Positions 1-64,000 of a stretch of 64,000 bases of DNA are shown here, one piece after another. The DNA lies in NCBI GenBank assembly GCA_014905635.1, contig JABVCE010000002.1, positions 2,108,001-2,172,000 of the forward strand, read 5' to 3'. Numbering within the stretch: the stretch's first letter is position 1; every line of letters begins with the position of its first letter. Made by a program: the position numbers and the translations under genes. A model generated the notes under the pieces. It saw only the letters and a list, made by a program, of their open reading frames with translations, did not search any database and had not been told where the DNA came from. The DNA is from Scenedesmus sp. PABB004. Its lineage: Eukaryota.

Positions 1-893
1 CGCGCGGCGCGGCGCGCGCAACGCGGCGGGCCGGCGCGGCGGGTGAGCCCGCGGGGCCGCAGCGCGGGCGCCGCGCCCCCGCGCTGGCCGCCGGGGCTCT
101 CGAACGCGCGCTCTCCCTCCCTCCCTCCCTCCGCGGGCCGCCGCCGCACCTGGAAGTCCAGCGTCGTCGACTGCTGCCCCGCCGAGGCCTCGATCGCCGC
201 CGCCAGGTCCTCGAGCCGCGCGTCCAGCGCCTCCGCGGGGTGGTCCACGCTGCCGCCGGCGCGCTGCAGCGCGGCCGCGATCGACGCGAGCCCGACCTTG
301 CCCGCCGGGCTCGACGCCTGCGCGGCGGCGGGCGCGGCGACTGGGCGCGCGCTGCCGCGTGCTCGCGGCGCGGGCCGGGGCGCGCGCGCGCCGCCGCCGC
401 CGCGCCTCGCCTGGCCGCCGGGTATCAGCAGGCTGCCCCGCGTGAGCGGGACCTCGCGGTCCACGACGAGGAACACCTTGAGCCCGTTCGCCAGCGCCCT
501 GCTGACGATCGCCGGCTGCGCCAGCCGCGGCAGCGGCGGGAACGTCGCCGGCAGCGGCGGCAGGCGGCGGTAGATGGCCGGGAGGCCGCCGGGGCCCGAG
601 ATGTCGAGCTCTGGCGCCGGCCGCTGCTGCGGCCGCGCCTGCCGCTGCTGCGCCTGCGGCTGCTGCGCCTGCTGCTGCTGATCCTGCAGCTGCAGCGGGT
701 GCGGCAGGGCAACGGCTGGGGCGCCAGGCACGGCGAGCAGCTGCAGCGCCGCGAGCAGGCCGGCCGCGGCGCGCTGCTGCGGCAGCGCCGGCGCCGCCGC
801 TGCGCCGCCACTGCGGCTGGCGGATCGCCGCCGGGATCCCACGCGCAGTGAAGGACCACGCTGTTGGGGGAGGGCGCGCTGGGAGGCCTGCAT
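1..893 (-). CDS. M16 (insulinase/pitrilysin-like) peptidase family protein, 5' part; runs off window start; exons 893-411 and 317-150
   Basis: Spliced translation MQASQRALPQ...LANGLKVFLVVDREVPLTRGSLLIPGGQ|ASSPAGKVGLASIAAALQRAGGSVDHPAEALDARLEDLAAAIEAS matches the M16 domain start; first intron has a GC donor. Confidence 0.8.
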   Translation of the reverse strand, partial: MQASQRALPQQRGPSLRVGSRRRSASRSGGAAAAPALPQQRAAAGLLAALQLLAVPGAPAVALPHPLQLQDQQQQAQQPQAQQRQARPQQRPAPELDISGPGGLPAIYRRLPPLPATFPPLPRLAQPAIVSRALANGLKVFLVVDREVPLTRGSLLIPGGQARRGGGGARAPRPAPRARGSARPVAAPAAAQASSPAGKVGLASIAAALQRAGGSVDHPAEALDARLEDLAAAIEASAGQQSTTLDFQVRRRPAEGGREGERAFESPGGQRGGAAPALRPRGLTRRAGPPRCARRAA

Positions 894-1202
894 CACGGCG
901 GCCGTGGCGCCGCGCTGCGGCACGGCGCTGCTGCCGGCGCGGCCGCGCTCGCAGGGCGGGGCTGTGGCTGTCCCCAGGTGCGAGCAGAGGCGTGTGGATG
1001 GCCACGCACGAGCTGCGGACCGCCCGCGGGGGTGGACACCAGCGGCCGCGTTGCACCGCGAGGGCACAGCGCCGCGTGCGACACGCGTCGCGGCGCCGCT
1101 CAAGCCGGCTCGGCCACCGGGGTGCGCGGCGCATTTGGCGGCGCCCAGCAGCCGACGCGTGCGCGCCGGGACGCCGTCCCACGGCTCGACCCCCCCCCCT
1201 CT

Positions 1203-1442
1203 TGCAGCGCAGCAGCCCTGCCCCGCCCCTCACCCGCCCGCCCGCCGCCTGCGCTCGGCAGGTGTGCGTCCGCGGCTTCCAGCCCTGCACGCCTGGCCGC
1301 CTGCGCTTCTGCCTCGGGAGCACGTGCGCCGAGGTGCCCAGCACGCCTGGCAGCGACGTCACGCACGCGTGCCAGCCGCTCACGTGTGCCACGGAGATGG
1401 AGGCGTGCGGCTCCTGTGACGGCGGCCTCGCGTGCTGCGACG
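1203..1442 (+). pseudogene. Inverted, truncated copy of the last intron end/last exon of the TSP1-DUF11 gene (source 5981-6222, minus)
   Basis: Near-identical sequence: VCVRGFQPCTPGRLRFCLGSTCAEVPSTPGSDVTHACQPLTCATEMEACGSCDGGLACCD versus the native exon; similarity ends abruptly. Confidence 0.9.
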
Positions 1443-1955
1443 CGTCATCGCACGTTGCAGCGCGGCCAAGGCAGAAGACCGCGCCAAGAGCCTGCGGAGC
1501 AGGCGGCCCCGCCCGCGCGCACCCCCGTGGGTGCGCGACGACCGACGCTGCCGGCTCACCGCACCCCGGTCGCACGCATGCCCTGGCCAGCGGTGCCCCG
1601 GGACCCACGCCCCAAAGAAGGAGCAGCGAGGCAGCACCAAGCACACGCCCGCGCACACACACAAGGGGGCCTCACGCGCCGGCCTGCCGGAGCGCGACGC
1701 GCTGGGCCCCGCCCGGGCCGGCGGCGCCGGGCACGCTCGAGAGGAATGGGCGCTGCAAGGGGTCGTGCGGGCTTTTTGTTTGTTACAAGGCGGGGCGCGT
1801 GGCGCTCTGGGCGCTGCGGTGGCGCGCGGGGGATTTTTTTGGAATAAATATGAATATTTAATGAAAAAACAATGAATAAACAAATGCCCGAAATTGCCGC
1901 GAGCACTGACTTGGGAGTTGGCGTTTGTATTAGCAATTTGGATTCAGGCGGCGCC

Positions 1956-2028
1956 GGGGACATAGCTCAATTGGTAGAGCGCTCGCTTTGCATGCGAGAG
2001 GTCCAGGGTTCGATTCCCTGTGTCTCCA
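1956..2028 (+). tRNA. tRNA-Ala (anticodon UGC)
   Basis: 73 nt; acceptor GGGGACA/TGTCTCC, D arm TAGCTCAATTGGTAGAGC, anticodon arm CTCGC-TT-TGC-AT-GCGAG, T loop GGTTCGATTCC, discriminator A. Confidence 0.97.
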
Positions 2029-2035
2029 GGCTCGA

Positions 2036-2041
2036 GTTTTT
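2036..2041 (+). terminator. RNA polymerase III oligo-T terminator of tRNA-Ala
   Basis: Run of T about 8 nt after the tRNA 3' end. Confidence 0.75.
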
Positions 2042-2061
2042 GCCTCTCTGAAGCAGGGTTT

Positions 2062-2229
2062 ACAGCACTGAGTGTGTGCAGGTGACGCTTTTGGGCGTGA
2101 GCGTGGCCACGGGCGGCAGCTGCGCGTGAGTGACTGACTATACCAAAGTGATGGGGTCCGTGTTTGCGCCGTAGGCGCTTGTTCACCCCTGGTAACGCCC
2201 TTCTCTCTCTCTCTGCAGGGTTTAGGACG
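2062..2229 (+). repeat. Direct repeat copy 1 (about 165 bp; copy 2 at 2715-2875)
   Basis: ACAGCACTGAGTGTGTGCAGGTGACG...GGTAACGCCCTTCT...CTGCAGGGTTTAGGACG is identical in both copies apart from the CT tract. Confidence 0.95.
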
Positions 2230-2571
2230 CGCTTGCACTGCATGCACATCTGGCTGGGGCGCCGGCCGCGGGAGCAGCTGTCCCAGATGGTCTGGGACAT
2301 GGTCTGCATCGCTGCAATTCACGCGTGCGAACGCGGCCGGCGCGTGGCCTGGATTTTCCTGCAAGTGCGGGAGCGTGCCTTGCCCTTTGACGTGGCTCGA
2401 GACATTGTGAGGCGGGCGGCAGTGAGTGCGTTTTGGGTGGCGCTGGCCGACTTTGCGGCGACCGCTTACGTGCCCCGCGCTGCCCGTACGCCCGACCTGA
2501 CGGGCCAGCCCTTTCTGGCTTGGTGCACTCCCCGCGTCGCGGGGAGTGGCTTGGTTGTTATTCGGCGATGA
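2230..2571 (+). mobile_element. Probable 5'-truncated non-LTR (L1-like) retrotransposon ORF2 C-terminus
   Basis: HIWLGRRP...VWDMVCIAAIHACERGRR...AAVSAFWVALADF...QPFLAW...GLVVI* resembles, from recollection, the C-terminus of chlorophyte L1 ORF2; no RT or endonuclease is present. Confidence 0.55.
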
Positions 2572-2714
2572 GGATGGTGGCATTCTCCCAGCACTCCCGC
2601 GCGCGCGGGTTGCGCGCTCGCGGGCACGCGCGACCCGCGGTCACCGGCTGCCGCCGACACTGAAATACTGCTACTGCCCAGCAGCGAGCGATCGGTCAAG
2701 GTGTGTGCGCGGAG

Positions 2715-2875
2715 ACAGCACTGAGTGTGTGCAGGTGACGCTTTTGGGCGTGAGCGTGGCCACGGGCGGCAGCTGCGCGTGAGTGACTGACTATACCAAA
2801 GTGATGGGGTCCGTGTTTGCGCCGTAGGCGCTTGTTCACCCCTGGTAACGCCCTTCTTCTGCAGGGTTTAGGACG
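2715..2875 (+). repeat. Direct repeat copy 2 of 2062-2229
   Basis: Direct sequence comparison. Confidence 0.95.
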
Positions 2876-2924
2876 ATGGTGACGCCCTTCTCTCTCAGGG
2901 ATGATTATGACGACCCTGCTTCTC

Positions 2925-3363
2925 TCTGTTGTTGTTGTTATTGTTGTTGTTACGCAGGCTCAGTCGGGTGATGTGGCCATGGCGCGAGCCTGTGGTGTAA
3001 CTATCTTTATCTTTATCTTTATCTTAACTATCTTTGTCTGTGTCTTAACTATTTTTGGGTTCCGGCGCTGTACACTCTGAAGTGGGGCTTGGTTGTTGTT
3101 ACACACGGGCTCAGTCGGGCGATGTGTGGCTTGGTTAAGAAAGTGCTTATTCTTTCTAACTAATTTGGTTTGTGACAATTGGACTTCTTTGGAAAATAGG
3201 CAGCAGCAGCAGAACGCCCTGGCCGGTCCCGCAGCGCCGCGACGTCCAACAGCGCCGGTCAGCGGCCGCGGTGCAGCAGCGGGGTTGGCGCGCCAGCGAC
3301 GCGCCAGCGCGCTCCCAACGAGCGATCAGTGTGGTGTAACTATCTTTATCTTTATCTTTTATC
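2925..3363 (+). repeat. AT-richer mosaic of repeated modules: TGTGGTGTAAC(TATCTT)n twice (2991, 3329); (GTT)n-AC...GGCTCAGTCGGGYGATGTG twice (about 2945, about 3093)
   Basis: Modules visible directly; TGTAA followed by a short-repeat tail resembles retroelement 3' ends. Confidence 0.75.
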
Positions 3364-3412
3364 AGTCGCGTGCGGCCGGACTCGCTCAGCCGCGTCATAT
3401 ATCACGCGGCCC

Positions 3413-3434
3413 GGTTCGATTCCCTGTGCCTCCA
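3413..3434 (+). pseudogene. Orphan 3' fragment of tRNA-Ala (T arm plus acceptor 3' strand) followed by oligo-T
   Basis: GGTTCGATTCCCTGTGCCTCCA matches 2007-2028 at 21/22; TTTTTT at 3441-3446; no D or anticodon arm upstream. Confidence 0.8.
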
Positions 3435-3679
3435 ATGACCTTTTTTCGATGTTTCTGCCGCCTAGAACGCCTCCCCGCGCCACCCCCCGCCTGTTCTGGG
3501 GCCGGCGGGCGCGTGCGCGGGGCGCCGGCGACCGCCGCGGCTCACGCCGCCGCTGCTGCGCGCGCCCCGGCGCCGCTGCCGCGCTCGGGCCAGCGCTTCC
3601 CTCCCATTTCCGCGCGGTGCGCTGCTGGCGACGCCCCCGCACCGCCCCGCGCTGCACCGCCCTGCGCCGGCGGGCCGGC

Positions 3680-3705
3680 GGGGGGGGGGGGGGGGGGGGG
3701 GGGGG
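3680..3705 (+). repeat. Poly-G tract (about 26 nt)
   Basis: Homopolymer run. Confidence 0.95.
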
Positions 3706-5717
3706 CCGAGCAGCGTGCGCGCTGCCGGCGGCGGCGGCCCGCCGAGCAGGAGCCCCGGACGCGTCGTTGCTTCCTACTTTCGAGCGCACGATGACCGCGA
3801 CCGCGCGTTACACGTCGCGCTGGCCCCTGAGCGGCGCGTTCAGGCCACCAAAAGCTGCGGGTAGTAAGCGCGAAACTCGCGCCGCCCGCCTGGGACCTCG
3901 CCGAGGCGTGGCGAGGCTGCGCGTGGACGCGATTGGACGTCCCGCGCGCCCTCGCGCCAGCCGCGCGCGCGGCCGCGCGAGGAGCTGCGGGACCTCCCGG
4001 CCGCGCTCGCGGCGGCGCAGGCGGCGGCGGCGGCGCCGCAGGGCGCCGCAGCGGCGCCGCAGCTGGTCCGCCTCGTCGACCGGCCGGGCGAGCGGCCGCC
4101 GCCGGTGCTGCCGCTGGTGCCGCCGCCGCTCGCCGCGGCGGCCTCGCCGTCGAGGCGCGCAGACTGCCTCGTCCAGGCGCGGGCGGGCAGCCGTCGCGGT
4201 GGGCGTGGCGCGGGCAGGCACACGGCGGCAGCACGCACAGCGGGCGCTGCAGGCGGCGGGCGGCGGGCGGCGGGAGCTGCGCGCGCGCGCAGGGCGCGGC
4301 GGCGGCGCGCCGGCGTCAGGCGCGCGCTGCAGCTCCGCGGCGGCGCTGGCTGCCACGCGGCGCGCCTGCCAAGCGGCAGGGAGCTGCTGCGGGGTTGGTG
4401 CGTGGTTGTTGCAGGCGCGATGAGCCCAGGTGGTCATGCGGCGCACGGATGCAGTGAAACCCTCGGCGCTGCCGGGTCAAACCGGCCTACCTCTCACATC
4501 ACCACCCAGGGCGGCAGGGTCTGTAAGCAGCGCACAGGCGGCGCGCACGTTCGGCGTGCACACGCCAGCAATACCAGTTCCATCCAGCAGTCGTCGTCGG
4601 CGGCGGCAGCGGTCGAGCCGCGCGTTCGCCCGTGGCGCCCAGCCGAGCGCCCACACCGGCGGCGGCGTCGAGCGGCGCCGCAGCAGCAGTGCGCGCACGC
4701 AAGGCAGGCTGGCGATGCAATGGGAAGCAGTGCAAAGTGCCGGCGTATCAGGGTGGCTGTCGGCGCCGCGCAGCCCGGTTGGGCGGCAGAGGCATGGCTT
4801 GCAGTGCCCAAGACCGACCACGTTGTGAGTGGCTGCTGCTGCTCGCAGCTCGGCAACAGCAGTCCCGACGGCCAGGCTCGCAACGCGTGTGGCAGCGGCG
4901 CGCGGCAGGTGCGCCCGCAGCAACGCTGGGCGGTCTGATCAGCGTTTGCAGGCCCGCCCAAAGAACGAGAGAGCGGGCAGCAGTGCAAAAGTGGTCGTAG
5001 CCCAGCCCAGTGCAGAGCCGGCGAACTGCGCCGCACACCTTGACTTTCCGTGCGCGCCTCATGCGTTGTTCACAGCACCGACACCATCAACATGCGGTTG
5101 CGCCGACGACCGTCGCGTTGCCATTCCAAGCGCAGTCCAAGCACAGTCCAGGACGTGGGCGATGCAGCATGCAGCTGCCACGGGGCGTGCGAGGCGTGGA
5201 GGGGCGCGCGTGCGAGGCACGCGCGCGCACATGAGCAAGAAGCGAGAAGAGGCAGGCAGCGCACAGCGCGCGCGTCGGCGCGGCGCGGCGGCCTGCTTGT
5301 TTAGTGTGCATTGCGCACAGGTGCGACTGGCCAGAGCCGATACCGTACACACACGATGGAGCAACACAACTCAGTGCGCGCCGGCCAGCCTCCTCGGCGG
5401 CGTGCGGTGCGGCGTGGCACTGTACAGCAAGTCCAGTGTCGCGCCGCCTCTAAACAGGGGCCCGCCAAGTGAGGTCGAGTCCGGGCGCGGGGCCGGCGGA
5501 GCTGGCAGCAGCCGGGGCCCGGCCCTGGGTCCTGGCATGCGTGCTCTCGCCTGGCCCGCAGTGCGCTGACACCCATGCCCGCTCACGAGCGCCAAGTTCT
5601 CAAGCCCTGCCCCGCGAGTTCTCCTCATGCACAGATGCAGCCCCGCCACAAGCGCAGCCACGGAGGGCGTGGCGCGGCGTTGTGCCGTCTTGTTCCCCCG
5701 CGCGCCGGCGCCGTCCG

Positions 5718-8700
5718 TCACGCCTTGTGCTTCGACTCGGCGCGCGCGCTCGTGAGCGCGCGCTGCAGCGCCGCGCACTCGCGCCGCCGCTGCGTCTCGC
5801 ACGCGTGGTCGGCGCCGCAGGCCTTGGTGCAGTCGAGCTGCTTGACCAGCTTGTTGTGGCAGAGGTGCCCCCGGCAGCACTCCGAGTCGCTCGAGCAGCT
5901 GCTGCCGGTGCTCTTGCAGGTCGGGCGCGGCTTGGTGCAGATGCCCCGCTTGCTCCACCAGTCCCACACGCACTCCAGGCCGTCGCAGCACGCGAGGCCG
6001 CCGTCGCAGGCGCCGCACGCCTGCATCTCCGTGGCGCACGTGAGCGGCTGGCACGCGTGCGTGACGTCGCTGCCGGGCGTGCTGGGCACCTCGGCGCACG
6101 TGCTCCCGAGGCAGCAGCGCAGGCCGCCGGGCGTGCAGGGCTGGAAGCCGCGGACGCACACCTGCCGAGCGCGGGCGGCGGGCGGGCGAGTGAGGGGCCA
6201 GGGCAAGCGCTGCTGCGCTGCAGGGGCGCGGTGCCTGGTGCGGCCGGCGCCGGGCGGGCGCGGGCCGCGCCGGGCGGGCGCCGCAGCGGTGCCGCGCGCC
6301 GCGCACCGGCGGGCAGATGTCCTCGCCGCAGCGCTGGCCCTGGCTCCAGGCGCCGAGGCACTTGTCCTTGGTGGTCTGCGTGCACCAGCCAAACGAGCTG
6401 TAGCAGCACGCGCCGGTGGGCTGGGGGCAGGTCTTCTTGAAGCACCGCTCGCCCTTCTTCCACGCGCCGCCCGCGTCGGAGCACGCCTGGGCCAGCTCGA
6501 TCGTGCAGCCGCCGTCGGGCATGCAGCACGCGCCGACGTCCTGCTGGACGGGGTCGCTCGCCTTGCAGGGCGCAGAGGTGATGTTCTTGGAGGCAAAGTA
6601 GATGCCGTGCAGCTTGGTGCAGCTCACCTCCGTGCGCGCCGAGAGGCGGCCGTTGGGCGTGCAGCACGCGCCCTGCGCGCGCACGCGGGCGGGCGGGCGG
6701 GCGGGCGGGCGGGGGGTGGGCGGGCGGCGGGCGCGTGAGGCGGCCGCGCGCGGGGCGGCGGCGGTGGCGGCGCCGCGCTGCGGGGCGGCCGGGCGCGCGT
6801 GCGCGCGTGCGCGCGGCTCACCAGGGCGCACACCGACGTCGGCCTGGCCTTGTTGTTCAGGGGGTCGGAGTCGCCGTCGCCGCTGACCACGGCCAGGTTT
6901 GCAATCTTGCCGGCCTGCTTGACACGGGCAGTGACCGTGATCGTCGCAGTCGCCAGGTAGTCCATGTCTCCAAGCCGGCAGGTCACCTCCTGCCCAGCCC
7001 GCCGGCAGGCTGCGGCGCGGCGCGGCGGGCGGCGCGGCGGGCCGCGGGCGTGTCGGCGCGCGCGGCGGCGGGTGCGGCGCGGGCGCGGGCGCGGGCCGCC
7101 GGCGCGGGCCGGCGTGCGCGCGCTGGCGCACTTGGCAGGCCGGGCGACACGGCCACAAACTGGAGCTGCGGTGGCAGCGCGTCGACGACGACGACGTTGT
7201 CAATGCCCGCGAGGCCGCGCAGCACGGTGACGGTGAAGTCGTAATCGACGAGCGACCCCACGGCCGTGGCGGTGCAGCCGACCCCAGCCGCCTGCGTGGC
7301 GCCGGGCGCCGGGCGCAGCGCGCCGGTGATGCCGACGTCAGGTATGTCCTCCGGGTCGACGTCAATCGAGGACTTGCAGCACGCGGCGGCGCTGGGCGGG
7401 CTCGCGCTGGCTTTGGCCGGGTTGAACACGAGCGCCGCCCCCGCCGCCTTGCCCGCGGCTATGCAGTCAAATGGCCGCGGCCGCGCCGCGTTCACGGCGG
7501 TGTTGCCGCACGTCGCGATGCAGCAGGCCGCCCCGCTCGGGGGCAGCGCGGCCGCGCTGGCGTTGAAGACCGTGCCGGCCGGGCAGGGCCAGGGGATGGG
7601 CGCGGCGGCGTCGGAGCCGGGCTGGGAGTTGGCGCACGTCGCGCCGGCCGGCGGCGGCGGCGCGGGGCAGGCCGCCTGCTCGCAGGGCTTGTCCGCGACA
7701 AAGGTCCCGGCGCAGTCGGCCGCGGTGGTGGCGGCACACCAGAACTTGCTTGCGGGCTGCGTGGCGTCGCAGCAGGCGCCCTGCAGCGGCGCGCGGGCGC
7801 GGGCGCGGGGCGGGGTGAGGCGGCGGCGCCACGGGGCGCCGGGCGAGGCGCGGCGGCGGCTGCCACGCTGAGCAGCGGTCGAGCCAGGCGGGGCAGGGGT
7901 CCCCCGGCCAGCGCAGCGGCGCGCGCTCCGCCGCTGCCCTCACCAGCACGGTGCTGGTCGGCGCGGCGGCCTTCTTGGTGCCGGTCTTGTCATTGCCCGC
8001 GGTCGCGGTGGCGCTGTTGACCCACGCGCCCGCCTTGACCGCGCGCACGCGCACGATGACCGACTCGCTCAGGTCGACGGACGCGATGCGGCAGGTCAGC
8101 TTGCGGCCCTGGTAGTCGCAGCCTGGGCAGCGCCGGGGCGGCAGGCGGGCGGGCGGGCGCCGGCAGGGGTCAGCGGGCGGCGCCGGGGCACTCTGGATCC
8201 CCTGCGGCCGCCGGCCCAGCCGGGCGCGGCACAGGCCGCGCGCGGCCGGTGCGGGTAGCCAGCGGCGCAGGCCGTGCGCGGCAGCCCCGCGCGCGCGCGC
8301 GCGCGCGCGCGCGCACCGGGGAGCAGGTCGCCCGCAAAGTCAAAGCCCTCGGGCAGCTCGTCCACGAGCACCACGTCGGTCGCGGCGTCGAGCCCCAGGT
8401 CGGCGCGGTCCACGGTCAGTGTGAAGCTCGCCTCGTCGCCCACGCGCAGCGGCGCGGCCGGCCCCGTCTTGCGCAGCGTGATGACGACCGTGCTCTCGCC
8501 GCCCACCGCCAGCTCGCAGCAGCGCTCGGCCGAGGGGTTGGTGTGGTCGAGCCAGGGCGTGCTGAACTTGAAGCCCGGGGGGCAGCCAAAGCGCACGCCC
8601 GGCGTGACGTCGGGCTGCGTGTCGCCGCACGTCGCCGGCTTGCGCGGGGGCGAGGGGGAGGGCGAGGGCGAGGATGAGGGCGAGGGCGAGGGCGAAGGCG

Positions 8701-10894
8701 TGGGTGTGTCCTGGCCAGAGGTGCCGCCAGTGCCGCCGTTGCCGCCGTTGCCGCCGCCGTTGCCGCCGCCGTTGTTGGTGCCGCCGCCGCCGCCGTAGTA
8801 GTAGCAGGGTTGTAAATAGCAGGTGCGTGTCTGGGGTGCGCCGTCGGTGAAGTCGCAAGGCGCGCCACCGTTTGCCGCGGCCTGGGTGACCTTGTAGGTA
8901 CTGATCTGGGTGCCGCCGCCGCACGCTGCGCTGCAGGGGCCCCAGTCGCCCCAGGCGCCAGTGCAGTTGACGGGGCAGAGCTGCGTGTTGCATGCCGTCG
9001 TGTTTGTTGTGCCGTTGTACTTGGCACACTCTGACCTGGCGTCGCTCACGGTGAATGTGCCGTGCGTTGTGCCGCCGCCGCAATCAACGCTGCAGGGGGA
9101 CAACGCCCAGGTTCCGGTGCAGTTGCCGAGGCAGGGGCCCAGGGTGCAGGATTCCTCCTTGGAGTCGCCCTGCGTGAAATTGCACGGTTTGCCGTTGAAC
9201 TCCGCCTGGGTCGTGATGTTGAACTTAACAGTCTTGACGCCGGCGCCGCACGTCGCGCTGCAGCTCGTCGCGTCGACCCAGTCGCCGACGCAGTTGACAG
9301 GGCAGGGCTGCAGGCTGCACGTGGTGGCGTTGGGGGTGCCGTTGACGTGCGGGCAGTCCACACCGCCGTGGGCGGCGGACGTCGTCACCACGTACTGGGT
9401 CGTGGTCGTGCCCTCGCCGCACGTCCCGCTGCAAGCGGACCAGGGGTCCCATGCACCGGCGCAATCGACGGGGCAGGGCTGTGGGTTGCACTGCTTGGTC
9501 TTGGTGTCGCCGTGGTGGACCTCTTTCTTTGTGTCCTCATCATCGACGCAGTGCTTGCCACCCAAACCGGCGTATGTGTCCACGACGTACTTGCCGGTCT
9601 CGATACCTCCACCGCACGTAACGTTGCAGTCGTCGGACCAGGCCCAGTGGCCTTTGCAGTCGGTACACGCTTGCTCGTGGCACGCCTCGATCTTGGTGGC
9701 GCCGTTGAGCACCACATCATTGCCGTCCTTGCAGGGCTTGCCGCCGCCGCTGGCGCTGACCGACACGACGTAGGTGGCGGTGAGGAAGCCGTCGCCACAC
9801 GTCGCGTTGCAGGCGGTCTTGGTCCATTCGCCTTTGCAGTCCACGACGGGGCAGGCGGCACTGCACACAACCTCTTCAACGGTGCCGTTGGTGTGATCGC
9901 AGTCCTCGCCCCTGCCTGACGCGGGAGTTGTCACCGTGTACGTGTGGCTCTTCCATCCGCCGCACGTCGCGTTGCAGGCAGTCGTGTCGACCCAGCCGCC
10001 GACGCAGTTGGTGTCCTGGGCCGCGACGCCGCTGTCCTCGCAGAGCGCCGTCACGTTCACCTCCACCTCGCACACGCCGCTCTCAGAGGCCTTGCACCGG
10101 CCGCTGCCGCCGCCGCCGCAGCGCCTCGTCTTGGAATCGGACTTTGTCGGCCAAGACATGTTGCTGGCAAACTGGCCGTCTGCGGGGCACGCGTCGGTCG
10201 CGGGGCGCGCGTCGGCTGCGGGTGCGCGCCGGCAGCCGCCGCCGCGCGCTCGCGCGGCTGCCGGCTCCCCGCCGCCGCCGCCGCGCGGTGCTGGCGCACC
10301 GTGGAGGTAGAAGATGGCCTCGGTCTGGTCGGCGCTGAGGCTGAACGACGCGCTGGCCGCATTTTCACAGTAGTCTTTGGCCGGGCCGTCGCCGCACGTG
10401 ACCAGGTCGCAGCGCGTGCTGGCGTTGGGGAATGCAGCAGTGCCGTTGTTGGTGATGCAGCACGCCCACGAGATGGGGCTCTTGCAGCCAGTCGCTCCGG
10501 TCTGCAATCGGGCGCGCGACGCCGCGCGTCAGGCGGGCGCGGCGTGGCGGGCGCAGCACCGCCCGCCGGCGGCGGCGCCGCGGCGACGGACGCGGCCCGG
10601 CGCGCTCACCGTCGACCAGGTGATGGTGCGGCTGCCGTCGTCGTGCTTGGTGCAGTTGAACCGTGAGCAGCCGCCAGCGGCGCCCGGCCGCCAGCTGTCA
10701 CAGCGGTTGACTGTCGCGTCACACGTCTCGTTCTTGGGCAGGTCCGCCTCAGAGTCTTCAACGTTGACCACCTTGGCGTCGCGCGGCCGCGGGCGGCGCT
10801 TGCGCGGCGGCGTGCGCGCCGCCGAGCCGGCGTCCAGCAGGGCCGCCGCCACGGTGAGGGCCAGCAGCAGGAGTGCCGCGTTGCGCCCCGCCAT
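5718..10894 (-). CDS. Large secreted Cys-rich protein: signal peptide, 7 thrombospondin type-1 repeats, Gly and (SP)n linker, two DUF11-like domains, GACC-type Cys repeats (multi-exon)
   Basis: MAGRNAALLLLALTVAAALL signal; seven CxGxW...CxxxCGxG units (e.g. NCTGAWGDWGPCSAACGGG); PSPSPSPS; LRKTGP...VGDEASFTLTV...DVVLVDELPEG and DNVVVVDALPPQL...DSDPLNN; GACCTPNG/GACCMPDG/GACCYSS. Confidence 0.85.
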
Positions 10895-12066
10895 GGCTGT
10901 GGGTGGCGTGGGGGCGCTCCTTCCGCCGAGGTGTCAGTGCCGCCTGCCTGGCCGGGGCACAGGGCTCTACCGGGCTGCTATGGAAGCTGCTATACTGCTC
11001 ACAGCTCCTACGAAGCACGTCGGGCGTGGCAAGCGAGCGTGAGAGCCGGGGGCAGGGGGCGCGCGCCGCGATGCTGGCCGGGCGCCACCGCGGCGATCGG
11101 CGCTCGCCAGGCCGCAGCGCCGGCGCTGCAAGCTGGGATGCATGTCGCGCAGCTCACGCCGCGCGCGCGCAAGCTGGGGAGCGCACCTCGTGCCGCGGCA
11201 GCGCGAGCGAAGGCGGGCTAGGTCGCGTGCAGCGTCGCTTGTGGGGCGCTGAATGTGGGCTTGCGGTCGCCGGTTGGTCGCACGTTCGCGTCTGGGCACG
11301 GCGGGGCGGCGGGCGCGTGGGTCGCCGCGCCGCGCGCCGACGCTACACGTCGCCATCGCTCGATGACTGCGGTCAACCTTTTGCGCGGCGCTCGCCGCGC
11401 TGATCAGCCGGGCGCGCCGTGCTCGCGCGCTGCCGCCACACACGCTGGGGCCGCCTGGCCGCCCGCTGCGCCGCCCTGCGCGCAGACCTGCGCTGCACCG
11501 TCCCAGCCCCGGGCGACCAGTGCACGATCGGGCCGCTCGGACACCTCTCGCAGACGCCCTGTGTCTGGCGGAAACCATTGCGGCGCCGGCAGCCCGCGCA
11601 GCAGGCTGTACGTGGCACTGGGCTGTTCCGCGCCGAGGGATGGCCAGCCAACGTGGCGGCAGGCTCGCGGCACCACCGCGCGCCAGCGTCCCACCGACAG
11701 ATGCGCCGCGCCGGGCGGTCAGCTCGTGCCGGGCGACGCGCCGCGCAGAGCGGCCGCGGCTGCGGCACACGCCGCCGGCCCGCCTCACGGCGCCGTCGAC
11801 CGCCGCAGGCGTGGACTCGCGCCTGCGGCCGGTCCGCGGCCTCAGATGGCTCGGTCAAGCCGCAGCCGCGGCGTTGGCGCGGCGCCGGGCCGCGCGGAGC
11901 GCGCGGGCTGGCAGCCGGCCGGCTGCTGGCGCTGGGCGGTCACGGCAGCGGCCGCAGCGTGCGCAGCGGCGTGGTGCGGCGGGCCTGCCGCGAGGGCCCA
12001 GTGCTGCTGCAGGAGCGGGGGCCACGCCCAAGCGTGCGTTGCAAGCTCCGCCGCAGGCGCCCCGCG

Positions 12067-13140
12067 TCACGCCGGCTGACCGCTTGCTGGCGTGTGCCAC
12101 GCGCGCACCCAGTCGACGACGAGCTCGCCGCCGCGCGCGTCGACGTCGGCGCTGCCCGGCAGCGCGCCGCCGACTGCGAGGTTGAGTATGAGGTGAAAGG
12201 GCGGCCCGTCAAACGGCCACGCCCCGCCGCCCGCCTCGACCTCGGCGCGCGTCGCGCGGGCGACCACGTCGCCGTCGACCAGCCAGGCCACCGCGCCGCA
12301 CCGCCACTCCAGGCCGTACGTGGCCCAGCCGCCCGCTGCGGCGCCGACGCTCAGCGGCGCCGCGTTGCGTGCGGGCGCCTGGCGGTGCTCGCCGGCGCCG
12401 GCGCCGCCAAAGTGCATCGTGTGCAGCGTCTCGGCGGCGAGGTTGATGTGCTCCACGACGTCCAGCTCGCCGCTCGCCGGCCACGCAGCGGCGGGCGGCT
12501 CCGGGAGCGCCCAGAACGCGGCCCAGTGGCCGCGCCGCATCGGCAGCCGCAGCCGCGCCTCAATGAGCAGCGTGCCGGCGGCGCCTGCGCACGCGCCGCC
12601 CGCGCCGCCCGCGACGGCGGGGCCCTCGGCGGCGGCGGCCCCGGCGCGCGCGGCGCCCGCGGGGCTGAACGCCCACGTGCCGCGCGTAGTCAGCTTGGCG
12701 GATGTCCACGCCCGCGGCGTCGCCGACGCCGGCGCGGCGCGGTTGGCGCAGCGCTGCGGCGCCGAGAGGGTGCTCGAGATGCGCAGCAGCCCGTCGGAGG
12801 TGCGGTCGGGGTTGGGCACGATGCCGGCGTTAGCAGGCGCGTCGGTGAAGCACTGCAGCTCCCTGCGCGCCACGCAGGGCCCCGGCCGCGCGCGGCGTGC
12901 GGCAGCGTCGGAGGGGGGCGCCGCGCGGGCGGGCGGGCGCGCGCACCGCGCCGCGCGCGCCGCGCTCGCGCACCCGTTGCCCCAGCCGTCCAGGCCAAAG
13001 TCGGCGCCGTCGCCGAGGTCGAAGCGCCACGTGGAGGCATCGAGCGACGTAAAATCATCTTCAAACACCAGCACCCGCTCCGGCGGCACGACGCCGCTGG
13101 CGCCGGGCGCGACGCCGGCCGCGGCGGGCCCTGCACCACG

Positions 13141-13190
<50 letters not shown>

Positions 13191-13716
13191 GCGTGCAGGA
13201 GGTTCGGCGCGCGCAGGCGCGCGCGCGCGCCGCGGCCGGGCCCGCGCGGGCGCGATGCGCAGCGCCGCCCCGCGCGCGGCTGCCCCCGCGCGGCAGGCCC
13301 CGCTCACACGCCAGCGGCAGCCCCAGCGGCGGCTCGTCGCTCAGCCCCGGCGCGAAGTCGGCCCCGCTGGGCCACGCCGCCACGCGCGGCGCGGCGTCGC
13401 CGCCGGCGAGGCGCGGGTCGGGTAAAGCGCAGGCGCCGCTCGGCTCGGGCCCCGGCAGCAGGCGCTCGCCGCCGGGGCAGTTGAACTCGGCCGGCGAGTA
13501 GCAGCCGGGCGGCTCGCGCGTGTGCCAGCAGGTGCAGAGCCCCTGGTCTGAGCAGGCGTAGTAGGGCGGCAGGGCCCCCGTACCCTCGCCCTGAGCAGCG
13601 GCGGCGGCCCGCAGCGCGCAGCAGCAGTGCAGCAGCGCCGCCAGCAGCAGCGGCGCCGCCAGCGGCGCAGCAGCAGCTCCACGGCGCCGCTGGGAGCTGC
13701 CGCGAGCTCCCGGCAT
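12067..13716 (-). CDS. Secreted glycoside hydrolase family 16 (laminarinase/beta-1,3-glucanase-like), with in-frame introns
   Basis: Signal peptide; VFEDDF, GWGNG|ELQ, WTSAKL, IEARLRLP, HWAAFWAL, WPASGELDVVE (catalytic ExDxxE), FHLILNLAVGG, VDWVRAW. Confidence 0.93.
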
Positions 13717-14557
13717 TGCTGCCTGGTGCGTATGTACGGCCTGCGGCGGCGGCGCCGGACGCAGGTGGGCCCATGCACGCAGCTGCTCTTGCCGCCGTCG
13801 GCTGGCCAGCGGCCGAGCCGCGGCCCCGCTCGGCCGCGGAGCCCGCGATCTCGTGGTGGGTGGGCGTGCGGGGGCGCACCGGCCGTGGGGCGGCGGACGC
13901 AGCAGCCGCCGCTTCGCGCGCCGGCAGCGAATGCGCTGGCAGGAGCTGAGCGCGGGGGCGTGGAGCTGAGTGTGTTGGGAGGCGTGGTGGGATCGTGGAG
14001 CTGGGAAGGCGCGGCCCCCGCCGCCGGCCGCCCGCCCACGAAAAAGAACGACCTTGGGCGGTTGACCCGCCGCTCGTGGCGTGGCGTGCGCAGTGGTGGG
14101 CGGCTGGGGCGCCCGGCCGGGGCAGGTCGCCCGGAGCAGGGCCAGCCCACGGCAGTGCGGGCGCCACGGGAGCTGCTGGCGCCGCGGACGCTCGGCGGCG
14201 CGCGCGGCGGGACGCCCGGCGCGCTGCGCTGCGCGCCCCGGCGCTCGGCATGCGTGCCGCGCGCACGTCGGTCGGCACCTCCCGGATTCCTAAAGCCGAG
14301 TGGAGCCTGAATGCGCGGGTTGGCGGCGTTTGCGGCGCTCTAGGGTCCGCTGCGCCGGCCGTCGACATAGGCCCGCCCCGCGCGCGCGCCCCGGCACCTC
14401 TCGGCCGCATGACGATGCTGCCCGTCGCCACCAACCCCACGCGCACCCTCGGCGGGGCGCCCGGCGCCCGTGCCGGGGGCCGCGCCCTCGCGGGCGCCGG
14501 CCCCGGGCGCGCGCCGGCTCGATCGGGCGGGTAAGCGGCGTCAAGCGGCGTCAAACA

Positions 14558-17530
14558 ATGCGCAGAGCGCGCTGCCGGGCGGCCGGCCCCGCGCGCGCAC
14601 GCACGCCGCGGCAGCAGGAGCGCATCGCCCCCGCCCGCCACCCACGCGCGCGGGTTGCGCGCCCGCGACCGCGCACCCTGAGCCTCCCGCGCCGTCGCAC
14701 CCGCAGGGCCGCGCCCCGCGATTCGAGGTGGCCGCAGCGCGCCGGCGCGGCGGCGCTGGCGCGGCGTGCAGCGGGTGCGCGCGGCGCGGCGGGCCGCGGC
14801 GGGGCGCCGGCGCGCCCGCGGATGCCGGGCGGGCGCCCAGAGGCCTTCCGGGGACGAGCGCAGCGTCGGGCGCGTCCGGGGCGGCGCCGGGCGCAGCGGC
14901 GGCGGATGGCAGCGGCGACGCAGCAGCGGCGAGCAACCAACGCGCCGCCCACCCGCCCGCGCGCGCAGGCGCCGTGCCGCTGCGCCCCGCCGCCCCCGCG
15001 CGCCGGAGCGTCGCGCCGCAGGCGGTGCAGGTGCGCCGCGCCCCCCTCGCGCCCCACGCGCACGCGCCCCGCCCGCGCGCCGCGCACCCGCCCACCGCGC
15101 GCCGCGCCGCGCCGCGCCGTGCGCCGCGCGCAGGCCCCCACCGCGCCCGCCACGGCGTCGGCGGGCCCCGAGGAGCTGTCGCGCGTGTGGTACGAGCTCG
15201 GCGGCATCACCATCACCGCGGTCAAGGACGGCGGCAGCTTTGCGGTGCACGTGGAGGCCGCGGAGCCGCGCCCCATGGTGCTCCACTGGGCCGTGAACGA
15301 CTGGGAGGCCCCGCAGCCCGAGGTCTGGCCCGAGGGCACCAACAAGGTGCGGCGCGCCGCGGCCGCCGCGCCGCGCGGGCCGCGGCGGCGCCCGTGGCGC
15401 CGCGCGCGGCTGGGGGTGCCGACGCCGCCCGCCGCGCCGACGCTTCCGCTGCGCCCCGCGCCGCCGCGGCGCGCAGGTCGACGACAAGGCGGTGCAGACG
15501 CCCTTCCGCGACGGGCGCAGCGTGTCGCTCGTGTTCCCCTCGGCCCTCGCGCCCGAGCGCATCGTGTTTGTGCTCAAGGAGCTGCAGCCCGAGAACTGGA
15601 TTAACAACGGCAGCTGCTACAGCGCGCAGGCGCGCCGCCCGCGCCACCCCGCGCCTGCACGCGCGCCGCCACCGTGCGCCCGCGCGCCGCGCCCGCGCGC
15701 CGCGCCCCGCCGACCCCGCCGCGCGCCGGCCCGGCCACAGCTGAAGCCGCCGGGGCTGGACAAGCTCGTGAACCGCGTGCTCGGCTGCGAGGGCGAGTCG
15801 GGGCACTGGTCGCTCAAGGACCGCTTCGTCCTCGCCAACGACGTGCTCGACGGCTTCGCCGCCGGCGGTGCGCGCCTCGCCTGCTGCGCGCGGCGCGGCA
15901 CGCGGCGCGGGGTTGAGGCCCGCAGCCCGCGGCAGACCGCGGCAGCAGCGCGGCCCGCCGCACAGCGCCCACGCCGCCCTGCCCTGCTCTCTCCCGCGCC
16001 TGCCCTCCCGCCACCCCCCAAACAGGCGCCGAGGGCATGGCCTTCATGTTCACCTGGCTGCGCATGAGCAGCGCCAAGCTGCTCACCTGGGCGCGCAAGG
16101 CCAACTACCAGTCCAAGGCGCGCGCCGCGCACAGCACGCACAGCGCGCAGCACGCACAGCGCGCGCAGCAGCGCGTGCACGCAGCATGCAGCGCGCCGCC
16201 GCGGCTGACGCCGCCCTCGCTGCTGCGCCCGCCCGTGCCGCCGCGCACGCACTCGCACGCACTCGCAGGACATCACGTGGATGCAGAAGGTCATCAGCGA
16301 GCGCATGACCGAGAAGGCTCGCGGGCACCCCGACCCCTGGGTGCGCCTGTACGCGCGGCTCGCGCTCGCGGGGCTCCCGCGCGGCGGCGGCAACGGCGAC
16401 GACATCCGCATGGGCATCCTCCACATCATGCGCGAGAACGGCATCAAGGAGGGTCACCGCCCGGTGCGCGACACGCCGCGCGGGCCGCCGCACCTGCCGC
16501 CGCTGCCGCCGCGACGCGCGACGCGCGGGGACGCCCCCTCCCGCCCGCGGCGGCGAGCGCCGCCGCCTCGCGCGTCTGACACGCCGCCCGCCCCGCTGCC
16601 GCGCGCGCGCCCGCCAGGGCCACGACGAGCCGTTCCTGGAGCAGTGGCACCAGAAGTTGCACCAGAACACGACGCCCGAGGACGTCACGATCTGCGAGGC
16701 CTACCTCGCCTTCCTGCACAGGCGCGTGCGGCGCGGCGCGCGGGCGGGCGCAGGGCTGTGTTTTTTTTGTTGTTACTTTTTTGTTGTCTGCCGAGCGGCA
16801 GCGGGGCAGTTGGCAGCAGGCAGCCGGACTTGGTCGCCGATGACGCAGGACGTGTCGATTCCCTGGGGGCCGCACGTTTTTTGTCATCGGCGACCAAGTC
16901 CGGCTGTCCCGACGTTGGTGTTGACGTTGACCGCCGCTGCCGTTGCGGGCCCGGCGGGCAGCGCCGCTCCTGCGGCGCTCGACGGCCGCCGCCGCCGACG
17001 CCGCCCGCGCCCGCCCGCGCCGGCCGCCGCCCGCCGCCGCGGCCGCGCAGCGGCTCGCACGATGACTACTGGCGCGTGCTGTGGGAGAACGGGCGCATCA
17101 CGCGGGAGCACCTCGAGGGCATGCACATCCCGCTCAAGGGTGCGCGCCGCGCGCGCCGCGCAACCCATCCGCGCCCGCGCCGCCGCCGCCGCCGCTCTCG
17201 CCTCCGCCTGCGGCCCCGCGCCTACGCGCCCTGCGTGCCCCCCGCTCGCTCACCCTCCCGCTCACCCTCCCGCCCGCGCCCCCGCGCCGCGCGCCGCCTG
17301 CTCGCCGCGCCGCGCCCGCAGCGTGGCCGCAGCACCTGCCGCACATGATCAACCCCATGAAGGGCTACCTCTGGACGCTCAAGACCTGCCACGCGGGCGC
17401 CGACATGGACACCGCGGCCGAGATGGCAAAGGGCCACCTCGACGGCGACACGAGCTGGATGGTCTTTGACGTCCTCAAGAACAGGTGGGTGGGTCTGCGG
17501 CTGTGTGTGGCTGCGTGTGCGTGTGTGTGT

Positions 17531-17580
<50 letters not shown>

Positions 17581-20500
17581 GGAAGGCGGGCGCAGCGCGT
17601 GCTGAGCGACGTCGAGGCGGCGGCGGCGCGGGCGCGGCGGCGGCGCGGGCGGCGCCGCTCACGCGCGCCGCGGCGCGCGGTCCGCCGCGCGCAGGAACGA
17701 GTGGTGGGTGCCGGGAAAGATCGTGGAGGTGCGCAAGCGCCTCGCCGACGTGTGGCGCGGCCCCGGCGGCTCGCGCGACGTGCTGCTGCTGGACATCGCC
17801 CTCGACAACTACTTCAGGCGCGCGCCGCGGCGGCGGCGGCGGCAGGCGGCTGGCCTGGGGCGGCTCGCCTGGGGGCGGCTGGCCTGGAGGGGCGCGCGGC
17901 GGCTGGCCTGGGGGCGGCTGCCTGGGCGCAGCTGCCTGGAGGCGCGAGGCGGCTTGCCTGGGGGCGGCTGGCCTGGGGGCGCGCGGCGGTCAGCGCCGTG
18001 GGCTGCGGCGCGGGGCGGCCTGTGCGCGAGGCTCGGCCCCTGGCCGACCGACCGCGCGCGCGCCGCCGCCGCCGCCGCCGCTTGCAGGACGCTGATCGAG
18101 CGCACGGACCGCGCGTCGCTGAGCCGCGACCAGCTGGTGGACATGGTCGGCCTGGTTCTGGACAACGCGGGCATCGCGGTGAGCGGGCGCACACAAAACA
18201 TGGGGGCACGCTGGGGCTGGGGGCGTGTGAGGAGCGCGTTGTGCGTGTGCGTGGGGCCTTGCCCGCGTGCCCCGGCCCCCGCCACGGCTGACCCCGCCCG
18301 CGCCCGCGCGCCGCGCGCCGCGGCGCAGGCCGAGTCGTACGAGCTGCAGCAGTGCGGCCGGCTGTGGGGCCGCATCGCGGGCAGCGGCGAGCGCTGGGGC
18401 CGCGACTGGGGCCTGCAGGCGCTCGCGGCGGCGCAGCGCGTGGAGCTGAGCCTCGCCGCGTACGCGGACGAGATGGTCTGCCACGTGCAGGTGCAGCACC
18501 ACTGGCGGCGCTGCGCTGCGCCGCGCGGCGACTCCCAACGTGCCGCCGCGGCCGCTGCCGCCGCGGCCGCGCGCTCACGCGCCGCCCCGCGCCGCCGCCG
18601 CCGCGCGCCGCCGTTCCCGCCGCCGCGCAGCCGCACGCGGCGGCGTTTGGCGAGCGCTGCGGCATCGACGCGTCGCACATCACCAACTTTGGCGAGGAGG
18701 TGGTGCGCGGGCAGCCCGCGTTTGTGCTGAGCGGCCTGCTGAGCGACCTCGAGCGCCACCTGCGCCAGGCCGCCGGCGCGGGCGCGTGGCAGGTGCGGCG
18801 GCGGCCAGGCGGCGCGCCGCCCGCGGCTGGCAGAGCACGCGCGGGCGCGCGGGCGCGGCTGCGCTGCCGCGTTGCGCGCGTCCCGAGCCGCCCCACCCCG
18901 CGCGCAGGTCGTGAGCCAGGTGCCCGCGCTGGGCGAGGTCGTCGTGCGGTCGCTGGAGGACGTGCAGGGCCAGGCCTTTGCCTCGCCGCTCGTGCTGCTG
19001 AGCGCGGGCCTCGGCGGCATGGAGGACATCCCCCCCGGCATCACCGCCGTCATCACGCAGTCGAGCACCGACGTGCTGTCCCACGTCGCCATCCGCGCGC
19101 GCAGCCAGGGCGTGCTCCTCGCGAGCTGCTTCGACGACGACGAGTGGGCCCGCCTCGCGGCGATGCAGGCGCGGCGCGGCGCGGCGCAGCGCAGCGGGGC
19201 GCGGCGCGGCGCGGCGCGGCGCGGCGGCGCACCTTGGGAGCGCGTCGACGCCGCGCTGCGCCCGTCGCTCACCGCCGCGGCGCCGCTGGCCGCGCTGCTG
19301 CTGCCGCCGCGCAGGGGCAGCATGTCGAGGTGGAGGTGACGCCCGCGGGCGACGTCGTCGCAGCGCAGGTCGACCCGCCGTCCGCCGACACCGCGAGCGC
19401 GGCGAGCCGCGGCGTCGGCTTCCGCCGCCTCACGCTCGCGCCGCCGGCGCCCTGGTCGGCCTGGGCGCTCGGCGAGACGCAGTTTGGGGCGGGCGTGGTC
19501 GGCGCCAAGGCCAACAACCTCGCGGCACTGCGCGGCGTGCTGCCGGCGTGGATCCAGGTCCCCGCCTCGGTCGCGCTGCCGTTTGGCACCTTTGAGGCGG
19601 TGCTCGCGCACGCGCCCAACGCCGGCGCGGCGCAGACGCTCGGCGCGCTGCAGGCCGAGATGGCGCGGTCCGAGGTGTGCGCGCCGGCGAGGGGGTCGGG
19701 GGCTGCGGGGCGCCAGGCGCTCGCGCTGCTGGCCGGCGCGCGCCACGCCGGCTCCCCACCAACCACGCGCCCCCGCGCGCGCACGCCTGCAGGTCGGCTC
19801 GGGCGTCCCGCCCGCGCTGGCGGTGGCGCGGCAGCTGGTGGCCACCAACCTCCAGTCGCCCCCCGAGCTGTTGCAGGAGCTGTCCCGCGTCGCGGCGGCG
19901 GCGGGCCTGCCCGGCGCCGAGTCGTGGGCGCCCGGCAGCGCCACCTGGGCCCCCGTGTGGGCCGCGATCTGCAAGGTGGGCGCCGGCCCAGGCCAGCCCA
20001 GCCAGCGGCAGCGCGCCGAGCGCCGCGCGCCCCGCTCGTGCGCCCCGCTCGCGCGCGCGACGCGCCCACGGTGCCCGCCGCCCGCCGCGCGCAGGTGTGG
20101 GCGAGCCAGTGGGCGGACCGCGCGTGGCTGAGCCGTCAGGCGTGCGGCGTGCCGGAGGGCCAGCTCAGCATGAGCGTCCTGCTCCAGGAGGTGACCGGGG
20201 CATAGGGGGCCGCCGCGCCCGCCGCCGCCGCCGCGCGCCGCCGCCGCTGCTGCCGCTCCCCGCGTGCCCCTCGGCCCACCCGCCGCCCGCGCCCGCGCCC
20301 GCCGCGTTGCGCCACTGAACCTCGCGCCGCGCAGGTCGTGGCGGCGCAGTACGCGTTTGTGCTGCACACCGCCAACCCGCTCACGGGGCGCAAGGGCGAC
20401 ATGTTTGGCGAGCTCGTGCCCGGCCTGGGCGAGGTCCTGGTGCGCGGCCGCCGCCGCGGCTGCCGCGCCGATGCGTCTCCTGCACCCGGGCGCGACCGCC

Positions 20501-21159
20501 GCCCGCCGCGCGCAGCGAGCTTCCTCGAGCCCGCGCCCGCTCGCCCGCCCGCCCGCCCGCCCGCCGCCCGCCGCGCCGCCCACAGGTCGGCAACTACCCC
20601 GGGCGGGCGCTGAGCTTCAGCGACTCCCCCGGCGCGCCCGAGCCGCAGCTGCTGAGCCTGCCGAGCAAGCGCGTCGGCCTCTACGCGCCGCCCGGCGGCA
20701 CGCTCATCGCGCGCAGCGACACCAACGGGGAGGACCTCGAGGCCTTTGCCGGCGCAGGGCTGTACGACAGGTGCGCCGCGCCGCGCGCTGAGCGGCGGCG
20801 GCGGCCCTGCGCGCGCGCCGCGCGCCCCGCGCGCCCTGCGCCCACGCCGCGCGCCCCGCGCGCCCTGCGCCCACGCCGCGCGCCCCGCGCGCCCTGCGCC
20901 CACGCCGCGCGCCCCGCGCGCCGCGTGCCGCAGCGTGCCGGTCGTGCCGCTGACGGAGGTGACGCTCGAGGCGGCGGACGAGCCGCTGCTCTGGGACGGC
21001 GGGCTGCGCGCGAGCCTGATCGACAGCATCGTCGACGCGGGCCAGGCGGTGGAGGCCGCGTTTGGCGGCGCGCCGCAGGACATCGAGGGCGTGTGGCGCG
21101 AGGGCCAGATGGTCGTCGTGCAGGCGCGGCCCCAGGTGCTGCCCGACGCGGCGGCGTGA
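14558..21159 (+). CDS. GWD: Alpha-glucan water dikinase, plastidial (multi-exon; start uncertain)
   Basis: CBM45-like VLHWAVNDW; GLPRGGGNGDDIRMGILHIMR; EQWHQKLHQNTTPEDVTICEAYL; phospho-His motif DVLSHVAIRARS; RSDTNGEDLEAFAGAGLYDSV; PQDIEGV...VVQARPQV; TGTAA at 21462. Confidence 0.95.
16796..16942 (+). ncRNA. Long intronic stem-loop, candidate pre-miRNA, inside a GWD intron
   Basis: Perfect 24-bp inverted repeat 16821-16844/16883-16906, extended by inner (ACGTG/CACGT, G-U) and outer (CGGCAGCGG/CCGCTGCCG) pairing. Confidence 0.55.
17513..17579. repeat. (GT)n microsatellite in a GWD intron
   Basis: Dinucleotide run. Confidence 0.95.
17845..17980. repeat. Degenerate intronic minisatellite, unit approximately GGCGGCTGGCCTGGGG
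   Basis: About 8 imperfect copies. Confidence 0.7.
20821..20922. repeat. 29-bp tandem repeat (about 3.5 copies) in the last GWD intron
   Basis: Unit CGCGCCCCGCGCGCCCTGCGCCCACGCCG. Confidence 0.9.
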
Positions 21160-21600
21160 CGCGGGCGCGGGGGCGCCGGCGGGAACCCGGGGCGGGGCGG
21201 GGGCCGCGGGCGGGGCGCGCCGCGCCGTGCTGTGTGCGTGCGCAGACGTCCGGCGAGCGCACGTGAAGGTATGCTGGCGGCGCGATTTTGGCGCGGGCGG
21301 ATCCCGGAGACCAGCAGCGGGGGCGGGGCGGCACTGGCTCCCACGTCGTTGCCGTTGTGCCCGGAGCGCGCCGCGCGGGCTAGCTGCAGCGCTGCATTGG
21401 ACCGCACAGCACCTGAATGAAAGGCGCGCGTCGCGTGCGCTCGCGCGCACGCGGCGGTGTGTGTAAAGTACGAGCGCCCAGCCGTCGTCCGCGCCAGCCG
21501 CGGCCGTGAACCCCGAACCGCCGCCGTCATCGCGCGGCGCGCATTTGGGGCGCCGCGCAGCCCAGACCGCGCACGTTTCCGAGCACAGCACGCCCCCGCC

Positions 21601-22286
21601 ATGGCCCCCGCTGCACTGATGCTCATGCGCGCCGCCGCGTCGCGCGCGCTGCTGCCGGCTGGCGCGGCGGCGGCGCCGCTGCTGCTCGCGCGCCGGGCGC
21701 TGGCCGCGGGCGCCAGCGGTGGGGACGGGCCCCGGCGCGGGCGCACGGCGGGCGAGGCGGGCGACGCCGCCGCCGACGCGCTCGCGACCGCCGCGGGCGA
21801 CGCCGGCGCGGGCGCGCGTGCCGGCGCGCGCGCCAAGGAGACCGCCGCGGCCGCCGGCTTCCAGCCGAGCCCCGACGCCAGCCCGAGCCGCCCTGTGGCG
21901 GCGGAGGGCGGCGGCCCGGGCGCGGGCGCCATGGCGGACGTCTCAGAGGTGGTCGGCGCCACGTTTGCCGGCGACGCGGGCCGCGCGCGCCGCGCGGCGG
22001 CCGACCTGGCGAGCGACGGCAAGTCCGGCGGCGAGCAGGGCGGCAGCCGGGCCCGCCCGGCGGCCGACGAGGACGAGGGTGCGGCGGGCGGGGCGCCTGC
22101 CGGCGCACGGCGCAGCCGCGCAGCGGCGCGCGCGACGCTTCGCCGCTGCCGCGGCCGCCCGCCGTAGGGCCCGACCCCCGCGCCCCGCCGGCCTCGCCGC
22201 CGCCCGTGGAGCCGGCAGAGAGCGTGGCGGACAGCGTCGCGGCCGGGCCGACCGGGGCGCGCGCCGGCGACGACAGCGCGCTGTGA
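21601..22286 (+). CDS. Small hypothetical protein, paralog A (2 exons; possible organellar transit peptide)
   Basis: GCC-ATG start MAPAALMLMRAAASRALL; AMADVSEVVGATFAG; last exon GPDPRAPPASPPPVEPAESVADSVAAGP...AL*, conserved with the neighbour. Confidence 0.6.
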
Positions 22287-22415
22287 CGGGCGCGGGGCGT
22301 AGCGGGCTCGTGTTGCAACACCGCCGATGGCCGCGCCGCCCGGCTCGCGCCGCCGCACCCGCGCGCACGTAGCAACGCCAGACGCGCTCGCCCATCAGCA
22401 GGAGCGGCCCCCACG

Positions 22416-23380
22416 ATGCTGTGCGGGATCGGCGCGCTGCTGCGCCCGCCGCCGCGCGCGCGCGGCGGCGGCAGCGCTCGCAGGTGCGCCCCCGGGGCGC
22501 GCCACTGCTCCTCGCAGACCTCCGCCCCTCCCCGCCCACGCGCGCGCCGCCGCCGCCGCCGCGCAGGCCGCCGCTGCTGCGCGGGCAACGCCGCCGGCCC
22601 TGGCCCCGACGCGCCGCACGGCGGCGGCGGCGGCGACGGGCTCGCCGAGCGCGCAGCGGCGGTGGCGGAGCGCGCGGTGGCGGCGGTGGTGGAGCGCGCG
22701 GGCATCGAGGGCCGCGCGCGCGGCGCGGGGTGGACGCCTGGCGCCGCCGGCGCGGAGCCGGCCGGCAGCGGCGCGCCCGCGGCGGGCGGGCCGGGGACCG
22801 CGGCCATGGCTGACGTGGTCAACATCGTCGCCGGCGTGTTCTCGGGGCGCCCCGCGCAGGTGCGGCGCGCGCTGGCGGACCTCACGGCCGGCGGCGGAGC
22901 AGGTGGGTGCCGCGGCGGCTGCGTCTGGCGCGCGCAGGCCTGGGATCCTCACGCCGGGCAGCACTCCAGCGGCTCGCTTGCACGTGCACGCCCGCGCCAC
23001 CGCCGGCCACCGCCGCCCCCAGGCCCGCGCCGTGGCGCGGCGCCGCGCACGCCCAGCCAGGCGTGGCCGCGGGGCTCCCTCGCGCCTGTGGGCTGCACGG
23101 ACGAGGACGCGGCCACGGGCGTGACGGTGCTGCGCATGCGCTTCGAGGGTGCGTGCCCACAGCAGAGAACCCCCGGCCCCTGCGCAGGGGCGCGCACGAG
23201 GCAGCCGACCGACGCCGCAGCCAGCGGGCTGCACCGCCGCTGCCGCCCGCCGCAGGGCCCGACCTCGGCGCCCCGCCGGTGTCGCCGCCGCCCGTGGAGC
23301 CAGCGGAGGGGGTGGCGGACAGCGTGGCAGCAGGGCCGGCCGCCCCCGGCGCGCGCGGCGGCGACGAGCGCGCGCTGTGA
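22416..23380 (+). CDS. Small hypothetical protein, paralog B (multi-exon)
   Basis: AMADVVNIVAGVFSG; last exon GPDLGAPPVSPPPVEPAEGVADSVAAGP...AL*, with the same acceptor position and stop as paralog A. Confidence 0.55.
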
Positions 23381-23487
23381 GCGATGCGAGCGCCGGCAGG
23401 GGTGCGACGATGCTGCTTGCGTGCGCGTGGCGGGGCGGACGTTGCAACTCGCAACCGTTACTCGCGCCACGCCGCCAGCGCGGCCGG

Positions 23488-26400
23488 TCAGGCCGCCGCC
23501 ACGGGCTCGCGTGTCTGCGGCGCCGCCGCCACCGCCGCGCGGCGGCGCACGCGCAGCTGCGCGCGCGAGCGCAGCTGCGTGACAAACGCGACGTCGAAGC
23601 TCAGCTCGGCCGGGGACTCGAGCTCGAGCTCGTAGCCGCGAGCGATCAGGGCGAGCAGCGTGACAGCCTCGGTCATGTAGAGGGACAGGCCGAGGCAGAT
23701 GTGCGGCCCCGCGCTGAAGGTCAGCAGCCCGCTCGGCCGCGCGGGCGGTTCGCCGCCGCCGGCGCCGGCCGCGGCCGCGGCGGCGGCGCCGGTCAGCCAG
23801 CGCTCCGGGCGGAAGTCCCGCGCGAGGCTCTCCGCGTTGAGCGCGTACCTGCGGCGCGGGGAGGGAGGGGCGCAGCGGCGCGTCGGTGAGCGACGCGGCG
23901 CCGCGCGCCGCGCGCGCTGCCGCCGGGCGCGCACGCACCAGTCGGCGTCGGACAGCTCCGCCAGCGCCTCGGGCGTGAGCGACTGGGCCAGGCGCGGGTC
24001 GGTCAGCATCTGGCCGACCAACGCGCTGAAATACAGCACCGAGCCTGCCGGGACAAACGTGCCCAGCACCTGGCGGCGGCGGCGGCCGCGGCGCGGCGAG
24101 GCGCGGCGGGTGTCGCGGCCCTGCCCCGCGGCGCAGGCTGCAGACGCAGCCCGCCGGCCCTGCCGGCCCCAGCGCGGCGGCGGCGGCGGCGGCGGCGGCG
24201 GTGGCGCGGCCGCACCTCGAGGTCGACGCGCGTCTTGCGCATGATCTGCGTCGCCGGCGGCGCGACGCGCAGCGCCTCGCGCACGACCGCGCTGGCGTAG
24301 CTCATCGCCTCCACCGACGCGACGCTGAGCTCCGGGCCAAACTTGGCCACGACCTGCGCGCGCGCGCGCGCGTGGGTTGTTTGATTTGGCCGGGCGGGCA
24401 CGTGTTTGGTCGGCGCGGCGCGCACGCGCGCCGGCGGGTGTGGGCCGCGCCCGAAGGCTGGCGGCGGCGCGGGCGCCGCCGCGGCGGCGGCGGCGCCGCG
24501 CGCCTGCTCCTGCTCCGCGCGCAGCTGGCGCATGACGTCGGGGAACAGCGGCAGCAGCGCGAGCAGCGCGGTGATGCCGAGGCCGCTGGTGTCGTTGCCA
24601 GCGATGATGAGGCCGATGCCCGCCTCCGCCGTGGCCTGGTCGGTCAGCTCGCCGCCCTGGCGCCACAGGGCGGGGCGGGGCGGGGCGGGGCGGGGCGGGG
24701 CGGGGCGGGGCGGGGCGGGGCGGGGCGGGGCGGGGCGGGGCGGGGCGGGGCGGGGCGGGGCGGGGCGGGGCGGGCGGGGCGGGGCGGGGCGGGGCGGGCG
24801 GGCGGGGCGGGGCGGGCGGGGCGGGGCGGGGCGGGGCGGGGCGGGGCGGGGCGGGGCGGGGCGGGGCGGGGCGCCGGCCGTCGGCGCGCAGCGCGCGCTG
24901 GGGACGTCGGCGCGCGGCGCGCGGGACGGGGCGCCTGACAGCCGACGCCAGGACCCCCGGTGGCGCGCGCGGCGCGCACCCCGGCGAGCGTCTCGCGCCG
25001 CGCGGCCAGGTTGTACTGCAGCACGCTGCGGCTGCTCCCGCTGCTGCCGCCCGCGCCGCTGCCGCTCGCGCGCATCGCCTTGAGAATGTCCTGCTGCAGC
25101 TCCGCCTTGGCGCGCAGGCCGCGCGCAAACGTGGTGCCCGGCAGGTTGATCGGCGCGGCAAACATCCCCTGCGGGCGGCCGCGCGGGCGGTCGGGGGCGC
25201 GCCCGCTGGCTCGTCGGCGGCCGCCGCCAGGCCGGTCGCCCCCTCTCCCCGCTGCCCTGCCCCCCCCCCCCCCCTTCCCGCCCCACCTGGAAGAGCGCGT
25301 CAAACTTGGTCTTGAGCTCGGGCTTGGCGGCCTCGGGGATCTCAAAGTCGACCTGCCGGCGGCGCGGCGGCCGCATCAGGGCGTCAGGGCGAGCGCCGAG
25401 GGGCAGCGCCCTGCCAGCGGACGCTGGCAGGGCGCCCCGCACCAGGAGCTGGCTGGAGAACTCGAACGACAGCGCCTTGCCCTGCTCGCGCAGGTCTACC
25501 ACGCCGCCGCCGTCGACCCACGCGTCGAGCTGGCGCGTGACGATGCGCTCAATCTGCCAGCAGCGAGGCGCGGCGGCGGCAGGCGGCGGCCGCGGCGGCG
25601 GCAGGCGCGGCGTCAGCGCTGCAGGGCTGCCCGCGGCGGCGGCGCCCTTCCCGCGCGCACATCTTGTCCTGCCTGCCCCGCCGGCCCGCCCCGCCCCGCG
25701 CGGCGTGCGTGCGCCCCGCCCTGCCCGGCCGGCACGCACCTTGTCAAAGTAGCCGGCGAGCGCCTCGCGCGAAAAGCCGGGGCTCATCAGCTTGCGCGAC
25801 CGCTGGCGCGCGACGGGGTCCTCCAGGTTGGCCCGCGCGCCCTCACCGAGCATTGCGTAGAGCGCGGGCGGGTTCCAGCCGGCCATCACCTGCGACCGCA
25901 GCAGGCGCCGCCGGGCGCGCTGGGCGCCACGCCGCGGCGGCGCGCGCTCGAGCCCCGCGCCGCGCCGCTGCGCGGCGGTGCGCCGGGGCGGCGCCCGCGC
26001 GCCTTGCTGTCGCCGCTCTGCAGCAGGCTCTTGGTCGCGTCGTAGTCCATGACCGCTGTCAGCGTCTGCTGGCCGAGCTTGAAGTTGAACACGGGGCCGA
26101 AGCGGCGGAAGCGCTCCAGCAGGAACGCGCCGACGCCGCGGGCCGCGATGTCGCCGTAGTCGCCGAGCAGCGGGTTCCAGCACCAGGCGCCCGTCGCGCG
26201 CGGCAGGCCCGCGGCGTTGCCGCGCGGCAGCACGCGCCAGCCGGGGCCCGAGAGGCCCGCGAGGCCGGCGACCTCCGCCGCGCCCGCGGGCGGCGGCTCC
26301 GCGGCGGCGCCGCCGGCGAAGGGGCAGGCTGAGGCCGAGCTGGTGCTGGGCTCGGCGTCGTGCGAGGTGCTGGGCTCGCCGTCGTGCGACGCGGCGGCCC

Positions 26401-26551
26401 GCTCCGGCGCCGCCGCCGCACGCCCGCCGCTGCGCCGCGGCCGCGCCGCGGCCTGCTGGCGAGCCATGGGCGTGGTGGCGCTGCGCCCGGCGATGTGCCG
26501 GCGCTGCCCCCGGCCCGACACCGCGCCGGGCGCCGCGCGCGGGAGCAGCAT
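23488..26551 (-). CDS. Cytochrome P450 (multi-exon; possibly CYP85-clan-like; start could be 26467)
   Basis: ERFRRFGPVF, I-helix IIAGNDTS, K-helix REALR, FRPERW, heme motif FSAGPHICLG. Confidence 0.95.
24668..24870. repeat. (GGGGC)n pentanucleotide array of about 200 bp in a P450 intron
   Basis: About 40 copies, some GGGC variants. Confidence 0.95.
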
Positions 26552-27688
26552 CGTGAGGTCTGCTGCTCCTCGCCGCTGCGCTGGTGTACGGGGGAGCCGC
26601 AGCTGTGGCTGGTCCGTGGATGTGCGTGGGACGTGGGACGCTGGGCGGAGCGCGAGAGGCTGTGTATGCGCGAGCGTGGGGCGCGCGAGCTCGCGAGCTG
26701 CGAGCGTAATCTCCTCGTGTAGCGCGCGTGACGCTCGCAGCTCGCAGTGTCAGCTCCGGCAGCTCCCGGCCAGCTCCAGCGGAGCGGCTGGGCTCGGCGC
26801 GCTGTTGCGCCGCCGGTGAGCCCCAGCGCTGGACGCGCGCTGCCGGCCGCCGTCGACGCCGCTCAATGATTACTAGCCCAACCGTGCACAGTGGCGTGGC
26901 GTGATGGGATTTCTCGGGCCGCCGCCGGGGCTCCGGCGGCGAGCCCCCTGTTCAAAGGCAGTGTCGTTGCTGCGTGCGCTCGTGCGCAGCGGGTCGCGTG
27001 CAGAGTCGGTCGAAATGGATCAGCGGGGGCTGTGCGTGCGTGGTCAAACCGGGTCCGCAGTGCTCTCGGCGTGCCGTGCCCCCCATCCACACGTGTTCGA
27101 GCAGTGCTGTGGACTGAAGAGCCAGGGCCTGGGGCGCCCCGCACAGGCGAGCAACCCGGCCGCGTGCCGCCAGCGACCGCGCGCCAGCAATGATGGTTCG
27201 CCGCCCGAATCACCCAACCAGTCGTGCGCTGGCAGAGCACGCCAGCCTGGCGTGCCGCGCGCAGCAGCGCGCGGCAGCAATGACGTTCACCGCCGCCGCC
27301 GCAGCGGCTCCCCCGCCGCGCGTCTGCGGCGACCCCTCTGGCTCCCCCGCCCCGCGCTCTGGTGCGCACCGTCCCTGCCCCGCCCCCGCCCCCTCCCGCC
27401 CCCTCCCAGCTTGTCGGCTGCCCGCCAAGGGAACAAAACTCCACCCCCTGGGAGCGGGGGCCATGAGACGCCGCAGCCGTCGCCAGCAGTCAAGACCAGT
27501 GCTCGTGTGCCGTCCGGGGCCATGCAACTTGCACGTTGACCGACGGCCGCGCGGCGCAGCCGCCGAGCCGCCGCGCACGCGCGCCCGGCGGCAGCGGGCG
27601 CGCAGCGCGGGCGGCCAGGGCCTCGCCGCCATCGTTCAGCAGGGCCCACGCCGTTCAGGGGCCACGCCGTCGTTCAGCGCGGCCCGCC

Positions 27689-30600
27689 CTAGGGCCCGGC
27701 CGCCTTAGAGGTCTCGCAGAAGTAGGGCCCGCCCGCGGGGTTGGGGTCGCACGCCCCGCTCGCGCACTCGCCGCACTGCTCGTACCCGGCCTTCTTGGTC
27801 CTGCGAATGGGCGTCGAGCCCGGGGTCCAGAGCTTGGAGTCGGCGGCCGCGGCGGCGTCCACGCACATGTAGCGCTGGCCCTTCTTGCTCGTGTAGCTGT
27901 TGGTGCACACGGCAGAGTTGCCCCGGCTGCGCGGCGTCGCGCGGCGGCGGCATTGCGCGGCGGCGGCGTCGCGCGGCGGCAGCGTCGCGCGGCGCCCCGC
28001 GGGGCGGCGCGACGCCCCGGCCCCGTCCGCGGCGCGCGGCCCGCGGCGCGGCGCGCACCAGGTGTCGGCGACGTCGCACACCGACTTGCCCGCCGACGGG
28101 GCGCACTCAAAGCCCTGCGCGGCGCGGCGGCGGCGCGCGTCGGCGCGCAGCCCCGCCAGGCGTGCTGCGCAAGCCGCCTCGCGCGCTGGCTGACACTCTG
28201 ACCAACTGGCCTTGGGGCGGTACTGGTACTGGCAGGGCACGATGAGCGTCGTGGCCGCGGTGACCTGGACGGGCAGCCAGTCGCAGTAGCTCGTCTTGCT
28301 GATGGTGCAGGGTGCGTCCGGCTCGAGCAGCTTGCCGGTGCCCTCGTTCACGCACGCGGGCAGGCCGGTCGTGGGGCACTCGAGGTTTGCGCACAGCTTC
28401 TCCTGAGTGTCCGACGACGGCGCGCAGCTCGCCCCGCTGCCGTTGCTGCGCGGTCGCGTGAGCGCGCAGCGGCAGCACGCGGCGGGGGCGGGTGAGCGGG
28501 CGTGCGCTGCACGCTGCCGGCGCCGGCGACGCGCGGGGCCGGGCGCGCGGCGGCCGGCAGCGCGCGGCCGGCGCCGCCGCACCAGAAGGTGCACTCGTCG
28601 TTGTCGCTCCGCGCGCACACGGTGCCCCGGGTGCTGACGTTGTAGACGCACTTGACGTCAACATTCCCAAACTTGAAAAAGTCCCCGACCGCGCCGACGC
28701 CGACGCAGACCTTGCCGGTCGCGCGCGGGGGGCAGACCAGCGGGTTGCTCGCGAGCACGCCGCCCCTGGGGATGACGCACGCGGTGTCGTCGCTCTTGGG
28801 GAGGACCGTGGGGCACTTGAAGCCCGTGCAGACGTCAGAAACGTCCGGCGGGCACTCGAGGCCGTTGCCGGTGCACTGCGCGCGTGCGCGCACGCGGGCG
28901 GGCGGGCGCGGGCGGGCGGGCGTCAGCAGCGGACGCGTCGGCGGCGCGAGCGCCCGGAGCTGCGCGCTGCGGGCGGCTTTTGCTCACAAACTCCGGCGGG
29001 TCGCACGGGCCAGAAGAGTCACGGCAGCGCTTCGTAGAGGGCGCAAACGTCGCAAACTCGCAGGACGTTGCGCCGGGGTTGTCTGGGTCGGCCTTGCACG
29101 TGGCAGCCAGGCCGCAGCCGCCTGCAGGCGCAGCACGCGCGGCGTCAAGCGGGGCCGCCTGAGCGCGGCGCGGGCGGCAGCGCGGCAACACGGCCGCGCA
29201 GCAGCGCGGCGCGGCAGCGCGCGCACTGGGGTTCTCCGCCCTGCAGCTGTCGCCCACTTGCTTGAAAGTGGAGGCGGGGCAGTTGGGGTCCTTGATTTTG
29301 CATTTGGCGTCGTTCTCGCAGGGGTCCTCCGCCTTCTTGCAGACCGTGCCCGGGGCAAGCAGCGCCTTGGCAGGGCACGCGACGTTGATGCCGTCACACA
29401 GCTGCGGCGGCCCATGGCGGCGGCGGCGGGTGAGGCTGCGGGCGCGCGCGGCGCGGGCTGCACCCGGTCCGCGGCTCGCGCGGCGGGGGCGGCGCGGCTG
29501 TGCCACGTGCGGCTGTGGTTGCGCACCGCGTCGGTCTCGCAGCCGCCCGAGGTCTTGTTGCACACAAAGTCGTCGGCCTGGATGCCATACTGGCACAGGT
29601 TGGAGCCGGACGCGCTGAGCGTGCAATAAAAGCTCGCCTCGCAGTTCGGCTTGCCGTCGATCAGCTCCCCTGCGCGCCCGGGCGCGGCGGCGGCGGCGGG
29701 GTGCGTGCGTGCGGGGGTGCGGTCTCTCTGTCGCGGTCGGTCGGGCGGGCGGGCGCGGCGCGACGCGGCGCGGCGCGCGGCGCGGCCGCCGCACACGACG
29801 TCGGATCGACGCAGGGCGGCAGGCCCGTCTCGGGGCAGGAGTCCTGGTCGGGCGAGGTGAAGAAGCTGATCGTCGCGGTCGCGGGCTGGCTCGCGCCGAC
29901 GCAGTCCATCACGCGCAGCTCAAACACGTCCGTCCCCGCCGCGCCGGCGTTGGGCGTGTACAGGAGCGTGCCGTTGGGCGCGAGGCTGAGCACGCCCTTG
30001 CTCGGCTTCTTCGTGATGCCCCACTCAAGGTCGGGCAGCGACGGCGCGGGGTCGGCCGGGTTGCGGCCCCGGGTGGGGAAGGTGATGAAGGGCGCAACGT
30101 TCAGCGCGGTCGGCCCCGACGTGGCGACGTCGGTGAAGGACATACTGGCCAGCTTGGGCACGTAGGGGGCCGAGGCTGCGCCGGGTGCAGAGGGGGGAGG
30201 CGGGCGCGGTGCCCGGGCGCGGCGGTGAGCCGGGCGGCGCGGGGCGGTGCGCGGCCGCGCCGCTGCGCCCTGTCCGCGCCCGAGCGCTCACAGGAGGTGC
30301 GGTAGCTGTCGTAAGCCATGTCCAGCCAGTCACGCTGGCACTGGGAGAGCGTGACCATGCACTCGGGCTTGACGAGGTTCTGCAGGCGCGGGGCGCGGGG
30401 GAGCGGGCTCAGCGCCTGGCAGCGTCGGCGCGCTGGCGCGGAGACAGCGTGCAGCGAAGGGGCGCGGCAACGAGGGCGGGCGGCGGCGCACCATGATGTT
30501 GAACTGCGGGTCCAGCCCAGGGAAGATCCGGCAGGAGTCGCGCTCGTCGTTGGTGTCGCAGTCGGCGTCCAGCGCGTCGAGCGGCGCCACGTGCACCGGC

Positions 30601-31830
30601 GTGTCGCTGCACATGTCTGCGGCGCGGCGCCGCGGCGCGGACGGGCGGGGCTGGTCGCCACGGGCCGGGCAGCCCGCGCTGCGTGCTGCGCGCTGCGCCA
30701 GGCGCGTGGTGCGCGCGCTCTGCGCGCGCCGCGCGCGTGCCCCGCCGGGCCGGCCGCAACGCACCGCCCTTGTCTTCGGTGAATGTGTAGTCTGGCACGC
30801 CGCTGCCCGACACGGAGCAGTTGTTGTTGAAGCCGATCGTGGTCGACTGGAACGTGTGCAGGGCGCCGATCCAGTGGCCCACGTCGTGCGCGAGGCGCCC
30901 CGGCGCCGCGGTGCCGGGCGTGCCGATCCAGCTCGCGCCGGGGAGCACGTAGGCGCCGTCGACCGCCACGCCATCATCCGAGTCGCGGAAGTCGTTGTTC
31001 GGGCCGCCCGTTACGAACCACCACGGCCACGTGGAGCTGCAGTACTCGGGCGGCGCGGCCGTGCCGGCGCCCGCGAGGTTGAGCGGCTTTACAAAAAGGT
31101 TGAGCGTGCCCCGGTTGCCGCGCCGGTTCGTGGCGCGCCCCGTGCGGTCGGCTTCGTCCAGCGTCTGCGAGGTGTAGAAGGCGTTGTCCTGCGGGCGCGG
31201 CGGCGTGCGGGCGCGGGCGCCGCGGCGTGAGCCGCGGCGCGAGCCGCGAGCGCGCCGCGCGCGGGCGCGCCGCTGCTGCCGCCGCCGCCGCCGGCGCCGC
31301 GGCGCGCGCCGGGCCCGCACGTTGACGACGCGCAGGGAGCAGAGCTTGAAGCGGAACGCGGTGTTGCGCCCCTGCGTGGGGGGGTCGCCGCGGCTGAGCG
31401 CGCCGCTGTACGCGGCGTTGAGCGCCGCCAGCAGCTGCGTGACGTCGGCGGAGCGGTCGGTGGTCGCGTAGTAGCGTTCCTTGTCGATCGGCCCGGCGGG
31501 CTCCACGATCGTGACCGCGACCGGCACGGTGGTCGCGCCGTCCGGGTTCACCAACAGAAAATCGTCCTCGCTGAACGCGACGCCGGCGCCGGCGCCACCG
31601 CCGCCGCCCTTGATCGCGCGGGCCGACGCGATGCGCTGGGCGAGGTCTTTCATCACCCGGGCGCGCGCCGCGTCGTCCGCAAACGGCTCGGGCGTGCTGC
31701 AGCTCGGCGCCGGGCCGCTCGCGCCCACGAGCAGGTGGCGGTGGTGGCGGTGGTGGTGGTGGCCGTGGGCGTGCGCCGTCGCCGCGGCGGCGGCGAGCAG
31801 GCAGGCCACGGCGAGGAGCAGGCGCGGCAT
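27689..31830 (-). CDS. Secreted M43 (pappalysin/ulilysin-like) metalloprotease homolog with Ig/cadherin-like domain and disintegrin-like Cys-rich C-terminus (multi-exon)
   Basis: Signal MPRLLLAVACLLAAAAA; TVPVAVTIV; TLNLFV; DDGVAVD; LAHDVGHWIGALHTFQ; NIM Met-turn; ITKKPSKGVLSLAPNGTLLYTPNAGAAGTDVF; CRDSSGPCDPPE|CTGNGLECPPD. Confidence 0.8.
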
Positions 31831-32714
31831 CGCGGCGCCCCGCGCTCTGCGTGCGTGCGTCACCGGCAGCGGCGGCGGCGGCGGCGTGGGATGGCGCAAG
31901 CGCACGCGGCTTTGAGCGCGTCAGGCCACGCTCGAGATGCCGGAGCGGTGGCCGGCGCAGGCGTCCGGCCGCGGCGCTCTGAGAGGGGCGCCTGCCTGGC
32001 CTTCCGCGGCCCTTCAGCTGTGCGCCTGCGCGCCTCGCTGCCTCGGGAGGAGCACAACCAAGCATGCCGGCGCCCGGGGACACCGCGCGGCCGGCCCACC
32101 GAGGCCCCAGCAGCGCGAGACCCGCTGCTCACCGGTGTCTGCTCGGCGAAGGGACGACGGCTGGCCCGTCCGTGTCGTCCGTGAGTCTCGCAATGGCCCA
32201 CTGCGCCGATCTGAGCGGCCCGCAAGGCCCGCGCGCGCGCGGGGCGCGCCGGCGGCACAGTGCGCACGGGCTTTGCCGCGCCGAGAGCGCGCTGGGCTGT
32301 CCCGGAGCCTTCCGAGGACCAGCACGGCCGCACGGGGCCGTCTGTCCGGACGGACCAGCACGCCGCCGCTCGCGCCGCCACGCGGGTGACGCCGCTGCTG
32401 CTGCCGCCGGTGACGACCGCGCGGCTGAGCGTTGGCTGAGCGCCGGCTCTTTCTCGTGGTCCGGTGACGCCCGCCTGTCAGCTCGGCGGCCGGCGCGCGA
32501 CCGCTCCGCCGCCGACGGCAGCGTGTGCCGCGGAGCCCCAACCGCGCGCCGTGGTTGCATCGTGCGCCGCCCGCCCGCCCCGCCCCATCCACTCGTGCGT
32601 TCGAGCACCTCTCCGCCCGCGCACTGGCCGGCGACCGCAAGCAGCCACCCGCGACCGGCGGCGAGCAGCAGCAGAAACCGCTCGCCGCTGGGGCCGCCCC
32701 CGCCCCATCCCACC

Positions 32715-35452
32715 ATGAACCTGCTCAACCTGCTCGACACCGTCGAGCGCACGGTCACGGAGGCCGCGGCCGCGGTGGTCGAGAGCGCGAGCGAGCACAA
32801 GGGCGCCGCCGCCGCCGCGCGGGCGCCGCCGCAGCACGCGCTGCTGCTGCAGTCGACCGCCGGGGCGGCCAGCGCGACGCGCGCGGCGGAGGCGTCGTGG
32901 GAGAGCGTCGACTGGCAGGCACGCTGGCAGCGCGCGTCGTCGCAGGCGGCGGCCGCGCACTCCGCCCACCCTGCCGCCCACCCCGCCCACCCCGCCGCCC
33001 CGCGGCGCGCGCAGGACCAGCAAGCGCGCGCGGCGGCGGCGCTCGAGGCGCTGCGCGGCGGCGCGGCGCCGCCGGCCGACGAGGTCGCCGCGGTGTATGA
33101 GCTGCTGGTGTCCCTCCCCGACCCGCTGCCCGCGCTCAGCAGCGCGGCGGCGCTGGCCGCCAGGTCGGCGGAGCTCGAGGCGTCGAGCCGCGACCTCGCG
33201 GCGCAGGTGGCGCGGCTCGAGGCGGACCAGGCGGAGGTGACCGCGCTCGTGGCGGAGCACCAGGCGCTGCAGGCGGCGCACGCGGCGCTGCAGGCGGCGG
33301 CCGCCGCCTCGCAGGAGGCGGCCGCGTCGGCGCAGGCGGGCAGCGGCGCGGCGGCGCGGCTGGAGCAGGAGGTGCGCGAGCAGGCGGAGACGATCGGGGG
33401 CCTGCAGCTGGCGCTCGAGACGCTGCGCGGCGACCTGGAGGCCAGCCAGTCGGCGCTGTTTGAGCTGCAGGAGCAGCGCGCGGCGGCGGCGGGCGGCGCG
33501 AGCACGGCCGAGGCTCTCGCGGTTGAGGAGGCGGAGCGCCTCGCCGCTGAGCTGGCGCAGCTGCGGCGCGAGCGCGACCAGCTGCAGCGACAGCTCGAGC
33601 AGCAGCAGCGGGAGCAGTCACAGCAGCAGGAGCAGCAGTCGCAGGCGGAGGGCGCCGCCGCGCAGGGGGGCGACGGAGGCGGCAGCCAGCACGGCCGCCA
33701 GGAGGCGGCGCTGGCGGCGCTGCAGGCGCAGCTCGATGCGGCGCAGGAGGCGACGTGCGAGCAGCAGCACCAGGTGCGGCGCAGCGGCGCTCGCGTCCGG
33801 CCTGTACATGGAAAGGGGTGAGGGGTGAGGGGTGAGGGGTCCGGGCTTTGCAAGGCTCACCGCGCGCCGCCGCCGCCGCCGCGCAGGCCGCGATGCTTGA
33901 CGCCAAGCTGACAGCGGCCGAGGGCCGCGCGGAGCGGCTCACGGCGGAGCTGGCCCGGCGGCCGGCGGCCTCGGCCGTGGCAGAAATGACAGAGCAGCTG
34001 GCGGCGCTCTCGGCCCTGGTGGGACAGCAGCTGGTCGTCGAGGGCTGGGCCGAGGAGCAGGCAGCAGCGGCGGTGCTTGCGGCGGCCAAGCCGGGCGAGC
34101 TGGAGCTGCTGCTGCAGGTGGGGGCGGCGGGGCAGCCGGGGGCGCCGGCAGGGTCCTGCTTGGCCAGCCGCTGCCGCGGGCCCGCCGGCCTCGCCCCCGC
34201 TGAGCGCCCGCCCGCGGGCTGGCGCGGAGCGCAGGAGCGCTGCCGCAAGCTCGAGGTCGCTGCCAGCGCGAGTAAGGCCGAGGCGGCGGCCGCGTCTGCC
34301 GCGGTGCGAGCAGCTGAGGAGGCAGCAGGGGAGCTGCAGGCGCAGCTGGAAGCGTCGCAGCAGCTGGTGCTGCAGCTGGAGGCGGACGTGCTGGCGATGA
34401 GCGCCGGCGCTGCTGCGGCGGGGCAGGGCGCCGCGGCGGGGCGGCCTGGCGCGCAGCAGGAGCCGCCCGGAGCGGCCGCCAGCAGCGCGGCCGGCGGCGC
34501 GGCCGGCAGCCTCGGCGGTGCGCTCGAGCCGCAGGGGCTCGACGCCGAGCTGCACCGCCTGGTCTCGCTGGGCGGCGCGGGCAGCGAGCCCGGCACGGCG
34601 GCGGCGGCTGCGGGCGCCGACGCGGAGCGGCCGGCGGCGGACGCGCTGCTCGCCGCGGTGACGGCGCAGCGCGACCGCTTCCGCGCGCGCCTTGGGCAGC
34701 TCGAGGGCGAGGCCGGCGGCCTGCAGGCCGAGCTGAAGGCGGCGCGCGACCGCGCCGCCGCGCTGGAGCGCGACAACGTGGCCCTCGTGGAGAAGCTCAG
34801 ATTCACAGAGCGCTACAAGCAGCAGGGCGGCGCCGGCGGCGGCGCTGGCGGCGGCGGCTCCGCCGGCACGGTCACCGTCGTGCGCGTGGACGGCGCCGGC
34901 GTCGTCGTGCCGGGAGACGCGAGCGTCTACGGCGCCGCCGCGCCCGGCGCCGACCGCAAGGCGGGGCGCTACCGCTGCGGCCCGCTGTCGCTGGAGCTGG
35001 GCAGCGGCGGCGCGGGCGGGCAGCGCACCAGCGCGCGCGCGCCGCCGGGCGGGCCGGAGTCTCGCTACGTCGACGAATACGAGGCGCGGCTGAACCCCTT
35101 TGCTGAGTTCCAGCACAGCGAGGCCGAGGCGCGCCTGCGCGGGCTGCGCATGCATGACAAGGTGCTGCTCGCCGGCGGCCGCCTGCTCGCCGGCAGCTGC
35201 GCCGCGCGCGCGGGCGTGGCGGCGTACGCGGTGCTGCTGCACGCGTTTGTGCTGTTTCTGCTGCAGCGCGCCGCCGCGCCGCACGCGGCCTGCGCCGGCG
35301 GCGCGGGCGGCGGCGCGGCGGCGAGCGCGGCGGCCGCCGGCAGCGCGCTCGCCGCGGCGCGGCTCGCGGCCGGCGGTGCGGTCGCCGCCGCCGCGGGGAG
35401 CGGCGGCGCCGGGCTGCGGCGCGCACTGCTGGGGCCCCTGTGGCCAGCGTGA
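32715..35452 (+). CDS. CASP: CASP-like golgin (coiled coil with C-terminal TM anchor)
   Basis: Long coiled coil; AVTAQRDRFRARL, LERDNVALVEKLRF, RYVDEYEARLNPFAEF, TM AYAVLLHAFVLFLL with the conserved Y/H. Confidence 0.85.
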
Positions 35453-35600
35453 CCCGCTGGCGTCACGCGCACGCGGCCTGTGCCCTGCCCCGCTTTAAGC
35501 TGCGGCCGCGCCACGCCCGCCGCGCCCGCCGCTGGCCCGATCGCCGCAGCCGTCGTGCAGCTGGCTCCTCCGCCGGACAGAGAGGGCCGTGCGCGCCGCG

Positions 35601-37905
35601 ATGGCCGCGCCGTACAGCGTCTCGCTTGACGCCGACGCCGCGCGCGCCCTGGCGACGCATGGCGCCTCCATCCTGCTTCTCGACGTGCCCCTGGGCATGC
35701 CGCTGGGCATCGACCAGCAGGTAGCGCGCCGGCATCGACCGGCAGGCGGCAGCGCTCGAGCGGTGGCGGTGCTGCTGCCGTGCTCTGCGCCGGCGGCCCT
35801 GGCCCCGCAGCCGCCCTGCCGCGCGCCATGCGCGTTGCTCCTGCGACTGCGGAGACACCGCGGTGCTGAGCGGCTCACCACGCGCCGCCGTCGCTGTGCC
35901 GCCGCCGCTGCGCCGCCGCTGCGCCGCCGCCGCCGCAGGTCTTCCTGACCGGGCCCAAGTTCAGGGGCGTGAAGATGATGCCGCCGGGCGTCCACTTCCT
36001 GAGCTTCCAGACGCAGGGCCGCGACGGCGCGGTCGCGCCACCCGTCAGCACGCTGCTCGCGCTCGCGCCGCGCCAGGTGCTCGTGCGGCGCTGGTGCGCC
36101 GCCGCGGAGACGTTCCTGCCCCTGGCCGACGAGGACGAGGTGCGGGAGCGCCGCCTCGCCGCGCGGCGCGAGCGCCAGCTGACGGACGGGCCGGCCGCCG
36201 CCGCCGCCGCCGCGCGCGCCGCCGACGCTGGCGCCCGCGGCCTGCATCTGCAGGAGGCGCGCTTTGCGGCGGGCGTGGCGCGGTTTGACTTTGACAGCGG
36301 CCTCGCGCCGTACGACCTGGCGCGCTACGGGCAGTGGGCGGCGCTGTCGCGCCACGTCACCCCGCGCCTGCTGCGCCTCCTGCTGCCGGTGCGCGGCGCG
36401 CCGGCGCGCCGGCGCGGCGCGCGGCCGGGCGCCGGCGGCGGCGGGCGCGGGCGCGGGCGCCGCGCGCAGGCCGCCCCGAGCGCCGGCGGACCGCGCGCGT
36501 CGAGCCGCGCCCGCGTCCGCCGCGTGCTGCCGGCTTGCAGGAGGACGGTGAGATCAGCATCATGGCCGAGGCCACCGACCCGCAGCTCATGGCGCCCGCC
36601 AGCGCGGCGGAGCGCCGCCTGCAGCAGCAGCTGCAGGTGCGGCGGCGCCCGCCGCCTGGCCGGCCGGCGCGGGCTGGGCGGCGCGCGGCGCGTCGGGCGG
36701 CGCGCGGCGCCCGACGCGCCGCGCCGACGCCGCGCCGCAGGAGGGCCGCGCCCGCATGCAGGCAGCGATGCAGATCGAGCGGCCGGAGCAGCCGGGGGAG
36801 CAGCAGGAGCAGCAGCAGCAGGAGCAGCAGCCGGACCCGCAGCAGCAGCAGGAGCCAAGCAGGGCGCCGCGCGGCGGCAGGTGCGCTGCGTGCTGCGCCC
36901 GCGCGCGGCTCGGCGGCACGCGCCGCCCCACCGCTCGCGCCCCGCGTCCCGCCGCGGTGGCGACCGCAGGTGCCGCTACACGCCCCTGCCGCGGCTGCTC
37001 AAGGTGCCCGGTGCGAGCGCGCAGCAGCTGACGGCAATGAACCTGGATAAGACCAGCCTGCTGGAGCAAGTCATCGCTCGATACGCCGGCGACGGCGGCG
37101 AGCGGCAGGGCGAGCAGCAGCAGGGCGAGCAGTCGCAGCCTGCAGCGGCGGCGCAGCGGGCGGCGCCGCCGCCGCGCGGCGTCGAGGTGGTCGGCGAGCT
37201 GCAGTTTGCGTTCATCGCCTTTGTGTTTGGCCAGTCGCTCGAGGGTGCGGCGCGGCGCCACACGGGGCCGCGGCGGCGCAGCCGCACGGGGGGTTGCGCG
37301 CCTGCCGCCAAGCACCGCCCTGCCGCCGCCGCCGCCGCCGCCGCGGGCAGGCTTCATGCAGTGGAAGCAGCTGCTCGTGCTGCTGCTCGGCTGCTCCTCG
37401 GGCCCGCTGCACACGCACAGCGCGCTGTTCGTTGAGGCCCTCGCTGCACTGACCGCGCAGCTGCAGCTCGGCCTCGGCCTCGGCGGCGGCGGCGATGCCG
37501 GCGGCGGCGGCGGCACGGGCTGCGAGGCGCTGCTGGGCAACGGCCTGGTGGACGAGCTGCTGCCCGACAGCTTCCTACGGGGCGCCTTCCGCGGCTTCTT
37601 CGAGCTGCTGCACGAGTCGGGCGACGCGCCCGCCGCGCTGCTCGCGCAGGTGCGTGGCGGCGGGGGGAGCAGGGGCCCGCGGCGGCGGCAGGGAGGCCAG
37701 CGGCCGCGCCCACTGACCGCCGCTGCCGCCGCCCGCGCGCCGTGCGCAGGCGCGCGTGCTCGAGCGCGTGCTGGCGTCTGGCCTCGGCTGGGACTTCCGG
37801 CTCGCGGCGCTGCGGCTCGGCAGCGACGACGGCAGCGACGACGGCAGTGAGGACGGCCCGGTCGTCGTCGAGCTGAGCGCCGAGCAGCTGGCGGCGCTCG
37901 GCTGA
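35601..37905 (+). CDS. AAR2: AAR2, U5 snRNP assembly factor (multi-exon)
   Basis: LLLDVPLGMPLGIDQQ|VFLTGPKFRGVKMMPPGVHF; LAPYD; LTAMNLDKT; VGELQFAFIAFVFGQSLE|GFMQWKQL. Confidence 0.92.
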
Positions 37906-38210
37906 CGGCGGCCGCCGCCGCCCGGCAGCGGCGCGCGGCTCCGTGAACCGCCGCCACTGCGCCCCGCGCCGCGCCGCCGCTGGCGTGCCCCAGGCCCCCG
38001 CCCGTCCCTCCGCACCGCCAAGACCGGCAGCTGCGCTCCGACGCGCAGCCCCGCGGCGCAGCCAAGCCAGATCGCCCGGGCCCGGGCGCTCCCACCCGCC
38101 AGGGCCGTCGCCAGCGGCCGCCCGACCCGCCCGGCCCGCGCAGGCGACCCCGGTCGCCGTCCGACCCCGCCCCGCGCGACAGCGAGCCGCCTCGGCGCCG
38201 CAGCAGCGCC

Positions 38211-39529
38211 ATGGCAGCAGCGCGGTGCCTGCTGGCAGCCCTCGCGCGCGCCGGCGGCCCCGCGCCCGGCGCGGCGCCGGTGGCGGCGCTGGGCGTCGCC
38301 GGCCTGTCGCCCGGGCTCGCGGCGCGGGCGTTTGGCAGCTCGGCGGCGCCGGCCGGGGGCTTCACGGGCAAGGATGCGGCGTACAACCTGGCCAACACGG
38401 CCGATCCCGAGGCCGCCGCTGCCATCAAGGCCTTCCAGCGCGAGGCCTTCGCGGCCGCGGCCAAGGGCGCGCCGAAGGCCGCCGGCGGCGAGCCGGCGCT
38501 GGAGCTGAGCAGCAAGGTCGAGCGCAAGTACATGGCCGCCGCGATCGTGGAGACCGGCATCCAGGCCGTCTCCGTGCCGCTGAGCCACGCCGCCGACGGC
38601 GGCGGCGCCGCAGCGCTCAAGCGCTACGTCGCGCAGCTCGCCGACGTCGGCGCGCAGGCGGGCTTTGCGCCGCCCGCGGCCGAGCTCGACGCCGCGCTCG
38701 AGGCCGCGGGCGCGGGCGCGGAGAGCGTGAAGGAGCTGCTCGCCCGCATCCGGCCCTACGCGAGCCCCGAGTTCCACGCCGCGCTCGTCGCCGCGCTCGT
38801 GGCAGTCGAGGAGGAGACCGGCGCGACGGTGACGCTCGACGGCGCGTCGCCGGGCTACAAGAAGTTTGCAGACAAGGTCAAGGTGCGGACGCCGCCGGAG
38901 AGGGAGGGGGCGCGCGGCGGGTGCAGAGGCATGGGTCTGGGGCGGGGAGCGCGGCGGCGGCAGTGGCGGCAGCGGTGGGGCGGCCGCGCGGGGGGCAGCG
39001 GGCGGCGGCGGGGCGGCCGCGCGGGGTGCAGCGGCAGCGGCAGCGGCGGCAGCGGCGGGAACAGCAGCAGCCCGCGCCCCTTGCCCGCGCGGTCGCCCAC
39101 GCGCCGCCTGCCGCCGCCGCCGCCCGCGCGCGCGCGCCGCCGCAGGCGCTGGCGCAGGCGCACAAGCTGCCGTGGCAGATGCTGCTGCCGGTGAAGCAGA
39201 AGCTCGCGACCGCGGACGAGGACACGGCCGACAAGCTGCGCAAGGACTACGCGGCGTGGCTGCAGGCCGCCGCGCTCGCAGACGCGCGCGCCGAGATCGC
39301 GGAGCTGCAGGCCGAGGCGACGCGCCTGCTCGACAGCCAGCTCGCCAAGAGCGCCGACGCGGTGCGCAAGGAGCAGGCGGCCGCGCTCGCGGCGATCGGG
39401 CGCAAGCTCGAGGCCGCCGGCGGCGCCGACTGGGCGGTGGCGTACAAGAAGGACCTCGAGTTCACCGCCTGGTTTGACGCCGCCGTCGCGGCCGACCCCA
39501 AGGCCGGCCCCAAGGCCGCCGCCGCGTGA
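38211..39529 (+). CDS. ASA4: Mitochondrial ATP synthase-associated subunit ASA4 (2 exons)
   Basis: Mitochondrial presequence; VERKYMAAAIVETGIQAVSVPL, LKRYVAQLADVGAQAGF, GYKKFADKVK, VRKEQAAA, WAVAYKKDL...WFDAAVAADPKAGPK resemble chlorophycean ASA4. Confidence 0.88.
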
Positions 39530-40071
39530 GCGCGCGCGCGCGCGCGCCGCGGCGGGCGTGTGGAGCTTGGCAACCCGGTCCGGGGTGGTGGGGAAAGCAA
39601 GGGACGGGAAGGGGCAGGGGCAGGTGACGACGCCAAAACCACAAACCACGCGTTGCCGCCGCCGCTGCGTTGTGCTGCGCGTCGCACCGCCGCGTCAGAC
39701 CATCCCGCCCAGCCGTCGCCCAGCGCCCGCCCCCCGCTCCCCCAGCGTCCAGTGATGAGCCTGTCCGCCGCGCCCCGCGAGCAGCAGTGAACAGCATGGC
39801 CCCGCCCCCGCGCGCTCGCTCCATCAGCAGCTTCTACGCCACGCCCAACGCGGGCACGCGCAAGCCGTCTTGAAGCACACGCAGCGGCACGCGCGCGCGC
39901 GCGCGATCGACGCCGGCCAACCGCACGAAAGCGTGAGGCCTCCAACGCCCTCGCGTTCGGCGCGCCGCACCTCGCGGACGGCCCCGACGCAGCCCCAGGG
40001 ATCTCGCACGGCCGGAACGGGCGGGCGACCGCGCAGCTGAGGCGCCGCCGCAGTCCCGCCGCCGCGCAAGG

Positions 40072-42144
40072 ATGGCCGGCAGCGCGGAGCTCTTCGAGTC
40101 GGTGACCTCCGACCCGCTCCTCCTGTTCCTGCTCCAGGTGCGGGCCGGACGCACCCCACCCCCGAGCGGCGCCCTGCGGGCGCCGGTGCTGCCGCGCCGA
40201 CGCGCCGCCGCCGCGCGCGCCGCGCCGCGCGCGCTGTGCCGCCGCCGACATCCGCGGCCGAGGGGCGCGGGCTGCTGCTGTTCCCGACGCGCCACTGCCG
40301 CCGCCGTGGCAGGTCATGCTCACGCTCGCGCTCACGCGGCTGCTGGGCAAGGTCGTGAGCTACATGAAGCAGCCGCTGGTGATCGGCGAGATCATCGCTG
40401 GCATCGTTATGGGGCCCTCGGTCATGGGACGCATCCCAGGTGCGCGCCGCGCGCCGCACCGGGCGCGGTCGGCAGGCCCGCCGCGCGCGCAGGCGCCCCG
40501 CGCCGCCGCGCCCGCGCCCGCGCGCGACGGCCGCTGCGCCCGCACCCCCCGCCGCGCGGCCAGGCTTCACCGCGACGCTGTGGCCCACCGCCATGAAGCT
40601 GCCCTCGGGCGCGCTCTACAACAGCACCATCACCTTCGGGGTGCGCCGCCGCCGCCACCTCCGCCGCCGCGCCGCAGCCGCGCGGCCGCCGCCGCCGCCG
40701 CCTCTGGCGCTGCGGTCCGGCTGGCCAACCCGCCCGCTCACCCGCGGCCCCAGGTGGTGGCGAGCATGGGCGTCATCCTTTTTATGTTCCTGCTGGGCTG
40801 CGAGCTCGACCAGCGCCTGCTCGCGCGCCAGTGGCGGCGCAGCGCGCCGATCGCGCTCTCGGCCATCGCCTTCCCCTTTGCCGTCGGCGCGGCCGCGTCG
40901 CTCTGGCTCCAGGCGCGCCCTGCGCGGGCGCGGGCGCGGCGCGGCGCGCGCGCGCGCGCGCGCGCGCAACCGCCCGGCGGCCGCCCTGCGCCGTGCGCCC
41001 TCGCCGGCCCACGCACCGCGCCGCGGCCGCGCAGGGCGTCAACGCTGAGGTCGCGCCGCCGGGCTGGACGGCGCCGAGCTCCCGCGCCTTCATACTCTTC
41101 ATGGGTGAGCAAGAGCGCCGGCAGCGGGGCGCGGCAGGCCCGCCGCCCGCGCCGCCCGCGCCCGGTGGGCCCCGCACCCCGCACCCCGCGCGCGCGCGCC
41201 GTCCGACGCGCGCGCCGCCCCGCCCCGCCCCGCCCCGCCCCGCCCCGCCCCGCCCCGCCCCGCCCCGCCCCGCCCCGCCCCGCCCCGCGCGCGCGCGGGT
41301 GTCTCCAGGCGCGGCCATGAGCTTCACCGCCTTCCCTGTCCTCGCCTCCCTGCTCAGCAGCGCGGGCCTGCTGTCGGCGCCGATCGGCATCCAGGTGCGC
41401 GCGCCGCCGGGGCCCTCGGCACGCCCCGTGCGCCTCGGCCCGCCCGGCCCGCCCGCCCGTCGCCCTCCACCGCGCCCGTGCCGTCTCATCTCACCTCCCG
41501 CGCTCCGCGCCTCCCTCCCCTCGCTCGCTCACACTGCCCCAGGCGCTCTCGTGCGCCGCGATCGACGACGTGCTCGCGTGGTGCGTGCTCGCGATCGCGA
41601 GCTCCTTTGCCCGCAGCGGCAGCGCGCTCCTCGGCCTCTACACCACGCTCTGCGCCGCGGGGTACGTCCTCGCCATGGTCTGTGCGGTCCGCCCGCTGCT
41701 GCGGCGCGTGCACGCGGGCCTCGTGGCGCGCGGCGCCGAGGGCAACCGCTACTACCTCAGCGCGCTCTTCATGCTGCTCCTGCTCTCCGCGTTCACGACC
41801 GAGGGCCTGCAGATTCACGCCTTCTTCGGCGCGTTCGTGTTCGGTGCGCCGCGGCACGCCGCGCTGTGCGGGGACGCGCGCCGCGCCACACCACGCGACG
41901 CGACGCGCCGGTGACGGCGACCCGCCGGGCCGCGGCCGCCCTTCGCGCGCCTGCAGGCCTGGTCGTGCCCAAGGAGGGCGGCTTCGCTGAGAGCCTTGTC
42001 ACGCGCATGGACCTCGTCGTCAGTGCGTGCCTCGCGCCGCCGCTACCGCCGCCGCCCGTGCTCGCCGCCGCCGCCGCCGCCGCCGCCCCTGCTCGCCACC
42101 GCCGCGTGCTCAACGCGCGCCGCGCCACCGCCACCGCCGCCGCC

Positions 42145-42190
<46 letters not shown>

Positions 42191-43134
42191 GCAGCCGAGG
42201 TGATGCTGCCGCTCTTCTTTGCCAACAGCGGCATCCGCACCGACATCGGCACGCTCTCGGGCGCCGCGGCGTGGGGCATCACGGCCGCCATCACCGGCAT
42301 CGCCTGCTTCGCAAAGTTCACGCCCGCCTGCCTCGTCGGCAAGGCCGTCACGCGGCGCCCCTGGCGCTTCTGCGTCGCGCTGGGGCTGCTCATGAACACG
42401 CGCGGTGCGCACGGGGCCGCGCACGCCGCCAGCGCGCACGCCGCCCCGCGCACGCCGCCCCGCGCACGCTGCGCCGCGCGCCGCCGCGCGCCGCCGCGCC
42501 ACCCCTCTCTGCACGCACGCGCCCAACGCCCCCGCGCACGCGTGTGTGCGCCGCCAGGCCTGGTTGAGATCATCGCGCTGAACATCGGCCTCAGCATGGT
42601 GCGCGCGTGCGCACGCCCGGCGCCCGCGCGCGCGCCCCGCCGCGCTCGTCCTGCGCCCGCCCGGCGCGCCCGTCCGGCGTGCCCGCGCGCGCCTTCACGC
42701 GCGCGCGTGGCCACCGCTGCGCGTGGCCGTCGCTGCGCAGGGCATCCTGAGCCCCCGCATGTTCACGATGATGATCATCATGGTGCGCCCCCGCGCCCTG
42801 TGCTGCGCGCTGCGCCAGCTGCCGGGCTGCGCCGTGCGCTGCGATGTGCGCCGCTGCGCCAGCTGCCGGGCCGCGCCGCGTGCGGTCGCGCTCACGCGCG
42901 GCGCCCGCCCGCCCGCGCCAGGCGATCGCGACGACCTGCATGACCGCGCCCGGCATGCACCTCCTCTACCGCGGCCGCGAGCACGAGCTCACCGCGCCCG
43001 ACGCCCTCGCCGGCGGCGGCGACGGCGGCGCGCCGGGGCTGCCCGAGGTCGCGCCCGCGCCCGACGCACCGCCGGGCGCGGGCGGCGGCGCGGCAGACGC
43101 GCCAGTGGCGGCCAAGCCGCCGGCAGCTGTGTGA
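40072..43134 (+). CDS. CPA2-family cation/H+ antiporter (KHA1/CHX-like, multi-exon)
   Basis: DPLLLFLLQ, KQPLVIGEIIAGIVMGPS, FMFLLGCELD, SFTAFPVLA, AAIDDVLAW, IHAFFGAFVFG, LPLFFANSGIRTD, GLLMNTR|GLVEII. Confidence 0.93.
41217..41287. repeat. (CCCCG)n array in an antiporter intron
   Basis: About 14 copies; same motif as 24668-24870 on the opposite strand. Confidence 0.9.
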
Positions 43135-43645
43135 GTGCACGTTGTCAGGCGTTGATCAGGCTCGGAAGCAATGCTTGACCAGGCTGCGGCACAGGCTGCT
43201 TGTTGATCAGAAGACTTCTTGATCGGACGACGCACTTGCGAGAGTCGTAATACATCACGAATGCATCGCGCTGCCCGCGGATCGCCGAGCGCTCACAGGT
43301 CGAAACGAGAGGGCTGCCGGCAGCTCCGCGGCAGCTCCCGGCAGCAGCGTGGGGAGCCGCGCGGGCAGCTGGGGTCTTCCCGCGCAAAATCGCGCAGGGC
43401 TTCGCCGACGACGCCTTCCGTTCGCGGCGCGCGGGTCCCAGGCGTTCATTCGCAAACATCACGACCTTGACGAGCTCGCGGGCACAGCCTGCGCCCGATC
43501 AGAGCGCGGGGCCGCCGGCACATCGCGCGCGGCTCCGGTGGCTGTCCGCGCTCGCCTGTGCCCTTAGCGGAACACGCGATGGCGTGTTGAGTTTCAACAG
43601 TTGAGAGATATCCACACCACCCCGCTCACGGGCATCAGCGCGGCC

Positions 43646-46477
43646 ATGGCGGCGGGGCGGAGCGCGGCGCTGCTGCTCGCGGCCGCCCTCGCCTGCCACG
43701 CCCTGGCCTGCCACGCGCTCAAGGTGAGTCAAGCTGAAGCTGGTCCGTCCCCACGCGCCCTCGTCATCGGGATCCCACGCTGCCGCCGTGCGTATTCGCC
43801 GCGCAGGCGCCGCCGCTGCTGTTCCCGCTGGCGCCGAGCGGCGGCGGCTGGGCCGACGCCGCGGCGACCTTCGACAACGGCTACGACTACATCCACTGCC
43901 CCGCCAGCGCTACGGTTGAGCCGGCCTCCACGGCGGAGGTCGCCGCGGCGGTCGCGGCGCTGGCCGCGCGCGCAGATGCAGGCGAGGTGGTCAAGCTGCG
44001 CGCGACCATCAGGTGCGCTCGCGGCGCCGCGCGGCGGCTCGGCTGTGAGCCCCCACCGCCACCGCCACGGCCGGTGGCTCACGGCTGCTGCCTGCAAACC
44101 AGGGGTTTCGGCAGCTCCGCCAGCTTCCCTTGTCCGGTCTCGCCGCGCGCCGCCGGCAACGCGAGCGCGGGCAGCAGCAGCGGCGGCGGCCGCGGCGGCG
44201 GCGGCGTGCACGTGGTTGGCGTGCTCATGGATCGCATGCGCCGCGTGCTGGAGGTGGACACAGAAGCAATGACCATGAGGGTTCAGGCAAACATGAAGCT
44301 TGACGCTCTCTACAAGGCCGCCACAGACGCCGGTGCGCCGCCGCCGCGTGCGGCGCCAGCCCCTCCTCACCCTCCCCTGGGTGGCAGGGCAGGAAAGGCG
44401 CCGCGCCGCGCCGCGCTGGGCACGCACGGAGCCGCCGCCGCGCCGCGCCCGTGCCGCCGCAGGCCTGGGCGTGCCGCTGGGCATCGTGCCCGCGTGGGCG
44501 GGGCTCACCCTTGCCGGCGTCATGGCCGCATCGGCGCACGGCTCGGGGCGCAACACCACGAGCGTCATCGTGAGCGCGCAGCGCGCCCTGCCGCGGCCTG
44601 TCGGCCCGCCGCGCCGCCGCGGCCGCCCGCGCGGACCGCGCTGACCGCGCTGACATCCCGCGCCCCCCCATCCCCCCTCCCGTCTGCGCGCCAGTGCGAC
44701 GTCGTGACCGAGATCACCTTTGTGGACGGCCTGGGGCAGGTGCACACCGTCCCGCGCGCCTCGGACGCCGGGCGCGGCCTCTGCAGCGGCCTCGGCCTGC
44801 TGGGCATCGTCACCGAGCTCAAGCTCCAGCTCGCGGCGCCGACGCACACGCGCGTCGACACGTGGCACCTGCGCGACGACGCCCACCTCGCGCGCGACGT
44901 GGCGCGCATGCTCGCCCTCTCGCCGCGCCTGCTGGTGCTCTGGCGGCCCGACATTCGGCGCTACTCGGGTGCGGCGCCGCGCCGCGCTGCGCCCGCCGAC
45001 CAGAGAAGCAGCTTACGGCCCCTGCGGGCGCGCAGAGGCCTCGGCGCGGCGCCTGACCCGCCGCCGCCGCTCGGCGCCTGCCTGGCCGTCCCTCTCTCCT
45101 CCCCCGCCAGGCTACATGCTCACCGAGGTGCCCACGAGCGTGCCGGCCGACGCCGGCGCGCGCTGCACCATCCTGCCCGCGATGGCGCCGCCGCTCGCGT
45201 GGCTCGCGGGCACGTCGATCAAGGCGTGGCAGGCGGACGTCAACAACGCGATCCCCGGCCTCGCGGCGCTGACCGACGCCTCGATGTGCGCCGCAGCGGC
45301 GGCGATGAGCGTCGGCCAGCCCTGGGCGGTCGGCGGCGACGGCAAGCCGATGCTGTCGGGCGTCGGCCTGACCAACAAGATCCAGTCAGTCGACTGCGGC
45401 GGCGACTGCGCGTGGACGAGCGTGCACGCCAACACGACAATCCAGGCGCGCGCGCGGCCGCCGCGGAGCCGCCGCGACGCGGGGCGCGCGCGCCGCCCCG
45501 CCTACCCGGGCACGCCTCCGCCGCCGCTCGCCCCGCGCCCCCGTGCTCTCTCTCCCTCGCAGGACGTCGAGCTCACCATTGAGCACGCCCTGCTGGGCGA
45601 GTGGATCGACGACGTCAAGCGCATCTTTGCGCACGACCTCCCGCCCGGCCCGCTCGGCACGCCGCGCTGCCTGCCGCCGGGCTTCATGGTCATGCGGTGA
45701 GCCGGGCGCGCTCGTGGGCGGTGCCGGCTGGCCGCCATCGCCAGCCGCGCCCTGCCAGGGCCGCAGCACGCGCGCGCGCGCCCCTGCCAGGGCCGCCGCG
45801 CGCCGCCCTGCCCCGCTGACGGCCGCGCGGCCCTGCTGCCGCCGCCGGCGGCGCCGCACAGCTTTGGGCGGCCGAGCGACGACCTGCTGAGCACCACAGG
45901 GGGGCTATCAGACCCTGTTTACGTGCAGCAGATCACCATGCGCGCCAAGATGCCCAAGATGGCCCGGCAGGCGCCGAGCAAGTTTGAGTTCGTGCAGGAG
46001 ATCGTTGAGCAGCTCACGCTCACCAAGTGCGATGCGGCGGCGGCGCGCGGGGCCGCGCCGCGCCGCGCGCGTGGCCGCTGGCTGCCGGGATGGCGGCCGT
46101 GCTGACGCGCCACGCGACCGCCGCGCCCCGCGCGCAGGTACGACGGCCGGCCTCACTGGGGCAAGTGCTTCGATAGAACGTTTACGCACCCGGACGCGCC
46201 GCTCGCCCGCAAGTTTGGCGCGGAGCGCTGGGGCGCGATGCTGGACCTGCAGCGCCGCTTCGACCCGGCTCGGTTGCTTGAGCCGGAGCTCTTCATGCGC
46301 GCGGCCGCGCCGGGCGGCGCCGCCGCATCGGCGGCCGCCCCCGCGCGTGGGCCGCGCTGCACGCTCGCGCGCACGTGCTTCTGCAGCGAGGACGTGCACT
46401 GCGCGGAGGGGCACGTCTGCGTGCCGGCGCGCAGCTTCCCACGGTTCCGGGCGTGCAAGCCGCCCGCGTTTGTGTGA
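43646..46477 (+). CDS. Secreted FAD-linked L-gulonolactone oxidase-like protein (plant GULLO/ALO family, multi-exon)
   Basis: Signal peptide; VEPASTAEVAAAV; GLTLAGVMAASAHGS; GLGLLGIVTELKL; YDGRPHWGK; Cys-rich tail CFCSEDVHC. Confidence 0.88.
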
Positions 46478-46932
46478 GCGGACGTGCGTGCGCACGCACA
46501 CCTGCCAGCTGGCCCATGGCCATCGGCGCGCAGTCGGCGGCGCCCCGTTGACACACCACCCGTTTCAATTTGACGATTCGAACGCACACGCGCGGCCGGT
46601 ACCCAACTCACCTGCCCCTGCCCCTCGGCACTGTCATTCGTCGTGTCTAACGCTGCGCTTGATCTGCCACACTCATTGATCCCCGGTTGTTGGTTGGTTG
46701 GGGTGCCCGCGCAGCCTTGAGCGCTACGCAAGCGAACTGAGTTGACAGCAGTGCGTTGCCTGCACTGGGCGGGCCACACAGCGCGAGCGGCCGCGCGGAC
46801 GTTGCTCGCCGCGGCGGCGCGGGGCTGTATTACAGATGCTGCCGAGTCCGTAGCTAGCCAAGGCGGCGCGTGTGACGCAGCCAAGATCGCTCCCGCCGCG
46901 CTGCGCGCTCCCCGACCAAACCACACGCGCGG

Positions 46933-47141
46933 TCACATGATCGCGCAGCGCTGCCCGCCGCCCGGCGCCGCGGGCTCGTCGGGCGCCGCCGCGGGCACGG
47001 CGGCGTGGTGGAACTGGCTCACATCCAGGCCGTACTGCTGTTGCATGCGCGCCGCCCAGGCCTCGTCCTCCGGGCTGCCGCCCGCGGGGCTGGGGCTGCC
47101 GCGCGCGGGGGCCGCCTGCTGGCGCCTGCGCCCCGGCGGCC

Positions 47142-47201
<60 letters not shown>

Positions 47202-48102
47202 GCGCTGAGCGGCGGCAGCAGTGCTGAGCGACGCGGGCGCCCGGCGTGGGGCGGGCGCCGCGGCGCGCGGCCGCGCCCGCCGCGCACCTGGCCTGCTCCG
47301 CCAGCAGCGGCCGGCGACGCCACGCCGCGTCGTCGTCGGCGTCCTCAGCCGCCTCCTCGGCGCGCACGTACGCGCCCTGCAGCGCGCAGCTCAGCACCAG
47401 CGTCAGCAGCTGCAGCAAGAACAGCGCGACGCCGACCCACTTGCAGACCTGGGGCCGAGGCGGCGGCGGCGGCGGGGCGGCGGCGGCGCGTGCGCTGCCG
47501 TCAGGCCCCGCGCCGCCGCTGGCTGCGTGCCCCGCCTCGCAGCGCGCTGCGCGCCACCGCACGCCGCGCGCCTGCAGGCGTGCCGCGAGGAAGCGCACGA
47601 GCTCTTCGTCGCTCGCGCCGGGCAGGCGCTCGCGCCAGCCGGCATCGATGAACATCGCCACCGCGGCGCAGGCCTGGGCCGTGAGGAGCAGGCAGGTCGC
47701 AAAGACGTGCCCGCTCGCGCAGCCGAGGCTGCGCAGGCGCGTGCCGAGCAGCGCGAGCCCCGCGACGCCCGCGCTCGCGGCGCCGAGCGCGCCGACGGCG
47801 AGGATGAACCACGGCACGTTGGACAGGCGCGCCGCGGCGTCGGCCGCGCCGCCGAGCGCCGCAGCGGGCGCGCGCGCCGCGCCGCGCAGCAGGAGGCCCG
47901 GCAGCGCCGCCGGCGGCAGCGGCGGCGCGGGCTCCGGCGGCGCGCCCGCGTGCTGGATCTGCGCCACGGTGACCGCCGCCCACGCCGCCACGACTGCGCC
48001 CACAACGAGCAGCAGCACGTTCAGCGCCTGCACCGCGCCCTCCAGGAAGCGCACCCAGGCGCTGGGCGGGTGCTCGCTGAACCAGTCGGCCACGCGGCCC
48101 AT
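46933..48102 (-). CDS. TOM2A-like tetraspanin with C-terminal CaaX (multi-exon)
   Basis: Four TM segments (LNVLLLVVG, PWFILAVG, CLLLTAQA, WVGVALFLLQLL); WAARMQQQYGLD; ends RCAIM*; TGTAA on minus strand at about 46830. Confidence 0.85.
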
Positions 48103-48709
48103 CGTGGCGGCCGGCAGCGGCAGCAGCAGCGGCGCTGCGGCGGGTGGTGGCGCGCCGCCGACTCCGGAGCGGCCCGCTGCGCGTGCCGGGTCACGGATCG
48201 CGCTCGGGGAGTCACGGGAGCCGCTGGGGCCGCGGGCCAGCGCCGTGTGCGGTGCCGGGAGGGCGGGAGGGCGATGTGTCGAAGTGTGTGTTGCCGTGGA
48301 ATCGGGGCGATGCCTGCGTGCGGATCGGGACGACCTGCTGCGACCGCGGCGTGCGTGGGACACCGAGCTGGTGCGATGGCGGTCAGGGCGTGCGGCGCAG
48401 GGCTCAGCCCCGCTCGCCGCCACACGCCGCAGCAGGAGGAGCCCTGGGCATCGCAGCGCCGGCGCCAGCGCACTTCCCGACGGTGCCGGGCCTCCCGCTG
48501 CGCGCGAAGCAGCAGCCACCGACCTGCCGCCGCCGGCCAGCGTTGACCGGCGCGCCGCTGCCCTCTCGCGCCGCGCCGCAGCCCGCCGTCGTGCTCCTCT
48601 CCTGCCCACCGCTCGTCGCCGCCGAGCCATCGCCACCGCTGCGCCGCCACCGCGCCGCGCAGCAGCCGCGCAGCAGCAGCGGCGCGCCAGCGGTCTCGCG
48701 CGCGCCACC

Positions 48710-49027
48710 ATGGCCGGCGACGTCGCGGCGGTCGAGGAGACCTTCAAGCGCATCCAGTCGCACAAGGGCGTCGTGGGGGCGCTCATCATCAACGCCGACG
48801 GCATCGCGATCCGCTCCACGTTTGACGCGGACGCGACGGTCGCGTACGCGGCGCTGGTCTCGGGCTTCACCGGCAAGGCGCGCGCCGCGGTGCAGGGGCT
48901 GGACCCCGACGACGAGCTGCGCTTCGTGCGGCTGCGCTCGCGCAAGCACGAGATCATGGTCGCGCCCGAGTTTGAGCGCGCGCACGAGTACGCGCTCGTC
49001 GTGGTGCAGGACCCCGGCGTCGAGTGA
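48710..49027 (+). CDS. Dynein light chain, Roadblock/LC7 family (single exon)
   Basis: VEETFKRIQSHKGVVG...DPDDELRFVRLRSRKHEIMVAPE...LVVVQDP. Confidence 0.95.
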   Translation: MAGDVAAVEETFKRIQSHKGVVGALIINADGIAIRSTFDADATVAYAALVSGFTGKARAAVQGLDPDDELRFVRLRSRKHEIMVAPEFERAHEYALVVVQDPGVE

Positions 49028-49157
49028 CGCGCCTGGCTGGTCGGTTGCCCTCGCAACAGCACCACAACACACGCACAGCGCGGGCCCGCCCCTCGAGCGC
49101 CCGCGCGCAGCAGCCCCCGCGGGCGCGCCCGGCGACCGCGACCGGCCCGCCCGCCCC

Positions 49158-49368
49158 TCACTCGGCCGCGCCGCCGCCGTCGCCGCGGACCTGCACGGGC
49201 GGGCGCTGCATGCAGAGCTTGACCAGCGCTGCGCCGCCGCCAGCGTCGCTCTCTGCAGCCTCGCAGCCGCCGGGGCCAGACGGCCGCCGCTCCAGGCTGC
49301 CCCTGCTCGCCAGCTCCAACGCAGCTGACGCCTGCAGCTGCCCTGGGCGGGGCACCTCGGGCGTGTCG

Positions 49369-49402
<34 letters not shown>

Positions 49403-52400
49403 GCTCCAGCCAGGCCGCCCTGACCGCCGCGGCGTCTGGCGGCAGGCGCGGCAGCCACAGCGCGGCGCCGTCCAGGGGCGCCGCGGGCGCGTGCGGCGGC
49501 GCGATGCGGCGGCCCTGCGCGGCGCGGGTGCGGGCTCGGCCAGCGCCGGGTGGGCGGCGCCCAGCGCCGCGCAGCCTTCGCGTGCAGCGGCGCACCTTGC
49601 CGCCGCCGCCCGGCGGTGCATCGGGGAAGGAGCGCGCTGCCAGCCGGCTGCTGCTGAGCGTCGCCAGCTGCACTGGGTCGGGACTGCCTTTCAAAACCCA
49701 AACCCCGTGGTCGTGCGCCGCGACCGCGGCCCGCTCGTGGCCGAGCCGCGCCGCGTGGCGCAGCAGGCTCGTCTGCAGCGCGCAGCGGCGCACCGCGACC
49801 GTCGGCAGCTCCAGCGTCAGCGCGCCGCCGTCCGGCGCGGCGGGCACAGGCGGGGCGTCGGCGGCTGCGGCGCAGCCGGCGCCAACGGCGCCGCCAGCGC
49901 AGCGGCCGGCGCTGCAGGGCGCCTCGTCCCTGCGCGCCGGCCCCGCCGCGGCGTCGCTGCCGCCGCCGCACTCGGCGGCCTCCGCCGGCGGCGGCGCCGT
50001 CATTGAGGTGAGTGAGTTGACTGGCGTCACGGTCAGCGACACGCCCGGGCTGCCTCCGCTGCTGGCGCCGCGGTCGCGGCGCCGCCAGGCTGGCAGGCCG
50101 CTCTTCGAGCGCAGCGACCGGACCAGCCCCTGCGTGAGGGAGCTGGGCAGCAGCCGCGCGCTGCTGCCAGGCTCGTGCGCCGTGGCTGCGCCGCCGCCTG
50201 GCGGCCCCCCGGCGGTGCAGCCCGCCACGCGATGCTGCGCCACGAGGCTGCTGATCCGCTCGCGCATGCCCGGCTCCGCCAGCGTATCCTGCCGGCGGTG
50301 GGCGGGGGCGCAGCCCCCGCTGTCAGCACGCCGTCAGCGCGCCCAGCGCAAGGCGCGGGGCGCTGTGCGCGGAGCGCACTGCAGCAGGGCGCGCCGCCGC
50401 CGCGCCTGGGCCATCGCAGCGTCAAAGGCACACGCCGGCGCCGCCGCCACCTGCAGCAGGTTGCGCGCCTCCACAGTCACGCGGCCGCCGCCGCTGAGGC
50501 CGGCGCCCACGCCGCCGGCGGCGCTGCCGCCGCCACCGCTGCTGGGCTCGGCGGCGCCAGCCGCGCCGCCGTGCGGCGGCAGCGACTGCGCGGCGCCGCC
50601 GCCCGGCTGCGCGGCGAGGGGCTGCGGCTGCGGCGCCTCGCTGGCAAAGCAGCAGGGGGTCGGGAGCAGGCCCTCAGCGTCGATCGCAGCGGCCGTGGCG
50701 GCAAAGCGGCTCGCCGCAAACACCTCCTGCAGCGGCGGCGCCTCCTCGCCACGCCAGATGCGGCAGGCGCGCGCCGCCAGCGCCAGCTCGCACACCACCT
50801 GGCCGCCGTGGGCGGCGACGTCGGCAAAGCGCGCCGCCGAGTTGGCAACGGAACCATGGTAGTCTGCTCGCCCCAGGGCGTCGGGCACGACCGAGCGCGG
50901 GCAGCCCTCGCACACGCCGATCTTGAGCCTGCGGCGGCGGCGGCGGCGGGGCGGCACGATGGCGCCCGGCCCCCGGGGGCTGGCAAAGCAGATGCGCATG
51001 ACGCCGCGACGCCTGCGCCGCACCTGGGGCCCCGGAAGGCGGGCGCGCCGCCACCGCCGCCCGCCGACTCGCAGAGCTCGGGATGGCGCAGCAGGTGCGC
51101 CGGCCAGTTCTGCCAGAGCAGCAGCTCGTGTGCGTAGAGCGCCCACGCCAGCGCGTCCTGCTCGGCACGCAGGCGGGGCGCGCCGCGTGTGCCGGCCGCC
51201 GGCCGGCGCAGGCCCGGGCCTGGGCCGCCAGGCGCAGCGCGAGCGCCGCCGGCGCGGGCTGACGCGGGCGCCCCGCGCCACACACGCACCAGGGGGTCGT
51301 GAAACGCGAGCATGCAGCGCAGCCCGCCCTCCTGCACCCGCGCCATGTAGCCGCCCTGCACGGCGCGCAGCGCAGTGCGCAGCGCGCGCGCCGTGGCCGC
51401 GCCCAGCGCCGCCGCCGCGCCGGCGTCGCGTGCCAGCAGCGCCGCGCCGCCCTCGACGCGCGCGAAGACGACCGTGACGGGCGGCAGCGGCGCGCGCGCG
51501 GGGCGCGGGTGGCGCAGCGGCGCGGCGGCGGCCGAGAGGTCGGCGAACAGCGCGCCTGCGTGGCGCGGCGCCGGCGGCGCCGGCGGCGCCGGCGGCGGGG
51601 CGGCGCGCACGTCGGTGCACGTGCCGCCGGGCTGGGCGACAGCCTGTGCCGCAGCGCGGGGCGGGCGCGCTGGCCAGCCCATGGGCTGGTCAGGGCCGCA
51701 CCTGGTGCGTCAAAGTATGGCAGGTCCAGAACCGCCACCTCGCCCGCGTCCCCGCCGCCGCCGGCTGCTGCGGTGTGCAGGGCGAGCTGGTTGCCGAAGG
51801 CGTGGCCGCGCGCAGCGTGGGCCGGGTGGAGCGCCTGATAGATCCGCAGCGCGCCGCCCGGCGGGTCCGCCTCGCCGCCGCCGCCGCCGGTCGACCCCGC
51901 GCCCTCGGCCGCGCTGGCGAGCTTGCCGCCCGGCGCGCCGTGCAGGCACAGCAGCGCGGCGCGCCAGCGCCGCAGCCGCAGCGCCAGCCGGGAAGGGCTG
52001 CCAGCAGTCTCGCCGCCGCCGCCGTCGCTGCCGCCGGCAGTGCTGCTCGCGCCGCCTGCGCTGGCCGGCGGCCCGGTGCTGCCCTGCTGCTCCTGCTGCT
52101 CCTGCTGCTCCTGCGGCTGCCGCCCCAGAGCATACGCGCCCATGTCCAGCAGGAGGGCCTCGGGCGCGGAGCGCACCGCGTGCGAGCTGCGCCAGCGGCG
52201 GCGGCGGTGGCGGCGGCGGCGGCAGCGGACGCGGCGCGTCGGGCGCGCTGGCCCCTGGAGCGTGCGCGCGCGGCGGCGGGCAGTGCGGCGCGCCGCGCCT
52301 GCGCCACGGCGCGAGCAGGGTGCGCCACGCCACCGCCTCCAGCGCGCCGAGGTTGACGCCGCCTGCATCGACCGCGCCCAGCTCGAGTGCCGCGTCCTTT

Positions 52401-54651
52401 ACCCCCCGCAGGGTGGCCTCGTCCAGCAGCACCTGGCCGCCCGCCGCCAGGCCGCTGACGACTGCGGCGCGCGGGGCGCACGGCGGGGCAGGCTGGGCTG
52501 GGCACTCGGCGCCGCCCGGCGTGGCGCGCAGCCTCGGGGCGCAGGCCGCTCACGCTGCGCGCGCGCCGCCACCCAGGAGCTGTCGAGCGCGCCGCCAGGC
52601 AGCCGCCCGGTGGCGAGGCCGATGCGCACGCGCAGGCCGCTGAAGGGCGCGCCGTCCCCGGCCCCCTGCCGCCGCCGCCGCCGCCGAGTGCGGCCCACAA
52701 GCCGAGCGGGCGGTGCCGCCTGCTGCCAGGGCCGCTGGCGCTGCCGACGCTGGACCAGCCGCGGCGCAGGTGCGCCAGCATGCCGCCACTGCTGCCACTG
52801 GGCTGCGCCTGCAGTGCCACGGGCCGCTCCGCGCCGGCGGCATCGAGCCCGGGCCCGCCTGCCGGGCCGGCTGGCGGCTGGTGCCGCTGGCCGCCGTGCG
52901 CCGAGTGCTCGCCCATGCTGTCGCAGCTGCCGGAGACGCTGGCCGCACTGCCGCCGGGCGCCAGCGGGCCACAGTCGGCGCCCTGCAGCGCGACCTGGAC
53001 CTGCGCGCGGCAGCGGCGGTAGCCGCAGCGCTCCGCCCGCCGCTCTCGCCCGCGGCGGCGGCGCAGCCGCGGCCTCCTGAGGACGCTGCCCAGTGGCGCG
53101 GCAGCCCGCCTCGCAGCCAGCGGCGCACCTGGAGCGCAAACACAGCGGCGTCGAGGGGCCGCTGGAACGCGACCGTGAAGGAGTCCCCCTCCTGCGCCGC
53201 CACGGCGCCAGCGTTGGCCCACGCCGCCTTGCGCACCGCGGCGTTGTGGACCGCCAGCGCGCCCGCCATGTGCTCCGGCGCGGACGCCATCAGCGCTGCG
53301 GCGGCGCCGCGCGGCGGCGGCCGGTCGGCGCGCTGCGCACGGACGCCTGCCGGCCGGCGCGGCCGGCGCAGCGCGCTGCCAGGCCGCGTGCGCCCCCAGG
53401 GAGCCGGTGCGCTCACCAGAGTAGCCCTCAATGTCTGTCACCGCCAGCGTGGCCGCCTCGCTGGGCCGCGGCGGGCCGCGCGCGCGGCGCTTGGCGAGGT
53501 CGCGCCGCCGCAGCGCGGCCGGCCTGAAGCGGAGCTGGTGCCACGCCGCGTTGCTCAGCAGCAGCACGAGCAGCACGAGCGTCAGGCCGGCCAGGGGCAG
53601 CAGCGCGCCCAGCACCGCGGCCGCCCAGCGTGGCAGCGGCGGCCGCGGCACGCACACGCGGCGCCCGCGGCCGAACGCCGCGTCGTGCAGCGGCGCCATC
53701 GCGTAGCCCTGCGCCGCGCGCGGCGTCACCCGTCGAGCGGCGGGGCCGGGCGGCGCCGCCCCAGCATGACACGCCCCGCCGCCGCCCGCACCTGGGCGCA
53801 CACGCAGCCTTGGTAGTCGAAGTAGAGAGGGTCAACCTGCCAGTCGACGCTGGTGAGCGCGTACGCGGGCTGGCTGAAGGGGCACAGCCACGCGTAGCTG
53901 CCGGGCGGCCAGGGATAAACGAGCCCCTCGCCGCGGCGCACGATGATGGGGCAGCTCAGCGCGCCCGAGAGCGCCGCGAGCCGGTGCTCGCCGGGCGCGA
54001 GCAGCGCCGCGGCGGCCGCCTCAAACGGCGGCGGCGCGCGCTGCCCGCTGAGGGCCATCCAGCAGGGCATGCCGTCGTTGAGCGACCTGCGGCGCGGCCG
54101 GCCGTACGCGTGCGCGCGCGCAGCACGCGTGCAGCACGCGGCGGCGCCGCCGCCGGCGGGCCCGGCGCACGGCGTCCGAGCGGGCGCGTGGCAGGAGCAT
54201 GCGCGCGCGCACGCACGAGTTGGCGTTGCCGCGGCCGAGCTGGCGGTTGCCGCTCGCATACCAGGTCCCCTGCTCATCGCCGTCGTCGGCGCCCGCAGCG
54301 CCGTCCCCGCCGCCGGCGCTGCCGTTGGCGGGCGCCTGCAGCAGGCGCCGCGTGGCCGCCTCGCGCGCGCGCAAGTCGCGCAGGCGCGCCATCAGCAGGC
54401 GGCGGCGCGCGGCGCGCGGCGCCAGCGCGGCGTGGCGGTGCGCCGCGAAGCCCTGGAGCGCGAACGGCCGTCCCGCGTACGCAGCGGCGTGCAGCGCGAC
54501 CTTGGCGGGGTGCGCCTCACCGCGCGCCAGGCCCACGAGCGGCTGCCGCGCCCGCTCGGGCAGCCGCCCGGGCGGTGCCGCGCGCTGCGGCGCCGTGCCG
54601 CCGCGAGCGCCGCCGCCCGCCGCCAGCAGCCTGCGCCCTCCGCGCCCGGGC

Positions 54652-54691
<40 letters not shown>

Positions 54692-56804
54692 TCCCGCCGC
54701 CGCCGCCGTCGCTGTCCGGCGGCTGCGCCGCGTCGGGCGGCAGCGCGCCAGAGCTCAAGTTGGTCCCCAGCAGGTGCAGGCTGGAGAGCTGGCCGAGCTG
54801 CCCCATCTCGTTAGGGATTGCTCCGCTGAGTCCAGCGTTGAAGCTGAGCTGAAGCTTGCTGAGGCTCACCGCCAGCCTGCCGCGCACGCGGCCGCGCACG
54901 CACAGTCCGCGCTGGGCGCGGCTCGGGTGCCGCCGCGCACGCGCGGCGCGGCCGCGCGCGCTCACCCTACGCTCCACGGCAGCGCGCCGGTCAGAGCGTT
55001 GTGTGCGAGGTTGACCGTGTCGAGGGAGGACAGGAAGAACAGCCCCAGCGGAATGGAGCCCTGCGCGCGCGGCGGCGCGCCAGCGCGGGCGCTGGCGTAA
55101 GCGGCCCGGCGCGCGCGTGCCCGACCCCCGCGCCAGTGCCAGCACCGTGAGGGCGTTGTAGCTGGCGTCGAGCAGGTGGAGATAGCTGAGCAGCGCCAGC
55201 GCGTCGGTGAGCTGCCCGCCGAGCCTGCGACGGCGGCGGCGGGCAGGTCTGCCTGCGCCAGCGTGCGTGCGTGCTTGGCGTGTGGCGAGAGGGAGCACCC
55301 TCCCTCGCCCCGCACCGGTTGCGAGACACGTCCAGCCAGGTCAGCAGCGGCGTCCCGGCGGCCAGCGCGGGCGGCAGAGGCCCGGCGAGGGCGTTGTCCG
55401 CGGCCAGAAAGATCTGCAGCGCCCGCCAGCTGGTGCTGGCTGGCAGCGGGCCGGTGAAGCCGTTCATCTGCCGATGGGGTTTAGGGCGGGGTTTGGGAGC
55501 GGCGGCTCTAAGCAGTCAGGGCCCGGCGGGCGCGGCGGCGCCCCCCCCCCCCCCCTGCAAGCTCCCGGGGGGCAGCGGGGCGCGCGGGCGCCCACCGAGA
55601 GGTCGAGATGCACGAGCGCGGCGCACGCCGTCACGCCCAGCGCGGTGCCGGTGAGCGTGTTGCGCCGGACGCTGAGCACGCGCAGCTTGCTGCCGGGCAG
55701 GCACACTGGGCTGGGCAGGCCGCCCTGCAGCTGGTTGACCTGCGCAGGTCAGCGCATGCGCAGCAGCCGGCTTTGGAGGCGAGCGCCGCCAACCAGCGCG
55801 CGCGCGTGCCGCGCAGCTGCCCCGCAGCGGCCGCCGCGGCGCTCCGCGCACCTCCAGGTTGAGCTCCTGCAGCTCAGGCAGGGCGCTGAGGCCGGGAGGG
55901 ATCGTGCCGACCAGGCCCAGCCCGTCCCGCAGGTCGTCGCCGACGCGCCCCGCCAGCGCGGCCGCCGCGACGGACGCCGGCGGCGCGGCGCCGCCGCCGC
56001 TCGCGCCGGGGCCGCCGGCCGCGGCCGCCGCGGCGGCGGCGTCCGCGGCGCTCGCGTTGCGCGGGTCGAGCGTGACAAAGGCTGCGCGGTGCCGCGCGGC
56101 GCGGCGGGGTTGCGGCCCAGGGCTCTGCGCGCGCGCGGCGAGGCAGCGGCGCAGCGCGGCGCGGGTCGTGCGGCCGCTCGCCCCGAGCGCGGCCGCGGTG
56201 TCGCACCCTGCGCCGCGAGGCTCAGCCGGCGCAGCCGCTTGAGCTGCGTGAGCTCCGGCGGCACGGTGCCGGTCAAGAAGTTGTTGTCCTGCGGCGACGT
56301 CGGCGAGGCGGCCGGCAGCGTCGGGGGGCGTGTGCTGCTGGTGCATGCGCCGGGCACCCGGACCGCTGCGTGCCGCCGCACCAGCAGCAGCGTCTCGAGC
56401 GACGCCATGCGCGCGAGCTCGGGCGGAATGGTTCCGGTGAGCCAGTTGCCTGCCGCGCGCGCGCACGAGGCTGGGCGGGCTGCGGCGCGCGGCACGCGCG
56501 GCGACGCACGCCGCGCCGCGCCGCGTCGCACCCGTGAGTCGCAGCTCCCGCAGGCGGGTCATGCCCCCCCACGCGGGCGTGAGGCTGCCGCTGAGGCGGC
56601 CCTGCACCAGGGCGAGCGCGCGCAGGCCGCACGCCTCGAGGTGCAACAGCGCCCCGAGCAGAGGCGGGTCGTTGAGGCTGCCGTTGATGCGGTTGACGCG
56701 CAGGCTGATGCCCGACACCGCGCCCGCGGGGGAGCAGGTCACGCCAGCAAACGCGGCGCAGAAGCGCGGCGGCCCCGCCGGCGCGGGCGCGCCGCCGCCG
56801 ACGC

Positions 56805-56878
<74 letters not shown>

Positions 56879-57312
56879 AGGTACGCGGCGCAGGAGCCGG
56901 CCGCCGCCGCGTCCTCCCAGCCGACGCGGCTGCGCAGCGTCCAGCCGGGCCCTGCGATGGACGCGGCGGTCGGTCGGGCGCACGGCGCGGCGGCGGCGGC
57001 GGGGCCAAGGCAGCGCGCACGAGCCGCTGGGCGCGGACGCCGAGCCGCTGCGGCGCGGCGCTGCGCTGCGCCGCCCGCCGTCGCACCCCCGTCTCCGAGC
57101 CGTGCGGCGCCCTGCGTGCGGTTGAAGATCCTCATGAGCGCGTCACAGGTCGCCAGCGCGCCGCAGTCGGAGCCGGCGGCGGGCGCCGATGCCGCTGCCG
57201 AAGCCGGCGCCGCTGCAGCCGCGGGCGCCGCGGCGGCGGCGCCGGTCGCGTTGGCGGGCTGGGCATCCGCGAAACGCAGTGCCAAGATCAGCACGAGCGC
57301 CCACGGCCGCAT
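49158..57312 (-). CDS. LRR receptor-like transmembrane class III nucleotidyl (adenylate/guanylate) cyclase with two cyclase domains (multi-exon; 3' end approximate)
   Basis: Signal MRPWALVLILALRFADA; plant-type LRRs (NWLTGTIPPEL, NNFLTGTVPPEL, NALAGPLP, NALTGALP); TM VLGALLPLAGLTLVLLVLLL; TLAVTDIEGYS, QEGDSFTVAF, LRVRIGLATG, GGQVLL; second domain RLKIGVCEG, ADYHGSVANSAAR, GGQVV. Confidence 0.85.
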
Positions 57313-57729
57313 GGCGCCGCTGCGGCAAGCGCTGCCGCGGGCGGCCGCGGCCGCGGCGGCGGGCACGCCGTGGCTGCGGCGCATGCGCTGCGCCGCGTCT
57401 GAGGCGTCTCTGGCGGCAGCGGAGGCGGGCAGGCGGGCCACCGAGGCTCTGTACGCTGCGAGGAAGGGTTTTGGCACCCCGCCCGCGCGGCGCGGTGCGC
57501 TTCGGTCACGCTCGCAATAAAAGCCCTTACAATGCGGCAACAGAGCTGATGGCTGGTGTGTAAGATAAAACAACAAAACAACAAAATCAGCAAAAAAATC
57601 AGCAGCGAATCGCGCGACTCCTCCGCGCGCCAGCGCCGGGGCGCCGGGGCCCGTCCCGCCTCTGCGGCGGGCGGGCGCGGCCGCGCGCCCCCTCTCCTGC
57701 CTCCCCGACTCGCCGCCGCGTCGCCGTCA

Positions 57730-60700
57730 TCAGGTCAGCTGCACCGCGACGACTTGCGTGAGCCCGTCGGTCATGGACAGCCGCAGCTGCACGCACTGCC
57801 CCGGCGCCGCGCCGGCCTTGGCCACGGCAAAGGTGAGCACGCTGACGCCCGTCTTCCGCGCGCACGTCTCGCCCGGCGCCGCCGCGGTGCTGCGCAGCGC
57901 GACCGCGCTGGCGCTCCCCGGCGGGCAGGGCACGCGCGCGCCGAGGCGCGCGGCGCGCACGACGCGCGCCGTCGGGCACCGCGGCCCGCCGGCGGCGCCC
58001 GAGACGGTGAACGGAAGCGCCGCGTTGCGCCCGAGCGCCGCCCGCACCACGGCGGTGCCGTTGGCCCAGGGCCAGGTCACGCGCCAGGCGCAGCGCGTGA
58101 GGCGCGCGCCGGCGCGCACAAAGGGCTGCGCGACCAGGCCCTGCGCCGCGCCGCACGTGCACAGGTCGCCGCCGCTGCTGTCCGTCGCGCAGCGGCAGCC
58201 CGCGGCCGGCAGGCACATGCCGGGGAGCGTGCACGCGTCGCAGAGCGGCGCGGGGCCGCAGGCCCCAGAAGCCTCGCCCCACTGCCCGCTCGCGAGGCAG
58301 GGCAGCACGTAGCCGGCGCCCGTGCGGCCGGGCGCGCAGCCCACTGCGCAGCTGCCGCCGGCGGGCGCGCCGTCCGCGCAGGCGCCGGGCGCCGCGCCAT
58401 CAGGCAGGACCGCCGGCGCGCCGCACGCCGACGGCGGCGCGCAGGCGAGGCCGCCGGCGGGCGAGGCGCGGCAGAACAGGGCGTCTCCGCACGAGGCAAA
58501 CTCGGGCGCGTAGGTGTAGCGGCACGTGGCGCCGTTGACCGGCAGGCACAGGTGCGGCGCGGCGCACGCCGCGACCGAGACGCCTGCGGCGGAGGGCGGG
58601 CGGCGGCGGCGGCGCGGCAGTGAGGGCATGAGTGCACGGGGGTCGGCCAGCGGGTCTGGCACGCGTGCGCGGGGCGGAGCTGCCGCGTGGGGCGGGCTGC
58701 CGCCGCCGCGCGGGCCGCCGCGACGCGCACACACGCACCCGACTGCACGTCCACGCACGCCGGCACCACCTGGCGCCGGCACGCCGGCAGCGGCGCCGTC
58801 GCGAGGCAGTCCCACGCGTCCCGCACGTTGAGCACGCCCGCGGGCAGCGATGCGCCGGGCGGGGGCGCGATCGTGTCGTCGGCGGTGTCGATCATGCAGC
58901 GCAGCACGTCGGCCGCGGAGGCGTCGGGGAAGGCGTTGCGCAGCAGCATCGCGGCGCCCGACACGAACGGGGCGGCCAAGCTCGTCCCTGCGGCGCGGCA
59001 CAGCCGGGGCGGCGCGGAGGGGAGGAGGGGTCGGGCGCGGCGCCGCTGGGGGCGCGCCGCGCGCAGCACGCAGCACGCGCGCCGCGCGCCGCACCGGCGG
59101 TGGTGTACGCGGCCCAGCGGCCGCCGAGCCAGGAGGCGACCCTGTAGTTGGTCCAGATGTCCACCCCGGGCGCCGCGAGGCGCACGACGTCGCCCCAGTT
59201 GCTGAACGTGGCCAGCGCGTCGGTGCGGTCGATCGCGGCCACGGCGACGAGGCAGCGCGGGAACTCGGCGGCGAGCGCGGCGGGCAGGACGAGGACGCCG
59301 GGCAGCACGCTGCCGTCGGGCTGCGTGCGGCGGACGGGGCGCCGCGGCGGGCGGTGAGCGCCGGCCGCGGCCGCCACGCCTGCAGCCCCGCCACGCCCGC
59401 CAAGGCGCGGCTGCGGCCTCCCTCCCGCGCCGCCGCACCTGCAGCCCCGCGTCGCTGACGTTCACGCCCACAAAGGTCGGCGACGCGCCGGTGCAGCCGC
59501 TGCCGAGGCAGCGCCCGTTACCGGCCGCCGCGACGGCGAGGCCGTCGGCGGCGCAGAGGACCTTCAGGGCATCCCGGTAGAGCTGGGCGATGGTCGGGTC
59601 GCTGGTCACTGAGGTGAGGGAGAGGTTTATGACGTGGTGGTGCCCGCGCTCGACCGAGGCGAGCATGCAGCGCGCGATGTCCGACTCCCAGCCGCTCGCG
59701 TCGGCGCCAAACGCGTTGCACGACGCGACGCCGCCCAACGTCGGCCCGGCCACGCCCGCGACGCTCTGGCCGTCGGGCTGGCCTTCCCAGGGGCCCCAGC
59801 CGCCCGCGGCGACGCCAAAGACGCCCGTGCCGTGCGGGTGCCCCGCCTCGCCGCCGGCGGGCTGGTCGGCCTCGTCGCGCGCGTAGGTCACGCCCGCGGC
59901 GGCGTCGAGCTGAGGGATGATGTTGAAGTGCTTCGAGTCGACGCCCGTGTCTGCGCGCGGGCGGCGGGCCGCGCCGGCGGTGAGCGAGCGAATGGCGGCA
60001 GCGCGCGGCGCGGCGGCGGGCGCCGCGCAGCGGCGCGCGGGCGAGGGAGCGGCGTGTGTGTGCGCGCGCGCGCTCACCGATGATCATCGCGCGCCGGCTG
60101 AAGTTGAGCGGCATGAGCGACCCCATGTCCGCCCACAGCTCTGCGCAGCAGCCGGGGGGCGCAGCGGGGGCGCGCGGTGGGCGGGCGCGGCAGCGCCCGC
60201 GGCGCCTGCAAAACAGAGGGCCGGCGGCCGCGCCTCGCCGCACCTGGCGCCCGGATGCGGTCCAGGCCCCACTGCTTAGGACAGGTGCCGGTCGAGCACT
60301 CGTCCGGCAGGTTGGGCGGGACGTCGCTCGCAGGCGACGCCGCCCGCGCCGCGCCGGCCCCGGCCCCGGCCGCAAACGCCCGCGGCTGCGCCGCGGGCGG
60401 CGGCGCCGCGTCCACGCCGTACAGCTCCACGCGCTGGTCGACGCCCGCGATCGCAAACAGCGGCGCCTCGGCCGGGCCGGCTGCCGACGCCGACGCGCCG
60501 CCGCCCGGCTCGGCGGTCAGCGCGGCCGCCGCGGCGCGCAGGTCGAGTGGCGGCGCGCCGGCGGCCGCCGCGGCGCCGCCGGCCGGCGCGCGCAGGACCT
60601 GCCAGCAGGGCACGCCCAGCGGCGCATCATAGACCAGGCCCACCGCCGCAGCCCGCGCCCGCACCCGCGCGAGCGTGGCCGCGTCCACGCCGGCGGCGCG

Positions 60701-61049
60701 GCAGTGCGCGGCGTGCAGCCGCGCCAGCACCGCCGGCTGCTCCAGCTCCTGGGCCGCCACGGCGGCCGCTGCGGAGCGGGCGGGCGGCGGCGGCGGCGGC
60801 GGGCGGTGGGCGGGCGGCAGCAGCGGCGGCGCGCTGCCGCGCCCGGTGACGAGCGCGCGGCGGCCCGCCGGGCGGTGCGTTCGCGAGCACGCGCGTCATG
60901 TAACACGCCACTGCGCTGCCGCACCCCGGCGCGGGCGGTGCGGGCCGGGAGGCGCGGCCGCGCCCGGCCGCGCTTGCCCGCGGTCTCCGCTCACCGCCGC
61001 AGAGCGCCAGCAGCGCCGCGTTGAGTAGCAACATCGATAACCGACCCAT
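57730..61049 (-). CDS. Secreted subtilisin-like S8 serine protease with Cys-rich C-terminal extension (multi-exon)
   Basis: Signal MGRLSMLLLNAALLALC; QWGLDRI; II|DTGVD (Asp); HGTGVFGVAAG (His); VINLSL; AAAGN; FSNWG; LAAPG; GTSLAAPFVSGAA (Ser); TGTAA on minus strand at about 57527. Confidence 0.93.
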
Positions 61050-61747
61050 GCTAGCGTCGACGTCGGTGTCAGAGCATCCCCGGCGGCGGCTGGCGGCGGC
61101 GAGGAAGCGCACTCGCGGGCCGGCTGCGCGGAGCGGCCAGCGCCTTCTAGCTGCGCGGGCCCACTTGAACGCTGCTTGTGGATGCCGGGGGGCGTGGGGG
61201 ACCGTCACGACGGGCCGTCAGAGCGCGCGGCCGCTCGGCTGCCCTCGCGCCGTCGCTGACGACCTCTGTTGCATGAGGGTGCGGTGCGGTGGCAGCCGGC
61301 AAACGGCACGGACAGTCCGCCCAAGGGTCGGTCAAGGGCGAGGAGAGGGACACACGGAGGAGAGGGGGGCACACAACACGACGCTCGGCAACGCGCGCGC
61401 AGAGCGCGGCGGCATCCGTTCGCAGCGGCGGGGCCGGGGGCCCGCACGCATGCGGCGCACAATCACGACGCAGTCGGTATACACAGCCCGCGGGGTGGCA
61501 AAAACCCGAGCGCCCCCGGCGTGCGGGGGCGCGCTCCGCTCGGCCGCGCGCACTCCGGCGCGCAGCCCGCCTGGCGGCGGCGGCAGCGGCGCTCGTCCGA
61601 TCCCCCCCAAACCCCACCCATCCGGGTGCACACGCAGGGCGGCGGCCCGCCCCGCGGCTCAGCTCGCGCCAAGCTCAGCTCAAGCTCGCCGAGCCTCACA
61701 CTCAGCTCGGCTCGGCTCGCCGAGCCTCGCGCTCAGCTCTGCTGGGC

Positions 61748-63973
61748 TCAGCTGTCCATCATGAACTCGCCGCCTGAGCTCGGCCCCGGCGAGGAGCTAG
61801 AGCGCATGCCCGGCGGCGCACCCGCCGACGCGCCGGCAAACGCGCCAAGCGCCTGCGTGTGCCACGGCGACTCGGGGTTGGCGCTCGAGCCCGCCCACTT
61901 GTGGAACGTCTCGATGTACCGCACTGCACCGGGGTGGGCGACGGGGTGGGCGCGGGGCGCGGCGTGTGAGCGCGCAGGACGCGCCGCAGCTGCGCGGCGG
62001 GCGAGGCGGCCGCGCGGGCGCGCGAGCGCGCTGCGAGCGGCCCCCGCCCCCGCCGCGCACCCGTCTGGCTCTTGCCGCGCATAACGACGCTGTTGGTCGT
62101 CGCGCCGCCGCTGAAGAAGCGCACGCCGCGCACGAGGTCGCCGTCGCTCACGCCCGTGGCGGCAAAGAAGCACTGCGGCGCGGGCCGCCTCGTCAGGGCG
62201 GCGGCGGCGCGGCGCCGGGCGCGGCGCGGCGCGGCGCTTCTGCCGGCGGCTTCGGGCGCCCGCGGCCCCCTTGCGGCGGCGCGCGGGTCCGCCGCGCACG
62301 TCGTGGCCGCGCACGAGGTCTTCGGTGTGGAGAATCTTGTCCAGGTCGCGCCCGCTCGCGCGTATCGCTGCCGCGTCGGCCTCGTCGCGCGCCCAGAGTC
62401 GGCCCTGGATCGAGCCGCCCATGCACTTGAGCGCCGCGGCGGCGATGACGCCCTCGGGCGTGCCGCCGATGCCCATCATCACGTCCACCGGCGCCTCGGG
62501 CTTGGCGGTTTCGATCGCGCCGCCGACGTCGCCGTCGCTGATCATGCGGATGCGCGCGCCCGCGGCGCGGATCTCGGCGATGAGCTTCGCGTGCCGCGGG
62601 CGGTCGAGCACGAGCACGGTCACGTCCCTGGGCAGCACGAGGCGCGGCGCGCGGCGCGCGGCGCGCACGCAGCAGGGCGTCGGCGCGTCGGCGCCGCGCC
62701 GGCGCGGCACGCCCGGCTGCTGCTGCCGCCCCGGCGCCGCCAGGAGCGGGCGAGCGCGCTCCCGTCGCTCTGCCCTGCGCGCACCCGACGGGCTTGCCAA
62801 GGCAGTTTGCGACCGCCTCGAGGTTGTGCGCAACGCTGTAGTTCAGGCTCACGCGCCGCGGGTCCACGCCCGGGCCGACCGCGAGCTTCTCCATGTAGAA
62901 GCACGGCCCCGGGTCGTACATGCAGCCGCGCTCCGCGAGAGCGATGACCTGCACAGCGGCGGCGGCGGCGCACGCGGCGGGCGCGGCGCCGGGCGCGGCG
63001 CGGCGTCAGGCGGGCGCGGCGCACGCGGCGGAGAGAGCTAGAGAGAGCTGCGCCGGGCGGCGGCGCGGCGCGCACCGCGATCGCGCCGCTGCGGCCCTGC
63101 GCGGTGAGCGTGGTGCCGTCGAGCGGGTCGACAGCGATGTCCACCGCCGGCGCGCTGCCGTCGCCAATGTGCTCGCCTGGCGGCCGCGCGCAGCAGCGGC
63201 AGCGACACGAGCGGCGCGCGGTGGGCGGCCTGGCTCCGCCGCGCGCGCGGGGGCGCCCCGAGGGGCGAGCCCCGGCGGCGGCCCCGGTGGCCCCTCCCGC
63301 GCGCCGGGCCGCGCGCGCCGCACCGCAGTAGAGCATGGGCGCCTCGTCCTTCTCGCCCTCGCCGATGACCACGACGCCGTCCATCTGGATGTCGTTCAGC
63401 ACCTGGGGCGGCGGCAGCGGCCGCGGCAGAGGCGGCGGCGCGGCAGAGGGTGAGCGCGCGGCAGAGAGTCAGCGCGCGGCAGAGAGTGAGCGCGCAGGCG
63501 GCTCGCGGGCGGGCGCCTGGCGCGCGGGCGTGGCGCGCCTTGCGCATCATGTCCACCGCCGCCTGGTCGGCCGCGTTCTTGTCGCCCTTGCCCAGCCTGC
63601 GGGGCGCCGCGCCGCGCGGCGGTGAGGGCGCGTGCAGCGCGGGCGCGCGCAGCGCAGCGGCGCGCGGCGCGGCGCGGCGCGGCGCGGCGCGGCGCCCCCA
63701 CGCACCAGCGCGCGGCGGCGAGCGCGGCGGCCTCGGTGACGCGCACCAGCTCCAGCGCCAGGTTGCGGCTGGGCGCGGTGTAGTCGGGCCCGACTGGACG
63801 CAGCAGCGGCGGCAGGGCAGCAGCAGCGCCGGCGGTCACGCGCGGTCACCCGCGCGCCCGCCGGGGCGAGGCGGCCGTGGCGCGGTCGGCCCCGCGGCGC
63901 GGGCGCGCGACCGTCGGCCGCGGCGCCGCGTTGCTGGCGGGCCGTGGAGCGCGGGGACGTGGCGCACCGGCAT
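61748..63973 (-). CDS. glpX: Class II fructose-1,6-bisphosphatase (GlpX family), multi-exon; start uncertain and possibly beyond the window
   Basis: [95 protein letters not shown]. Confidence 0.95.
63438..63495. repeat. 18-bp tandem repeat (about 3 copies) in a glpX intron
   Basis: Unit approximately GCGCGGCAGAGAGTGAGC. Confidence 0.75.
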
Positions 63974-64000
63974 CCTAGCTGGCCCGTCGACGGTTGCGGG

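Follow-up and report, generated by a model that had tools for sequence, protein, structure and literature searches.

A minus-strand gene of Scenedesmus sp. PABB004 predicted to encode an LRR receptor with two class III cyclase-homology domains that divide the catalytic residues between them

The C1 and C2 domains of mammalian adenylyl cyclases divide catalysis between them, and the pair has one competent and one degenerate site. Trypanosomatid receptor cyclases have one complete catalytic domain, form obligate homodimers and carry an ectodomain that is not of the LRR type. Each chain of an animal receptor guanylyl cyclase carries a single cyclase domain along with a kinase-homology domain and a periplasmic-binding-protein-like ectodomain, and the chains form symmetric homodimers. 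The fungal Cyr1-type cyclases are described, in the accessible part of a 2010 survey, as cytosolic proteins without a TM helix, in which Ras-association and PP2C domains accompany a single cyclase domain (PMC2939053). The same part of the survey calls LRR–cyclase fusions unique to fungi and reports, from 101 genomes, that LRR+PF00211 proteins were found in fungi only. In plants, BRI1 is claimed, in the accessible portion of PMC1867859, to contain a ‘moonlighting’ guanylyl cyclase centre.

The window analysed here (the whole 64,000-nucleotide stretch of Scenedesmus sp. PABB004 DNA) contains a minus-strand gene running from an ATG at 57312 to a stop codon at 49158-49160, which are exactly the limits (49158..57312) given in an initial annotation of this DNA. 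In our model the gene has 21 exons and a predicted frame of 1916 codons plus the stop. Exons 1-7 lie at 57312-57087, 56951-56532, 56449-56382, 56288-56207, 56081-55852, 55739-55596, and 55467-55316; exons 8-14 at 55224-55146, 55060-54966, 54876-54262, 54086-53792, 53708-53417, 53295-53129, and 53000-52821; and exons 15-21 at 52665-52554, 52461-52334, 52158-51702, 51555-51290, 51157-51024, 50928-50451, and 50288-49158, respectively. The model was built by hand from a three-frame read and splice signals and was then checked by script. All introns were of the GT..AG type with lengths of 82-175 nt, the donors being mostly GTGCG or GTGAG and the acceptors CAG or GAG, and the spliced frame showed no internal stop across the 21 exons. 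Codon periodicity was observed in every exon (GC3 0.85-1.00, GC2 0.38-0.71), and the introns had no consistent pattern. The weak points of the model are the in-frame intron 57086-56952, the exon 14 donor, the exon 20/21 junction, the tail, and exon 10, whose low complexity could conceal introns. For exon 14, a donor at 52948 was rejected because it breaks the frame, and the donor at 52820 was used instead.

Full-length homologs aligned colinearly with the locus by tblastn in the order LRR > D1 > D2 > tail, with E values down to 1.9e-23, and no tblastn match of a homolog was found elsewhere in the window. The colinear matches and the codon periodicity of the exons together argue that the locus is not a chance reading. 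A gene on the plus strand was rejected on the homolog matches counted within 49000-57500, which were of the minus strand, the plus-strand matches in this interval having been filtered out before listing. The only clearly A+T-rich, promoter-like patch was located at about 57550-57600, upstream of the ATG. A convergent Roadblock/LC7 gene ends at 49027 and bounds the 3′ end of the receptor gene; of the two neighbouring ORFs in the Pfam scan, one was Roadblock/LC7 and the other had no match.

All features below are on the minus strand. The predicted protein starts with a signal-peptide-like N-terminus, MRPWALVLILALRFADAQ (57259..57312, residues 1-18), judged by eye from the translation. An LRRNT-like cysteine cap with a poly-Gly tract (56728..57174, residues 47-150) was recognised by PDB match and tblastn: exon 2 alone matched the ectodomain cap and first LRRs of MIK2 in the PDB (E 1.4e-7), and the homologs P0009 and P0007 aligned to 56772-56536 with an E value of 2.5e-14 by tblastn. 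About 13-14 plant-type LRRs of 24 residues each (54738..56727, residues 151-545, exons 2-10) were read from the translation; homolog LRRs aligned to these repeats by tblastn, and six of the repeats satisfied a strict plant-LRR regular expression. The ectodomain of P0007, a close homolog, gave its best PDB matches with FLS2 (E 1.7e-86), GSO1, PEPR1, and BRI1. The translation then shows a low-complexity stretch and a Cys-rich juxtamembrane stalk (53628..54737, residues 546-829), and the stalk motif W..DP.YF.Y.GC.C is common to the homologs in tblastn and in the family consensus. A single TM helix (53556..53627, residues 830-853) was assigned from a hydrophobic 19-residue window before D1 that was over the threshold of a script scanning only the 130 residues preceding D1; no hydrophobic stretch was seen between D1 and D2 in the translation. 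The signal peptide, the LRRNT cap, the plant-type LRRs, and the single TM helix together give the predicted protein the make-up of an LRR receptor. The elements that the initial annotation had listed (a signal peptide, many plant-type LRRs, one TM helix, and two class III cyclase domains) were thus all present, each in the place it had been given.

The first cyclase domain, D1, is C1-like and occupies 51799..53459 (residues 886-1215) in the family alignment. Both metal-binding aspartates were kept, as had been read earlier from the TDIEG and EGDSF motifs, and they correspond to D894 (53435-53433) and D937 (53185-53183), respectively. R1029 of the RxRxG strand was also retained. The Asn and Arg positions were occupied by A1048 and Q1052 in the family alignment, and the pair is lost from D1. 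This loss had been proposed from the string SWVAARAQL, which is real but crosses a splice junction (Q|L), and the R of its ‘AAR’ is out of register. The D1 exons of the window aligned to the regions of the homologs that match PF00211. In an AF2 model of the homolog P0036, D1 matched cyclase structures at Z 15-21; the match to 1fx4, a trypanosome cyclase, had Z 21.1 and covered 213 residues at an rmsd of 3.8. On the sequence of the family and the modelled fold, D1 is assigned as a class III cyclase-homology domain. An inter-domain linker (51497..51798, residues 1216-1267) follows, and its conserved FDAPG motif is kept in homologs.

The second domain, D2, has a C2-like core at 50751..51496 (residues 1268-1440), to which homologs aligned by tblastn with E values of 1e-14 to 1.9e-23. 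Here the aspartates are replaced, by R1280 (FARVEGG) at the first position and by G1325 (QEGGLRC) at the second, and the motif RADYHGSVANSAAR retains D1403, N1410, and R1414. The earlier reading that D2 lacks the Asp residues and keeps the Asn/Arg pair is therefore borne out by alignment. The core is followed by a long low-complexity insert within D2 (49737..50750, residues 1441-1724) that holds one predicted intron (50450-50289); homologs carry inserts at the same site, and the insert is disordered in the P0036 model. The last strands of D2, with the conserved K1740 (WVLKG) and a ...R.FP motif, were located at 49614..49736 by tblastn, where P0014 aligned to 49733-49572 (E 4.2e-7) and P0018 to 49817-49599 (E 2.7e-4). 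A C-terminal tail with a poly-Gln tract (49158..49613) continues in open frame to the stop codon. The D1 and D2 profiles matched one another in hhalign with a probability of 99.7 and an E value of 5.4e-25 over 224 columns. The D2 profile also matched the trypanosome receptor cyclases 1fx2 (E 0.0011 over 160 positions) and 1fx4 (E 0.0034). The D2 exon alone gave 0 matches at E<=10 against the PDB by phmmer. In the P0036 model the D2 core showed pLDDT above 90 and the same strand-helix order as D1. Profile matches and predicted fold place D2, too, among the cyclase-homology domains.

The initial annotation had also proposed a check by Pfam HMMs, which succeeded in the homologs and not in the window itself. 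D1 matched PF00211 in 8 of 12 scanned homologs at E<=0.01, and 7 of the 12 exceeded the 21.9-bit gathering cut-off; LRR families were found in 12 of 12. For the window, no family reached E<=0.01 in the 18 unspliced minus-strand ORFs, and 9 single exons scanned at E<=1 gave only sub-threshold matches, including LRR_1 and LRR_4 at E 0.09. The LRR and cyclase domains are divided among many short exons, which is a caveat on Pfam searches with unspliced ORFs.

Two Asp and the Asn/Arg pair make up the full catalytic set, which neither domain has alone and which only D1 and D2 together provide. A two-domain chain with reciprocal half-site loss, as in a C1/C2-type arrangement, was found in the window and in 72 tandem homologs. 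Among these homologs, D1 had Asp at the first metal position in 63 (6 unaligned) and at the second in 67, and the RxG Arg in 71; its Asn position was never N, and its Arg position was R in 1 and K in 47. In D2 the first Asp position was D in none of the 72 and the second in 22, and the base-contacting Asp was present in 67, the Asn in 67, and the Arg in 70. The copy in the window departs from the family at two conserved, presumably non-catalytic positions, Q1052 (K in the family) and G1325 (D in 22 of 72). The reciprocal loss, on which the initial annotation had made its reading depend, is by alignment conserved across the family. In a tree of 24 D1, 24 D2, and 3 outgroup domains, for which the fungal Cyr1 type served as an outgroup, D1 and D2 each formed one group set off by a branch (99/99 and 100/99). 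D1 and D2 are, by their sequences, paralogs of ancient origin: Chlorophyceae, Trebouxiophyceae, and Pedinophyceae are represented in both groups, which indicates that the division of labour predates these classes. Reciprocal loss together with two ancient groups is what a single composite site of the C1/C2 kind predicts.

We consider it probable that the protein is an LRR receptor in which paired D1 and D2 would form one composite cyclase site. Such a protein would be a type-I membrane receptor, with the plant-type LRR ectodomain outside, one TM helix, about 35 residues, and then D1 and D2 inside. From D1 would come the two metal-binding Asp and the RxRxG Arg; D2 would add the Asp that contacts the base, the Asn and Arg for the transition state, and the terminal Lys. 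As each domain has half of the residues, a complete site could not be formed by either domain with its own copy. Most probably D1 and D2 would instead pair head-to-tail, within one chain or across the two chains of a receptor dimer. The result would be a competent catalytic site beside a degenerate pocket, the arrangement of mammalian C1·C2. A ligand on the LRRs would then change the synthesis of cAMP or cGMP directly, without a kinase domain. The pairing, the activity, the control by ligand, and the product are what we infer here. For the product we lean weakly towards cAMP rather than cGMP, since the Asp that contacts the base has been retained, as it is in adenylyl cyclases, and the closest relatives with solved structures are also of that kind.

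An unlikely alternative, though the strongest of those considered, is that the cyclase pair, here or throughout the family, has no catalytic activity and acts behind an LRR receptor-like protein as a scaffold or as a sensor that binds nucleotides. At its purine-specifying Lys/Glu position D2 is non-canonical, with V1321 in the window and a varying residue across the family (E in 33, Q in 12, and L in 6 of 72), and this fits a pseudo-enzyme, as does the 7-residue deletion that hhalign of D1 against D2 showed in the Asn/Arg-bearing region of D1. Pfam barely recognises D2, finding a second PF00211 stretch in only 1 of 12 homologs, and the fold model does not show the canonical dimer. The AF2 input was the TM helix, D1, and D2 of P0036 with a 68-row alignment, whose rows were drawn from a 145-row alignment or earlier matches (length <=1480 aa, D1 or D2 hallmarks present). 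This model reached pLDDT above 90 over both cyclase cores and a pTM of 0.62. Over both domains it aligned to AC5 (8sl4_A) with 306 residues at an rmsd of 16.0, to AC9 (9u3r) with 301 residues at 15.1, and to sAC (4clt) at an rmsd of 18 in Foldseek. Two-domain rmsd values of 15-18 Å mean either that the modelled D1–D2 arrangement is non-canonical relative to C1·C2 or that the aligners are unable to treat it. A complex prediction with D1 (680-1100) and D2 (1125-1480) of P0007, ATP, and 2 Mg, run with neither alignment nor controls, scored 0.08 and 0.20 against a mark of 0.34, and a model of P0003 from a 7-row alignment only was unusable (mean pLDDT 36.5). Against loss of activity, the residues of the composite site are all kept in the window (D894, D937, and R1029; D1403, N1410, R1414, and K1740), and the corresponding positions are kept in 63-71 of 72 homologs from three algal classes. 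This conservation indicates selection on catalysis and not on the fold alone, and it favours the composite cyclase site over a pseudo-enzyme.

The half-sites might also be completed between polypeptides, D1 pairing with D2 of another paralog or chain, so that the working unit is a homo- or hetero-oligomer of the receptor. Single-pass receptors commonly signal as dimers, several paralogs occur in many species (for example, at least 9 records in Chlamydomonas eustigma and at least 8 in Pedinophyceae sp.), and the AF2 single-chain model has no canonical intrachain dimer, all of which would suit pairing between chains. In full-length members, however, D1 is always accompanied by D2 and their order does not change, and the kept linker with its FDAPG motif fits a fixed intrachain partnership, which leaves exclusive inter-chain pairing improbable in our judgement. 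Pairing of this kind would alter the stoichiometry and not the chemistry.

That an LRR receptor-like gene and a soluble tandem cyclase gene were read as one is very improbable: DNA of about 80% G+C keeps all six frames open, which makes long frames weak evidence, but one exon (53708-53417) runs from the stalk through the TM helix into the first D1 strand, the gaps between exons are just 82-175 nt with GT..AG ends, the promoter-like patch lies upstream of the ATG, and LRR motifs, TM helix, and D1–D2 stand in one protein in 50 of 73 family rows, including P0012, which its record name marks as a transcriptome assembly. The bridging exon, the splicing of the 21-exon frame, and the same LRR–TM–D1–D2 order in relatives, P0012 among them, support the prediction that the LRRs, the TM helix, and both cyclase domains belong to one gene and one chain.

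A survey of the architecture across algae, which the initial annotation had suggested, gave LRR + PF00211 homologs in Chlorophyceae, Trebouxiophyceae, and Pedinophyceae. A representative protein library gave 83 matches at E<=1e-30, no C. reinhardtii member appeared among the matches listed in the searches, and the members are unnamed, ‘hypothetical’, or ‘guanylate cyclase domain-containing’. In the 73 family rows (the window included), at least 2 plant-LRR motifs preceded D1 in 50, and a TM-like segment stood just before D1 in 65. Neither a kinase family nor a PP2C family was found in the 12 Pfam-scanned homologs. Literature searches found no description of a chlorophyte LRR-cyclase, and supplementary tables (including those of PMC2939053 and PMC12757656) could list such proteins; the accessible parts of PMC5485032, PMC12223298, and PMC12757656 contain no such description. 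The architecture is common in chlorophyte protein databases, yet no describing paper was found. By its sequence matches the chlorophyte family is an LRR+PF00211 case outside fungi, contrary to the accessible part of the 2010 survey (PMC2939053).

It is possible, and we put it forward tentatively, that the family is a chlorophyte-wide, undescribed class of cell-surface receptors whose plant-type LRR ectodomain connects directly to an independently arisen C1/C2-like cyclase, so that a ligand sets cAMP or cGMP without a kinase. If this is true, these proteins would be a green-lineage counterpart of the animal receptor guanylyl cyclases, and the C1/C2 division of labour would have arisen a second time, independently. 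Members would also be candidates for the surface-triggered cyclases of green algae, among them the flagellar adenylyl cyclase that adhesion activates in Chlamydomonas gametes (PMC2119992, PMC2119601, in their accessible parts). The long argument on cyclic-nucleotide signalling by LRR receptors of the green lineage rests on short ‘moonlighting’ motifs in plant receptor kinases, and the algal LRR receptor instead carries a class III cyclase module of canonical type. Its family is both large and ancient, spanning three algal classes with a duplication older than their split, and still its named members are ‘hypothetical’ or ‘guanylate cyclase domain-containing’.

Set beside the LRR receptor kinases of plants (FLS2, MIK2, GSO1, PEPR1, BRI1, and PSKR1), the algal protein has the same signal peptide, LRRNT cap, 24-residue LRRs, and single TM helix, but its cytosolic part consists of D1, linker, D2, and tail, with no kinase domain. 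Its output module would be a canonical class III pair and not a short motif within a kinase domain, such as is claimed for some of the plant receptor kinases. Fungal Cyr1-type proteins (LRR + PP2C + cyclase) likewise have LRRs and a class III domain in one protein, and P0053 and P0054 of this type were the weakest matches of the family search (E 2.4e-12 and 2.6e-12, respectively). Unlike them, the algal protein has a TM helix between the LRRs and the cyclase domains, two cyclase domains, and no PP2C family in its 12 scanned homologs. Animal receptor guanylyl cyclases such as GC-A are similar in being single-pass receptors with a class III cyclase output, and the GC-A cyclase domain (9bcv_A) matched D1 of the P0036 model at Z 16.4.

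The trypanosomatid receptor adenylate cyclases (GRESAG 4.1/4.3; 1fx2, 1fx4) share the order of ectodomain, single TM helix, and cyclase, and among solved catalytic domains theirs come closest both in sequence (E 0.0011) and in fold (Z 21.1 and 20.6 with the P0036 model). They differ from the algal protein, which has two complementary half-domains and an LRR ectodomain. The mammalian C1/C2 enzymes and sAC are similar to it in having two paralogous domains per chain, the first with the metal-binding Asp residues and the second with the terminal Lys as well as the Asn/Arg pair and the residue that contacts the base. The mammalian membrane cyclases have 2 × 6 TM helices in place of one TM helix and an LRR ectodomain, and the algal domains have long low-complexity inserts. 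The P0036 model did not superpose on AC5, AC9, or sAC. The algal domains belong to the ‘TDIEG / DY.G..VN.AAR’ subgroup, which is nearest to the trypanosome and fungal cyclases, and this points to an algal duplication independent of the mammalian one.

The G+C content of the window was 65–82% throughout and about 78–80% at the receptor-cyclase locus, so high that every frame was open and ORF lists were poorly informative. Reading the minus strand in three frames, we observed short coding blocks separated by introns of 82–175 nt with the ends GTGCG/GTGAG...CAG. Joining the 21 exons by coordinates in a script gave a single frame of 1916 codons, with the ATG at 57312 and the stop at 49158–49160 (minus strand), and these limits are identical to the 49158..57312 of the initial annotation. 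GC3 (0.85–1.00) exceeded GC2 (0.38–0.71) in every exon of the gene, and codon-position G+C of its introns had no consistent pattern. Locally, the best evidence for a single receptor-cyclase gene is exon 53708–53417, which carries the last part of the stalk, the TM helix and, with TDIEG, strand one of the first cyclase-homology domain. Homologs placed on the window by tblastn gave minus-strand matches colinear from cap to tail, with E values of 1.9e-23 (P0014) and 6e-16 (P0009) as the best for the exon of the second domain, and zero matches in the window outside this locus. The model is uncertain in four places, namely an in-frame intron inside the cap, exon 10 with its low complexity, the exon 14 donor, and the exon 20/21 junction with the tail; the catalytic motifs of both domains are untouched by them.

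The 21-exon translation reproduces the order read in the initial annotation, from signal peptide and plant-type LRRs through a single TM helix to two cyclase domains. The N-terminus has a signal-peptide-like start, as judged by eye. Next comes a cysteine cap resembling plant LRRNT, and exon 2 alone matches the ectodomain of the plant receptor kinase MIK2 (E 1.4e-7). Between cap and stalk the translation shows about 13–14 LRRs of 24 residues each, then a low-complexity stretch and a Cys-rich stalk common to homologs, before the TM helix (53627–53556). The first, C1-like domain (D1, 53459–51799) starts about 35 residues after this helix. A linker carrying the conserved motif FDAPG leads to the core of the second, C2-like domain (D2, 51496–50751), a long insert separates this core from the last D2 strands (49736–49614), and a tail ends the protein; all these parts lie on the minus strand. 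Long (GGC)n tracts inside coding exons at 56810–56880 and 54650–54720 (minus strand) encode two poly-Gly runs of the ectodomain, one of about 22 and the other of about 12 residues, and a (CAG)n tract at about 49380–49410 encodes poly-Gln in the tail.

In the alignment, D1 of the gene model has both metal Asp residues (D894 and D937) and the Arg of RVRIG (R1029), whereas the Asn and Arg positions are held by A1048 and Q1052: V-A-A-R-A-Q stands where VN.AAR is expected, after a 7-residue deletion. D2 is the reverse, with R1280 and G1325 at the Asp positions and D1403, N1410, R1414 and, in the last strand, K1740 retained. D1403 lies seven residues before N1410 and so occupies the adenine-contacting position of adenylyl cyclases. 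The reciprocal loss described from the sequence (Asp residues kept and Asn/Arg lost in D1, Asp residues lost and DYHG...NSAAR kept in D2) is therefore borne out residue by residue.

The same split was visible across the family. Using HMMs of both cores, we counted 72 proteins with a D1 match followed by a D2 match, each of at least 100 bits; an unfiltered count over all domain matches was uninformative, as ordinary cyclases were mixed in. D1 showed the first Asp in 63/72 (6 not aligned), the second Asp in 67/72 and the RxG Arg in 71/72. Its Asn position never held Asn (0/72), and its Arg position held Arg once (1/72) and Lys in 47/72. At the Asp positions of D2, the first had no Asp (0/72) and the second had Asp in 22/72 and Glu in 12/72; the base-contacting Asp, Asn and Arg were present in 67/72, 67/72 and 70/72, respectively. 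One Chlamydomonas eustigma record, P0011, is a paralog with a D1 also devoid of metal Asp (HVAVEG, DAGSF), and is probably inactive altogether; intact paralogs lie on the same contig. In a maximum-likelihood tree of 24 D1, 24 D2 and 3 outgroup domains, one branch separated every D1 from the rest (99/99) and another every D2 (100/99). Both groups include Chlorophyceae, Trebouxiophyceae and Pedinophyceae, so the duplication and the sharing-out of catalytic residues are older than these classes. D1 and D2 of the window both fell within chlorophycean groups, D1 nearest to Raphidocelis P0018 (98/84).

That both domains are cyclase-homology domains was supported in different ways for D1 and D2. A Pfam scan of 12 homologs gave LRR families in 12/12 and PF00211 across D1 in 8/12 at E ≤ 0.01 (7/12 above the curated cut-off). 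A second PF00211 stretch appeared in 1/12 only, which indicates that D2 is too divergent for Pfam. Profiles of D1 and D2, taken from the gene model aligned with 25 homologs in MAFFT, matched each other over 224 columns (probability 99.7, E 5.4e-25), and a D2 profile matched the trypanosome receptor cyclases 1fx2 (E 0.0011) and 1fx4 (E 0.0034) over 160 positions. The AF2 model of homolog P0036 (1193 aa; stalk, TM, D1 and D2; 68-row alignment) had pLDDT >90 over both cores and a pTM of 0.62, with identical strand-helix order in D1 and D2. By Foldseek and VIA-align it grouped with class III cyclases, the best match being 1fx4 (Z 21.1, rmsd 3.8, 213 aligned), followed by many bacterial, fungal and animal cyclases (Z 15–19), all of these matches lying over D1 (model residues ~210–690). 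Two class III cyclase domains, as first annotated, are thus present, D1 by PF00211 and fold in homologs and D2 by its profile matches.

Relatives are widespread in green algae. The D2 exon as query returned six fragments, and the best of these returned 26 proteins of 1286–2429 aa, 23 with LRR Pfam families and 13 with LRR families and PF00211 together (precomputed Pfam column). A third search gave 43 matches at E ≤ 1e-10, 38 with LRR families, and fungal Cyr1-type cyclases were its weakest (E 2.4e-12 and 2.6e-12). Named sources were Monoraphidium, Raphidocelis, Tetradesmus, Scenedesmus, Chlamydomonas eustigma, C. sp. UWO 241, Volvox africanus, Gonium pectorale, Coccomyxa, Symbiochloris and Pedinophyceae sp.; of ten members at greater distance that were checked, 3 came from [Myrmecia] bisecta and 7 from Pedinophyceae sp. 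Against the representative library, P0036 matched 4832 proteins at E ≤ 0.001, of which 897 reached E ≤ 1e-10 and 83 reached E ≤ 1e-30. C. reinhardtii and V. carteri had no record among the matches of these protein searches, which scored only ~8000 word-sharing candidates, and this is no evidence of absence. In P0046, a record from Scenedesmus sp. PABB004 itself, a PAN_4 (apple) ectodomain replaces the LRRs ahead of the same tandem cyclase module, which suggests that ectodomains have been swapped on a constant output module.

As neither domain could form a working site with its own copy and the two together hold the full residue set, a D1·D2 pair is the simplest reading, and we infer such pairing. 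One site of the pair would be catalytic and the other a degenerate pocket; about 35 residues behind the membrane, the pair could be reached directly by changes in the LRR ectodomain or by receptor oligomerisation. Pairing across two receptor chains instead of within one is equally compatible with the conserved residues. Aligned over both domains to the tandem-cyclase structures AC5, AC9 or sAC (Foldseek, VIA-align), the P0036 model gave an rmsd of 15–18 Å, so the canonical arrangement is either not reproduced by the model or undetectable without coordinates. The product may be cAMP, to which we lean weakly from the residues: Asp at the base-contacting position is typical of adenylyl cyclases, and D2 retains it. 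At the purine-specifying Lys/Glu position, however, D2 of the gene model has a non-canonical residue, V1321, and the family has E in 33/72, Q in 12/72 and other residues in the rest.

The gene is bounded on the 3' side by a convergent dynein light chain Roadblock/LC7 gene at 48710–49024 (plus strand; PF03259, E 3.9e-23), apparently of a single exon, with ~130 nt between the two stops. On the 5' side, its limit is marked by an upstream ORF of the minus strand that stops at ~57730 and by an unusual A+T-rich patch at ~57550–57600. Read on the minus strand, this patch has many T runs (TTTTTTTGCTGATTTTGTTGTTTTGTTGTTTTATC) in surroundings of ~80% G+C. It precedes the ATG by ~250 nt, was the sole such patch noticed near the locus and may be a promoter or 5'-UTR element. 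The upstream ORF (57730–59517, minus strand) stops ~420 nt ahead of the ATG, and its product is rich in Cys and apparently extracellular. Downstream, the product of the ORF at 46936–48420 (minus strand) combines several hydrophobic segments with poly-Pro and poly-Ala runs, and matched no Pfam family at E ≤ 1.

Three related kinds are already known: cyclases built as tandem pseudo-heterodimers, the single-pass receptor cyclases of trypanosomes and animals, and the fungal cyclases that bear LRRs. The combination observed here, a plant-type LRR ectodomain with one TM helix and a C1/C2-like pair of the trypanosome/fungal subgroup, is real and testable; its parts are known, and the searched literature held no description of the whole. 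The family proteins are already in public databases, yet unnamed, with records called 'hypothetical', 'Guanylate cyclase domain-containing protein' and, once, 'inactive leucine-rich repeat receptor kinase-like'. The family is of interest to algal and plant signalling. The word cyclase is absent from the accessible text of a 2026 survey of chlorophyte receptor kinases. Soanes and Talbot (PMC2939053), who surveyed 101 eukaryotic genomes, state that fungi alone combine LRR with PF00211.
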